Shown one piece after another: positions 1 through 64,000 of a stretch of DNA of 64,000 bases; position 1 is the stretch's first letter; each line of letters starts with the position of its first letter. A program made the translations under genes and the position numbers. The notes below the pieces were generated by a model. That model was given only the letters and a program-made list of their open reading frames with translations, did not search any database and was not told the DNA's origin. Origin of the DNA: Heterodontus francisci (lineage: Eukaryota); contig NC_090371.1 of assembly GCF_036365525.1 (NCBI RefSeq), forward strand, positions 217,675,056-217,739,055, given 5' to 3'.

Positions 1-1355
1 AACCGCTGCAGTCCATGTGGGGTAGGTAGACCCACGGTGCTGTTAAGAAGGGAGTTCCAGGATTTTGACCCAGCAACAGTGGAGGAACGGCGATATAGTT
101 CCAAGTCAGGATGGTGTGTGACTTGGAGGGGAACTTGCAGGTGGTGGTGTTCCCATGTATTTGCTGCCCTTGTCCTTCTAGTTGGTAGAGGTCGCGGGTT
201 TGGAAGGTGCTGTCTAAGGAGCCTTTGTGCGTTGCTGCAGTGCATCTTGTAGATGGTACACACTGCTGTCACTGTCGGTGGTGGCGGGAGTGAATGTTTG
301 TAGATGGGGTGCCAATCAAGCGAGCTGCTTTGTCCTGGATGGTGTCGAGCTTCTTGAGTGTTGTTGGAGCTGCATCCATCCAGGCGTGGAGAGTATTCCA
401 TCACACTCCTGACTTGTGCCTTGTGGATGGTGGACAGGCTTTGGGGAGTCAGAAGGTAAGTTACTCGGCACAGGATTCCTAGCCTCTGACCTGCTCTTAT
501 GGCCATGGTATTTCAGTTTCTGGTCAATGGTAGTCCCTAGGATGTTGATATTGGTGGATTCAGCGATGGTAATGCCATTAAATGTCAAATGGAGATGGTT
601 AGATTCTCTCTTGTTGGAGATGGTCATTGCCTGGCACTTGTGTGGCGCGAATGTTACTTGCCACTTATCAGCCCAAGCCTGGATATTGTCCAAGTCTTGC
701 TGCATTTCTACACGGACTGCTTCAGTATCTGAGGAGTCACGAATGGTGCTGAACATTGTGCAATCATCAACAAACATACCCACTTCTGACCTTGTGGTTG
801 AAGGAAGGTCATTGATGAAGCAGTTGAAGATGGTTGGGCCTAGGACACTATCCTGAGGAACTCCTGCAGTGATGTCCTGGAGCTCAGATTATTGCCCTCC
901 AACAACCACAATCATCTTGCTTTGTGCTAGGTATGACTCCAGCCAGCAGAGGGTTTTCCCCCTGATTCCTATTGACCTCAGTTTTGCTAGGGCTCCTTGA
1001 TGCCATACTCGGTCAAATGCTGCCTTGATGTCAAGGGCAGTCACTTTCACTTCACCTCTTGAGTTCAGCTCTTTTGTCCATGTTTGAACCAAGGCTGTAA
1101 TGAGGTCAGGAGCTGAGTGGCCCTGGTGGAACCCAAACTGAGTATCACTGAGCAGGTTATTGCTAAGCAAGTGCTGCTTGATGGCACTATTGATGACACC
1201 TTCCATCACTTTACTGATGATTGAGAGTAGGCTAATGGGGCAGTAATTGGCCGGCTTCAACTTGTCCTGCTTTTTGTGTACAGGACATACCTGGGCAATT
1301 TTCCACATTGCAGGGTAGATGCCAGTGTTGTAGCTGTGCTGGAACAGCTTGGCTA
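1..1355 (-). mobile_element. CR1/L2-group LINE family A, RT and C-terminal fragment (runs off window start)
   Basis: ORFs 889-1362 (PISLLSIISKVME, QFGF, LDIKAAFDRVWH) and 316-783 (MFVDDCTMF, WADKWQVTF); same sequence as 13254-16630. Confidence 0.92.
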
Positions 1356-1729
1356 TTGCCACTTAAAATGCCTGCTGACGCTCATTAAAGAGGGTGCATG
1401 TATTTTGGAGCTAGCACTTCAACTAACTTCCTCTCCTATCAGCGATCAGTTGTTTGGGAGTAAATACAGTGTTGATGTTGATTTAAGGGCTACTTAAAGG
1501 GATACTCACCATTTACAGGGAAACTCGTGGTCACTGCTGCTGGATCTGTGACGAGGACCTCGGAAACACATCAGGAGATTTTTTTAGGACACTTTGTCAA
1601 AACCTCAGCAACACTCAAGCAACATTTATTCTGGATGTTCTCTGAGGACTTCACCTAAAAGAGTAAGTGCTGTGCTCTTCCACATTATTGGACATCTTAT
1701 AAGAGTCACCAGGAGAAGGGCGTGTTTGG

Positions 1730-1965
1730 TCATAGGCATCTTGCATGGGGTCCCCCTTGGCCTGGACAGGAATGAGAGGAGGTCAAGAGGCTAGGCAGAG
1801 CTGCACCATCTGCTGTAGGAGACGGGGATAGGAGGGGGTGCAAATGAGGTGGCGTCCTCGCCCTCTGCGGGTATGGGACATCCTTCCTCCTCTGGACCTC
1901 AATCACAAGGACCTCCAGTTTCACATCTGAAAACCTGTGCATCCTCTCCCTCAGTCCTGGAGCCA
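1730..1965 (-). pseudogene. Harbinger-type Myb/SANT DNA-binding gene, exon-1 remnant
   Basis: RMHRFSDVKLEVLVIEVQRRKDV resembles the RxxRFSDxxLExL start of the other Myb copies in the window. Confidence 0.55.
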
Positions 1966-4557
1966 TAGTGTAATATGCCATAGAGTTAGTCAGACTACTC
2001 TGTACCTTCAGTGGAAGCGGGTGTGTGGAGCCCACATATACTGCTCCACAAAAACTGTGTCTAATCAGCACTTGAGTGCTATACCTGCAAGTTTCTGGTT
2101 AGCGCCTGCGGAATGTTCAAATCATGACAATCATCAATTAACCCGAAAATGATGTCCTAAATCTGGACTTTCAAACAGTCATTTCTTAGTAGCCCAGCAC
2201 CCATTTAGTGCCTGTTTTCATTCCTTAGCCAAAACAACTGATTAACATCCTAGTACCACATCACAAGCAAAACTATTTTATCATAAGACAATCATGCAGA
2301 TTTTCAAATTTCTGCTGCAATTAAAATACACTATTACAGGGTCTAAGCTAAATATAGCTGAAAGGTATCCTCAGCTGGAGTGGCTGTGTGTTCAGAGCTT
2401 TTTAAGGCTACATCCACTGTCATGTGCAGGGCTCCATGATAGCAGAGAACTACTGCTGACATGAATGCCAACAGCTGCTTCCATGCTTCTTCACATATGC
2501 CATTGCTAGAGGGCATCTCCTTATCTTGCCCACAATCTGTCTGAGCATAGAATGGTGGGCATCTGCAAGGTTATGTAGTCTCTCTCTCATGGCTGTGTGT
2601 AACTGTTCTCCAAGAGAATTGAGGGTCTCCGTGAGTGCTTTCTAAAGTTTGGATCCCAAAATCTCTATAGCAAATTGTGAGTATTTAAGGGAGATGCTCC
2701 AACTCTACCTTTGACCTGCATAACTGAGGTTGCCACTGCAGATGCCACAGGTCTTGGCACATGTTCAATGGCAGACTGCAATACAGAGAACCGTTCCTCT
2801 ATGGCATCAATTATGTGGGAGATGGAATTGTGTATCCAGGTGTTGGTCTCCCATTGTCATGGCAAGGAGACAAATGGATGCTCAAATAGTCTCCTACTTT
2901 TGTATCAGTCTTAAACTAGGCTCATTAACTTAGTATCCCCATGCATGAGCACTCAACATTCAGAATCTTATCTTCCCTCATCCATCATCGCCACTGCTAC
3001 CCCTTCAAGTGCTCGTGATCAATTCCTCATTCTGTGAATCCTCCTAAATATCTCTATTACTTTCCGCAAAGGTCCATGTTGTTGTGCAAATGACTGATTT
3101 AAGTGATGTTGGTGCTCTGGTGCATGTTGCCCTTCTGGGTCTGCTCAAGGGCATCCAGATTCTCCCTGCTCTGTGTGGAGAGGAGATGGTACATTATGTG
3201 GTATCATTGAAAAACAGATGGAGACACAGAATATGATCCAAAAGTACTGTTAAAAATTGTGGTCTCTCATGCAGTATATAATTCTTCAGCTCTTGCAGAA
3301 TAGAGGCCCTAATTTTAGGGAATAGATGCTACTTTATGTATTGTAAACAAGGCTTTCTGTTCACACAGACAAATAGACATAATCATGAAACAAAATCCCC
3401 AAATTATCTGTAACATTTCTGGAATCCCATGAAATTTGACTTATTTAATCACTGTAAACCAAAGACCCTGATGTTTATTTAACTCTCACAGTATTTTACA
3501 ATAAAAATAAGTTTCCATGTAGAATACATTTTTTGTGTTTTATTTTTGGAATAACAACTTTACGTCAGCCTCTTTTGTGTCTTTTACTTGGTCATGTTAG
3601 TTTCTTTTCTCCCTTGGCATTTTATTTGGAAGTTTCACATTAGCCGCAATCTGGCAGTGCAACTTGGCTGATTTTCCTCTTGCCTGTGCCCCAGCTCAAG
3701 CCAGGTTGAAAACTCTTCAAAGGCATAAGACTTGACCTCAGCTGAACCTGGCCATATTTCCAGGTTTAGTTCAATCATGGCTTGTAGTAGCGCACATTCC
3801 TGCCACTTTTTCTACCTGCTGATTGCTGTCTGAAATAGCACCCAGATGGCCTGTGCTCCACTACTGCACCATGGAAGATAAAGAAAAACTTGCCTGTGGC
3901 ACCAGGAGGTTGCTGGTGGACACTTTATACATCCTCTAATCTGAAGGGGTGGCCTCAGTCTCCAATGGTGCATATCCTTGGTTGTCCTCTATCTTTTGGG
4001 CAGAATCTTTAGAAAATGATAGTGTTATGGTGTCACTCCCCTAAAATTTTCATTGAGCTCCACTGTTCACACATCCATTTATCCATCCTCTTGTTGCTGC
4101 TCAATTCGATCTTTATGCAATGGGATGCTTCTGTCTCAGAGTCACCCTCACCAAATGCATTGCATTCATTGGGTGACTACTGACCTTTAGTCATTCACAG
4201 GTCTGTTTTCCCATCCTTTGGATGAGAAAAGAAAGCAGAAAACACAAAGGAGATGGAGAGGACTGGGGTGGCCCATCACAATAGTCCAGCCAACAGGTGC
4301 AGAAAAAGAGGCCCTAGAGATAAGAACACATCTGTGTTCCTCTTGGAGATGGTGACTGAATTACAAATATCTCTCACACACATGCTGACTTCATTTCATC
4401 AATGAATGAACTATCAGAGGACAGAGTGCGGTGATTGTCAAGATCATGACTTTACCACAACTAAAACCATATCCCTTTCTTTCACCTTCCAGGGCCTTCA
4501 TGCATACAGATATTGTAGGACAGGCATGAAGCAAACCCTCCGAGGATCTCATTCTTT

Positions 4558-4913
4558 GATTAGATTAGATTAGAGATACAGCACTGAAACAGGCCCTTCG
4601 GCCCACCGAGTCTGTGCCGAACATCAACCACCCATTTATACTAATCGTACACTAATCCCATATTCCTACCAAACATCCCCACCTGTCCCTATATTTCCCT
4701 ACCACCTACCTATACTAGTGACAATTTATAATGGCCAATTTACCTATCAACCTGCAAGTCTTTTGGCTTTTGGGAGGAAACCGGAGCACCCGGAGAAAAC
4801 CCACGCAGACACAGGGAGAACTTGCAAACTCCACACAGGCAGTACCCGGAATTGAACCCGGGTCCCTGGAGCTGTGAGGCTGCGGTGCTAACCACTGCGC
4901 CACTGTGCCGCCC
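4558..4913 (-). mobile_element. HE1-like V-SINE, full length
   Basis: tRNA-like head GGGCGGCACAGTGGCGCAGTGG (A box) and GGGTTCAATTCC (B box); V-domain GGGTGCTCCGGTTTCCTCCC; CR1-type 3' end with (TCTAA)n tail. Confidence 0.9.
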
Positions 4914-5699
4914 TGGAGGTGCACTGGCACAGGACGCACAGCCATGCATCAGCAGAACTGGCTGCACTTCAGTGGGTCCAGTGTATCAGTTAGTTGGGTT
5001 TTCACCTGGTGAATCACAACCCACAAGGTGAACATGAGCAGAAGCTGGTGGCAGGGATAGCTGTGGAGAGTCTGTGTCGGGGGCCATAATTCTGCCCGAG
5101 CTTTGCTCAGCTGGGCACAGATAGTGAACCCTGGGGGGCTATCGTTGAGAAGGAGAATGTTTGAATTGCTGATGCACCTCTTTCAGGTGCTGACAGATGT
5201 GCTACACACACTCACCACAATAGTGAGGAAGATGAAGAAGTCCACTCAATCATGAGGGGATTGGTGATGTGGGGAATTGCAAGAATGTCTGCCTCCACGG
5301 AGCTTCAAGTATGGCTCTCAAATGAGTCCATGCATGATGTACAGACTTTAGATGCTGTCTTAAGCAGGATGATAGCTACCTTATTAATAGTCTTACAATG
5401 TGTCAGTGATCTACCTCAAGCTGGTTTGATGCAGAGTGATAGAGTTGATGTGGCTTTGACCAGAGACGGGGGTAATAGCAGAAGGGGACATGGAAGTGGG
5501 ATCTCCAATTAAAGTGCTTCCCACCCCCCACTCCCTTCCCCACTCTAATCAATATCCAACATACTGCCTTGTATCCTAATGGCCAAGCTAGGCCTTGCAA
5601 AGGGTTAGGTGGTACAATCCCTGGCAGGACCCTTAGGAAATCCAAAATGCAGAGGGCATAAGCCCATTGGGTGGATGTGCAATGGATGGATGACTGGTT

Positions 5700-6750
5700 A
5701 AAGGACGTTCAGTGCAATGCAGTTTGGGAGTGGTCCTGGTGGTGGCTTTTTGCAGGGTTTCATTTATGTTTCACACAAGGTGAACATTAGCAATAATAGG
5801 GCATCCCTGGTATCCCAGGCTGCAAAGTAACCAGCTGGTTTGGTGATGGGGTTCCATCTCCATCCTCATCCTCTATGCTCTCCTCATCCAAAGATGAGTG
5901 ATGATCCCTTTAATCATCCTTCACCTACAATTGTTACACAATGTTATGTAGAATGCAGCACACTGCCATTATTCTGGAGCCCCTGGCTAGTGAGTACTGA
6001 AGTGAGTACTGAGAGCGCCTCCAGACCACCTGAAGCACATCTTCAACAATCCAGTGGTTTGCTCAATGACACACCTGGTGATGACGTGTCTCTCATTGTA
6101 GCAGTCCTGCACCTCATTGGTGGGGTTCCTCACTGGTGTCATGAGCTACATTTGAAGTGGGTATTACTTGTTTCTTATGAGCCAGCCCTTACGTCTACTT
6201 CCTAGAAGTGAAAGATCTGGAATGTTGGACTACCATAGTATGGAAACAGCATGGCAGCTCCCAGGGAATCTGGCACAGACTTGCATCAATCTCTTCTTAT
6301 GGTTACACACTAGCTATGCATTGATGAACAAATATCTCTTGCAGTTGAGAAAACCTCCTGATTGCTGTAGTGGTGTTCAGATTGTGTGTGCAGTCGATGG
6401 CATCCTGTACCTGTGGGAATGCAGCCAGAGTGGTGAATCTGAATTCTGGCTATTGTCATCACAAGAGAAACTTACATCATGGTCAGTCCTGGTAAACAGT
6501 CTATCTGTTACCTGCCTTATTCAATGGACTACAAGACCCTTTCCGAGAGAACACTGGAAGGATTCAAAGGTAAGCAAATTGATGGCAGTAGTGACCTTGA
6601 CATCTAGTGGTAATGTGTGGCCACCAGGTCCAGCAGGAAGCAGGTCTTCTTCCTCGGAAGCTGCAGATGTCTGTTACCACCAGATGTAACTGTGATGTCC
6701 TTGGGCCTTGAGTGAGGTTTAGCCGAGGTTGGTGTCGGATATGAGGCAAA
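5700..6750 (-). pseudogene. HARBI1-like DDE transposase pseudogene
   Basis: Frameshifted, degraded homology to the transposase at 27900-29150, clearest at the ARFPGSCH motif. Confidence 0.6.
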
Positions 6751-7023
6751 GACGGAGAGATAAAGACTGCAGGAGCTGAACATAAAGGCTTCTCCTTTTA
6801 TTTTGTCTTAGTTTCACTTTCTCTTTGCTAGTGAATGTGTTCTACAGCAGCCACTAGAGTACACAATGTGATTTCAATTTCAAAACACTACAACACTAAG
6901 GTGCCTACCTTAGCCTGTTGAAGCACTTCCCTTCCGAGAGGTCGACAAAGCTAAGTCTTTGTCTGTAAACACTGTGATGTGGGTAGTGTCTCCTGCAATC
7001 CTGGCCTTACTCCTGTGCACCTC

Positions 7024-7990
7024 AAAGAGAACAAAGAACAAAGATAATTACAGCACAGGAACAGGCCCTTCGGCCCTCCAAGCCTGCGCCGATCCAGATC
7101 CTCTCTCTAAACATGTCGCCTATTTTCTAAGGTTCTGTATCTCTTTTCTTCCTGCCCATTCATGTATCTGTCTAGATACATCTTAAAAGACGCCATCGTG
7201 CCCGCATCTACCACCTCCGCTGGCAATGCGTTCCAGGCACCCACCACCCTCTGCGTAAAGAACTTTCCACGCATTTCCCCCCTAAACTTTTCCCCTTTCA
7301 CTTTGAACTCGTGTCCTCCAGTAACTGAATCCCCCACTCTGGGAAAAAGCCTCTTGCTATCCACCCTGTCTATACCTCTCATGATTTTGTACACCTCAAT
7401 CAGGTCCCCCCTCAACCTCCGTCTTTCTAATGAAAATAATCCTAATCTACTCAACCTCTCTTCATAGCTAGCGCCCTCCATACCAGGCAACATCCTGGTG
7501 AACCTCCTCTGCACCCTCTCCAAAGCATCCACATCCTTTTGGTAATGTGGCGACCAGAACTGTACGCAGTATTCCAAATGTGGCCGAACCAAAGTCCTAT
7601 ACAACTGTAACATGACCTGCCAACTCTTGTACTCAATACCCCGTCCGATGAAGGAAAGCATGCCGTATGCCTTCTTGACCACTCTATTTACCTGCGTTGC
7701 CACCTTCAGGGAACAGTGGACCTGAACACCCAAATCTCTCTGGACATCAATTTTCCCCAGGACTTTTCCATTTACTGTATAGTTCACTCTTGAATTGGAT
7801 CTTCCAAAATGCATCACCTCGCATTTGCCCTGATTGAACTCCATCTGCCATTTCTCTGCCCAACTCTCCAATCTATCTATATTCTGCTGTATTCTCTGAC
7901 AGTCCCCTTCACTATCTGCTACTCCACCAATCTTAGTGTCGTCTGCAAACTTGCTAATCAGTCCACCTATACTTTCCTCCAAATCATTAT
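7024..7990 (-). mobile_element. CR1 LINE, 5'-truncated
   Basis: ORF 7107-8027: [38 protein letters not shown]; 3' hairpin and (TTGTTCT)n tail. Confidence 0.95.
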
Positions 7991-9587
7991 CATTACCTCC
8001 CTCTTGTGTACATACTAATCTCACCACAGCACATCATCACAGCTGTAGACTGTGATGGCTCCTTCCTCTGATGTGCTGTCAAAACATCTAACGTGCCTCC
8101 CATCCTGATGGTGTTAATGTCAAACTTTTGAAAAAGTTGTATCCACAAAAGAACTGCTGCCAAATGTTTGCCAGAGGAAACTGAGACACTAGCTCTAATC
8201 CTCCAGTATTTATTCAGATGGGGCAATCACGAGTTTAAATACTCACCTGTAACCTTTGCCTCTGTTTCCCTGGTCAGTTTCCCGAGTCCTGGAAAACTCA
8301 CACTGGGGATTTAAATTTAAGTCAAAGAAAAATTAAATGTAAAAAGACTTCATTAGCCTCTCCTAAGGATGTTAATTGCAGCAATAAACACGCACCTGCC
8401 TGTGTTAATTAAAGCCCCGATTTCAGTGAGCAGTTTACTCGTAGGCAATCAGACAGGTTGCCCTTAAACCTGGTAGCTGGTGTGCTAGGCTGCAGTTATA
8501 ATCTCAAATGCACTTATTTTAATTACAGACTCACTCTCAAACCACCCATTCTTAGTGGTTAAAATTCCTCCCATAATGTCAAGAATTACACAAAGGGGTA
8601 TTTTACAATCTGGGACTCCCAATGGTGGATGACGCTTAGAAGGAATACATTTCGGGAAGTTACAGACATTCGGCCTGTGGTGTTCCATCCATTAAAAAGG
8701 ATAGTGGAAAGTCCTGGGTTCTGTGATTGTGGATGCTGCTCTCCTCTGGGAACACCAGACCATCGAGTCACTCCTATAGATGTTTACAGGGGATGTGCAT
8801 TCTGCCGAATTGTCTGGTAAGCTTAAATGTTGTTGCTTATTGCTTTATAGTTAGATACAGGCTGGGAATAATTACTGTGGGATACAGCTCCTCCCTGAAG
8901 TGACATGGTGAAGCTCTGCTCCTGTGAGAAACGCTTTCTATTCATGGGGCTACTCGAGCGGAACGTCATGTCACATGAGTTCTGTGCAAGATGAGGTAGA
9001 TTCTGCAATTGGTTACACTTGATTAATCTAAACGATTGGAAAACAAGATAGCAGTCTGTTACACCAGATTGCCACCAATTTAATGTCCCATCCAATTTTC
9101 CATTCAGGTTTTGTACTGCCACCAGAAGCACCTGTTAGTTTGAAACTAATTCTGTTGAAATTTGGCTCCAGTGATATTATTTCGACATCCTTGTGATTTC
9201 GTGATCTTTTCACTCATATAGCAATCAGTTATACTCACAACTATAAAACTGGGATGCTGCCGAAATATTTTGTTTCATGGAAGCGCATTTAAAGCCATTT
9301 ATATTAATATTTGCAGCCAAATTTTGAGGAGCTTTGGGGGCGTTACTTCAATTTTTTGGTTTCCTTTCCAGTTCTACTTAGTCACCAGGCTTTGTGCCAA
9401 ATATTCCTCCACTGGTATTTTACTGGTATGTCCACAATATTGTGCCAATGGGCTTCCCGAAGAAAATAACTCTTTGCATTTTTTGAAGGAAGAAGATGAG
9501 GAGCAATGCAGGGATGCCAGACATGTCAGGCTGCATCTGAAGCAGTCTGAGCCCAGATTTACAGAAGGCTGCGTTTGCTGACAATGC

Positions 9588-9745
9588 AACCACTAGGTGG
9601 CGTTGTACTAGCACATGCACAAATGCAACCTGTTCCACTGAAACATCACTGTCTGTGACGTTCAGGCAGCTGCCAGGATTAAAGATGGCGCTGCTCAATT
9701 TATCACATCCCACTCCCAGTCCCCTGCTCCCTCCTGCGCATGTGC
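9588..9745. promoter_or_regulatory. Candidate cis-regulatory cluster (CTCF-, YY1- and NRF1-like motifs)
   Basis: CCACTAGGTGGCG at 9590-9602, AAGATGGCG at 9682-9690 and TGCGCATGTGC at 9735-9745, in apparently non-repetitive sequence. Confidence 0.35.
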
Positions 9746-10859
9746 CAGTTATATTGTTCCTAGTCATCTTAATTCACCTAAAGTGAATTACTTTAGGAGC
9801 AGTGACTGTCATTTCATAAGCAAATATGGCAGCACACAATGGACATGTTTTGGAACCGTCAGTGGCATTACAGGGCTAGCTCACAGTTTCTGGGTCATCT
9901 GACACCGAGATGCAGAATTGTGCATCTGCTACAAGAAGACTTGGAGCTAACATGTCTCATCAAGTTGGCACTGCCAGGGTTAGTAACAGTCAGCTATGCC
10001 CTAAAGTTGTCTTCCTTTAGCAACATCTAGGCTGTCCTGTAAAGAGTAAGTGTGTCCTGGAGATGGAAAGCAGGGCCATCCTATGTGCCACAATCTCAAC
10101 CTATATCACTTTGGCAGCTACCAGGTGACTGCCATGCTTCATTTGGCCAGAGATTCACCTTTATTGTATCAGCCACTGAGTTTTGCCAGGTATATTTTTT
10201 TATCCAATTAAACTTTGCAAAGGCAACAAAACACTAGGCTTAATAATTACTGTCAATATGTTTTATCCTTGAATGTAGCCTTTTATCTTTCAGTGGCTGC
10301 ATTCCTTTCAAAGTACCCACAACTTCTACACAGCACTCCAGGAAGCTCCCAATGCCAGACTCAATATAGCAATTTCGGGCAAAGGGCAACTCATTCACAC
10401 TTTGACTTTGATATTAACCCTTCCGCCCAAACCCCCACACCCACCACGATAGGTGGGAGAGGGTCGGGCGGGGGGGGGGATTAAATCATCAGATGTGGGA
10501 AAAGCAACTCCAACCACGCCAAGCAAGCACCTGCTTCAATTTTTACACCTGAAGATATCAGAGTGTCTGAATATCCCATCATAGAGAGGCAGGTCTACTA
10601 TTAATACATTTAAATCAGGCTCCCAAAATGCGATTGGGAGCCTGATCTGGGATTAATGGCTGGTGCACTGTTTTTCTGGGGTTTGGGAAACTTGACAGTG
10701 AAACCAAGGCAAGATAGAAGGACACTTTCTTGGGATGATAAAGGTCTGGAAACCAGAACTGAATAAAGGCTCAGTGCTTCCTGCTGCTTCCTCAGTTCCC
10801 TTTGGAGCATGGTTTGGTAAGATTACTTGGAATGAGAAAGTTATTTGTAGGGTTTGGAG

Positions 10860-11250
10860 GTGATCACACAGAGAGGATCATGATGGGTGGTGTCATGGCT
10901 GCTTTGGGTTGGTCTATGGATGAGGAAGAGAATAAGTATCATCAGCAAGGTTGTGTAGTGGAAGAAGCTGCAGGTGGCCAGCAGAGAAGGAAGCAACAGA
11001 GGGGCTAAGGTTGCAGAAAACCCTACCCACCTGACAGGATCTGCAGGCAGAGGCTCAACTTCCTAGACCTCTGGGAAGAGCAGGACTTCCAGGGGCTGAG
11101 ATTGTCACGTCAGGATCTGCAGCATCCTAGAGGAAGGCCTGCTACCTGCTGAACCTGGTAGACATGCATTACTAGTGGATATGAAAGTCACCACTGCCTT
11201 CAATTCCTTTGGCTATATTTCCTTCCAGGCTACTACTGGAGACATAGTAA
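10860..11250 (+). pseudogene. Harbinger transposase N-terminal remnant
   Basis: PYPPDRICRQRLNFLDL and KVTTAFNSFGYISFQATTGDI parallel the HARBI1-like N-terminus at 28581-28980 and 38950-39100. Confidence 0.65.
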
Positions 11251-11301
11251 GGGCCTCGTCGTCGAGTCCTGGAGACATAGTAAGGGCCTCGTCGTCGAGT
11301 C
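11236..11301. repeat. Perfect 33-bp tandem duplication
   Basis: CTGGAGACATAGTAAGGGCCTCGTCGTCGAGTC occurs twice in a row. Confidence 0.95.
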
Positions 11302-11426
11302 TTTCCTTGGCCAGTGTCACATCACTCCTACCTCTGTCTGAGAAAGCAGCTTGGAGGAGTTCACCTTGGAAGCCAATGTCTTATCCACCTGTCACTTGTG
11401 TAAAGTGGTCGATATGCTGACACTCA

Positions 11427-12032
11427 GGGCAGAATTTTATTGGCCTTTGAGTGGTCTGTGAAGTGGATTGGCTGCCCGCTCCAAGGAGGCTGGCAACTGA
11501 TTTGCATACTCAAAGTCCCTATTACTGGCCATTTGTGGAGCCATCAGCATTTTGCCCATGACAGGACAGCCCCTGCCACATGGGGAAGCCACCAGCTTAA
11601 TGGAGGTGGCCTCCCTGCGGTAGCCCAAGGGGGCCATTGGAGCAGAGGCTCCATGCCCAAAGAGGGGGCAGTGGGTAGGGAAGGCAGCCCCAGTGATCCC
11701 CCTGGAGGGGTTTCCCCTCTGACTCTCAGTCCCCTGAATTTTTTATTTTTACTTTACTAAACTGTCTGAGTTGCCCAAGCTTTTGCTCTTCCTCAGCAGT
11801 GCCCGCCTCTCCCAGTGAGGCTGCTAAGGCATCAGAGCTGCCGACCCTCTGATTGGGCCAGCATTAGGAGCGTGCCTGCTGTTCTTAATTGCATACCTGG
11901 CCAAAAGGCAGCCAATTAGGAGGCTGCATGTGATAAAATTGTCGAGTCGATCCTGCTGCCAGCAAGTGCGGCCTCGGGACCCATGTTTCATCCCAATATC
12001 GGAGTCCCAAAGTCTGTGGTAAAATTCAGCCC
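11427..12032. mobile_element. Harbinger-type MITE (606 bp)
   Basis: TIRs GGGCAGAATTTTA / TAAAATTCAGCCC; perfect 3-bp TSD TCA (11424-11426 and 12033-12035). Confidence 0.85.
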
Positions 12033-13029
12033 TCAGAGTTTGCAAAGTTGCCATCTCGGCTGCAGGGACTCATTTGTGAGCCATGATACAACCTGTAACC
12101 TAAAGGGTCTGTGACATCAATCCACTAAAGTTTGAGCTAGACTCTACTATCCTCTTTGTCATTGTGGTGAGTGTTCTTGGCAGGATTGACATACTGCTCA
12201 TAGTTGCTGCAGATTCTCTTTCATTCTCCTTTTAATTGATGCTGCACCCCCACCAGGTTCAGCATCCCCGTCCGGATGAGCAGAGCTTGGAAAGGACTGC
12301 ATGCTCTGACAGCTGTTCCTTCCACCACTCTCTGCTCATGTTCACTACTGAATTGAGATTCGCCGGTGCGAGTTCACCTAACTCTTCAACAGGACCGAGC
12401 AATGTGGTGGTGTCAGCACTGATGCCTGGTTTGCGTATGTTCTGTCACAGTGCAATCTCAGCAGGAATCAGTTCCTCTGAGGAATCCTCCTCATCTCTGG
12501 ACGGGGGCTGCTATTCTTTGTAATAACTTTGAAGGAGAGAAGAGATGGGTAAGATTTACTCATGGGAGTGTACAACTGTTGGAATGAACATGATTAAGAT
12601 GATCATATTTCATGAGGTGCTGAAGTCAAGTCAAGGTGACCTAGTCTTGTCGAAGATGTGAATCTGAGAGATTGATGATGTCACCCTGCAGCAATGAATA
12701 GCCCGTCCTGCCATCTCCAATGCTCAGGAAGGCTGATAAAGCCAATAATCTCCAAAGCTTTCTGTTTGACATTGGTGAGTGGTGCTCTGTGGTGGACCAC
12801 CTCTGTTCCTCACCCTCTTCCTTTATTTTGCATTCTTTTCTGCTGCAAGTAAAGTCAATAAATGAACATTTGTAGTCACCTTTTAAGGAAACAGAAAGAT
12901 GGTAGCTGCTAAAACTTAAGTGAATGTGAGGAGTAATGGGAATAGAGTATGCTTGACAAAAGAAGCCTGATTGCCACTTGATAAGGAGGTGCACCATTCA
13001 ATGTACGTGAATTTGTAACATTCATCACC

Positions 13030-13253
13030 TAGTTCGATCATTAAACTATTTCCTGCATTGGATCCGAGTCCTCATAGTAACACTCCTGCTGCTCATCTCT
13101 CGGGCTACTTCCAGCCACACCCTCTTTGATGTGGCTGCAGATTTCTTTGTCCCATTGCTTGGAAACAGGACCACCTAGTGTCGCCTGTACTGCACCCAGC
13201 ACGTCTAGGGTTGCCTCATTGAGTCTGAGCACTGCCTTTCCCTCCTTGCTTTC
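13030..13253 (-). pseudogene. Harbinger Myb/SANT gene exon-1 remnant, start separated by a LINE insertion
   Basis: LRLNEATLDVL, then QCRK*FNDRTR followed by a GT donor; the upstream part resumes after 16633. Confidence 0.6.
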
Positions 13254-16200
13254 TTTTTTTTTTATTCATTCATGGGATGTGGGTGTCACTGGCCAGGCCA
13301 GCATTTATTGCCCATCCCTAATTGCCCTTGAGAAGGTGGTGGTGAGCTGCCTTCTTGAACCGCTGCAGTCCATTTGGGGTAGGTACACCCACAGTGCTGT
13401 TAGGAAGGGAGTTCCAGGATTTTGACCCAGCGACAGTGGAGGAACGGCGATATAGTTCCAAGTCAGGATGGTGTGTGGATTGGAGGGGAACTTGCAGGTG
13501 GTGATATTCCCATGTATTTGCTTCCCTTGTCCTTCTAGTTGGTAGAGGTCGCGGGTTAGAAGGTGCTGTCTGAGGAGCCTTGGTGCATTGCTGCAGTGCA
13601 TCTTGTAGATGGTACACACTGCTGCCACTGTGCGTCGGTGGTGGCGGGAGTGAATGCTTGTAGATGGTGTGCCAATCAAGCGGGCTGCTTTGTCCTGGAT
13701 GATGTTGAGCTTCTTCAGTGTTGTTGGAGCTGCACCCATCCAGGGAAGTGGAGAGTATTCCATCACACTCCTGACTTGTGCCTTGTAGATGGTGGACAGG
13801 CTTTGGGGAGTCAGGAGGTGAGTTACTCACCTCAGGATTCCTAGCATCTAACTTGCTCTTGTAGCCACGGTATTTATATGGCTTCTCCAGTTCAGTTTCT
13901 GGTCAAAGGTAGCCCCTAGGATGTTGATAGTGGGGGATTCAGCGATGGTAATGTCGTTGAATGTCAATGGGAGATGATTAGATTGCATGGCACTTGTGTG
14001 GCGCCAATGTTACTTGCCACTTATCAGCCCAAGCCTGAATATTGTCCAGGTCTTACTGCATTTCTACAGGGACTGCTTCAGTATCTGAGGAGTCACGAAT
14101 GCTGCTGAACATTATGCAATCATCAGCGAACATCCCCACTTCTGACCTTGTGATTGAAGGAAGGTCATTGATGAAGCAGCTGAAGATGGTTGGGCCTAGG
14201 ACACTACCCTGAGGAACTCCTGCAGTGATGTCCTGGAGCTCCAACAACCACAACCATCTTCCTTTGCGCTAGGTATGACTCCAGCCAGCGGAGGGTTTTC
14301 CCCCTGATTCCCATTGACCTCAGTTTTGCTAGGACTCCTTGATGCCATACTCGGACAAATGCTGCCTTGATGTCAAGGGCAGTCACTCTCACCTCACCTC
14401 GTGAGTTCAGCTCTTTTGTCCATGTTTCAACCAAGGCTGTAATGAGGTCAGGAGCTGAGTGGCCCTGGTGGAACCCAAACTGAGCGTCACTGAGCAGGTT
14501 ATTGCTAAGCAAGTACTGCTTGATGGCACTGTTGATGACACCTTCCGTCACTTTACTGATGATTGAGAGTAGACTGATGGGGCGGTAATTGGTCGGGTTG
14601 GACTTGTCCTGCTTTTTGTATACAGGACATACCTGGGCAATTTTCCAATTTGCAGGGTAGATGCCAGTGTTGTAGCTGTACTGGAACAGCTTGGCTAGGG
14701 GCACAGCAAGTTCTGGAGCACAGGTCTTCAGTACTATTGCTGTAATATTGTCAGGGCCCATAGCCTTTGCAGTATCCAGTGCCTTCAGTCGTTTCTTGAT
14801 ATCACGCGGAGTGAATCGAATTGGCTGAAGTTTGGCATCTGTAATGCTGGGGACTTCAGGCGGAGGCCGAGATGGATCATCAACTCGGCACTTCCGGCTG
14901 AAGATTGTTGCAAATGCTTCGGCCTTATCTTTCGCACTGATGTGTTGTGATCCCCCATCATTGAGGATGGGGATATTTGTGGAGCCACCAGTCACGGCTG
15001 GATGTGGCAGGACTGCAGAGCTTCGATCTGATCCGTTGGTTATGGCATCGCTTAGCTCTGTCTATCGTATGCTGCTTACGTAGTTTGGCATGCAAGTAGT
15101 CCTGGGTTGTAGCTTCACCAGGTTGACATCTCAGTTTGAGGTATGCCTGGTGCTGCTCCTGGCATGCCCTCCTGCACTCTTCATTGAACCAGGGTTGGTC
15201 TCCTGGCTTGATGGTAATGGTAGAGTGGGGGATATGCCAGGCCATGAGGTTACAGATTCTGGTTGAGTACAATTCTGCTGCTGCTGATGGCCCACAGCGC
15301 CTCATGGATGCCCAGTTTTGCATTGCTAGATCTGTTCGAAATCTATCTCATTTAGCAGGGTGATAGTGCCACACAACACGATGGATGGTATCCTCAATGT
15401 GAAGACAGGATTTCGTCTCCCCAGGGACTGTGCGGTGGTCACTCCTACCAATACTGTCATGGACAGAAGCATCTGCGGTAGGCAGATTATTGAGGACGAG
15501 GTAAAGTATGTTTTTCCCTCGTGTTGGTTCCCTCACCACCTGCCGCAGACCCAGTCTAGCAGCTATGTCCTTTAGGACTCGGCCAGCTCGGTCAGTAGTG
15601 GTGCTACCGAGCCACTCTTGGTGATGGACATTGAAGACCCCCACCTAGAGTACATTTTGTGCCCTTGCCACCCTCAGTGCTTCCTCCAAGTGGTGTTCAA
15701 CATGGAGGAGTACTGAGTCATCAGATGAGGGCGGGCAGTAGGTGGTAATCAGTAGGAGGTTACCTTGCCCATGTTTGACCTGATGCCATGAGACTTCATG
15801 GGGTCCGGAGTCAATGTTGAGGACTCCCAGGGCAACTCCCTCCCTACTGTATACCACTGTGCCACCACCTCTGGTGGGTCTGTCCTGCTGATGGGACAGG
15901 ACGTACCCGGGGATGGTGATGGCAGTGTCTGGGACACTGTCTGTATGGTATTTTTATTTTTTATTTTACAAATACAGCACTGAAACAGGCCATTCGGCCC
16001 ACCGAGTCTGTGCCGACCAACAACCACCCATTTATACTAACCCTACAGTAATTCCATATTCCCTACCACCTACCTACACTAGGGGCAATTTACAATGGCC
16101 AATTTACCTCACCTGCAAGTCTTTGGCTGTGGGAGGAAACCGGAGCACCCGGCGAAAACCCACACAGTCACAGGGAGAACTTGCAAACTCCACACAGGCA

Positions 16201-16630
16201 GTACCCAGAATCGAACCCGGGTCCCTGTATGCTTCTGTGAGTATGACTATGTCAGGCTGTTGCTTGACTAGTCTGTGGGACAGCTCTCCCAACTTCGGCA
16301 CAGGCCCCAGATGTTATTAAGGAGGACTTTGCAGGCTCGACAGGGCTGGGTTTACCATTGTCGTTTCCGTTGCCTAGGTCGATGCCGGGTGGTCCGTCCG
16401 GTTTCATTCCTGTTTATTGACTTCGTAGCAGTTAGGTACAACTGACTGGCTTGCTAGGCCATTTCAGAGGGCATGTAAGAGTTAACCACATTGCTGTGGG
16501 TCTGGAGTCACATGTAGGCCAGATCAGGTAAGGACAGCAGATTTCCTTCCCTAAAGGTCATTAGTGAACCAGATGGGTTTTTACAACAATCGACAATGGT
16601 TTCATGGCCATCATTAGACTAGCTTTTAAT
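13254..16630 (-). mobile_element. CR1/L2-group LINE family A, near full length (APE endonuclease + RT, no ORF1 visible)
   Basis: EN motifs NIWGL..KLGEL..PDIVILTE, FNVHHQEW, SDH; RT GVPQGSVLGP, MFADD; 3' tail CCCATGAATGAATAAAA(n); TTTC duplication/microhomology at 13250-13253 and 16630-16633. Confidence 0.93.
15952..16226 (-). mobile_element. 5'-truncated HE1-like V-SINE nested in the LINE endonuclease region
   Basis: Same body as 4558-4913; GTAT duplicated on both sides; A-rich tail. Confidence 0.88.
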
Positions 16631-17416
16631 TTCATTTTTCTCCTTGTACTTGCCTGAACACAATCCACAAAACTCCAAACCTTCTCCATTGCATTTGTGA
16701 GCTGGGCCTTTAAATAGTCAAGGTGAAACTGCATCTTGCAGGACATTATTTTGCCCACTCACAAACATTGTGGATATGAAACCTGGAAGTAAAATGATAA
16801 TGAGGCATCCCTGTTGAAATTGGACATTCCCACATGTCCCACAGTTTTGCTGATTTGGTGCTCGCTATTGACAACCATCTCTGTGTTAATACTGGGGAAG
16901 TATGGGAATAAGGGAATTCTGCAAAATCAGGCGGGGTCGGTATATTAACTGCTGGGTGAGCGCTAATAATGCATCATTGGACTAATGACTGATCGGAAAA
17001 CCCACCCCGATGTTGCTTCCTTTTCTATCTCTAACTATTAGTTTCAAAGTTAAGAAATACTGTTAAGTTACAGATATATCTCTCTATAGCATCTCAACAT
17101 ATGAGATAATTCACTTTCCCCTTAACTATCATCAGATAGGCCTTAAACATAAGTTGTAAACTGTCTTACAAGATCTGTCTTTTCAAACCTTATTCTAAAG
17201 AACTGAAGTCCTTTACACCTCCTGAGATAGTTTGGATGAGATTACAGAAACACATCTGTAGATTGAAGTATTGTGCTCCACAGTAATCTGCCTAGAAACT
17301 ACTCGGACAACCGTAGAAGATGAATGTTTAATGTGTTGGCATGACCTTTGCTTATCTGCTATTTTAGCAGAAGCCATAACAGTGGTAACTTTTAGTCCTA
17401 TATATACTTTAGTAAG

Positions 17417-17550
17417 TATAGAAACATAGAAAATAGGAGGAGTAGACCATTCGGCCCTTCGAGCCTGCTCCGCTTTTCATTATGATCATCCAACTCAGTT
17501 CCTGCTGTCGCCCCATATCCTATAGAAACATAGAAAATAGGAGCAGGTAT
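17417..17550 (-). repeat. CR1 3'-tail fragments (two stubs)
   Basis: ATAGAAACATAGAAAATAGGAG twice; CCATTCGGCCCTTCGAGCCTGC hairpin region. Confidence 0.7.
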
Positions 17551-18455
17551 AGGTTTGTATAGATACATAAGACCAGCTTTCGCAGGCAGAATACTTTTTT
17601 TTTTCTGTGCATAGTGCACTTCATAAATGACACAGCTGTCAAATGCTTTGAAAATATTGTTATTAAGAGGTCTACCTTCTGGTGACAATCGTGTCATTTT
17701 TTCTTTCTTTCTCATTGCTCTAATGTAACAAAACAAGGAGTTTTGAATTTTTGTTCAACACTTTTAAAGTCTTGGAAGAATTTGATGAAAAAGTTACTGT
17801 TTCCTTAAATTTTAGTCAACATTTTGCTGCTGACTCACTTATTTTTGTGACATTAACTTGGCAAATGCCAATGGGATATAGGGCAGAAATTCATATCATC
17901 AGATTTCTGCCTACTTTAGTATCCATCCCATTACCTGACTGAAGCACCAGCGCATGTTGGGCAGGTGCCTACAAATGAGTCATTAATGATGCGGTGACAA
18001 CATAATTCCAACAGTCCATCAGTTCGACTTCCTTTGTACTGATTCCATTGATGTCAAACAATGAGTAAAAACAGAAGAGAATTTAAAGAGTCAAGAATCA
18101 ACGTTAACTTGTGCAACTAGAAGCTTATTTCTCTGCTTTGTTTCAAGCTATTTATTTGCTTTTGCTATTTTGTCATGTTCCTTTGGGTATTTGCTAAGGT
18201 ACTGCAATTCAGCCTTCCCACCAACCCCTCCCCACTTCCTGCCACACGTCATTACCAGGCAGGTTGAATGCCTTTCCCATTGGAAATTCCTAACGATCTT
18301 TGCTTTTTGGAAGGAAAGGAGGATTGGTGCCAGGCCAGCAAGGCTGCACCAAAAGTGCATGGCACCTACTTAACAGACAGCACCCCCATCCTAGAATATA
18401 TGGCAGCAGTGCTCCCATCTGCATGCGGCTGACCAGCAGTGCCTGCAGAGGCTTT

Positions 18456-18563
18456 GGCTGGAATTTCCTTGGAACTATTCCGCTCCATCTCTGTGGTGGG
18501 AACTGCACTTACATGCATAAAATGGACAGAAGAGTGGGAGCAGCTCTGAGGAAATTCCAGACC
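18456..18563. mobile_element. Tiny palindromic MITE (about 108 bp)
   Basis: GGCTGGAATTTCCT ... AGGAAATTCCAGACC inverted ends with further internal complementarity. Confidence 0.55.
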
Positions 18564-19069
18564 TTTGTATTCCAAATGTTACAACCTGGTGAGAAAGAGG
18601 TCCAGGGTTCCCTTTCAGCCTTCACCTGGTCGAAACGTAACACGGTTTAGTTTTAAACTCACCGTGTTTTTAGCTCCCCCTTGGTGAATCCTTGTTCACC
18701 GCTTTCCAATTATAAGGCAAAGAAATCAGCACAAACAGGTTTTCTTAGGTTTAAAGAAGAAAGATTGAAATTTATTAAACTCTAATTCGGTTGACGGCTA
18801 TGGATGCATGACGTGCCCACGCCAGCATGCTTACACGATACACACATGCCAATAGAAGCAGAAAAGAGCAGAAGAAAAAATAAAGTAAAAAGTTAAAGGC
18901 AATATCTGAAGAGTTTTTGTTATGGTTCTTCAAGTTCACGGTAGATTCCTTGATTGTAGGTAGTTCTTGCTTTTCGTTGGGGCCCAGTATTCTTCTTAAA
19001 CCTTGTTTGCTGTAGGAGACTTTTCTCTCTTGGGGTTCATGTGCCTTCAGTGGATTCAGAGGCTTGTGA

Positions 19070-19226
19070 GACCCTTCTTCAACAAAAAAACTTTTTTTCT
19101 TCCTTTCAGGTGTTAAGGATCACAGTTCTGAAGAAGGGTCACTGACCTGAAACGTTAACTCTGCTTCTCTCTCCACAGATGCTGCCAGACCTGCTGAGTT
19201 TTTCCAGCACTTTCTGTTTTTATTTC
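19070..19226 (+). mobile_element. Penelope-like pLTR fragment with minimal hammerhead ribozyme motif, inserted in the LTR
   Basis: AGTT-CTGAAGA-AGGGTC-ACT-GACCT-GAAA-CGTT-AACT at 19124-19160; this segment is absent from the sister LTRs. Confidence 0.75.
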
Positions 19227-20399
19227 TGAGTTCAATTCATACAATTCAGAAAAACCCAGGTTGCCAAGCAGGTTAGTCATGTTAGTAGCTGGTCTGACCA
19301 CGTCTGTTTGTGGATTCGGCTATCTCAACAGTTGTCCTGAAATTTGAGCTCCCTCACCTTCAATGTCTGGTGCTCAAAGTCCATTTTGGGTTAAATGTGC
19401 CAGGGAATGGTTCTTTGTCCTTCCAAGCAGTGTCTGTTAATGTGCAAATGTCTTTTCCAGCCATGGCTGATCTGTTTAACAAGTCATTTCTGCGCTCCAG
19501 CAACAGTTTAAAATCAATGTTCATGACAAAATTAGTGTGCCTCATTCTTGGCAGGTGGGGGCCTGCATGACACCTCCACACCCAGTGGAATGAAATGTGG
19601 TTTGAGAAAGGCGCATTTCATTAAACGGGTCGAGAGAAAATATAACACATAGAAAAAAAACATGCATTTCTCTCATTCATTCATAAATCCTAAAACTTAC
19701 TACAGCCTGTCTTTTCTTGGTGCCAGTACTGCTTTAATTGTCCCCTTTTTGGCATCCCAGCAAACATGGTTTTTCTTCAGTTTGCCCATTTCCATGGCTG
19801 CCTAGGGTGTCTTTGAGATGGCTAAGTTTAATTAGCCCTGAGTTGGAATTATTTTTTAAGGAAAGTCAGTAGTGAGCAAGTCTATTGTGAATTCCCTTTC
19901 AGTGCTTTGCTGAGTCGTGCAAAGGCCTTTGACCTCAGGGGTTGTGTGGCTCTATTTCCTTCTCTCTGTGGGGGAGGATTCCTTGCCAATCTCCCCTTTG
20001 TCCTCTGGGGACATTCCTGCCTGCAGGTATTTGTGCAAACTCTACTGCCCTCCCCTGTGGCACTACAACTAGGTGAGGCATCACCTTCATGGTTTCTCTG
20101 CCCCCTAGAGGACTTTCCTTGTTTCTATAGGTTCCTGTACTTTCTGTTAGCAACTCTGGTGGGGTACTTCTACTGTCTGAAAATACATAGGAGGATGTAG
20201 GGTCTAACTTTTCAAATTTCCCGGTGTTGGCTGACCAGACAGGATTTCATCCGGGATTTCTCCTGGACTTCCTTTAACCTGCCCTCTTGGTCACTTTTTC
20301 CCCTTCCATTTCTAACCTTTTGCCTGTCTGTCCCCATTTGTTCCAAGTGGGCTCCCTTACAGTTCACCAGCCCTCTGCTGGAGGGTCCTCCTAAACCAG

Positions 20400-21560
20400 T
20401 ACAGGACTTAGGGGTGCAGGTTTCACTGTAGATTGGGGTTTCCCCTCAATCTGGCACATGTGGCAACTCCTACAGTACTCCACCACATCTTTGTGGAGTT
20501 TTGGCCAGTCAAACTGTTGTCTTATGCAGTGTTATGCTGGGCCCCCACCTGCCAAGAATGAGGCATATTAATTTTGCCATATGGACATTAAATTTCAAAT
20601 TGTTGCTGGAAAGAAGAGAAGGCCTGTTTCAAGGGCTGCCAGACTTGGATGAAAAATATTTGCATACTAACAGACGGTGCTTATGTAGACAAAGGACCAT
20701 TCCCTGACACATTCAATCCACAATGGATGTTGAAAACTGGACAGTGAGGGGGTGGGGAAGTGCATTCCACGGCCTGATTGGGTGATGCAATCCACAGGGG
20801 ACAGGACTGGTTCGACCAGCTGGTCAAATGACTAACTGGCTGCTCCAAAGTTTTTTGAACTAGCCACAGAGAGTTTGGACAGAAAGACTTTGATTCTGGA
20901 ATGAGAAAATCTCTCCTGTGTGCTCCCATCTCTTTCTCACAAGCCTCTGAATCCACATGAACCTCAAGAGAGAGGTCTCCTACAATGAACAAGGTTTAAG
21001 AAGAATACTGGGCCCCAATGAAAAGCAAGATCTACCTACTATCAGGGATTCTACAGTGAGCTTGAAGAACCATAACAAAAACTCTTCGGATATTGCCTCA
21101 AACTTTTCCACTTTATTTTTCTTTGCTCTTTTCTGTCTCTATTTGCATATGTGTATTGTGCATGCATGCTAGCGTGGGTGTGTTGTGTATCCATAGGTGT
21201 CAACCGAATTAGAGTTTAACTTCAAGTTTAATAAATTTCACCTTTTCTTCTTTAAAACTAAGAAAACCTGTTTGTGCTGATTTCTTTGCCTTATCATTGG
21301 AAAGCGGTGAACAAGGATTCACCAAGGGGGAGCTAAAAAGTGTTGAAAATAAAACCCTGTTACGCTAAGACCAGGTGAAGACTGAAAGGGACCCCTAGAC
21401 CTCTTTCTCACCTGGTCGTAACAGCGGGCTTTGGTCTTTTGTATCCTGGCATGTACAGCCACTGTAGTCTCATGCACCCTTTTTAATATTTCTCTCCGGT
21501 ACCTCTGCAGCACCAGTAACTGGTGAATTACTGTCCACTCCTTGTCCTCAGGTCTGTGAG
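20400..21560 (-). pseudogene. Integrase N-terminal HHCC zinc-binding region, split by a solo LTR
   Basis: Rejoined reading ILKRVHETTVAVHARIQKTKAR|IRQQFDWPKLHKDVVEYCRSCHMCQ. Confidence 0.85.
20530..21423 (+). mobile_element. Solo LTR of the same Gypsy family, antisense to its host
   Basis: TGTTATG...CGTAACA; reverse complement of the host LTRs; 4-bp TSD GCAG/GCGG. Confidence 0.9.
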
Positions 21561-21929
21561 GAGAACTCCATTTCCCCATCAGTACCTCATTCTTTAAATA
21601 GTAGCAACCAGGGACTCCCACTGCTTCACTTTCAGACTGGGAAGCCTGTGCTAACTCTCTCAATACTGGGTTGGCTCACTGAGCCTCAGCTAGGGACGAT
21701 CCATTTAAATCATTCCCTGGGTCTCCTAACTTTCCAAAGAACATCTCAGGCAGACAGACCTGGTCATCTGCCTGCAGCGCCAAGTCAGTCTCCTCTGTGG
21801 AAGCTGGTTTGATCACGGCCTGATCCACTACACATTCAGGGAAAGAGCAGGGGTCCGTCTCCTGCCTCGGCCCTGTCTCTCTGACCTCCTGCAGTATTTC
21901 TCTCAATACTGGGGGGGGGGGGGGGGGGC

Positions 21930-23614
21930 TACCACCTTCACCCCCACCAGATCATTACCTAGGAGCAGATCAATCCCATCCATAGGTAAACTAGGGACAA
22001 TACCTACTGTCACCTGTCCCGAAACTAGATCTCACTCCAGATGCACCCAGTGTACAGGTACAGGCATACACTGCCATCCAATACCATTCACCATCATTCA
22101 GGTTTTCACTGCACTCTCTGGGGCAAAAGTCAGGCCTTTTCCCAGTAAAAGGGATCTAGTGGCCCACTGTGTCCCTGAGAATTACTATGGGCTTGCTTGC
22201 CCCACTTGAGGGGTATGGGGTTACTTTCCCTTCAGGCACAAAACTCTGATAGCCTTCAGGAATACTATTAACTTTTACTGTACTTGCAGCCGTAAGCTTC
22301 CTGTGTCTCACTGTTACTGCAGTTAAAACCACAGCTTGTTCTGCTGTGCTTTCCATCAGGTTCGCTTCTTCATAGAGCGGGTGTGCCCTGATTAACTCTA
22401 CTGGTTTCCCCTTTAGTTTCCAGCAGTCAGCTTTTACATGCCCTGCTTTATTACAATGGAAGCACTTAGGTCTCCGGGTCTCACTCTTGCTCACAGCACC
22501 TTCCCTTTTGGCTAGAGGAGGGCCCCCTGTGTCTCCTGCTTTTCTTTTTCTCCCAGGACAGCTTGGGCTCCTATCACCTTCCCACCCTTCATCCTTTTCG
22601 GATTTGTGGGGGTGACTAGGAAAGGTTCTCCCCGGGGAAACTGACTTATAAATTGAAGCAAACTCATCAGCTGGAATGGTCACTTGCCAGGCCCTCTAGA
22701 CCTGCTGCTCCTCTACATGGCTCTTTATGGAGAGTGGGAGAGAGTTTTTAAATTCCGCTAACAGAATTACATCTCTGAGATTCTCACAGCTGAGCTGGAC
22801 TTTAAGAGCCCTCAGCCACTAGTCAAAAGCCAGCTGCTTACCTTTTTCAACTCCAGGTAAATTTGATTAGCTTGCTTCTTGAGTGTTCTAAACTTTTGGC
22901 GATCGCTTTGGGTACGAATTCATACGCCCCGAGGATAGCATTTTTTGTCAGTTCATAATTTGATGAACTCTCATCTGGCAGCAAAGAATAAACTTCATGG
23001 GCTTTTCCGGTTAGCTTGCTTTGTAATAAAAGAGGCCAGGACTCAGCTCACCTTATAGCTGCTTTGCCAATTTCTCAAAGAACACAAAATTCTTCTACAT
23101 CTTCCTCATTGAATTTTGGGATTAGTTGAGCGAGTTTCAACAATTTTGTACCCAGCCCTGACTTATGCTCCTCCATGCTTTCACTCGGGTTATTCTGTTG
23201 CCCCTGAGCTAACTCAAGCTGCTTCAACTCTCATTCTTCACATTCTTTCCAGAATATCCTTTCTCTTTGTCCCTCCTGTCTCTCTTTTTCTTCACATTCC
23301 TTCTGGAAAGCTCTTTCTCTCTATCTCTCTCTCTCTCTCTCTCTCTCCTCAAATTCAAGTTTCCTCTGTTCCAATTATATGTTTGCTAGCAATACCATGT
23401 CAGAGTCTATTTCTAACCCTGTTTCTGCTTCTTCAGATTCAAGGGAAAAATGTTTGACCATTAGCCTTAGGAGTTCAGACTTCCTAGCCTTTCAAAGTGC
23501 AGTGACCCCACACTGCTCAGCCATTTTTCTCAACTCCTCCATAGACAGTGCTTTTAACTTATCCAAAGGTACTTTACCCTGGCTCGGGGAGCTACTAGCT
23601 TCAGTTGCAGACAT
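21930..23614 (-). pseudogene. Gag-protease pseudogene: N-terminal helix-extension-helix-like motif, coiled coil, SCAN-type capsid, CCHC knuckle, aspartic protease
   Basis: LKALSMEELRKMAEQCG; LLQSKLTGKAHEVY; ENLRDVILLAEFKNSLP; CFHCNKAGHVKADC; ILRDT(G) with frameshift. Confidence 0.85.
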
Positions 23615-23964
23615 GTTAGTATTCAAGCACACACAACCACAAGAAAACTTGTATTGATTTTTTGCTGTTTTTTGATTGGGAACAATTTGGCTTCCCACTT
23701 CCAATTTCTCTCATTTGTTTGTGGGTAAAATTCAGGACGGTAGCCGCCAAATTTCTGTTATGCCCAGTGAGAAAGGTGTCAAGTGTTCCCTTTTAGCCTT
23801 CACCTGGTCGAACCGTAACAGGGTTTAATTTTAAACACCGTGTTTTTAACTCCCCCTTGGTGAATCCTTGTTCACCACTTTCCAATTATAAGGCAAAGAA
23901 ACCAGCACACAGGTTTTCTTAGGTGTAAAGAAGAAAGACTGAAATTTATTAAACTTAAACTCTA

Positions 23965-24517
23965 CACTTAGAATATTGCGTGCAATTCTGGTTGCCACAC
24001 TACCAGAAGGACGTGGAGGCTTTGGAGAGGGTACAGAGGAGGTTTACCAGGATGTTGCCTGGTCTGGAGGGCATTAGCTATGAGGAGAGGTTGGAAAAAC
24101 TCGGATTGTTTTCACTGGAACGATGGAGGTGTGGGGCGACATGATAGAGGTTTACAAAGTTATGAGCGGCATGGACAGAGTGGATAGGCAGAAGCTTTTT
24201 CCCAGGATGAAAGAGTCAGTTACTAGGGGACATAGGTTTAAGGTGAGAGGGGCAAAGTTTAGAGGGGATGTGCGAGTCAAGTTTTTTACACAGAGGGTGG
24301 TGAGTGCCTGGAACTTGCTGCCAGGGGAGGTGGTGGAAGCAGATACGATAGCGACGTTTAAGAGACATCTTGACAAGTACATGAATAGGAAGGGAATAGA
24401 GGGATATGGGCCCCGGAAGTGCAGAACGTGTTAGTTTAGGCATGCATCAAGATCGGCGCAGGCTTGGAGGGCCGAATGGCCTGTTCCTGTGCTGTACTGT
24501 TCTTTGTTCTTTGTTCT
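23965..24517 (+). mobile_element. CR1 3' fragment inserted in the 5' LTR
   Basis: ORF 24123-24434; (TTGTTCT)n tail; TCTA repeated at both junctions; near-identical to 61800-62351. Confidence 0.93.
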
Positions 24518-25879
24518 AATTCGGTTAACACCTACGAATCAACGACACGCCCATGCATACGTGATACACACATGCCAATTGAGTCAGAAAAGAGCAGAAG
24601 AAAAAATACAGTGAAAAGTTTGAGACAATATCTGAAGAGATTTTGTTACGGTTCTTCGGGCTCACTGTAGAGTCTTTGATTGTAGGTAGACCTTGCTTTT
24701 CGTTGGGGCCCAGTATTCTTCTTAAACCCTGTTTGCTGTACGAGACTTCTTTCTTGGGGTTCATGTGTCTTCAATGGATTCAGAGGCTTGTGAGAAAGAG
24801 ATGGGAGCTGACAGGAGAGATCTTCTCAGTTTTGAATCAGTCTTACTGAGTTCAACCTGTTTGTATAATTCAGAAAAACCCATGTTGCCACGCAGGTTAG
24901 TCACGTGACTAGCTGGTCTGTCCACGTCTGTTTGTGGATTCGGCTATCCCAGCAGTCATCCTGAAATTTGAGCTCCCTCACCTTCAATGTCTGGTGCTCA
25001 AAGTCCATTGTGCGTTAAATGTGTCAGGGAAATGGTCCTTTGTCCTTCCAAGCACTGTCTGTTAATATGCAAATGTCTTTTTCAGCCACAGCTGATCTGC
25101 TTAACAAGTCATTTCCTCGCTCCAGCAACAGTTTAAAATCAATGTTCCTGACAAAATTAATGTGCCTCATTTTTGGCAGGTGGGGGCCTTCATGACAACA
25201 CAGAGTTATATCACAGGCTACAAATAGATTTACAACCCACTTCTACCCCAGGCAACACTCTGTCAAAGATTGTAAAGAACTGTCCTTAACATATATGCCA
25301 CAGATCACACCAGGTTGCCATTGGGGACATAGTAACACTGGCCCAACAGCTGTGCAACACCAAGCAAGCTGCAGAAGCATTGTTTTCTACAGCTTGCAGA
25401 TTCATCAAATACCCAGTGACAACTGGACAGCACTACAATTTTACTGAATGGCAGGCTTTTCTAATGCACCATACTGCAAGTGAATGCTTGCTTCGCTTCC
25501 TTCGGACCTTCCATGATGCTTCATCTTAAAGAAATCCACCATACCAGGAATCTTAACTATGAAAGTAAGTTTCCGGGCTGAATTTTATTTCTAGGCCGCA
25601 AGTCCTGATGTTGGGACTGGAAGTTGGCATGGCATCTGTTGGGGCAATCAGCAGCTGGCAGAACGCAATTGAGTGGCAGCCGACCAATTAAGGATCACGA
25701 ATTGTGGGGGCTGTCCAGTGAGAGGACAGAGGTGGCAGCAAAGATGGCAAATGTGGCATCAGGTGACATCACAAAAGCAACAGGCACCATTAATAAACAG
25801 CTGATAGCACCTGCCTGACTGTTCAGAGCCTCAACTGAGCCCCTTCATTCAGGAGTGCTAGGCATTGGCTTGGATGCCT

Positions 25880-27660
25880 GCAGGCAGAAGGATCCCAAGT
25901 GGCTCCACAATTCAGCGATGCCTCCCTCCAAACACTGCTCCAGGCTGCAAGGGAAAGACCATCAGGGATGGGAGGAAGAGACCAACCCGCCTGACCAAGC
26001 AAGCCTGGATGGAAATAGCAGAGGAGGTCAGCAGCCATGGGGTCACCCAAGGACCTGGATCCAGTGCCGCAAAAGGGTCAGTGACCTGATCCGGTCTGGC
26101 AAAGTGAATGCTCCATTCCATTCGAACCCTTTGTGCCCAGCTTGTGTCAGAGTTAGAGAATTTGTTTGTTTTAGAGGGAGGGACCAGCCAGCTGTGGCAA
26201 TGGGGTACTCAAGTTGCCTGTGGGGTCTGAGGCATGGGCACACCTCAGTTAGAGCTGCCAGTCTCTCAATGCATTGCCCTGCATAGTTCCTCGAGAGTGG
26301 CTGCACGCAGGAGGCATATGTGATCCCCCATCATGGCTTGATGGACTATCATCATCAGAGGTCTGGGGCTCTCCCCCACTGCTCCCCACACCGACACCCC
26401 ACCATCCCACCAGGAGACTAACCTTGTCCCTCATTGTGTCTACAGGAGAAAACTGCCCACAACATGAAGGACTGTGCCAAGACCGGTGGCCGGGTGCCTG
26501 ATCTGCATGTCCTTACACTGATGGAAGAGGAAGACATGGAACTGGCAGGGTAATAAGGCGGCTATGCCATAGCTGAAGACAAAACAGACGCCCACCCAAG
26601 AGAGCATGTGTGCATTTCTCGGGGCACAAAGGTGTCTCTGCTGGCAAAGAGCCACGTAGTGCATGTGATTCCCATGGCAGCAATGGGGAGGTACATTTGG
26701 GTAGCATGAATCAGACAATGGGCAAACACTAATCCTTCTATTTCTATGATTTCTCATGGAGGTCAAGGTAACCAAGAAGGGAGAGGAGCTCAAGAGGCTG
26801 GGGGAGAGTTGGTCACCTCTGAGGAGGAGGCAGCCTCAGACAGTCCATCATCACACCCTCCACCAGCACAGATACTCTCACATCAGTGGGTAGTCGCGTG
26901 TAGTTAGATGTGGCCACACAACTTGGTGAGAACATCACAGATGCACCAGGGCAGTTGACGGAGACCGTGACAGCTCAGGCCACTGGCAGTGAGGGGACTA
27001 TAGGAAACCAGGCCCATGCAGAACCCCAGGCTGATGATGTGCCTCTGGTGTTGGCGACAACATGGGAATTGCTACAGCAGGAGCAAAAGGTCAGGCAACA
27101 GCTGGCAGAGATATCAGAGGCTATGCGTACCCAAGTGTGGATGAGGGAGGAGCTCATCCATGCCTCGGATGCTGCACTGTCTCTGCCAATTGTATGTCTG
27201 GCTTCCTCCATTGAGAGATTGGCGAGTCTCATGGAGAGCCACATCCAGCAGACTCCAGTGGCTGCTGGAGATGCCTGCAGACCTGCACACCATTGTTTAT
27301 CCATGAGCTCTGTGCAGCAATGCAAGACGAGAGGGGGATGAGGCACCTGGACTCTCCACCAGGCCCAAGTCCCTCTCAGGTCCCCAGGGAGACACAAGTC
27401 TGCCTTATAAGGGGGTTCCTCCCAGGATTCTCCTGGTGCTCCTGGCATGGACAGTGGCTCTAAAGCCCCTCTTCCAGTGACGCCAGCACCTCCATCATCC
27501 TGCAGCCTGAGGTTGCCCCTGCACCTTTGCAGGAGGCCCTCAGTGTTCCTCAGTACCTCAGGCAGCCAGAGGACGGCAAGGTCAGCAGCCTGCCTCTGCT
27601 TCAGCTGACAGCACAGGAGCAGCACCATGTAGGAGCATCCAGAAACGAGTTAAGAAAAGC
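25880..27660 (+). pseudogene. Harbinger Myb/SANT-like (MSANTD-type) gene, probably 3 exons
   Basis: Exon 1 PQFSDASLQTLLQ ... RTWIQCRKRVSDLIRSGK|GTGAAT (donor 26104); acceptor TCTACAG|GAGAAAACTGCCCACAAC near 26446; low-complexity/coiled-coil exon includes ORF 26910-27341. Confidence 0.75.
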
Positions 27661-27899
27661 ACATAGATGCACTTAGAGGATCGTGGGTGATAATCCTGCA
27701 GAAAAGGGATTTGTTGCAATGGTTGCCACGCATCATTAAACTATATTGTTCACTCACTACATGTCCTTTCTGGATTCCTTTTGGGAGTTCCTTGAAAACC
27801 TTCCTCGAGCGCTCAAAGCTTCAGCTTTGCCACCTGGCGAACTGCACCTGGCTGCTGCAGTATAGAAGGATGGATGTAACAAAATTGTTCATTAATGGT

Positions 27900-29150
27900 A
27901 AGGCTTTATTGTTGCAGTTCTAGAGGGTTGTGAGGCTCAAAGGAAACGTGAATGTATGAAGGCACCTGGTGCCTCCCTCGCACGTATCTCATGGCCCCTT
28001 TCATGCTGTGCCTCTGGCCCTTCATCTGGCACTGCCTCTGCAGCATCCTCCTCCACATCCTCGTCATCGGGGGAGGCATCTCACTCCACAATATCCTCAC
28101 TGGTCAATGCCTCCACCCTCTGTACCGCCAGGTGGTGTAGTGCGCAGCAGACCACCACGATAAGCAAGACCATTACTGGGGCATACTGAAGGGCCTCACT
28201 GGATCAATCCAGGCACCTGAATCTCATCCTGAGCTGACTAATGGCCTGCTCGACAGTCACTCAGGTTGACATGTGGCAGGTGTTGTACCTCTCTTCTGCA
28301 TCCATGCGCAGGTTCCTCACAGGCATCAGTAGCCATGTCCTCAATGGGTAGCCCTTGTCTCCAAAGATCCATCTCTGAAGGTGCGCAGGGACAGAGAAAA
28401 GGTCGGGCACCTGGGACTGCCTTAGTATTTATGCGTCATGGCTGCTTCCTGGGAATCATGCACACACCTGTTTGTGGGGGTCACAGACCAGTTGTACATC
28501 GAGGGAATGGATGCTCTTCTGGTTGATGAAGGCAGCAGGCTGGTCAGTGGGAGCCTTGATGTCTACATGTGTTCAGTCAATCACCGCCTGCATCTGGGAG
28601 AATCCAGCGATGGCTCTGAAACCCACAGCTCTCTCAGCTTGACTGGATCAGTGTGGACGCATACAGAGTCACCGGCCCTACTGAACAGGGCATTGGTGAC
28701 CTCCTTGATGCAGCGATGTGCCACAGACTGGGATATTCCATACATATCTCCAGTGCATCCCTGGAATGATCTAGTGGCATAGAAGTTCAGTGCCATGGTG
28801 ACGTTTAGCGTTACTGGCATCGGGTGCCCACCAAGTCCCATGGGCCTTAGCTCATCCTGCACCATGGCACATAGATGGTCTCCCTGGAGAGGTGGAGTCT
28901 TCAGAGACACTGCCACTCAGGTATCTGCAGGTAGTTGAGGTGTAGCTGGTAGATTCTCTCTGGAGGGTAGCTTCTACTGCATGCCAGAGGTTGTTGCCTT
29001 GTCCCTTTACCACCTTCTCCAGCCTCCTATGGCCGGAGCTGGCTCTCCTGTGGGCCCCTAACTTGCTGGTGTTCCCTTGCCCATCCTTGAAGCTCCCTCC
29101 CTTTCTGTTCCTCCTCCTCCAAGGGGTCCTTGAAGCCAGAGTGAATGAGG
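27900..29150 (-). pseudogene. HARBI1-like DDE transposase pseudogene
   Basis: VTMALNFYATRSFQGCTGDMYGISQSVAHRCI; VID*THV; HD; GDKGYPLRTWLL; VEQAI..LRMRFRCLD. Confidence 0.9.
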
Positions 29151-29899
29151 CCCCTGAGAGGTTGTCTCCTCCTAAGCGCAAGGCCTACAGTTCAAACAGC
29201 CCTTCCACCCCCCCGGCTCTACTTCAATGAGGTGGCACAGCCCCGATGCCACTCTGGTGTGGCTGTCCCGCACTGCTGGCACTTTAGCCCCCACTCCTGA
29301 CAGTCTTTCACGATGCTCCCCCCTCCACCCTTCCTGCCAAGTAATGCTGCCTCACCGGATGGCTTCCCAGTAAAGCCAACACTGATCTCCCATCTCCTTG
29401 TCGCATCCTTGCATCAGGCGAAGCCCTGAAGCCCCGTGGTTCCCATGCGCAATTAGGAAGATTCAAATTGAAATTAAAATTGCTGTCAGTTGGGTTCATA
29501 AATACCTTCATTGGCTTCCTGTCTTGTGAATGTGTGCAAAGCCCGCCCTCCATGTTGGCCGCCGACAAGAAAATGTGGAAGGGATGTCACGACATCCAAA
29601 TTTCAGTCCAACGTCTTTCATCCCAATTTTAGGCTCCCCCACCCCCCGCCTCCATTGCCATCTCAAACCACCTCATAAAAGTCAGTCCTCAGGGTGGCTG
29701 CAGGGAAATTAAGATTACCGTATAAGATAGGGAAGGATCACAATGTGCTATCACTCTCAGAGACAGCAAAAAATCATACATGCTCATCCTGCCATGGCAC
29801 AAGTACTCAGCTTTACCTAAAAAGGAAAGCAGACATAATGGTATCAATGACATCAGTGAAGCCACCTGAGATGCTTATTGCATCCCACATAGCAATCCA

Positions 29900-30930
29900 G
29901 GTGGCAGTCTGAGCATTCATGGAAGAATCAAAGGTTTCCTTTAGAGCCCATGTCATGGCCACATATTTCAAAACCATCCAGCATGCTACTGTGCATGCAG
30001 GTTGTGGGTTCCTTCACTCTTTCTGCCATTTCCAGCACACTGACAGACATGGCTCCCAGTGCCTGCACTGACATTTGAACTTCTGTCAGCATTCTTCTAT
30101 TAAAAACAGGTGTTCTGAGAACTGGATTCCTGGGTTCTTCAGTCAAGCAGTGGCTGTACCTCTTGTCCCTCCAGCCAGCAGTATCTTCCTCCTCATGTGC
30201 CACTAGCAGATGCTCCTGTTCAGTCATAATCTGTGTGTCACCCTGTGCATTCTCTTCTGGCTCACTCTCTAATCCTGAGGGTAGATCGTTCTGGCTTGTG
30301 GGAAAGAGAGTGAGGCATGGCAGGGCCAAATGGACTGGGGACTTTCTTCACACACATCTAGAAAAGAGAAAGCAGGGTCAGAATCAGTTGCAAAGACCAT
30401 ATGCTACTTTTAGTTGTGATATGACATAGCGTACTGATAGGTAATGCAAGGTACAGTAGGATGAGAAAGAAGACAGGCAGCAGAAGCTCACCAGGAACTC
30501 TCCTATTTCCCCATCTCCTATACCACGTATGGTCCAAGAGGGTGGTAGCTTCTTCCTTTATGTTATGACCGTCCTTGCCCTTGGAAAAAGAATGCAAAGC
30601 ATGAGTGTTACCTTTGGTTACTGTGAGATGCAGTAAAAACCCAGCCGTCAGGAAACAGACTATAATTAGCATGAAGCACCAAGCAATTAGATTCCATTTG
30701 AGGCTTTTAGTGCAGTGATTACATTTCAGGCTGGGAGTGAAACTACACTTCCAGGGAAATACTGGGGATGCAAAGAGCACCCTGCTACTTCAAGAGCATT
30801 GATAGTAAGCAATTTGAGCATTTTGGCACAGTATAAGAGAAGGTCATTATGAGTGGCAGGCATGGGTGCAATAGTGCGGTCTTGGAAGGTCTGTCTGATT
30901 CCTGTTATCTTACCTGACCTGATACCATTA
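29900..30930 (-). pseudogene. Further degraded Harbinger Myb-like gene remnant
   Basis: IRSG|GTAAG donor-like end near 30910 and an acidic low-complexity ORF at 29928-30329, like the other Myb copies. Confidence 0.4.
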
Positions 30931-30934
30931 GAAA

Positions 30935-31100
30935 TCACAGAATCATAGAATGGTTACAGCAAAGAAGGCGGCCATTCGGCCTATCAAGTCTGTGCCAGCT
31001 CTTGTGCAAGAGCAACTCCCTCACCTTTTCCCTGGAGCTTTGCAAATCTTTTCTCTTCAGATAATTATCCAATTCCTTTTTGAAAGCCATAATTGAATCT
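30935..31100 (-). repeat. CR1 3' UTR/tail fragment
   Basis: AGAATCATAGAATGGTTACAGC..GGCCATTCGGCC; related pieces at about 47065-47305 (+), 51670-51830 (-) and 52170-52275 (-). Confidence 0.7.
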
Positions 31101-34098
31101 GAGAAGGTGATGGTGAGCTGCCTCTTGAACCGCTGCAGTCCATGCAGGGTAGGTACATCCACAGTGCTGTTAGGAAGGGAGTTCCAGGATTTTGACCCAA
31201 TGTCAGTGAAGGAACGGCGATATAGTTCCAAGTCAGGATGGTGTGTGACTTGGAGGGGAACTTGCAGGTGGTGGTGTTCCCATACATCTGCTGCCCTTGC
31301 CCTTCTTGGTGGTAGAGGTCACGAGTTTGGAAGGTGCTGTCGAAAGAGCTTTGGTGAGTTGCTGCAGTGCATCTTGTAGATGGTACACGCTGCTGCCACT
31401 ATGCGTCGGTGGTGGAGGGAGTGAATGTTTGTGGATGGGGTGCCAATCAAGTGAGCTGCTTTGTCGTGGATGGTGTCAAGTTTCTTGAGTGTTGTTAGAG
31501 CTACACTCATCCAGGCAAGTAGAGAGTATTCCATCACACTCCTGCCTTGTGCCTTGTAGATGGTGAATAGGCATTGTGGAGACAGGAGGTGAGTTACTCG
31601 CTGCAGACTTCCCAGCCTCTGACCTACTCTTGTAGCTGTATGTGGCTTGTCCAGTTCAGTTTCTGGTCAATGGTGACCCTCAGTGATGGTAATGCCATTG
31701 AACATTAAGGGCAGATGGTTAGATTGTCTTTTGTTTGAGATGGTCATTGCCTGGCACTTGTGTGGCATGAATGTTACTTGCCACTTATCAGCCCAAGCCT
31801 GGATGTTGTCCAGGTCTTGCTGCATATGGACATGGCCTGCTTCAGTATCTGAGGAGTTGCGAATGGTGCTGAACATTGTGCAATCATCAGCAAACATCCC
31901 CACTTCTAATATTATGATGGAGGAAAGGTCATTGATGAAGCAGCTGAAGATGGTTGGGCCTAGGACACTACCCTGAGGAACTCCTGCAGTAATGTCCTTG
32001 GACTGAGATGATTGACCTGCAACAGCCACAACCATCTTCCTTTGTGCGAGGTGTGACTCCAACCAGCGGAGAGTTTTCCCCTTGATTCCCTTTGACTCCA
32101 GTTTTGCTCCGGCTCCTTGATGCCATACTCAGTCAAATGCTGCCTTGATGTAAAGGGCCGCCACTCTCACTTCACCTTTGGAGTTCAGTTCTTTTGTCCA
32201 TGTTTGGACCAAGGCTGTAATGAGGTCAGGAGCTCTGTGGCCCTGGCAGAATCTTAACTGAGCGTCACTGAGCAGGTTATTGCTGAGAAAGTGCCACTTG
32301 AAAGCACTGTTGACGACCCCTTGCTGATGAGTGAGAGTAGACTGATAGGGCGGTAATTGGCTGTGTCAGATTTGTTCTGTTTGTTGTGTACAGGACATAC
32401 CTGGGCAATTTTTCACATTGCCGGGTAGCTGCCAGTGTTGTAGCTGTACTGGAATAGCTTGACTAGGGGTGTGGCTAGTTCTGGAGCTCAAGTCTTCAGT
32501 ACTATTGCCGGAATGTTGTCAGGACCCATAGCCTTTGCAGTACCCAGTGCCTTCAGCCACTTCTTGATGTCATGTGGAGTGAATTGTATTGGCTGAAGAC
32601 TGGTATCTGTGATGCTGGGGACTTCAGGAGGAGGCCGAGATGGATCAGTAATATCTCGGGACTTCTGGCTGAAGATTGTAGCAAGTGCTTCAGCCTTATC
32701 TTTTGCACTGAAGTGCTGGGATTCCCCATCATTGAGGATGTGAATATTTGTGGAACCACCTCCTCCTGTTAGTTGTTTAATTGTCCACCACCATTCGCGA
32801 CTGGATATTGCAGGACTGCAGAGCTTAGATCTGATCCGTTGGTTGTGGGATCACTAAGCCCTGTCTATTGCATGCTGGTTCCGCTGTTTGGCATGCAAGT
32901 AGTCCTGTGTTGTAGCTTCACCAGGCTGACACCTCATTTTTAGTTATGCCTGGTGCTGCTCCTGGCCTGTCCTCCTGCACTCTTCATTGAACCAGCATTG
33001 GTCCCCAGCTTGATGGTAATGATAGATTGGGGGATATGCCAGGCCATGAGGTTATATATTGTGGTTGAGTATAATTCTGCTGCTGCTGATGACCCACAGC
33101 GCCTCATGGACGCCCAGTTTTGCGTTGCTAGATCTGTTCGAAATCTGTCCCATTTAGTATGGTGGTAGTGCCACACAACATGATGGAGGGAATCCTCAAT
33201 GTGAAGACTGGATTTTGTCTCCACAACGACTGTGCGGTGGTCACACGTACCAATACTGTCACAGACAGATACATCTGCGGCAGGCAGATTGGTGAGGAAG
33301 AAGTCAAGTAGATTTTTCCCTCTTGTTGATTCCCTCACCACCTGCCGCAGACCCAGTCTGGCAGCTAAGTCTTTTAGACCTCAGTCAGCTCAGTCAGTTG
33401 TGGTGCTACCAAGCCACTTGGTGATGGACATTGAAGTCCCCCACACAGAGTACATTTTGTGCTCTTGCTACCCTCAGTGCTTCTTCCAATTGGTGTTCAA
33501 CATGGAGAAGCACTGATTCATCAGCCGAGGGGGGCGGTAGGTGGTAATCAGCAGGAGGTTTCCTGGCCCATGTTTGACCTGATGCCATGAGACTTCATGG
33601 GTTCCGGAGTCAATGTTGAGGATTCCCAGGGCAACTCCCTCCTAACTATACACAATTGTTCCACCACGTCTGCTGGGTCTGTCCTGCCGGTGGGACAGGC
33701 CATACCCAGGGACGGTGATGGTGGTGTCAGGGACATTGTATGTAAGGTATGATTCCATGAGTATGAATATGTCAGGCTGTTGCTTGACTAGTCTGTGGAA
33801 CAGCTCTCCCAATTTTAGCACAAGCCCCCAAATGTTAGTAAGGAGGACTTAGCAGGGTCAACAGGGCTGGGTTTGCCTTTGTTGTTTCCAGTGCCTAGGT
33901 CAGTGCCGGCTGGTCCATCCGATTTCATTCCTTTTCTTCGACTTTGTAGCAGTTTGAAACAACTGAGTGGCTTGCTAGACCATTTCAGAGGGCATTTAAA
34001 AGTCAACAACATTACTGTGGGTCTGGAATCACATGTAGGTCAGACCAGGTAAGGAAAACAGATTTCTTCCCTAAAGGACATTAATGACATTAGTGAAC
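31101..34098 (-). mobile_element. CR1/L2-group LINE family A, second near-full-length and more decayed copy
   Basis: Colinear with 13330-16570, including the 5' non-coding segment; EN ORFs 32940-33588; RT ORF 31667-32062. Confidence 0.92.
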
Positions 34099-34104
34099 TA
34101 TGAA

Positions 34105-34762
34105 TACGACTTTGGCAGCATCTTCTTCCTTGGTAATGACAAATGCAAAGTATTCATTTTGTACCTCAGCCAAGTCGTCTGCCTCCATGTGTAGGTCTCC
34201 TTATCGGACCCTAATCAGCCCTACTCTGTTTACCACCCTTTTGCTATTGATGTGCCCATAGAAAACTTTTTAATTCCCTTTTATGTTGGTTACCAGTCTC
34301 TCCTCATATCTCTTTGCTACTCATTTCTTCTTTCACTTCCCTTATTAACTTTCTATGTTCAGCCTGCTTTGCATTTGTATGATCAACCTGACATCTGTCA
34401 TATGTACCCTTTTTCTGCTTCATCTTACTCTCTATCTCTATTGTCATCCAAGGATGTCTGGCTTTGTTTGTCCTACCTTTCCCCTAGTGGGAATGTACAT
34501 CAATTGTACCCGAACCATCTCCTCTTCAAAGGTAGCCCATTGTCCAATTTCAATTTTGCCTGCCAATCTTTGATTCCAATTTACGTGGGCCAGATCTGTT
34601 CTCACCCCATTGAAATTGGCCCCTCCCCCAATTTATTATTTTTACTCTGGATTGCTCCTTGTCCATTTCCAAAGCTAGCCTAAACCTTATGATACTATGA
34701 TCACTGCCCCCTAAATGTTCCCCTACTGACACTTGGTCTACTTGTCCCACCTCATGCCACAG
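34105..34762 (-). mobile_element. Old CR1 ORF2 fragment (end of endonuclease and tether)
   Basis: VGEHLGGSDHSIIRFRL in ORF 34550-34855. Confidence 0.75.
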
Positions 34763-35089
34763 GATTATTTTGTGAATCATGATTGGCCTCAGAACAAACA
34801 GATCAGGAAGGTGAACATGTGGCTGAAAAAGTAGTGTGGGAAGGAGAGACTCCATTTCATGGGATGCTAGCTGGGACAGGAGAGAGCTGTACCATTGGAC
34901 AGACTGTATCTGAACTGAGCTGGGACCAAGGTCCTAGCAGAAAGGATAAATGGGGTGATAAAAAGGGCTTTAAACTAACCAATGGTGGGGGTCATGGCTC
35001 AGTCAGAAACAGTAGTGGAAATTACATTTTAAAGATTACAAAAAGAATAAGAACAGAGTTCAGGCCACAAGTTGTGATACAGATACTCC

Positions 35090-35205
35090 AGGTGTTTCCT
35101 ACATTACAACAGTGACGCCATTTCAAATGTACTTCATTGGCTGTAAAGCACTTTGGATGGCCTGAGGTCATGAAAGGTGCTATATAAATGCAAGACTTTC
35201 TTTTG
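35090..35205 (+). mobile_element. DeuSINE (SacSINE1/AmnSINE-like) 3' tail fragment
   Basis: GTTTCCTACATTACAACAGTGAC...GTAAAGCACTTTGG...GAAAGGTGCTATATAAATGCAAG, recognised from memory of the consensus. Confidence 0.65.
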
Positions 35206-36406
35206 TTCTTTTCAGTGAAGGGACTACAAACAAAACTAGTTACAGCAGGATTGACAAATAAGAAATATGTTTAGTTAAATAGTATGAGAAAGGTAGCATC
35301 AGGGCAGAAGGACAGGTTAAGGTCTTTTTGTCCAAATAAGAGTTTTATATACTAACACACAGTGTGTAAAAAATAAATTGAGTGAATTATAGGCTCCAGT
35401 ACAGCTTAGAGAGTATGATATGCTGGCCATTAGAGATATAGCTGCAGGATGGTCATGATTTGAAGTTAAATATTCCAAGTTATTAGGTCTTTAGAAAAGA
35501 TAGGGAAACTGGGAGAGGTGGAAGGGTAGCCTCATTGATTAAAGAATATTACAGCATTAGTAAGAGAGGATATAGGTAAGAGAAAGCAATCAACATAGAC
35601 TCTATGTTAGAACTGAAGAATACAAGAGGATATAAAACTGTAATGGGAGTCATCTACAGACCTCATGATAGCAGTAATGAAATGTCAGAATGTATTAATT
35701 CAAAGGTTACAGAGCCTGATAGCAAAAGCAGTGTTCTTTTAATGGGAAACTTTAATTCTCATACAGATTGGGAAGAGCAGAGTAGATCAAATCAGAAAAG
35801 TGGTGCATTTCTTGGGCACATTCAAGTAGATTTCTTAAGCAATATATTCTAGAACCAACAAGAGGGCAGACCAGACTAACCTGAATCATGAGTAAGGATC
35901 CAAACTTAGTTAATAATCTAACAATAAGGGAACAGTTATTGAACAGTGATCATGGGCAAAGTTTTATGTGGAATTTGGGATGGGAATGGAGGGACAGGAG
36001 GGTCATAAAATCGGGAGGGACACGCCGGACAGGAAATCCGATATCGTGACGTCACATCCTGATTTCACCGATGGCGGCAAAGATGAGGGCGAAGTTCCGA
36101 CGGCAGTGCGACGGGTAGGTAATTAAGGTCATTAAGAGGACTACGGACAGTGATTTTATTTGTGGGTTTGGATTTTAGAAATGCCACACGAGATTCACGG
36201 GACTTCAGAGACTAGCTTCCTTTAAGGAGATGGCATGGAGATGGGAGATCATTGTTAGCAGTAAGCGAAGACCATCGGGAAAGGAATCATTGACTGCCAG
36301 GCAAGGTGGAGAAGGGAGAGCATCAGGCATCATGTGAGGAATGGGGGCAGAGGTCCCATAACTGTGCAGGGGGCGGGGGCATTATAACGGAGGGAATGGG
36401 CAAATC

Positions 36407-38703
36407 AGAATCACAGAATAATACAGTGGAGAAGAGGCCCTTCGGCCCATCGAGTCTGCACCAATGCATTAAAGACACCTGACCTGTCTACCTAATCCCA
36501 TTTGCCAGCACTTGGCCCATAGCCTTGAATGTTATGACACGCCAAGTGCTCATCCAGGTACTTTTAAAAAAGGATGTGAGGCAACTCGCCTCTACCACCC
36601 TCCCAGGCAGTGCATTCCAGACCGTAACCACCCTCTGGGTAAAAAAAGTTCTTCCTCAAACCCCCCTTAAACCTCCTGCCCCTCACCTTAAACTTGTGTC
36701 CCCTCGTAACTGACCCTTCAACTAAGGGGAACAGCAGCTCCCTATCCACCCTGTCCATGCCCCTCATAATCTTGTACACCTCGATCAGGTCACCCCTCAG
36801 TCTTCTCTGCTCCAGCGAAAACAGCCCAAGCCTATCCAACCTCTCTTCATAGCTTAAATGTTCCATCCCAGGCAACATCCTGGTGAATCGCCTCTGCAAC
36901 CCCTCCAATGCAATCACATTAGAACATTACAGCGCAGTACAGGCCCTTCGGCCCTCGATGTTGCGCCGACCTGTGAAACCATCTGACCTACACTATTCCA
37001 TTTTCATCCATATGTCTATCCAATGACCACTTAAATGCCCTTAAAGTTGGCGAGTCTACTACTGCTGCAGGCAGGGCGTTCCACGCCCCTACTACTCTCT
37101 GAATAAAGAAACTACCTCTAACATCTGTCCTATATCTATCACCCCTCAACTTAAAGCTATGTCCCCTCGTGTTTGCCATCACCATCCGAGGAAAAAGACT
37201 CTCACTATCCACCCTATCTAACCCTCTGATTATCTTATATGTCTCTATTAAGTCACTTCTCCTCCTCCTTCTCTCCAACGAAAACAACCTCAAGTCCCTC
37301 AGCCTTTCCTTGTAAGACCTTCCCTCCATACCAGGCAACATCCTAGTAAATTTCCTCTGCACCCTTTCCAAAGCTTCCACATCCTTCCTATAATGCGGTG
37401 ACCAGAACTGCACGCAATACTCCAGGTGCAGTCTCACCAGAGTTTTGTACAGCTGCAGCATGACCTCGTGGCTCCGAAACTCGATCCCTCTACTAATAAA
37501 AGCTAACACACCATATGCCTTCTTAACAGCCCTATTAACCTGGGTAGTAACTTTCAGGGATTTATGTACCTGGACACCAAGATCTCTCTGTTCATCTACA
37601 CTACCAAGAATCTTCCCATTAGCCCAGTACTCTGCATTCCTGTTACTCCTTCCAAAGTGAATCACCTCACACTTTTCCGCATTAAACTCCATTTGCCATC
37701 TCTCAGCCCAGCTCTGCAGCCTATCTATGTCCCTCTGTAACCTACAACATCCTTCGGCACTATCCACAACTCCACCGACCTTAGTGTCATCCACAAATTT
37801 ACTAACCCACCCTTCTACACCCTCTTCCAGGTCATTTATAAAAATGACAAACAGCAGTGGCCCCAAAACAGATCCTTGTGGTACACCACTAGTAACTAAA
37901 CTCCAGGATGAACATTTGCCATCAACCACCACCCTCTGTCTTCTTTCAGCTAGCCAATTTCGGATCCAAAGCTCTAAATCACCTTCAACCCCATACTTCC
38001 GTATTTTCTGCAATAGCCTACCGTGGGGAACCTTATCAAACGCCTTACTGAAATCCATATACACCACATCCACTGCTTTACCCTCATCCACCTGTCATCC
38101 TTCCTAAAAATGTGGCGACCATAATTGCACAGAGTACTCCAGCTGTGGCCTTACCAAAGTTCTGTACAACTCCAACATGACCTCCCTGCTTTTGTAATCT
38201 ATGCCTCGATTGATAATGGCAAGTGTCCCATATGGCTTTTTCACCACCCTATTAACCTGCCCTTCTGCCTGCAGAGATCTATGGACAAACATGCCAAGGT
38301 CCCTTTGTTCCTCAGAACTTCCCAGTGTCAGGCCATTCATTGAATACTTCCGTGTCACATTACTCCTTCCAAAGTGTATCACCTCATGCTTTTCAGGATT
38401 AAATTCCATCTGCCACTTTTCTGCCCATTTGACCATCCCGTCTATATCTTCCTGTAACCCAAGACACTCAACCTCACTGTTAACTACTTAGCCAATCTTT
38501 GTGCCATCCACAAACTTACTGATCCTACCCCCCACATAGTCATCTCAGTCGTTTATATAAACGACAAACAATAGGGGACCCAGCACAGATCCCTGTGGTA
38601 CGTCACTGGACACTGGCTTCCAGTCACTAAAACAGCCGTCTGTCATCACTCTCTGTCTCCTACAGCTAAGCCAATTTTGAATCCACCTTATCAAGTTACC
38701 CTG
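36407..38703 (-). mobile_element. CR1 LINE (outer; pieces 36407-36919 and 38096-38703)
   Basis: ORFs 36564-36917, 38104-38436 and 38545-38799 are colinear once the inner CR1 is removed. Confidence 0.9.
36920..38095 (-). mobile_element. Young CR1 LINE nested in a CR1, uninterrupted 367-aa RT C-terminal ORF
   Basis: ORF 36988-38091 (DFSKAFDKVPH, GVPQGSVLGP, KFVDD); CAT duplicated at the junctions. Confidence 0.93.
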
Positions 38704-40899
38704 CCACCTTGTCAAGAGGTGACAAGTGGGGGAAAGGAGGGGGGTCACTGGCAGGGAAGGACTTGCATTTAGGGAGAGGCCACCAATTGTGGGCCTCATT
38801 CATCTAGGCTTCGGGGACCCCATTGAAGAGGAGCTTCAATGTGGGAGGGAGGGCCAGGAATCTGCAGTGGCGCTGCAACAACATGAGTCCACAGGAACAT
38901 CAGCAGCACCCTTCAGACGGTGGAGAAGGGCACAGAGGAGAAAGAGAGGTGACTCCCCCACACAGAAGGAGGTACCCTCCAGACAGGGTCTACAGTTCGA
39001 GGCTCAACTACCTACAGATGTCTGAGAAGCAGGGCCAATGCAGACTCCACCTCTCCAAGGAGGTCATCACTGACCTATGCGTTATGATACAAGACAAACT
39101 GTGCCGCAGGAGACATGATGTTGGTGACACCAGAGGCATGTCATGAGCCTGGGGCTCAGCATGAGCCTGGCCTCCAACAGACCTCCAACTGTCAGAGGCC
39201 TGGGCTGTCACAGCCTCCGTCAGCTGCTCGGGTCCATCTGTGATGTGCTTACCAGCTTGTATGCCCAAATCTAACTGCGAGTACAGACCCACTGACATGC
39301 AAGTATCTGCATTGGTGGAGTTTGCAAGGGTATGCAGTGATGATGGACCGAAGGAGGCGCAATCCTCCCCCTCAGAGGAGGCAGGCTCTCCCATAGTCTC
39401 GGAGGTGCTGCGTGAACTGCAAAAATGAACAGAGACATGTAAGGGTCAGGGCCACCCTCCTGCCATAGCACCCAGCCCGACGTTGGAGATCAGTGTGGGC
39501 ACCAGATGCCTGATGTGCAGCATGGCTTCATAGCAGCTGATGCACACTTGTGCTCCATGGTGACCTTACTCACCGTCAAGGGAAGGTGTTCCAGCCTCTA
39601 CATCTGTGACACTCCATCCATTGTGCAGTTCAGCCAGATCCATGGCCTCCTTCTCCACCGGGGTTAAGACATGAAGAATGGGCAACCCACTGCTGGTCTT
39701 GGCCGCTCTCTCTGATTGTGTGAAATCTTCTCCTGCAGTCAAAGGGAAAGAAGCTGCTGGTCCCCCACTGACAATAATCCCAAGACATAGGCTGGTGGTA
39801 GTCCAGCTACCACTAATAGGGGCACAGATGCCTCCTGCATGCGGCCCCTTTCCAGGGACCTCATGGGGGTCTGCAATGACAAATTACCTCCTTTCAGGGC
39901 CATTTTGCCATGGCTCAGGCAGTTTGCATGCATTTCCTGACCCTTTACCCATGTCTGGGTGGGCACTCCTTCTCCACGCAACACACCCTTCTGCTTTGCC
40001 AGATGCAAGGCCCAACAGGTGTAGGCATTAAGAGGTACTCACTTTTGCTGCCCAGATGAGGTCATTGAGCCACTTGCAGCACTGTATCCATGCCTCACGG
40101 CTGCTGAATTCCTCCACTATCTGCAGCCAGGCCTGTTTGTTGAGGCTCCCAGGTCTCCTCCTCCCATCCATCAGGAATAGAATGTGCCTCCTCTCCCTGG
40201 CAGCTTGTAGGAGCACCTTAGAGGGAGGCATCAGGGAACTGTGGGGCTGCGCAGGGTCTACTCTCCACCATCTGTCCATATCCTCTAAGATCTCCTCCTC
40301 TCCGAGGCCTGCAGACTACAAAATTAGCTGCAGAGCTGGTAGCCCTATTAAAAATGGTACCAGCACCTGCCGGGGCATCAGTTGATGCGGGCCTCTCCAC
40401 CTCCACACCTGACTCTGACCTTGCCAGCAGTCAGTTCCCGCACCTCAAGGCCCTTAATTGGCTGGTCACCACTGGATCGTGTGCAGCTGACTGCACCTGC
40501 CACCAACGTGCCACACACCTACTTCCGATTCTGACAGTGGGACCAGTGTCTGTGCGACAAAATCTGGCCCAATAATACAATCAAATTCAATATTATGTTT
40601 GAAAAGCAGAAACTTAACACAGTTACTAAGGATTTTCGTCAGGTTAGCTTTAACAGCTAGAGACCACGACTCTTCACAGTAAACAGGTCAAAATAGTTAT
40701 CAGATAAAACTACAGACGAGCAGTGGGAAATGTTCAAAAAGAATTTAGCCTAATACAGGACCAGTATATCCACCTAAGGGGAAAGCTCCACTTACCAAAT
40801 AACACAGCCATGGTCAACAGGTGAGAGTTACATTAAACTATACAGCAAACAAAAGAATATTGTAGGTCTAGGGAACTGGGTTGATACAAAAAAAAGCAA

Positions 40900-43800
40900 A
40901 TGTTAAATTTGAGGCTGTGCTACAAGCCTTCGACAAATATTTCAGTTTAAGCAGTAACAAAATTCTGGAAAGAGCAAAATTTACCAAGCGAGTCCAGAAG
41001 ATAGGAGAATCCATCGATTCTTTTATAAATGTACAGTTTGGCTGAGGGATATGACTATGGAGAATTGAAGGCGGAACTGGAAAGGGATTGAATAGTTGTT
41101 GGAATAGCTGATGAGTCAGTTCTCTTACAGTCGAAAGACGGCCTTACACTTGAGAAGGCAAGTCAGATTGTACGACAGACAGAAGTCCGAAGACAATAAA
41201 GAGCCATTCTGCAGGCTGAAGAGAAGCCTTGGATTGGAAGATGTCCAATGACTGTACAGTTCTTGAAGCCAAAGACGGACAGGCAGTCTGTAGAGAAGAA
41301 GACACACAAAGGTAAGAAGGTGCATGACACTGGGAAACCATGCTATTGCTATGGATCCAGGAAGACCCACAGACGGGAACAGTGTCCTGCTAGTAAAGTG
41401 GAATGACCCAGATCAAGGATTTTGTATGGCGGACATTTATGTAAATGGACATTTAACAAATTTCAAATTAGACACAGGTGCTAGTGTCACAGTTCTGTCA
41501 GACCAAGAGCCATGGTTGATGAGACATTGCCCCTACAACCAGCAGACACACAGTTGCATGGTCCAGACGGGACCCAACTGAAAGTGAAGGATAAGCTGCA
41601 AGCAACTCTCCAATATAGAGGGAGGCAAATTTTGGAAACCCTTTATATCTTGCAAAACCAAGAACATTTCTTATGAAACAGAAAAGTGTGCTTAGACCTA
41701 CATCTGATCAAGAAGATTGAAGAAGTCAAACAGCCACAGGTAAATAGTTGCTTTCAAGCAGACTACCCAAAACGCTTCTCAAGTCCAGGAAGACTGAAGA
41801 CAAAGTACAGAATCACACTTAAAGAAGATGCCTGACCAGTGTGTATCTTTACACCAAAAAAGATACCACACCCACTGATGAACCAAGTTTAAGATCAGCT
41901 GGAAGAGATGACCAGGATGGGAGTCATTTCTCCTGTTATGACACTATTGGAGTGGTGTTTGGCTATGGTTCCAGTCCCAAAACAAAATGCTACTCTTCAT
42001 ATCTGTGTGGATTTAACGCAGCTTAACACAGCCCTTTAAAGATGTCTGCAAATGCGACATTAAGTCCTGTGACATTGATCACAAGTCGTGGGAGTCAGTT
42101 GCCAGTGATCGCCAGAGCTGGCGGGCAGCCATAAAGGCGGGGCTAAAGTGTGGCGAGTCGAAGAGAATTAGCAGTTGGCAGGAAAATAGACAGAAGCGCA
42201 AGGGGACAGCCAACTGTGTAACAGCCCCGACAACCAATTTTATGTGCAGCACCTGTGGAAGAGTCTGTCACTCTAGAATTGGCCTTTATAGCCACTCCAG
42301 GCGCTGCTTCACAAACCACTGACCACCTCCAGGCGCTTACCCATTGTCTCTCGAGACAAGGAGGTCAAAGAAGAAGAAGAACAAAGCAGTGGCATAGGAA
42401 ATTCATCCAATGACCACAGTGGTTCACAGCTTGGCAAAATTGTCTCAGAGCATCATGTTCACCAAACTCAATGCTAATAGTGGGTTTTGGCAGGTAGCCT
42501 TAGATGAGACCTCAAGATTACTCACATTTATAACCCCATTCAGAAAACTTTGTTTCAATCGGTTACTGTTTGGGATAACTTCTGCACCAGAGATCTTTCA
42601 AAGGTCTATGTCAAACATCTTGGAAGGGTTCAAGGTAGTTATTTGTCACATGGATGGCATCCATTCCAACAGTTTTACAATGGCTTCAAGAAGCAGGGCT
42701 AACTCTGAACGAGCAGTGTGAATTCTCCAAGATATCAATCCATTTCTTGGGACATATATTAAGCAGTAAAGGTATTTTGGCAGACCCACAGAAGACACGA
42801 GCCATTACAGAATTCCCTACTCCTACTTCCATTCAACAGCTCCAAAGATTCTTTGGAATGGTGAATCAGTCAGCAAAATTTCTATTCAGCTAGCTCAGGT
42901 AAAAGAACCGCTAAAACGACTTCTCAAAAAAGGTCAAGCGTAGTTTTGGAGTTCACTTCAAGAACAAGCATTCCGGAAGATTAAAGAAATGCTCATATCG
43001 TTCGATATCTTGGCACACTATAACCCTACACTACCAACAATGATAGCTGCAGATGCCTCCTCCATGGGGTTAGGGGCAGTCATTTTCCAGGAGCAGTTTG
43101 ATGGTTCTCGCAGACCAAAATACTACGCATCTAGAGCTTTGTCCGAGACAGAGACAAGGTGTGCGGCAATTGAAAAAGAAGCACTAGCCGTCACATGGGC
43201 ATGTGAGAAATTTTCTTATTATATTGTTGGATTGATAGTCATCATCGAGACAGACCATAAACCTTTGTTGGATAAGAAGGAGATCACAAAAATGCCTCCA
43301 AGAATCCGAAGATTTTGTTTAAGATTGATGTGATATACATACAAGACCATATTTGTCCAGGGTAAGATGCAAACATCCGCTGGTGTGCTATCAAGAGTGA
43401 TTGTAGACCATGCAACACAATACGATGTGAATTTTGCAGATGAGATAGAGTCATGTTCGCAATGTATTGAACAACAATGGCAGGAAAGTGTATAGAAATT
43501 AGAAGAAATTCGTCACTCCCAAAAAAGTGCTGAAGAATGGATTTGCAGTATTACGCACAAGGGTGGCCACAAGAAAGACCTTGTGGGAAGACAATGAAAA
43601 ATTTCTATGAATAAAGAAAATACTTCACAGTCATCAATGATTTGCTAGTTTATAATGACAGACTAGACATTCCCAGTTCACTTAGACCAGATATCTTGGA
43701 ATGCCACATGGGAATAATGAAGTGCAAAGCAAGGGCATAATCATCAGTGTGGTGGCCAAGAATATCCAAAGACATCGAAAACTGCCAGATCTGTGCAACA

Positions 43801-45056
43801 CAAAGGCCAGAACAGCTTGAAACTCTGATACCTACTCAATTTCTGACCAGACCATGGGAACATCTAGGTATGGATTTATTCATGTTCAATGGAAAGTCTT
43901 GCATAATCATCATGGGTTATTTCTCACTATGGATAGAAGTGAGAAGGCTGTATTCAATAACAACAGAAACAGTTATAAGAGTTCTACAAGACATCTTTGC
44001 GACACATGGTATCCCTGATGAAGTACTGTCAGACAATGGACCTCACAGTTTGCAATGAATATTTCAGTTTGCGACAAGAATGGGATTTCAACATCTCAAT
44101 ATTTCACCACATTATCCACTGTCAAATGGTGAAGCGGAAAGAGGTGCAAGAACCATAAAGTCCTGTTTGAAGAATGATGACCTTCCAACCTCACTTCTAA
44201 TTTATTGATTTACACCGTTGATATGTAGACTATCACCTGCAGAGTTGCTGATGGGCAGGAAGATAAGAACGCAACTTCCTATGCTGCCGAAAAAATTTGC
44301 TTCCAGGATTGGTTGTCCAGGACTACGAGAGAGTAGGAGACTGGGAAAACACTTATAGAAAGCAACAAATTCGAAATTACAACAAAAGATTTTATGCAAG
44401 AGACTTACCGATACTGAATGAAGGCCAAAGCGTATGGATACGAGACCTAGAAAGGGAAGGTACTGTAATCCACAGAGATGAAAACTACCAGAGATCATAA
44501 GTGGTACACACAACAAAAGGGAATATCCGTAGAAATAGGAGAAACATTATCCCTATTCCCCAGAAGCAACAGTCAATCATTTATTTGGAAGGACCAGATG
44601 ATGAAGAAACAAAGGGCAAACAGAATACTACAATCCTTAGTAAAGACCAACCAAGCCAACAATCCAGACTTACAAGGAAGACTACTGATCATCCCAGTCA
44701 GACTGAAACAAAATCAGGGAGACCCCTGAAACCTCCTAACAGGCTAAATCTGTGAGGTTGGAGACCTAGGTAGCAGGTAAAGCGAAGAATTTATATATGT
44801 TAAACAAAGTGTACGGATAAAGACTTGGGGGGAGATGTAGTATAAGGACCTAAAAGGACTAATGCTGGAAACAGTGAGAGCAACCCCACCCACTGTAGTG
44901 ATGATGATGTAATAGCGACATGGTAATGAGTTTTGGAAAGAGAGTAGCAGCTAGAGAGGCTTGTGGAGAGTGTAAATAGAAATGTGTAAATAATAAGTGA
45001 TTGTTGAACTTATCCAGACTCCGAGATTTTATCAACAACATTCTAGTTACGCTACA
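40900..45056 (+). mobile_element. Degenerate Gypsy LTR retrotransposon with canonical gag-PR-RT-RH-IN order, 5' LTR missing
   Basis: FKLDTGAS (41462-41485); RLLFGITSAPEIFQ; ADAS..GLGAV; IEKEALA; ETDHKPL; CQIC; SDNGP; SNGEAER; PPT GGGGGGAGA followed by LTR TGTAG...CTACA at 44836-45056. Confidence 0.9.
42030..42379 (+). mobile_element. RTE 3' fragment inserted in the Gypsy RT
   Basis: Matches the reverse complement of 55914-56250; (GAA)n tail; AACA at both junctions restores DLTQLNKAV. Confidence 0.9.
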
Positions 45057-45069
45057 ACCACAACAACAC

Positions 45070-45678
45070 ACAATAGCAGCAGGCAGGATGTAATTCCCGC
45101 TTGCCCAATCAGAGGGCCAGCAGCTCTGAAGCCCTGGCAGCCCCACCAGGAGAAGTGAGCACTGCTGAGGCAGCTCAGAGAATGCAAGGGCATCTCAAAA
45201 TGGAGACACCCTTGGAGGAGTCAGTATAATTTAAAAATTTGGGAAAGCTGAGCGCGGAAGGATCCGCGGAACGTTGGGGAAAGCACTCCTAGGGAGTGTT
45301 TGGGCTGCAGGAATGGTCTTTCCCTTCAATGGCCTACTGGGTCTCTGGCTCTGATGGCACCTGCCCTCCCTCCCCCACACCCCAGACTGTTGCTGGGAGG
45401 CTACGTTCATGAGGGCGATGGGGGTGCACTCTGTTGCCAGCAAACTGCCAGCGGGCACTCTAACTCACCCCTAATAGGGGCCTTAATTATTTAAGTTGGC
45501 TGCCCGCATGCATTCGGTGGGCTGCCGATCCACGTTTAGTCCCGCCACTGGGAAGTTTACCAGCGGCAGGAATGCATCATGGAGCCGTCCCAACGTGGCT
45601 CCCCACTTTTTTCCCATTCCACCCTACCCCTATCCCCTGCCTCCCAGCCCGTCTTCCTGGGGCCGGGAAAATTCTGCG
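45070..45678. mobile_element. Second, inverted and truncated copy of the 11427-12032 MITE family
   Basis: CCAATCAGAGGGCCAGCAGCTCTG...CACTGCTGAGG is the reverse complement of about 11790-11856; ends GAAAATTCTGC. Confidence 0.65.
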
Positions 45679-47573
45679 TTCTGCTTCTACAAATTCCAGG
45701 AATGAATATTATTCTTGATACTATAAACAGCTGTGTGAATGACTTGAATGCTTATTGATTGATACTCTTAAAAGTAATGCTCAAGTCAGAGAAAAATGCC
45801 AGAGCATTTAGCTAGCATGAGTTATTCCAGTTATTGAATTCATACTTCCAGATGTTACTGAAAGATTGGATCATGATTTCTTCCATTTGACTCTAAATGG
45901 ATTTTAACCTGGAGCGAAATGCACTTGCTGCCATAGATTTCAGGCTCGGGTTATCTTACCTCACGGGCCTCATTTACATCTCACTTACCAGCTCCACCGT
46001 CCCCCACCCCCAAAACAGGCAGAAAGAGGCAGTTGATTGGTAGCCATCTGTTAAAATTGTGTGGCCTGGAGGCATCTGCTGGCCCTGGAAGGTAAGTGAC
46101 AGGGAGGGAGTTTCAGCCATGTCTTGTGAGTAGGATGGTGGGTGGGAGCCCAGGCATTAAAGGTCGATACTTTTCCTGTGAGACCCAGAGGAGTACTCCT
46201 AGGAGGTCCTCTTCATGGAGCTGGAGTCATGGCTGATGCTCTGCTCTGACTGTGATTAAAAGGCCATCGGGATCCTATAATAAAATATAAGACCTCAATA
46301 GTCTCAATAATTACACCACTAATTAGTTACTTCTTCAATAGCTTGTTAGCTGCTGAAAAAGAACGTTTTTCAAATGCTAAAGGCCTTTTGCTGAGGAATG
46401 GCTTTCCTCTCAAAAATATTTGGAATGAAGATATGTCTTATCTGCATTTGCTGCGCAGTTTCATATATTTACTAGATTGATCAGTATGATCTCCAAGGAC
46501 TATGAGCCATAGTCATCCTTCCCCTTTGTATGGAAGAACGTATGTGGGTCTGTAATTGAGTCTGACACTGTATACCTGTTACTTAATGAAATCTGGCAAG
46601 TATTTGGTGATGGAAAAATATGCATTGTACCATAGCTCATTCTGACTCCACTGAATTATTGCATTAATGTGGGCAATTCTTCCTTCTGTGAAGCACCTCC
46701 GATAGTCTGACCTTTAATGTGCCTACAAGGCTTAAGCACTAAGCACTTATTTGCATATGTTATTTTCTTCACAAAGCTTCTTGTATTTTTTTAAAGTTAT
46801 AAATTATTTATAACGCATCATTTTTAATACGCCTTATAAATGATAGTGACTTATGGTGGGATTTTGTCATGCACTGATGCCATCTATAATATTGAAAATG
46901 TCAAGCAGCATGTGGTAGTATCTGCATTTCCCAGCACTCTTAAGGTTTGCCCACACAGATTAGTGAAGCAAGGAAGAAGTTGTGGCTTCATGACTGGTGG
47001 TCTGCAACATGTACATATGTGTATTAATATTCCATTTAGTAGCTAATCCCTCTGTTACAGACTCTTCTCAGGATAAACTTCCCTTTTACGCAGCTGGAAT
47101 ATATTGTCTGAGAGGGTGGTGGCAGATTAAATCGTGGTTTTTAAAAGGAAATTGGTTAATTATCTGAAGCGAAAAAATTTGCAGGGCTATGGGGGAAATT
47201 TGGGGGAATGGGACTACCTGAGTTGCTCTTACGGAGAGCTGGCACATAGACAACAGGCTGAATGGCCTCTTTCTGGGCTGTAACCATTCTATGGTTCTAT
47301 GAAATGGAATGCATTCGGCATTTTAAGATCAGCTATAATGGTGGTTACTCAACAAATGCCTAAAGCAAGTGGTCAAATTAAAACTTTACATAATCAACCA
47401 CTGTAGCGTAACATGCAGGCATCCTTTCACAGTTGTACTCTTTTACTTTAATGATCAAAGAATTGATGCTGCCAAACATAATACTTTTTCCCATCCTTTC
47501 TACAATCGAAGTTCCTTTCAGTGGATAATCTCTGAATAATGATCACAGAAGATTAGGGCCACAAAATTGCACT

Positions 47574-48787
47574 CTATAGCCCTGTACTTCTCTCCATAGC
47601 ACTGTAGGTCTGACAGAATGAGTGCTGTCTTATTACCAAAACAACCTTACCCTCTGGACAGCTGGAACCCATGCTACCCTTTCCCTGCCCTGGCTGCAGG
47701 CCATTCATTCTCAGAGACTCACCATGTGCAGATCCCAGCTCTCTGCTACCCTCTAAAATACGCACAGTGCCAGTATCTGAGCTAGTGACTGCGAGTATGA
47801 GATCGAGTGACAGTGCTTCTTCATCATCAATGTCCTGTGCCTCTTTGTCTTCATGCCAGGTGACAGTTCTTGGGTATCTGAAAGGAAAAAGGCACAAGGG
47901 TAGGGTTGTGTTGAGGGAAGTGGGGGAAAAATAAGAGGTGCTTGTTGACACAATCAGCAGTTTCCACATGAGAAGAGATTGTAGGATGAGGGGGAAGTGG
48001 GATGTGAGAAGGTGGATTAGGTAGGAACATACCATCATATTCTATGGTCTCAGCCCCACTGCTGGCCACAGTCCCAGTGACGGCCACTTCAATTTTGGAG
48101 ACCACTGTCTCCTCCTTGGGGATAAGGACATACAGTTGTGTCTGTCCCCTGCTGGTTAGCTCGCTGTCTGTGATTGTGTTGAGAGAGGGGTGTGTGCTAT
48201 GAGTGTCGTGCAGTGGCTATCATGGTTGAATGGTTAGCAGTGTGTGCAATGTAAAAATGTGGGTATGAGGCTTGCAGCAGTGCTAAATGTATGAGGATCA
48301 CACTGTGAATGTGACGTATTAGTCATGCTTGATAGAGAATGTTGGTAAGTGAGTGGTTCAATTGTAAGGATTTGGGATTTGAAGATGCATTCGCTGACCC
48401 TGACCACTCGTGCGAGGTCATTAAACTTCTTGCCGCACTGCATCCACCTCCCCAGGGAGACACTGTTCACATTGACCTCCGTTGCTTTCTGCTCTCATTC
48501 CCTTCTAAGCGCTTATCTGGAGGGCCTACTTTCCCATTTGAGAAGAGGTCCTCTCTCCTCCTGTCCACCTCTTGCATCAGAGCCTCGAGTGCTGCATCAG
48601 AAAATCTGGAAGTACGCTCTCTGACAAGTTGCACTGTTTTCACTCTTCTTGCAGGTCAGGCTCTCTTCCACAACAACATCCAGTATTTTCTTCAGCCACA
48701 ATGCATCTCCCCTTTAAGTAGTGCAGACTAGCTTCAATTGGTGCTGGCCTCATATGAACTTGGGCTCACTTGCAGCCACTCAACAGT
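47574..48787 (-). pseudogene. Harbinger Myb/SANT gene remnant (host of the 48788-50477 insertion)
   Basis: RERTSRFSDAALEALMQEVDRRREDLF and WMQCGKKFNDLARVVR|GT; further exon remnants near 48030-48170 and 47680-47880. Confidence 0.75.
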
Positions 48788-50477
48788 GGCCTGGATTTTG
48801 CAATCCCAATAGCGGTGAATGCTGAGATGTTCATTGCTAATTGAGGGCCGCAATGGCACTGCATTTCTGGCGAAAACAGATGTGCCGAAAACCGGAAGTT
48901 GCAGTGAGCCTCCAGGGGCTCTGGAGGAGTTTATGATGCTGGTGCTGCTGAACCACTCTTTAAAGCGGCAGGGACTAGTAATGTGTGAATTTGGGCTAAT
49001 TGCCCATAACTTGCACAGATTTTTTGTGTGACTGATGTTAGAATTGACATTAGCCGGCGTAAAGCCTGCAAGGGAGAGGATTGGCCAATTAACTTTATAA
49101 TGAGCAGAAGGATCTCAGGGGAGGCAGTGGCACACTGGTAATGTCAATGAACTAGTAATCCAGTCTTGGGAAGGTGCCTCTCCATGCACAATGCTCTGGC
49201 TGTCTTGCAGTCCAGCCAACTACATGACCTCCTCCTCCATTGGGGTCAAGACATGGAGAATGGACAACCCAATGCTGGTCTTGGCCCGCTCTCTCTGATT
49301 GTGTGCTATCTTCTCCTGCAGACACAGGGAAGGAAGCTGTTGGTCACCCAGTGAGAATAATTCCAAGGCATAGGCTGGTGGTAGTCCAGCTGCCACTGAT
49401 GGGGGCACACAGATGCCTCCTGCATGTGGCCTCTTTCCAGGGACCTCGAGAGGGTCTACAATGACAAGCAGCCTCCTTTCAGGGCCATTTCGCAATGGCG
49501 CTGCCAGTCATCTTGTATCGCCTGACCCTTTGCCCACGTCTGGATGGGTAATCCCTCTCCTCCCAATGCACCCTCTTCGTTCACCAGATGCAAGGCCCAA
49601 GAGGATGACGGCATTAAGAGGTACTCATTTTCACTGCCCAGATGAGGTAATTGAGCCGCTTGTATCCAGGTCCTTGGTGTTACCCCACGGCTGCTGATTT
49701 CCTCTGCTATTTGAAGCCAGGCCAGCTTGGTTAGGCTGCCAGGTCTCCTCCTTCTGGCCATTGTGAATAGAATGTGCCTCCTTTTCATTGCAGCCTGTAG
49801 GAGCACCTGGAGGAAGGCATCAGGGAAGCGTGAGTCTGCCTGGGGTCTACTTTCAGCCATCTCTCTGTATCCTCCATGATCTCCTCTTCTTCCAGGCCTG
49901 CAGACTGCAACATTAACTGCTGGGCTGGCAGCCCTTTAAAAATAACAGCAGCATCTGCTGAGGTACCAGCTGACGCCGGAGTCTCCGCCTCTGGACCCAT
50001 CTCCGACTGCACAATTAGTCGAGTCCCGTGACTCATTGCCCCTGACCCGTTTCCAGTCCCAATGGTGGGTCTGGCGTCTTCACAATAAAATCCAGCCCTC
50101 TGTGTCTCCCTTTGTCAGTCCACCTCCCTCTGTCTCAGTAACTAAAAGTTTGTAATAGTTCTTCAAAGTTTATAAACTTGTGAAGAGTATTTAAAAGTTT
50201 GAGTTTTAAAAAGTGTTTAAGATGTTTAAAAATATTTAAAATCATAATAAAACACTCACCTGCCTTTGAGCTAAAGACTGATCTCAAGTGGTGCGCCTTT
50301 AGCTTGTGACGGAGTTAGGGGGCGTGGCTTTGCTGTTAATGTGCCTCGCAGATAGTTTTGTTGGTGGATCAGGCTGCAGCAATAAGTGAAAGCTCTCACT
50401 GCAACCAACGAACCAGATAAGTTCACATTTCTCTGCACAGTCAGTGGGCATGCATCACAAACTGCAGAATCCGGGCC
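48788..50477. mobile_element. Non-autonomous Harbinger-type element containing another Harbinger fragment
   Basis: TIRs GGCCTGGATTTTGC / GCAGAATCCGGGCC; perfect TSD AGT (48785-48787 and 50478-50480). Confidence 0.8.
49166..50098 (-). mobile_element. Harbinger end carrying Myb exon 1, intron and exon 2 (same subfamily as 39570-40570)
   Basis: ORF 49456-49860 SRFPDAFLQVLLQAA..AWLQIAEEISSRGVTPRTWIQ; acceptor CTGCAG|GAGAAGATAGCACAC; TIR ATAAAATCCAGCCC. Confidence 0.85.
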
Positions 50478-50570
50478 AGTGTATTTAGCACTGAGCTGCA
50501 TACCACCATCATTTCAATTAGCAGTCAGCAAGAAATTTGCAAGCTGGCTGCCTTACTTTGAATGGGACAA

Positions 50571-50750
50571 CTGGCGGCATCTGTGGAGAGAGAAGTAAAG
50601 GTAACGTTTCAGGTCTGTGACCTTTCATCAGAACAGATCTGGAACATTAACTTTGCTTCTCTCGCCACAGATGCTGCCAGACCTGCTGAATATTTCCAGC
50701 ACTTTTTGGTTTTGTTTCAGATTTCCAGCATCTGCAGTATTTTGCTATTA
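50571..50750. mobile_element. Inverted pair of Penelope-like pLTR fragments with a hammerhead motif on the minus strand
   Basis: Minus 50601-50631 reads CTGATGA-AAGGTC-ACA-GACCT-GAAA-CGTT; 50571-50610 is complementary to 50641-50680; same repeat as 19124-19226. Confidence 0.75.
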
Positions 50751-53543
50751 CTTTGAATGGGTGTGGGTTACAAGTGCATTGCAATGTCTGCACCCATTTT
50801 TGGCAGTTATTAAATTTGGAGCCCTTACTACAGAATAGGGAACACTTAAAGCTAAATCGTGAGTTAAAATGAATTTTTGACTTGCATTTTTCTGCTTAAC
50901 CTGCGCATGCAAAACTACGGAGTTCAGGAAAATAATTGCTAATCTTTTTCCAGTCAATAATTTGTTCAAATTTGCTTTGAAAGCAGGTCAGAAAGTGAAA
51001 ATAAATAAAACATTTTATTGGTAATGATTGCAGGTTTGCTTTACCTCGGTGGCCTTTCCACTTAGCAGAACGCGATTAAAAGTGTATTGATGGAACTGGC
51101 TAGTAGGTGGTATTTCAAAATGTTTATTTAAAGGCCTTATCTCATTGATGTGCCGATGTTGCTAAGAAGCGCCCAGTTACCTGATGCTTTGTCAGCAGCT
51201 GCTGGCTATTTCCCAAATCAACTCGGAGATTCTACGGTACTTAGTTGTTTTGCATTACTAGAAAGATGATCGATTTTATGCATTCTTGTTGATGGTCCAG
51301 AGGGTGTTGGCTCCTGGTGGGGTTCAACACCTTAAGAATGTTATTTCATTTTAAAAGCTGTTATTGTGCCACAGTGCAATCGCCTGTTCATATTGCATGA
51401 GTTGAGTAAAGCACTCTGTTAAAACCTTTGCCTATGCTCGCAAGCTTTAATCAGTTGTTTATCCCCCTATTCCAGCAATGGAACCTTCTGGAGTCTGCAC
51501 TGCAACTATAAGAATAAATATATTCAGGATAAATAATAGTGACAGTTTGCAGATTTCAAAATGTTGCACTAATTTATGTTTTTACAGCAGTTGTTTGTGA
51601 CTGAGAGCTTGTTGTCACTTAATGTGTGACACGATTATCAGCCATCATTTGTGTCAGTTCTAGACGATGGAATCATAGAATAGTTCAGCACAGAAATAGT
51701 TTGTGCTGGTTCGTTCATAGAACAATCCATTTATTCCCACTCCCCTGCTCTTTCCACATATCCCTGCAATTATTTGTCTCCTTCAAGTAATTATCCGATT
51801 CCTTTTTCGAAGTCGACTATTGAATCTTACAAATCTTGGAGTCTTTCTATGAATGCAACACAACTATTTATAGCTATCAAAAGGTTCACAATGAAAGTAT
51901 CACTATCAAGTTAGCCTGAAATAAATGCAACTTGCAAGGTTCCCCCAAAAAGCTCTGCACCTGTATGTATGTCTCTTCCAGTTATTTAAAAAGTCTGCTT
52001 CAATTCCTGACACAGCCTTTTTGCTTCAGTTACTTTCTTTCTCGCTTGCCTCATCTTTCTTGCAATATTGGCCCTTGCTAACCTATTTGGGCCAATGGTG
52101 GAAGCATTCAGGTACCAAATTTGGTCCCACCCCCGATTCTCAAACATCAAAGCCCGCCTCCTGTCTTTTTCATAGAATGATACAGCACTGAAGGAAGCCA
52201 TTTGACCCAGCATGCCTGTGTTGGCTCTTTGAAAGAGCCATGCAATTATCCCTTTCCCCTAATCTTTCCCATAGTCCTACTAATGGAGGGAGTGAATTTT
52301 TAAACTCTTGCAGGAGAATTAGTTCCCTAAGATTTTCATATGTGGCCTCCATCTTTAGTGCCCATATCCAACAATCAAAATTAATTTGCGTTATCCTCTC
52401 AAATTCTATATAAGTCTGCCCAGACAATCTCCGGAAGTTCTGAAATTTCTGCCTGTGCGCTTCAGAGACTAACTCATATGTAGTAAGAATAGCTTTTTTT
52501 AACCATCTCATAATTTGCAGACGCCTCCTCAGAAAGCATGGCATAAACTTCATGAGCTCTGCACATCAACCTGCTTTGCACAAGCATTTTCCTTTGACCA
52601 CTTCATCTGTTTGGCTACCTTCTCAAAGGAAATGAAAAAATGTCTCTACTCCCCTTTCCTCAATCTCAGGAAGGGCTTGTACAAATTTAAACAACTCTCC
52701 ACTGGGTCCTGGGTTGGAGCCAGATCTTTCCTCACCAGAGCATTCCTTGGAGCCATGGCCACTCTTTTGTCTGAATTCCATCTTTTTTAATTCAAATTCC
52801 TTTCCTTCTCTTTCTCTCTTTCCCTTTCCTTTTCCTCAAGTTCAAGTTTCGTCATTGTCAATTCCCTTTCAAGTTCAAGTTTTTTTCAATTTTTTTCCTC
52901 CTTTTTCTGTTCAAGCTCAAGCTTCTTTATCTGTAACTGAATTTTAGCTCATTCAACTGCACTGCCCTCTGCTTTGTTTTCTTCCAATTGCAAATGTGTG
53001 CTATTACTTCAATTATGTCTGCTTTCTTAGCTCCTGGTTTTAACTCTAACACCAATAGATCTTCCAACTCCTTTAGTTTAACGTTGGTTAAGTGTCTCAA
53101 ATCACTCCTTCCCCAAAAAAGTCACAGCAACTGATAGAGACCTTCCTGTAGAGTAAACTTTAATCTACTGCACAGGAAACCTGTTTTTTTTTTCTTGTCC
53201 TTTTCTTCTTTTATTATTACCCCACTTACAATTGTACCTCATTGACATTGAGTTTATTCCACAAAGAGCCCCCAATTATATTATACAACCAAGGTGGGAG
53301 GAGTGCATTGTTTATTCTAGTTCCACTTCTCCACGGGTGACAACATATATTTAATTTTTTTCCCACTTACTAATACGGTCAATCATGGACTCTCTTTTTA
53401 TCCCAGAATAAAACACACCAACCAAGTTTCTTTAATAAACAACAAAATTATTAGTTTTTATAAAACAAGTCTTAACCAGTAATGAAGTAAAGCGTAAACA
53501 CAGATTGAAATTAAAGTTCCCTTTTTATCTTAGCCCTTCATAC

Positions 53544-53552
53544 TCTCTCTCC

Positions 53553-53619
<67 letters not shown>

Positions 53620-53630
53620 ATACACATACA
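53544..53630. repeat. Compound (CT)n(CA)n microsatellite inside the LTR
   Basis: Read directly from the sequence. Confidence 0.97.
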
Positions 53631-54403
53631 TTGGTGAACAAGAAAAATAAATGGATTTTTGTTTTTTGAGCTCTATTACAGACAAAGAAAAAACACTTGG
53701 GCAGAATACTTGCTCATTCTTGAAGAAACGGCAGATGAGATATGTTTTGTTCCAAACTGGAATACAGTCTGGCCTCCAAGTACACACAGACTGGTCACTG
53801 GGATCTTTTAGAACAGTTCTTTTCAGGTGATGTTGAGAATTAATTGAACAGGCTTTTCTTCAAAGACAGGAGACAAGATGAGTTGACATAGAGGACTTCT
53901 CAGGGTGTTTTAGAGAGGTACTGGAAAGCTGAGCTGGGTTGTGGTATTCTCTCCTTCCTTGGGAATTCTCTTCTCTCCTTGGAAGTTCTCTCCCTTTTTG
54001 TACAGTTCAACCCCAACTCAAAAGTAAAACCGACAACAGGAGGTCAATCTTTTGACCTCCAACAATCTTGACCCTCACTTCTTTTCCAACAACTTCTCCC
54101 AGGTGTCCAAAGTTTTCTGTTGTTTATTGAGATGGAAGTGAGGTGGTTTCCATAGAACCATAGAACAATTATGGGACAGAAGGAGGCCATTCAGCCCATT
54201 GTGTCTGTGTTAACTGAAAAACTAGCCACCCAATCTCATCCCACTTCCAGCACCTGGTCCGTACCAGGTTACAACACTTCAGGTGCATGTCCAGGTACCT
54301 TTTAAATGAGCTGAGGGTTTCGACCTCCACCACCATACCTGGCAGTGAATTCCAGCCACCCACCACTCTCTGGGTGAAAATGTTTTTCCTCATGTACCCT
54401 CTA

Positions 54404-55556
54404 ATCAAGGCAGCATTTGACCGAATATGGCATCAAGGAGCGCTAGCAAAACTGGAGTCAATGAGAATCGGGGAAAACTCTCCACTGGTTGAAGTCATAC
54501 ATAGCGCAAAGGAAGATGGTTGTGGTTGTTGGAGGTCAATCATCTCAGCTCCAGGACATTACTGCAGGAGTTCCTCAGGGTAGTGTCCTAAGCCCTACCA
54601 TCTTCAGCTGCTTCATCAATGACCTTCCTTCAGTCATAAGGTCAGAAGTGGGGATGTTCGCTGATGATTGCACAATGTTCAGCACCATTCAGGACTCCTC
54701 CGATATTGAAGCAGTCAGTGTAGAAATGCAGCAAGACCTGGACAATATCCAGGCTTGGGCTGATAAGTGGCAAGTAACATTCATGCCACACAAGTGCCAG
54801 GCAATGACCATCTCCAACAAAAGAGAATCTAACCATCTCCCCTTGACATTCAATGGCATTACAATTGCTGAATCCCCCACTATCAACATCCTGGGGGTTA
54901 CCATTGACCAGAAGCTGAACTGCAGTTCCCATATAAATACCGTGGCTACAAGAGCAGGTCAGAGGCTAGGAATCCTGCAGTGAGTAACTCACCTCCTGGC
55001 TCCCCAAAGCCTGTCCATCATCTACAAGGCACAAGTCAGGAGTGTGATGGAGTACTCTCTACTTGCCTGGATGGGTGCAGCTCCAACAACACTCATGAAG
55101 CTCGACACCATCTGGGACAAAGCAGCCCGCTTTATTGGCACCCCATCCACAAACATTCACTCCCTCCACCACCGACGCACAGCGGCAGCAGTGTGTACCA
55201 TCTACAAGATGCACTGCAGCAACGCACCAAGGCTCCTTAGACAGCACCTTCCAAACTTGCGACCTCTGTCACCTAGAAGGACAAGGGTAGCAGTTGCATG
55301 GGAACACCACCAACTGCAAGTTCCCCTCCAAGCCACACACCATCCTGACTTGGAACTATTTCGCCGTTGCTTTAGTGTCGCTGGGTCAAAATCCTGTAGC
55401 TCCTTTCCTAACAGCACTGTGGGTGTACCTACCTCACATGGACTGCAGTGGTTTAAGAAGGCAGCTCATCACCACCTTCTCCAGGGCAATTAGGGATGGG
55501 CAATAACTGCTGGTCTAGCCAGTGCTGCCCACATCCCATGCATGAATTTTAAAAAA
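54404..55556 (+). mobile_element. LINE family A 3' fragment nested in the CR1
   Basis: ORF 54489-54983 (GVPQGSVLSP, MFADD); family A tail; AATC at both junctions. Confidence 0.92.
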
Positions 55557-55913
55557 ATCCTTCTACCAATCACCTTAAATCTGTGCCCCCGGTAATTGAC
55601 CTCTCCGCGAGGGGAAACTTCCTACCTACTCTTTCTAGGCCTCTTATAATTTTGTACACTTCATTTAAGTCTCTCCTCAGCCTCCTTTGTTCTAAGGAAA
55701 ACAACCCTAGCCGATCCAATCTTTCCTCATAGCTGCAACTTTCAAGCCATGGTAACATACTTGTAAATCACCTCTGTACTCTCTCCAGAGCAATTATGTC
55801 CTTCCTGTAATGTGGTGACCAGAACTGTACGCAATACTCAAGCTGTGGCCTAACCAGTGTTTTACACAGTTCCAACATTACATCCTTGCTTTTGTATTCT
55901 ATACTTTTGCCAA

Positions 55914-57710
55914 TTCTTCTTTGGGCCTCCTTATCTCGAGAGACAATGGATACGCGCCTGGAGGTGGTCAGTGGTTTGTGAAGCAGCGCCTGGAGTGGCT
56001 ATAAAGGCCAATTCTGGAGTGACAGGCTCTTCCACAGGTGCTGCAGAGAAATTTGTTTGTTGGGGCTGTTGCACAGTTGGCTCTCCCCTTGCGCCTCTGT
56101 CTTTTTTCCTGCCAACTACTAAGTCTCTTCGACTCGCCACAATTTAGCCCTGTCTTTATGGCTGCCCGCCAGCTCTGGCGAATGCTGGCAACTGACTCCC
56201 ACGACTTGTGATCAATGTCACACGATTTCATGTCGCGTTTGCAGATGTCTTTATAACGGAGACATGGACGGCCGGTGGGTCTGATACCAGTGGCGAGCTC
56301 GCTGTACAATGTGTCTTTGGGGATCCTGCCATCTTCCATGCGGCTCACATGGCCAAGCCATCTCAAGCGCCGCTGACTCAGTAGTGTGTATAAGCTGGGG
56401 GTGTTGGCCGCTTCAAGGACTTCTGTGTTGGAGATATAGTCCTGCCACCTGATGCCAAGTATTCTCCGAAGGCAGCGAAGATGGAATGAATTGAGACGTC
56501 GCTCTTGGCTGGCATACGTTGTCCAGGCCTCGCTGCCGTAGAGCAAGGTACTGAGGACACAGGCCTGATACACTCGGACTTTTGTGTTCCGTGTCAGTGC
56601 GCCATTTTCCCACACTCTCTTGGCCAGTCTGGACATAGCAGTGGAAGCCTTACCCATGCGCTTGTTGATTTCTGCATCTAGAGACAGGTTACTGGTGATA
56701 GTTGAGCCTAGGTAGGTGAACTCTTGAACCACTTCCAGAGCGTGGTCGCCAATATTGATGGATGGAGCATTTCTGACATCCTGCCCCATGATGTTCGTTT
56801 TCTTGAGGCTGATGGTTAGGCCAAATTCATTGCAGGCAGACGCAAACCTGTCGATGAGACTCTGCAGGCATTCTTCAGTGTGAGATGTTAAAGCAGCATC
56901 GTCAGCAAAGAGGAGTTCTCTGATGAGGACTTTCCGTACTTTGGACTTCGCTCTTAGACGGGCAAGGTTGAACAACCTGCCCCCTGATCTTGTGTGGAGG
57001 AAAATTCCTTCTTCAGAGGATTTGAACGCATGTGAAAGCAGCAGGGAGAAGAAAATCCCAAAAAAGTGTGGGTGCGAGAACACAGCCCTGTTTCACACCA
57101 CTCAGGATAGGAAAGGGCTCTGATGAGGAGCCACCATGTTGAATTGTGCCTTTCATATTGTCATGGAATGAGGTGATGATACTTAGTAGCTTTGGTGGAC
57201 ATCCGATCTTTTCTAGTAGTCTGAAGAGACCACGTCTGCTGACGAGGTCAAAGGCTTTGGTGAGATCAATGAAAGCAATGTAGAGGGGCATCTGTTGTTC
57301 ACGGCATTTCTCCTGTATCTGACGAAGGGAGAACAGCATGTCAATAGTCGATCTCTCTGCACGAAAGCCACACTGTGCCTCAGGGTAGACGCGCTCGGCC
57401 AGCTTCTGGAGCCTGTTCAGAGCGACTCGAGCAAAGACTTTCCCCACTATGCTGAGCAGGGAGATTCCACGGTAGTTGTTGCAGTCACCGCGGTCACCTT
57501 TGTTTTTATAGAGGGTGATGATGTTGGCATCGCGCATGTCCTGGGGTACTGCTCCCTCGTCCCAGCACAGGCATAGCAGTTCATGTAGTGCTGAGAGTAT
57601 AGCAGGCTTGGCACTCTTGATTATTTCAGGGGTAATGCTGTCCTTCCCAGGGGCTTTTCCGCTGGCTAGGGAATCAATGGCATCACTGAGTTCCGATTTG
57701 GTTGGCTGTA
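55914..57710 (-). mobile_element. Young RTE (BovB-like) LINE, 5'-truncated
   Basis: ORFs 57013-57537 and 55968-57083 (GVKQGCVLAP, LFADD, RRLRWLGHV, C-terminal CSTC..H..H); (GAA)n tail; AAT at both junctions. Confidence 0.95.
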
Positions 57711-58304
57711 AATAAAGGAAAGCATTCCATATGCCTTCTTCACCACTTTATCTACCTGTCCTGCCATCTTCAGGGACCTGTGGACATGTACTCCAAGGTA
57801 TCTCACTTCTTCTCCCCCTCTCAATATCCTTCTGTTTATTGTGTATTCCCTCACTTTGTTTGCCCTCCCCAAATGCATTACCTCACACTTCTCTGGATTG
57901 AATTCCAATTGCCACTTTTCCATCCACTCAATCAAACCATTGATAGCATTCTGAGTCTACATTTATCCTCTCCACTATCAACTACACGGCAAATTTTTGT
58001 GTCATCAGCAAATTTCCCAATCATGCCTCCCACATTTAAGTCCAGTTCATTAATATATACCACAAACAGCCAGAAAGGCTTGTTGTTGTTGCTGGAAGTC
58101 AGGTGCTTTCCTGGAAAGGCTTGTTTACCTCACAAGACCTCTCAGTGCCCCTTTTAAAAAACATTTCCAGGGACTGTTTTTCAAAGTCAAGTGGCCTTTG
58201 CATGACCCCCTTTGAAAATACTAAAGTTTAATATTTCTTCAATCTTTCAAAAATGAATCCTCACAAAATATATTTAAACAAAACACAGAGGCACTTCCAT
58301 AACA

Positions 58305-59351
58305 ATATGGATGGGAGAATTTAGAAATCATTGAACACTTCTCATATCTCGGCAGCTACCTTTCTCAAAAGGTCACCATTGAAGTGGAGATCCAGCACAG
58401 AATCAGCTGTGCTAGCACAGCCTTCCGAAAATTGTGCAACTAGGTCTTCGACGTCGACAACAAAGATCTCCAAAAGAGGACAAAGGCTTTAGTTTACAAT
58501 GCTGTTGTTGTTACTACCCTTCCATATGGCAGTGAATCATCTACAAAATGTCAGAGAAACTTCCACGCCTGTTTGTGGAGAAGACACTAAGACTTGAATG
58601 CTTTGGTGGAGACTGTTTATTGTTTGCCACAGAGTTTACTTCTCCACTCCTAACACACTCCAGCCAGTGCTGGCAGGCTCATTATATATACATCTTAGTA
58701 CAATTAACTAATCAACACCCAAAACCTGTTCACCCTGTTACCTTCAGCTACTAGGTATTTAACATCCATTAACAGAATTTATTAGACACTAACACCAAAG
58801 GCATCTCAGGGTGCTGGAGAATTTCCATCAGCGGTGTTTCCGCAGGATATTCAAAGTCAAGTGGGAAGATAGACGAACAAACTCCAGCATGATCACTGAA
58901 GCCAATTCCTCCAGCATCACATCCATGATTATGCAAAAACAGCTCTGCTGCTCTGGACACTGTATCCGCATGCCAAATAATCAGCTTCCAAAGCAGATCC
59001 TCTTCTCATAACTTCAGGATAGCACCTGATCTTAAGGAGGACAGGGAAATTGTTTTAAGGACACTGAAGGCCTCATTGAAAAGGGGACAAATTGACATTG
59101 GTGCGTGGGAGGAACTTGCCATAAACCATACCATGTGGCAGCGCCTCATCCAACAAGCCACAACACAGTTAGAAACTGACCACATAAACTCTGCTGTGGA
59201 GAAATGACAAAAGTGGAAGGAGAGAGGGCAACTCCTACCCTCTCTGCACAAAGACCTGTGACTCCAGGACTGGCCTGTTGAGTCACCTGAGGACACACAA
59301 ATCATGAAGCCTGGCAGACGTCATCCCATTTCAAGGAACTGACAACAACAA
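58305..59351 (+). mobile_element. Old RTE-clade LINE 3' fragment
   Basis: EHFSYLGS, FHQRCFRRIFKVKWEDRRTN, GHCIRMPNNQLPKQILF; (CAA)n end. Confidence 0.8.
58549..58794 (-). mobile_element. 246-bp solo LTR inserted in the old RTE
   Basis: TGTCAG...CTAACA termini; 5-bp TSD CAAAA/CCAAA; TATATA and AATAAA on the minus strand; removal restores IYQRHL. Confidence 0.75.
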
Positions 59352-59355
59352 TTCA

Positions 59356-59890
59356 GTGATGAGTAACTCACCACCTGACTCCCCAACTCTTTCCACCATT
59401 TACAAGGCACAAAACAGGAGTGTGATACAATATTCCCCACTTGCCTGGATGGGTGCAGCTCCAACAACATTTACGAAGCTCGACACCAACTAGGTTAAAA
59501 CAATTCCTTTATTGTCACCCCAACCACCACCTTAAACATTCACTCCCTCCACCACCGCTGAACCATGGCTGCAGCGTACAGCACCTTCTAAACCTGCGAT
59601 CTCTACCACCTAGAGGAACAAGGGCAGCAGGTACAGTGGAACACCACTACTTGCAAGTTCCCCTCCAAGTCGCACACCATTCGGACTTGGAAATATATCG
59701 CCATTCCTTCACTGTCGCTGGGTAAAAACCTGGAACTCCCTTCCTGACAGCACTGTGGGTGTACGTGCACCAGGTAGAGTGCACCAGTTCAAGAAGGTGG
59801 CTCACCACCACCTTCTCCAGGCCAATTATGGATGGCCAATAAATGCTGGCCTTGCCAGCAACTCCCACATCCCATGAACAAATTAAAAAA
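59356..59890 (+). mobile_element. Older LINE family A 3' fragment
   Basis: Colinear with 54980-55550; tail CCCACATCCCATGAACAAATTAAAAAA. Confidence 0.85.
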
Positions 59891-59899
59891 GAAAGGACT

Positions 59900-60440
59900 T
59901 TTCTCCTCTATCTTTTTAACATTCTTTGTTGGTCTATCGTATGAACCCAGCAGTGTAATAGCTCCTCTATTGCTCCATAATTCTTATTAAATATATTCTG
60001 TCATTGAATCCTCAAGGACATCATCCCTTTTAAGTGCTGCAGCAGTATATTTGATCAATACTGCCAAGCGTCCTCCCCCCCCCCCACGCCTTTTTCCTTC
60101 CCTATCTGCCCTGAATTCATTATAACCAAGAATATAAATTGCCCTTTCCTCCCATTTGACCCATTTCTACTGCCATATCATAATCCCAAATGACTCCTTT
60201 TGCCTGCATCTCACCAACCTTTTTTATTATGCTCTGTGCTTGTATGCACGTGCACTCCAAATCCATGTTCATCTGCCTTGCATTTGCCCCCAGTCTGATC
60301 CCTCCTATTTCTGAGCTACTCTTTATTCTCATGCTATTTGGCTTTTCCTGTTCTCTGTGCACCTAGTATCTCCTCTCTCATGCTTCATCCTACTGTCACC
60401 TCCGCCCTGCCAAATTAGTTTAAACCGTCCCTCACAGGTA
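59900..60440 (-). mobile_element. Old CR1 ORF1/ORF2 junction remnant
   Basis: GGTTTAAACTAATTTGGCAGGG junction motif, then AQSIIKKVGEM..YDMAVE endonuclease start. Confidence 0.6.
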
Positions 60441-60454
60441 CTAGATACAAGTAC

Positions 60455-60695
60455 AGTCACATAGTAGTTATGTTACTGGAGTAGTAATCGATTGGGTTAT
60501 TAATGATCTGGAGACATGAGTTCAAATCTCACCATGGCACTGTGGAAATTTAAATTCAGTGAATTAAGTAAATCTGGAATAAAAAGTTAGTATTGGCAAT
60601 GGTAGCCTCGAAACTATTGGATTGTCATAAAAGTAAATCAGGTTCACTATTGTCCATTAGGGAAGGAAATTTGCCATCGTTACAAGGTCTGGCTG
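60455..60695 (+). mobile_element. tRNA-headed SINE-like 5' fragment whose body matches the 5' UTR of LINE family A
   Basis: B-box-like GAGTTCAAATC near 60518; body GGTTCACTATTGTCCATTAGGGAAGGAAAT matches minus 16540-16570; short head stub also at 49117-49165. Confidence 0.7.
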
Positions 60696-60879
60696 ATTTG
60701 CTAACTAATCCTCAGTGTGCTAAAAATTATGCAGACAACCAATTTAAGATTGTCAGTAGGGCCCACAGTGTGGTGCATTTGCGCGTACTGCAAGCTACAT
60801 ATATTAATACACAGGGCCCTGTTTCTTTGCAAACAGAAAGAACATGTACAGACATTGCACCTGTTTCAGCTGAATAAAA

Positions 60880-61145
60880 TAAGTGACGGCCATTCGTGGT
60901 TCATTTTTCAGGGCAATGCCTGGTTTTAATTTCAAACAAAGCTTGGCAGTTAACTGTCAGTCACTGTAAACTGGTGCATTCTGCATGGTAACGCCGCTAC
61001 CAATCAGAGTTCACTTGCCAACCAATCAGCACTCTCTTCTCATGTAGTATAAGTTGTTGTTTTTCCTTACATTGGTTATTCTTGCGAATTGTCCTGATGA
61101 GCGCAAGATGAAAAGCTTCGACAACATGTCTCTATTTTCAGCAAT
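60880..61145 (+). mobile_element. Penelope-like pLTR / retrozyme-like unit
   Basis: Two CCAATCAG boxes (61000, 61022), TATAA (61048), then a hammerhead motif. Confidence 0.6.
61080..61124 (+). ncRNA. Minimal type I hammerhead ribozyme with pseudoknot
   Basis: Helix I TTGTC/GACAA; core CTGATGA (61094-61100) and GAAA (61110-61113); palindromic AAGCTT helix III; UUC site; loop II CGCAAGA complementary to upstream TCTTGCG. Confidence 0.8.
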
Positions 61146-62855
61146 TCTCAAGATCACTTAATAGAATCAAAAAGTAGGGAACATATACTAAACCTGCATC
61201 AAACCTTGGTTAGATCACACTTAGAATACTGTGTGCAGTTCTGGTCATCATATTATAAAAAGGATATAGAGGCACTGGAGAGGGTGCCGAGAAGATTTAC
61301 AAGGATTACCAGAAATACATGGGTGTATAATTCAGGAAAGGATGACAGGCTGGATCTCTTTGCTCTTGAAAACAGAAGGCTGAAGGGTGACCCTAATAGA
61401 GATCTTTAAAATTACGAAAGGTTTTGATAGAGTGGATACAGAGAGAATGTTTCCACTTGTGGGGAAGAACATAACAAGAGACCATCAATATGAGATAATC
61501 GTCATGAAATCCAATAGCGAATTCAGAAGAAACCTCTTTTCCCAAAGAGTGTTGAGAATGTGGAACTCACTACCACAGGGATTGGGAGTAATTGAAGCGA
61601 ACTGTATAAATGCATTTAATTGAGGTGTACAAAATCATGAGGGATCTGGGTGTACAGGTCCACAGGTCACTGAAAGTGGCAATGCAGGTGTATAAGGTAG
61701 TCAAGAAGGCATACGGCATGCTTGCCTTCATCGGTCGGGGCATAGAGTATAAAAATTGGCAAGTCATGTTGCAGCTGTACAAAACCTTAGTTAGGCCACA
61801 CTTAGAATATTGTGTGCAATTCTGGTCGCCACACTACCAGAAGGACATGGAGGCTTTGGAGCGGGTACAGAGGAGGTTTACCAGGATGTTGCCTGGTCTG
61901 GAGGGCATTAGCTATGAGGAGAGGTTGGAAAAACTCGGATTGTTTTCACTGGAACGACGGAGGTGGAGGGGCGACATGATAGAGGTTTACAAAGTTATGA
62001 GCGGCATGGACAGAGTGGATGGCCAGAAGCTTTTTCCCAGGGCGGAAGAGTCAGTTACTAGGGGACATAGGTTTAAGGTGCGAGGGGCAAAGTTTAGAGG
62101 GGATGTGCGAGGCAAGTTTTTTACACAGAGGGTGGTGAGTACCTGGAACTTGCCACCAGGGGAGGTGGTGGAAGCAGATACGATAGCGACGTTTAAGAGA
62201 CATCTTGACAAATACATGAAAAGGAAGGGAATAGAGGGATATGGGCCCCGGAAGTGCAGAAGGTGTTAGTTTAGGCAGGCATCAAGATCGGCGCAGGCTT
62301 GGAGGGCCAAATGATCTGTTCCTGTGCTGTACTGTTCTTTGTTCTTTGTTCTAGATAGGAAGGACCTGTTTCCCCCAGCGGAGAGGTCAATTACCAGGGG
62401 GCACAGATTTACGGTGATTGGTAGAAGTAATAGAGGAGACATGAGGAAAAGCTTTTTCACCCAGAGGGTGATGGGTGTCTGGAATTCACTGCCCAGATCG
62501 GTGGTGAAGGCAGAAACCCTCAACTCATTTAAAACGCATCTGGACATGCACCTGACGTGTTGCAACCTGCAAGGCTATAGACCAGGTGCTGGAAGGTGGG
62601 ATTAGATTGGGCGGCTAGTTTTTTTTCAGCTGGCGCAGACACGATGGGCTGAATGGCCTCCTTCTGTGCCATAACTTTTCTATGATTCTAAAGCTAGACA
62701 AGCTTATAATGGAGAAGGGAATAGAGGGTTACGATGATAGATTTAGATGAGGAAAGATGGGAGAAGGCTCAAGTGGAGCACAAAGGCTGGTATGGACTAG
62801 TTGAGCTGAATGGCCTGTTTCTGTGCCATATATCCTATGCAATCTCATGTATGTA
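61146..62855 (+). mobile_element. Three nested same-strand CR1 fragments (outer 61146-61618 and 62691-62855; middle 61619-61645 and 62350-62690; inner about 61640-62351)
   Basis: ORFs 61206-61623, 61610-62269 and 62324-62605; three separate 3' hairpin/tail ends. Confidence 0.88.
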
Positions 62856-63811
62856 GATTGGCTGAAATATACCATTAACAAAATAGTAACTATTATTTTA
62901 ATTTTTTTTGCAGAAAGGATTTTGAAATTTAATCAGATTAAATGTGTGTTTTTTAAAAAACCATGGGCTGAAGGCATTGTGCACTAAAGCCAGTTGGCCC
63001 AATTTCACAGCTCATGGTCTATTCCAAACTATTTCAATGAGTGTGAATTGTCTCATCCCAGGATCCTTAGCTAAGATGGCCACAATCATTTTGAGAATTG
63101 CAAGCAATGGTGCCTTTAATTCCACTATCCACGTAGGAAGGCGAAGTAATTGATTTTATTGACAGGCCTAATGCTGAATCACTAGCTAGGAAAGAAGTCA
63201 GCATTATAGCCGTCCCCCTGAGAACATAGAAAATGGCTAAGAAATACAGGAGAAGTTCGGTTTTAAACAAGTGACTGCGAGGTATAGGCCTGGGCCTGAA
63301 GCTGGAGGCTAAAATGCAGGATGTCAGTTTTTGAAGTTAAAAGTATTCTAGAAAGAAAGGCAATACCAAGAACAATTAAGTCCATCTATGAAAGAGACTG
63401 AGCATGTGGTTTATTTTTCTTCCTCACCTTTTGGGAAGCAAAGTGACATTGAATGAAGTAAGTGCAATTTACTTTAACTGTTACTCTGCATGTCATTTGC
63501 TGTCTGTGAAACCGAGCTGTTGAATGATTTGTATCTGATATCATCCCAAGTGTTTCAGTTCATCCTCAGAATGATTGGAAAGATACATGCACGGGCATTT
63601 GGGAATGGCGCTATCCAGCTGGAATTAAGAAGAGAGGTCTTACTGCTATATCCCTGCATTATTAGATATTGGGTATTACAGACATACTTCTGAATGTAAG
63701 ATGCTCAGGCCATTTACAGATGAGACCGGCACTATTGTATCCGAGAGAATATCTAAGTCAGACTCTAAACTTCTAACATCAACAAATCAATGTGGGAAGA
63801 AGGGGGCATGA

Positions 63812-63983
63812 GGGTTGAACTGCAGGGATTCTCTCAGTCATCTGCTGTAACTTCAGCAGAAAATTCATGGAAACCCTGGAGAAATGGCATTAAACTTAAT
63901 TTACACTGTTTTATTGGCGTTTCTGCAGATGTTCCACAGAAGTCAGAGGAGATGTTCAGAATAATCCCTGTGAAAATTCAACC
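63812..63983. mobile_element. Short palindromic MITE with Harbinger-like ends
   Basis: GGTTGAA..CAGGGATT / AATCCCTG..AAAATTCAACC plus internal complementarity. Confidence 0.55.
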
Positions 63984-64000
63984 ATATGATTCTGATTTTT

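Follow-up and report, generated by a model that had tools for sequence, protein, structure and literature searches.

Minimal hammerhead ribozymes are known from the pseudo-LTRs (pLTRs) of metazoan Penelope-like elements (PLEs), and in the account of Cervera and De la Pena 2014 (PMC4209133), as well as in a review (PMC6765202), they are given a design suited to dimers. In the motifs described in the former, helix II is long (7–8 bp in Schistosoma) and one base is left unpaired between positions 9 and 10.1, and PLE hammerheads have been described as lacking tertiary contacts (PMC6155905). Cleavage in vitro is slow, and the single element that has been reconstituted could insert without its hammerhead. 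For Poseidon from Anolis carolinensis (PAc), Frangieh et al. 2024 (PMC11167929) describe two reverse-transcription starts inside the ORF, giving a ‘tail’, a ribozyme that cuts only together with the protein, catalytic mutants that insert normally, and uncut RNA as the main substrate in vitro.

Pseudoknot-braced hammerheads of types I–III were described by Perreault et al. 2011 (PMC3088659), including an active design with a one-pair stem II and a 6-bp pseudoknot; the tested 1-bp example is of type II and of metagenome origin, and in the analysis of pseudoknot versus stem described there, highly repetitive type I motifs were excluded and no PLE link is apparent. In the crystal structure of Zhan et al. 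2024 (PMC11300833, PDB 8YDC), a single G10.1-C11.1 pair closes the loop that forms a 6-bp pseudoknot, the partner strand coming from an additional hairpin (helix IV), whose loop provides it and which is linked to helix I by AUA4. Furthermore, Lopez-Galiano et al. 2026 (PMC13725137) report type I hammerheads from the 5' UTRs of chryso- and fusariviruses, described as having no recognisable loop contacts and residing in uncapped viral RNA, and measured translation after the cut. Non-LTR retrozymes, finally, are presented as short non-coding tandem units with a hammerhead in each (PMC7229834; bioRxiv 10.64898/2026.07.22.740005).

The motif investigated here lies in a 64-kb stretch of DNA (the window). 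We consider it probable that it is a hammerhead in the pseudo-LTR of a Penelope-like element, placed between the TATA box and the start codon and carrying a predicted brace from loop II; that it is a predicted slow cutter, likely dependent on a dimer or on protein; that insertions are likely made from uncut RNA; and that the copy in the window is likely a fossil.

The motif and the element that carries it

A first-pass annotation of the window had proposed a pseudoknotted minimal hammerhead behind promoter motifs, and direct reading returned the same letters at the same coordinates, including CCAAT at 61000 and 61022 and TATAA at 61048 (Table 1). TCTTGCG (61080–61086) is followed by AA, TTGTC (61089–61093), CTGATGA (61094–61100), G61101, CGCAAGA (61102–61108), T61109 and GAAA (61110–61113), completing the second half of the core, and the palindrome AAGCTT (61113–61118) leads to C61119 and GACAA (61120–61124). 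Both the window copy and the family majority have the C3-A9 box, G12-A13-A14, A15.1-U16.1 and H17, with an open-ended helix I of 5 bp, and the proposed type I fold with helix I TTGTC/GACAA, both core boxes and a palindromic helix III was thus confirmed in the sequence. We also arrive at the same predicted cut, after C61119, by analogy of numbering. Helix III reaches 6 bp only as a dimer, for which the intermolecular AAGCUU duplex was computed at approximately −4.3 kcal/mol. The type I fold, the 5-bp helix I, G10.1-C11.1 and the palindromic helix III/loop 3 are shared with the motifs described in PMC4209133.

When the core was required to come with a Watson-Crick helix I of 5 bp, a single instance was found in the window and none in 200 block shuffles. 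Taken by themselves, the two core boxes are no more frequent than expected by chance (4 matches in the window; at least 4 in 12 of 100 shuffles). The folding z-score of the motif was unremarkable (0.22). A search with hammerhead models, as the annotation had suggested, gave no Rfam hammerhead match for the window or for a majority-like family copy; the Rfam models do not cover such a minimal form. Elsewhere in the window, CTGATGA and GAAA with an 18-nt spacer but without helix I occur at 41108–41136 (+), by appearance a chance look-alike, and a weak Rfam match to SCARNA7 at 2859–2993 (−) (28 bits against a cut-off of 65) is likely due to chance.

Table 1 Features of the window copy and its hammerhead motif, in window coordinates.
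Feature	Position	Strand	Basis or remark
Penelope-like element copy, 5'-truncated (ORF end, pseudo-LTR, tail)	60696..61152	+	457 bp; ~89% identity to family majority
GIY-YIG endonuclease C-terminal end, broken and frameshifted here	60698..60928	+	Translation; matching stretch in longer copies
CCAAT box 1	61000..61004	+	Sequence; putative function
CCAAT box 2	61022..61026	+	In majority of all three subfamilies; putative function
TATAA box	61048..61052	+	At −72 from predicted cut; majority of all three subfamilies; putative function
Initiator-like TTATTCT	61076..61082	+	Sequence; general Inr consensus and TATA spacing
5' strand of predicted pseudoknot brace	61080..61086	+	Complementarity; same in three subfamily majorities; no covariation
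Helix I, 5' strand	61089..61093	+	U-A to C-G compensatory change, subfamily B
Catalytic box C3-A9 (CUGAUGA)	61094..61100	+	Contains AUG at 61097
G10.1, 7-nt loop (brace 3' strand) and position 11.1	61101..61109	+	11.1: majority C, window T
G12-A13-A14-A15.1, palindrome AAGCTT (helix III), C17	61110..61119	+	Numbering by analogy with Cervera 2014 (as given in PMC4209133)
Predicted cut	between 61119 and 61120	+	Numbering analogy
Helix I, 3' strand; first bases of predicted 3' cleavage product	61120..61124	+	Sequence, compensatory pair
ATG and first nine ORF codons, the 3' ‘tail’ of the window copy	61126..61152	+	Tandem copy L204, majority frame, homologue N-termini

When the genome was searched with 60880–61160, 3,940 candidates were returned, the 40 that were scored having 85–95% identity, and exact matches to a 30-letter core pattern tolerating CpG decay gave at least 4,126 core copies (control 0). 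The family was also found in contigs from sequence runs of other organisms. Aligned copies have a common 3' end shortly past the motif and scattered 5' ends, with variable 5' truncation, and the longer ones continue upstream into coding sequence for a reverse transcriptase (RT) and a GIY-YIG-like endonuclease, in agreement with the suggested Penelope link. The family majority, assembled from 25–40 copies per segment, is a single open frame of 870 codons encoding RT and GIY-YIG, with its ATG at +6 from the predicted cut, the motifs DKG, GSPL and YVDD, and, in the endonuclease, YIG together with CCHH residues; a Neptune-type zinc finger or extra finger in the RT-EN linker is absent by eye. DKG and CCHH motifs and a linker with no extra zinc finger are the traits given for the Penelope/Poseidon clade (PMC8557442), and the majority frame, read by eye against that description, shows them.

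At E ≤ 1e-20, 391 database proteins matched the RT part (best identity 62%). Pfam models for RVT_1 and GIY-YIG passed in 5/5 and 1/5 homologues, respectively, the genome's own fragments scoring below the Pfam cut-offs, and a PDB search gave no match below E 0.6. The homologues open with the same N-terminal motif as the family ORF, which fixes the ORF start at ATG 61126; in the tandem copy L204 the reading continues from the equivalent of this ATG into the ORF, and in partial-tandem copies the sequence past the motif likewise runs on into the ORF. Cut to cut, the unit measures 2,810 nt. Among 100 core matches there were nine close pairs, eight of them head-to-head inversions and one a direct pair that is a patchwork.

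Partial tandems forming pLTRs, inverted 5'-truncated copies and a 30–40-bp tail are described for EN+ Penelope-like elements (PMC8557442), and the family has a single ORF for RT with a C-terminal GIY-YIG, together with partial tandems, inverted truncated copies and a tail. As in the elements of PMC4209133, so far as described there, the motif sits in the pLTR of an RT and GIY-YIG element with thousands of solo truncated copies. The motif belongs to a truncated autonomous-type RT and GIY-YIG Penelope-like retrotransposon and not to a stand-alone unit. Two tiny fold-back insertions (L516, 379–583; L569, 376–544) each consist of two ribozyme stubs facing each other head to head, the join lying between TATA and ribozyme. 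One Penelope copy adjoins an apparently young open endonuclease-RT frame of 993 codons (L032, 1357–4335, −), which from its motifs we take to be CR1/L2-like.

The leader, the predicted cut and the insertion ends

The order in the element is TATA box, ribozyme and ATG. From the general Inr consensus and the usual TATA spacing, transcription is predicted to start at A61078, 30 nt past the first T of TATAA and at −42 from the cut, which is two bases before the 5' strand of the pseudoknot, at the 5' edge of the ribozyme. A pile-up of short copies at this predicted start was considered and rejected as not significant: 7 of 100 core-selected copies have 5' ends at −49..−39 (4.3 expected, P 0.15), and 92 of the 100 extend beyond −50. 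The D. virilis Penelope element is reported to be transcribed from its pLTR by a TATA-less promoter (PMC2377424), and the TATA reading is therefore not guaranteed here. As to the proposal that the unit has a promoter of its own, the CCAAT/CCAAT/TATA motifs do stand upstream, but they would matter in tandem copies in which the ORF follows, which is not the case in the window. For a tandem source element, we infer a 48-nt leader that is the ribozyme. The first AUG of an RNA starting at −42 would be the one inside CUGAUGA, which in the family majority opens an out-of-frame frame of 29 codons overlapping the start of the main ORF.

To locate insertion ends, 92 unbiased copies were chosen solely by an upstream 27-mer. 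All but three extend beyond the predicted cut, by 13–61 nt (89/92), the remaining 3/92 stopping at or before it, and the 3' ends form two clusters, one of 31 copies at +25..+32 (+32 for the window copy) and one of 44 copies at +48..+61. On the 5' side, 59 independent copies holding the ORF start were obtained from 74 rows once those repeating a single place had been dropped, along with three duplicated loci that were nearly identical and an inverted piece. The whole ribozyme is read through upstream in 29 of the 59, and 22 pass the TATA box. Full-length copies starting at the cut site, an idea derived from one copy (L141) that has no anchor match and stands outside these 59, were ruled out, as only 2/59 start within 1 nt of the cut and 4/59 within −7..+5. 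Judged by these ends, the predicted cut does not set the insertion ends, and since genomic copies end past it, new insertions are likely copied from uncut RNA.

PAc resembles the family in several ways, to the extent that it is described in PMC11167929: its hammerhead lies at the pLTR-ORF junction, two clusters of 3' ends fall in the ORF start, the flanks are AT-rich, and it inserts from uncut RNA, which the end positions make likely here as well. The two differ in where the cut falls. In PAc, according to that account, the ribozyme contains the start codon, the cut falls 26 nt downstream of that codon and the ends lie 111–118 nt into the ORF, whereas here the ATG is 6 nt past the predicted cut and the ends are ~20–55 nt into the ORF. 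Unlike in PAc, the ORF would thus survive the cut whole, and cutting may for this reason switch translation on. The viral leaders of PMC13725137 are similar, as presented there, in that helix II is short, the motif fills the leader and one of the viral cuts falls 7 nt before the start codon.

For the favoured reading, a mechanism can be sketched as follows. In a tandem source element, transcription would start at around −42, and AAGCUU would pair either between two transcripts or, within a single read-through transcript, between its 5' and 3' ribozymes. Cutting would be slow and conditional, with a dimer or the element's protein required, and would rid the message both of its cap and of the AUG that lies out of frame in the catalytic box. 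The ribozyme's likely job would then be control of the message (translation or turnover) and not the setting of DNA ends; the cut may turn translation on, as described for fungal virus leaders (PMC13725137), or may simply retire the message. A stronger form, drawn by analogy and in our estimate doubtful though conceivable, makes the ribozyme the entire leader of a capped message and a switch of its fate, where uncut RNA would retain its cap, present ribosomes with the out-of-frame AUG and be the insertion template, and a dimer cut would take off cap and upstream AUG together and leave a 6-nt leader for cap-independent synthesis of the RT-endonuclease, as reported for fungal viruses. If true, PLE hammerheads would influence gene expression in a dose-dependent manner. 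With a predicted cut 6 nt before the ATG, a predicted leader of 48 nt and insertion ends set elsewhere, the family separates the candidate roles unusually well.

The read-through copies also bear on a rival, in which both pseudo-LTR ribozymes cut, ligation closes the released 2.8-kb unit into a circle and reverse transcription proceeds round it from inside the ORF start, so that the ribozyme seen in DNA is a re-ligated junction. Such a course is among the proposals for PLEs in Cervera 2014 (PMC4209133, as given there), and both the smooth passage of copies across the predicted start and cut site with no hard stop (the 29/59 and 22 copies above) and the cut-to-cut unit length are consistent with it. 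However, read-through tandem transcripts or template switching would yield identical DNA, and the normal insertion of PAc catalytic mutants and the preference for uncut RNA in vitro, as reported in PMC11167929, argue against it; no circle was seen, and we regard it as unlikely.

Stem II and the predicted brace from loop II

In the family majority, the sequence between the core boxes is G-UGCAAGA-C, with a G10.1-C11.1 pair and T at 61102. Among the 89 unbiased copies, position 61109 is C in 50, T in 37 and other in 2, and the 10.1-11.1 pair is G-C in 44 and G-T in 35. The window copy has G-U, and its T61109 reads as CpG decay of G-C; its C61102 is rare (2/89). The annotation's term ‘structurally intact’ therefore does not hold, the G·U being a decayed form of the most conserved stem-II pair. 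Its stem II of 1 bp with a 7-bp pseudoknot holds as complementarity in the window copy, but in the majority it is one of two parses, stem II also being drawable as 2 bp (GU/AC) with a 5-bp brace.

Three subfamilies were resolved from 200 of 241 copies. Between them, the fifth pair of helix I changes from U-A to C-G (26 UA and 13 CG of 43 rows), a single event. The brace strands differ at 0 of 14 positions among the three subfamily majorities, compared to 13 of 25 just upstream (Fisher P 0.0009, a value that depends on the yardstick, as farther upstream ~10 of 55 positions vary). The linker of 1–2 nt before helix I varies among the subfamilies and can lose a base, while the loop is constant. 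Over six pairs and 43 rows, 94.6% of cells are paired, the brace spanning 5–7 bp, above the minimum of four by which a pseudoknot of loop II with the strand preceding helix I is defined after Perreault 2011. In four runs from other organisms, −40..−36 and −17..−12 showed no difference at ≥8%, in contigs at least 80% alike, a selection that favours conservation. No compensatory change between subfamilies was found in the brace among the 43 rows, the strands being invariant, and the requested test of the pseudoknot accordingly showed conserved strands but no covariation. Lacking covariation, the pseudoknot brace is one that we infer from the sequence. As its 5' strand overlaps the initiator-like site, the conservation could have another cause.

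Relatives with a changed loop were sought in several ways. Pattern searches of viral contigs gave 101 stretches (76 distinct, a 5-bp helix I in 0/76) and those of metagenomes 63 stretches (52 distinct, a 4-bp helix I in 0/52). In the genome itself, two altered-loop patterns revealed no sister family (41 matches versus 34 in controls; 9 versus 13), and the 30 loci examined from the first of these (41 matches) were decayed family copies or chance. Protein-guided scans for a sister family gave no viral loci and 16 distant loci, where hammerheads, if present, were of the ordinary kind with a long stem II; a full-length homologue as query gave 59 places. Contigs from bacterial genome bins (L488–L503) contain RT frames of Penelope-like type, in several cases accompanied by ordinary hammerheads with a long stem II, and are probably animal DNA in bacterial bins.

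Compared to the motifs of PMC4209133, as described there, helix II is 1–2 bp here instead of long, G10.1 directly follows A9 with no unpaired base between them, and the loop shows complementarity to the strand preceding helix I, so that the long helix II and the unpaired 9/10.1 base of the minimal hammerheads of Cervera 2014 are both absent. The motif is closer to those in PMC3088659, where, as far as they are described, loop II or loop I pairs with a flanking strand, stem II is 1–2 bp and repeat-type motifs have a weak palindromic stem III. It likewise shares A9-G12 and a lone G10.1-C11.1 pair closing a pseudoknot loop with 8YDC as described in PMC11300833, but here the partner, 1–2 nt before helix I, is a single strand, and a second molecule is required for helix III; neither the helix IV hairpin nor the AUA4 linker is present. 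The description of PAc in PMC11167929 mentions no pseudoknot at the points consulted. The brace, which would substitute for the missing length of stem II and dock helix I, is a feature that PLE hammerheads are said to lack in PMC6155905. In the literature searched, which did not extend to Lunse et al. 2017 and Weinberg et al. 2015, no report uniting a PLE hammerhead with a pseudoknot brace was found. PLE pLTR hammerheads and pseudoknot-braced hammerheads are known separately and their combination may be new here, unless contained in the first of these two papers, whose abstract reportedly treats pseudoknots before stem I in hammerheads generally and which may already cover this form.

The alternative to the brace is a minimal PLE hammerhead of the ordinary kind whose stem II has 2 bp; the complementarity of the 5' strand would then form a hairpin that inhibits the ribozyme or would merely follow from conservation of the initiator. 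This alternative appears decidedly unlikely to us. The 7-bp helix of the brace strands dominates the predicted nested fold and excludes helix I, and this, the missing covariation and the published view of PLE hammerheads as having no tertiary contacts (stated in PMC6155905) would fit it. Against it, the pairing sits 1–2 nt before helix I, the position of known braces as described in PMC3088659, and the loop stays constant across subfamilies while the linker varies and may lose a base. A small hairpin over the start codon (GACA-ACA-TGTC, 61120–61130), a rival of helix I, is present in the predicted fold of the window copy and could favour an inactive form.

The window copy and its decay

The window copy starts inside the endonuclease frame, carries the hammerhead in its 3' pseudo-LTR and has no partner copy within the window. 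A target-site duplication flush with its ends was not found, and the flanks are different repeats, the right one (61153–62270) being LINE-like and repeated elsewhere in the window and the left one (60460–60695) presumably SINE-like; the insertion was therefore accompanied or followed by deletion. The copy is not in a tandem array, so that this part of the proposed checks was negative, in contrast to the genome-wide family and its RT/GIY-YIG linkage, which were borne out. What had been described as a Penelope/retrozyme-like unit is not self-contained but the end of a truncated autonomous-type element.

That the motif represents a retrozyme or mini-element of non-autonomous type, driven by a promoter of its own, is accordingly very unlikely: most copies are short and promoter-like boxes lie directly upstream of the motif, as it would require, but the window copy starts within the endonuclease frame, 5' ends are scattered, a tandem array is absent and the only direct pair among the nine close pairs is a patchwork. 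The family also lacks the short non-coding tandem units of non-LTR retrozymes.

Non-CpG mismatches in the 89 unbiased copies amount to 3.4% in the core, 3.6% in the brace, 3.6% in helix I and 4.1% in the flank, and the copies thus decay neutrally. The core, the G-C pair, the full helix I and at least six brace pairs are kept together in 11/89 copies, and in 20/89, including the class of the window copy, if G·U is allowed. That the window copy is a ribozyme domesticated by the host is the least probable of all readings: its core, helix I and perfect 7-bp brace do persist, with equal completeness in those 20/89 copies, but all parts decay alike, its G-C at 10.1-11.1 is lost and the window holds no partner copy. 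It is likely an inert fossil, with no likely function.

A second hammerhead family is represented in the window at 19128–19160 (+) and 50607–50631 (−), with an unpaired base after A9, a 5-bp stem II and an AACGTT palindrome; its long stem II and different palindrome confirm the annotation's view that the motif at 61080 is distinct from the family at 19128/50601. Helix I or the cut site is damaged in both of these copies, and a further copy of the second family lies in L031 near 962 (−).
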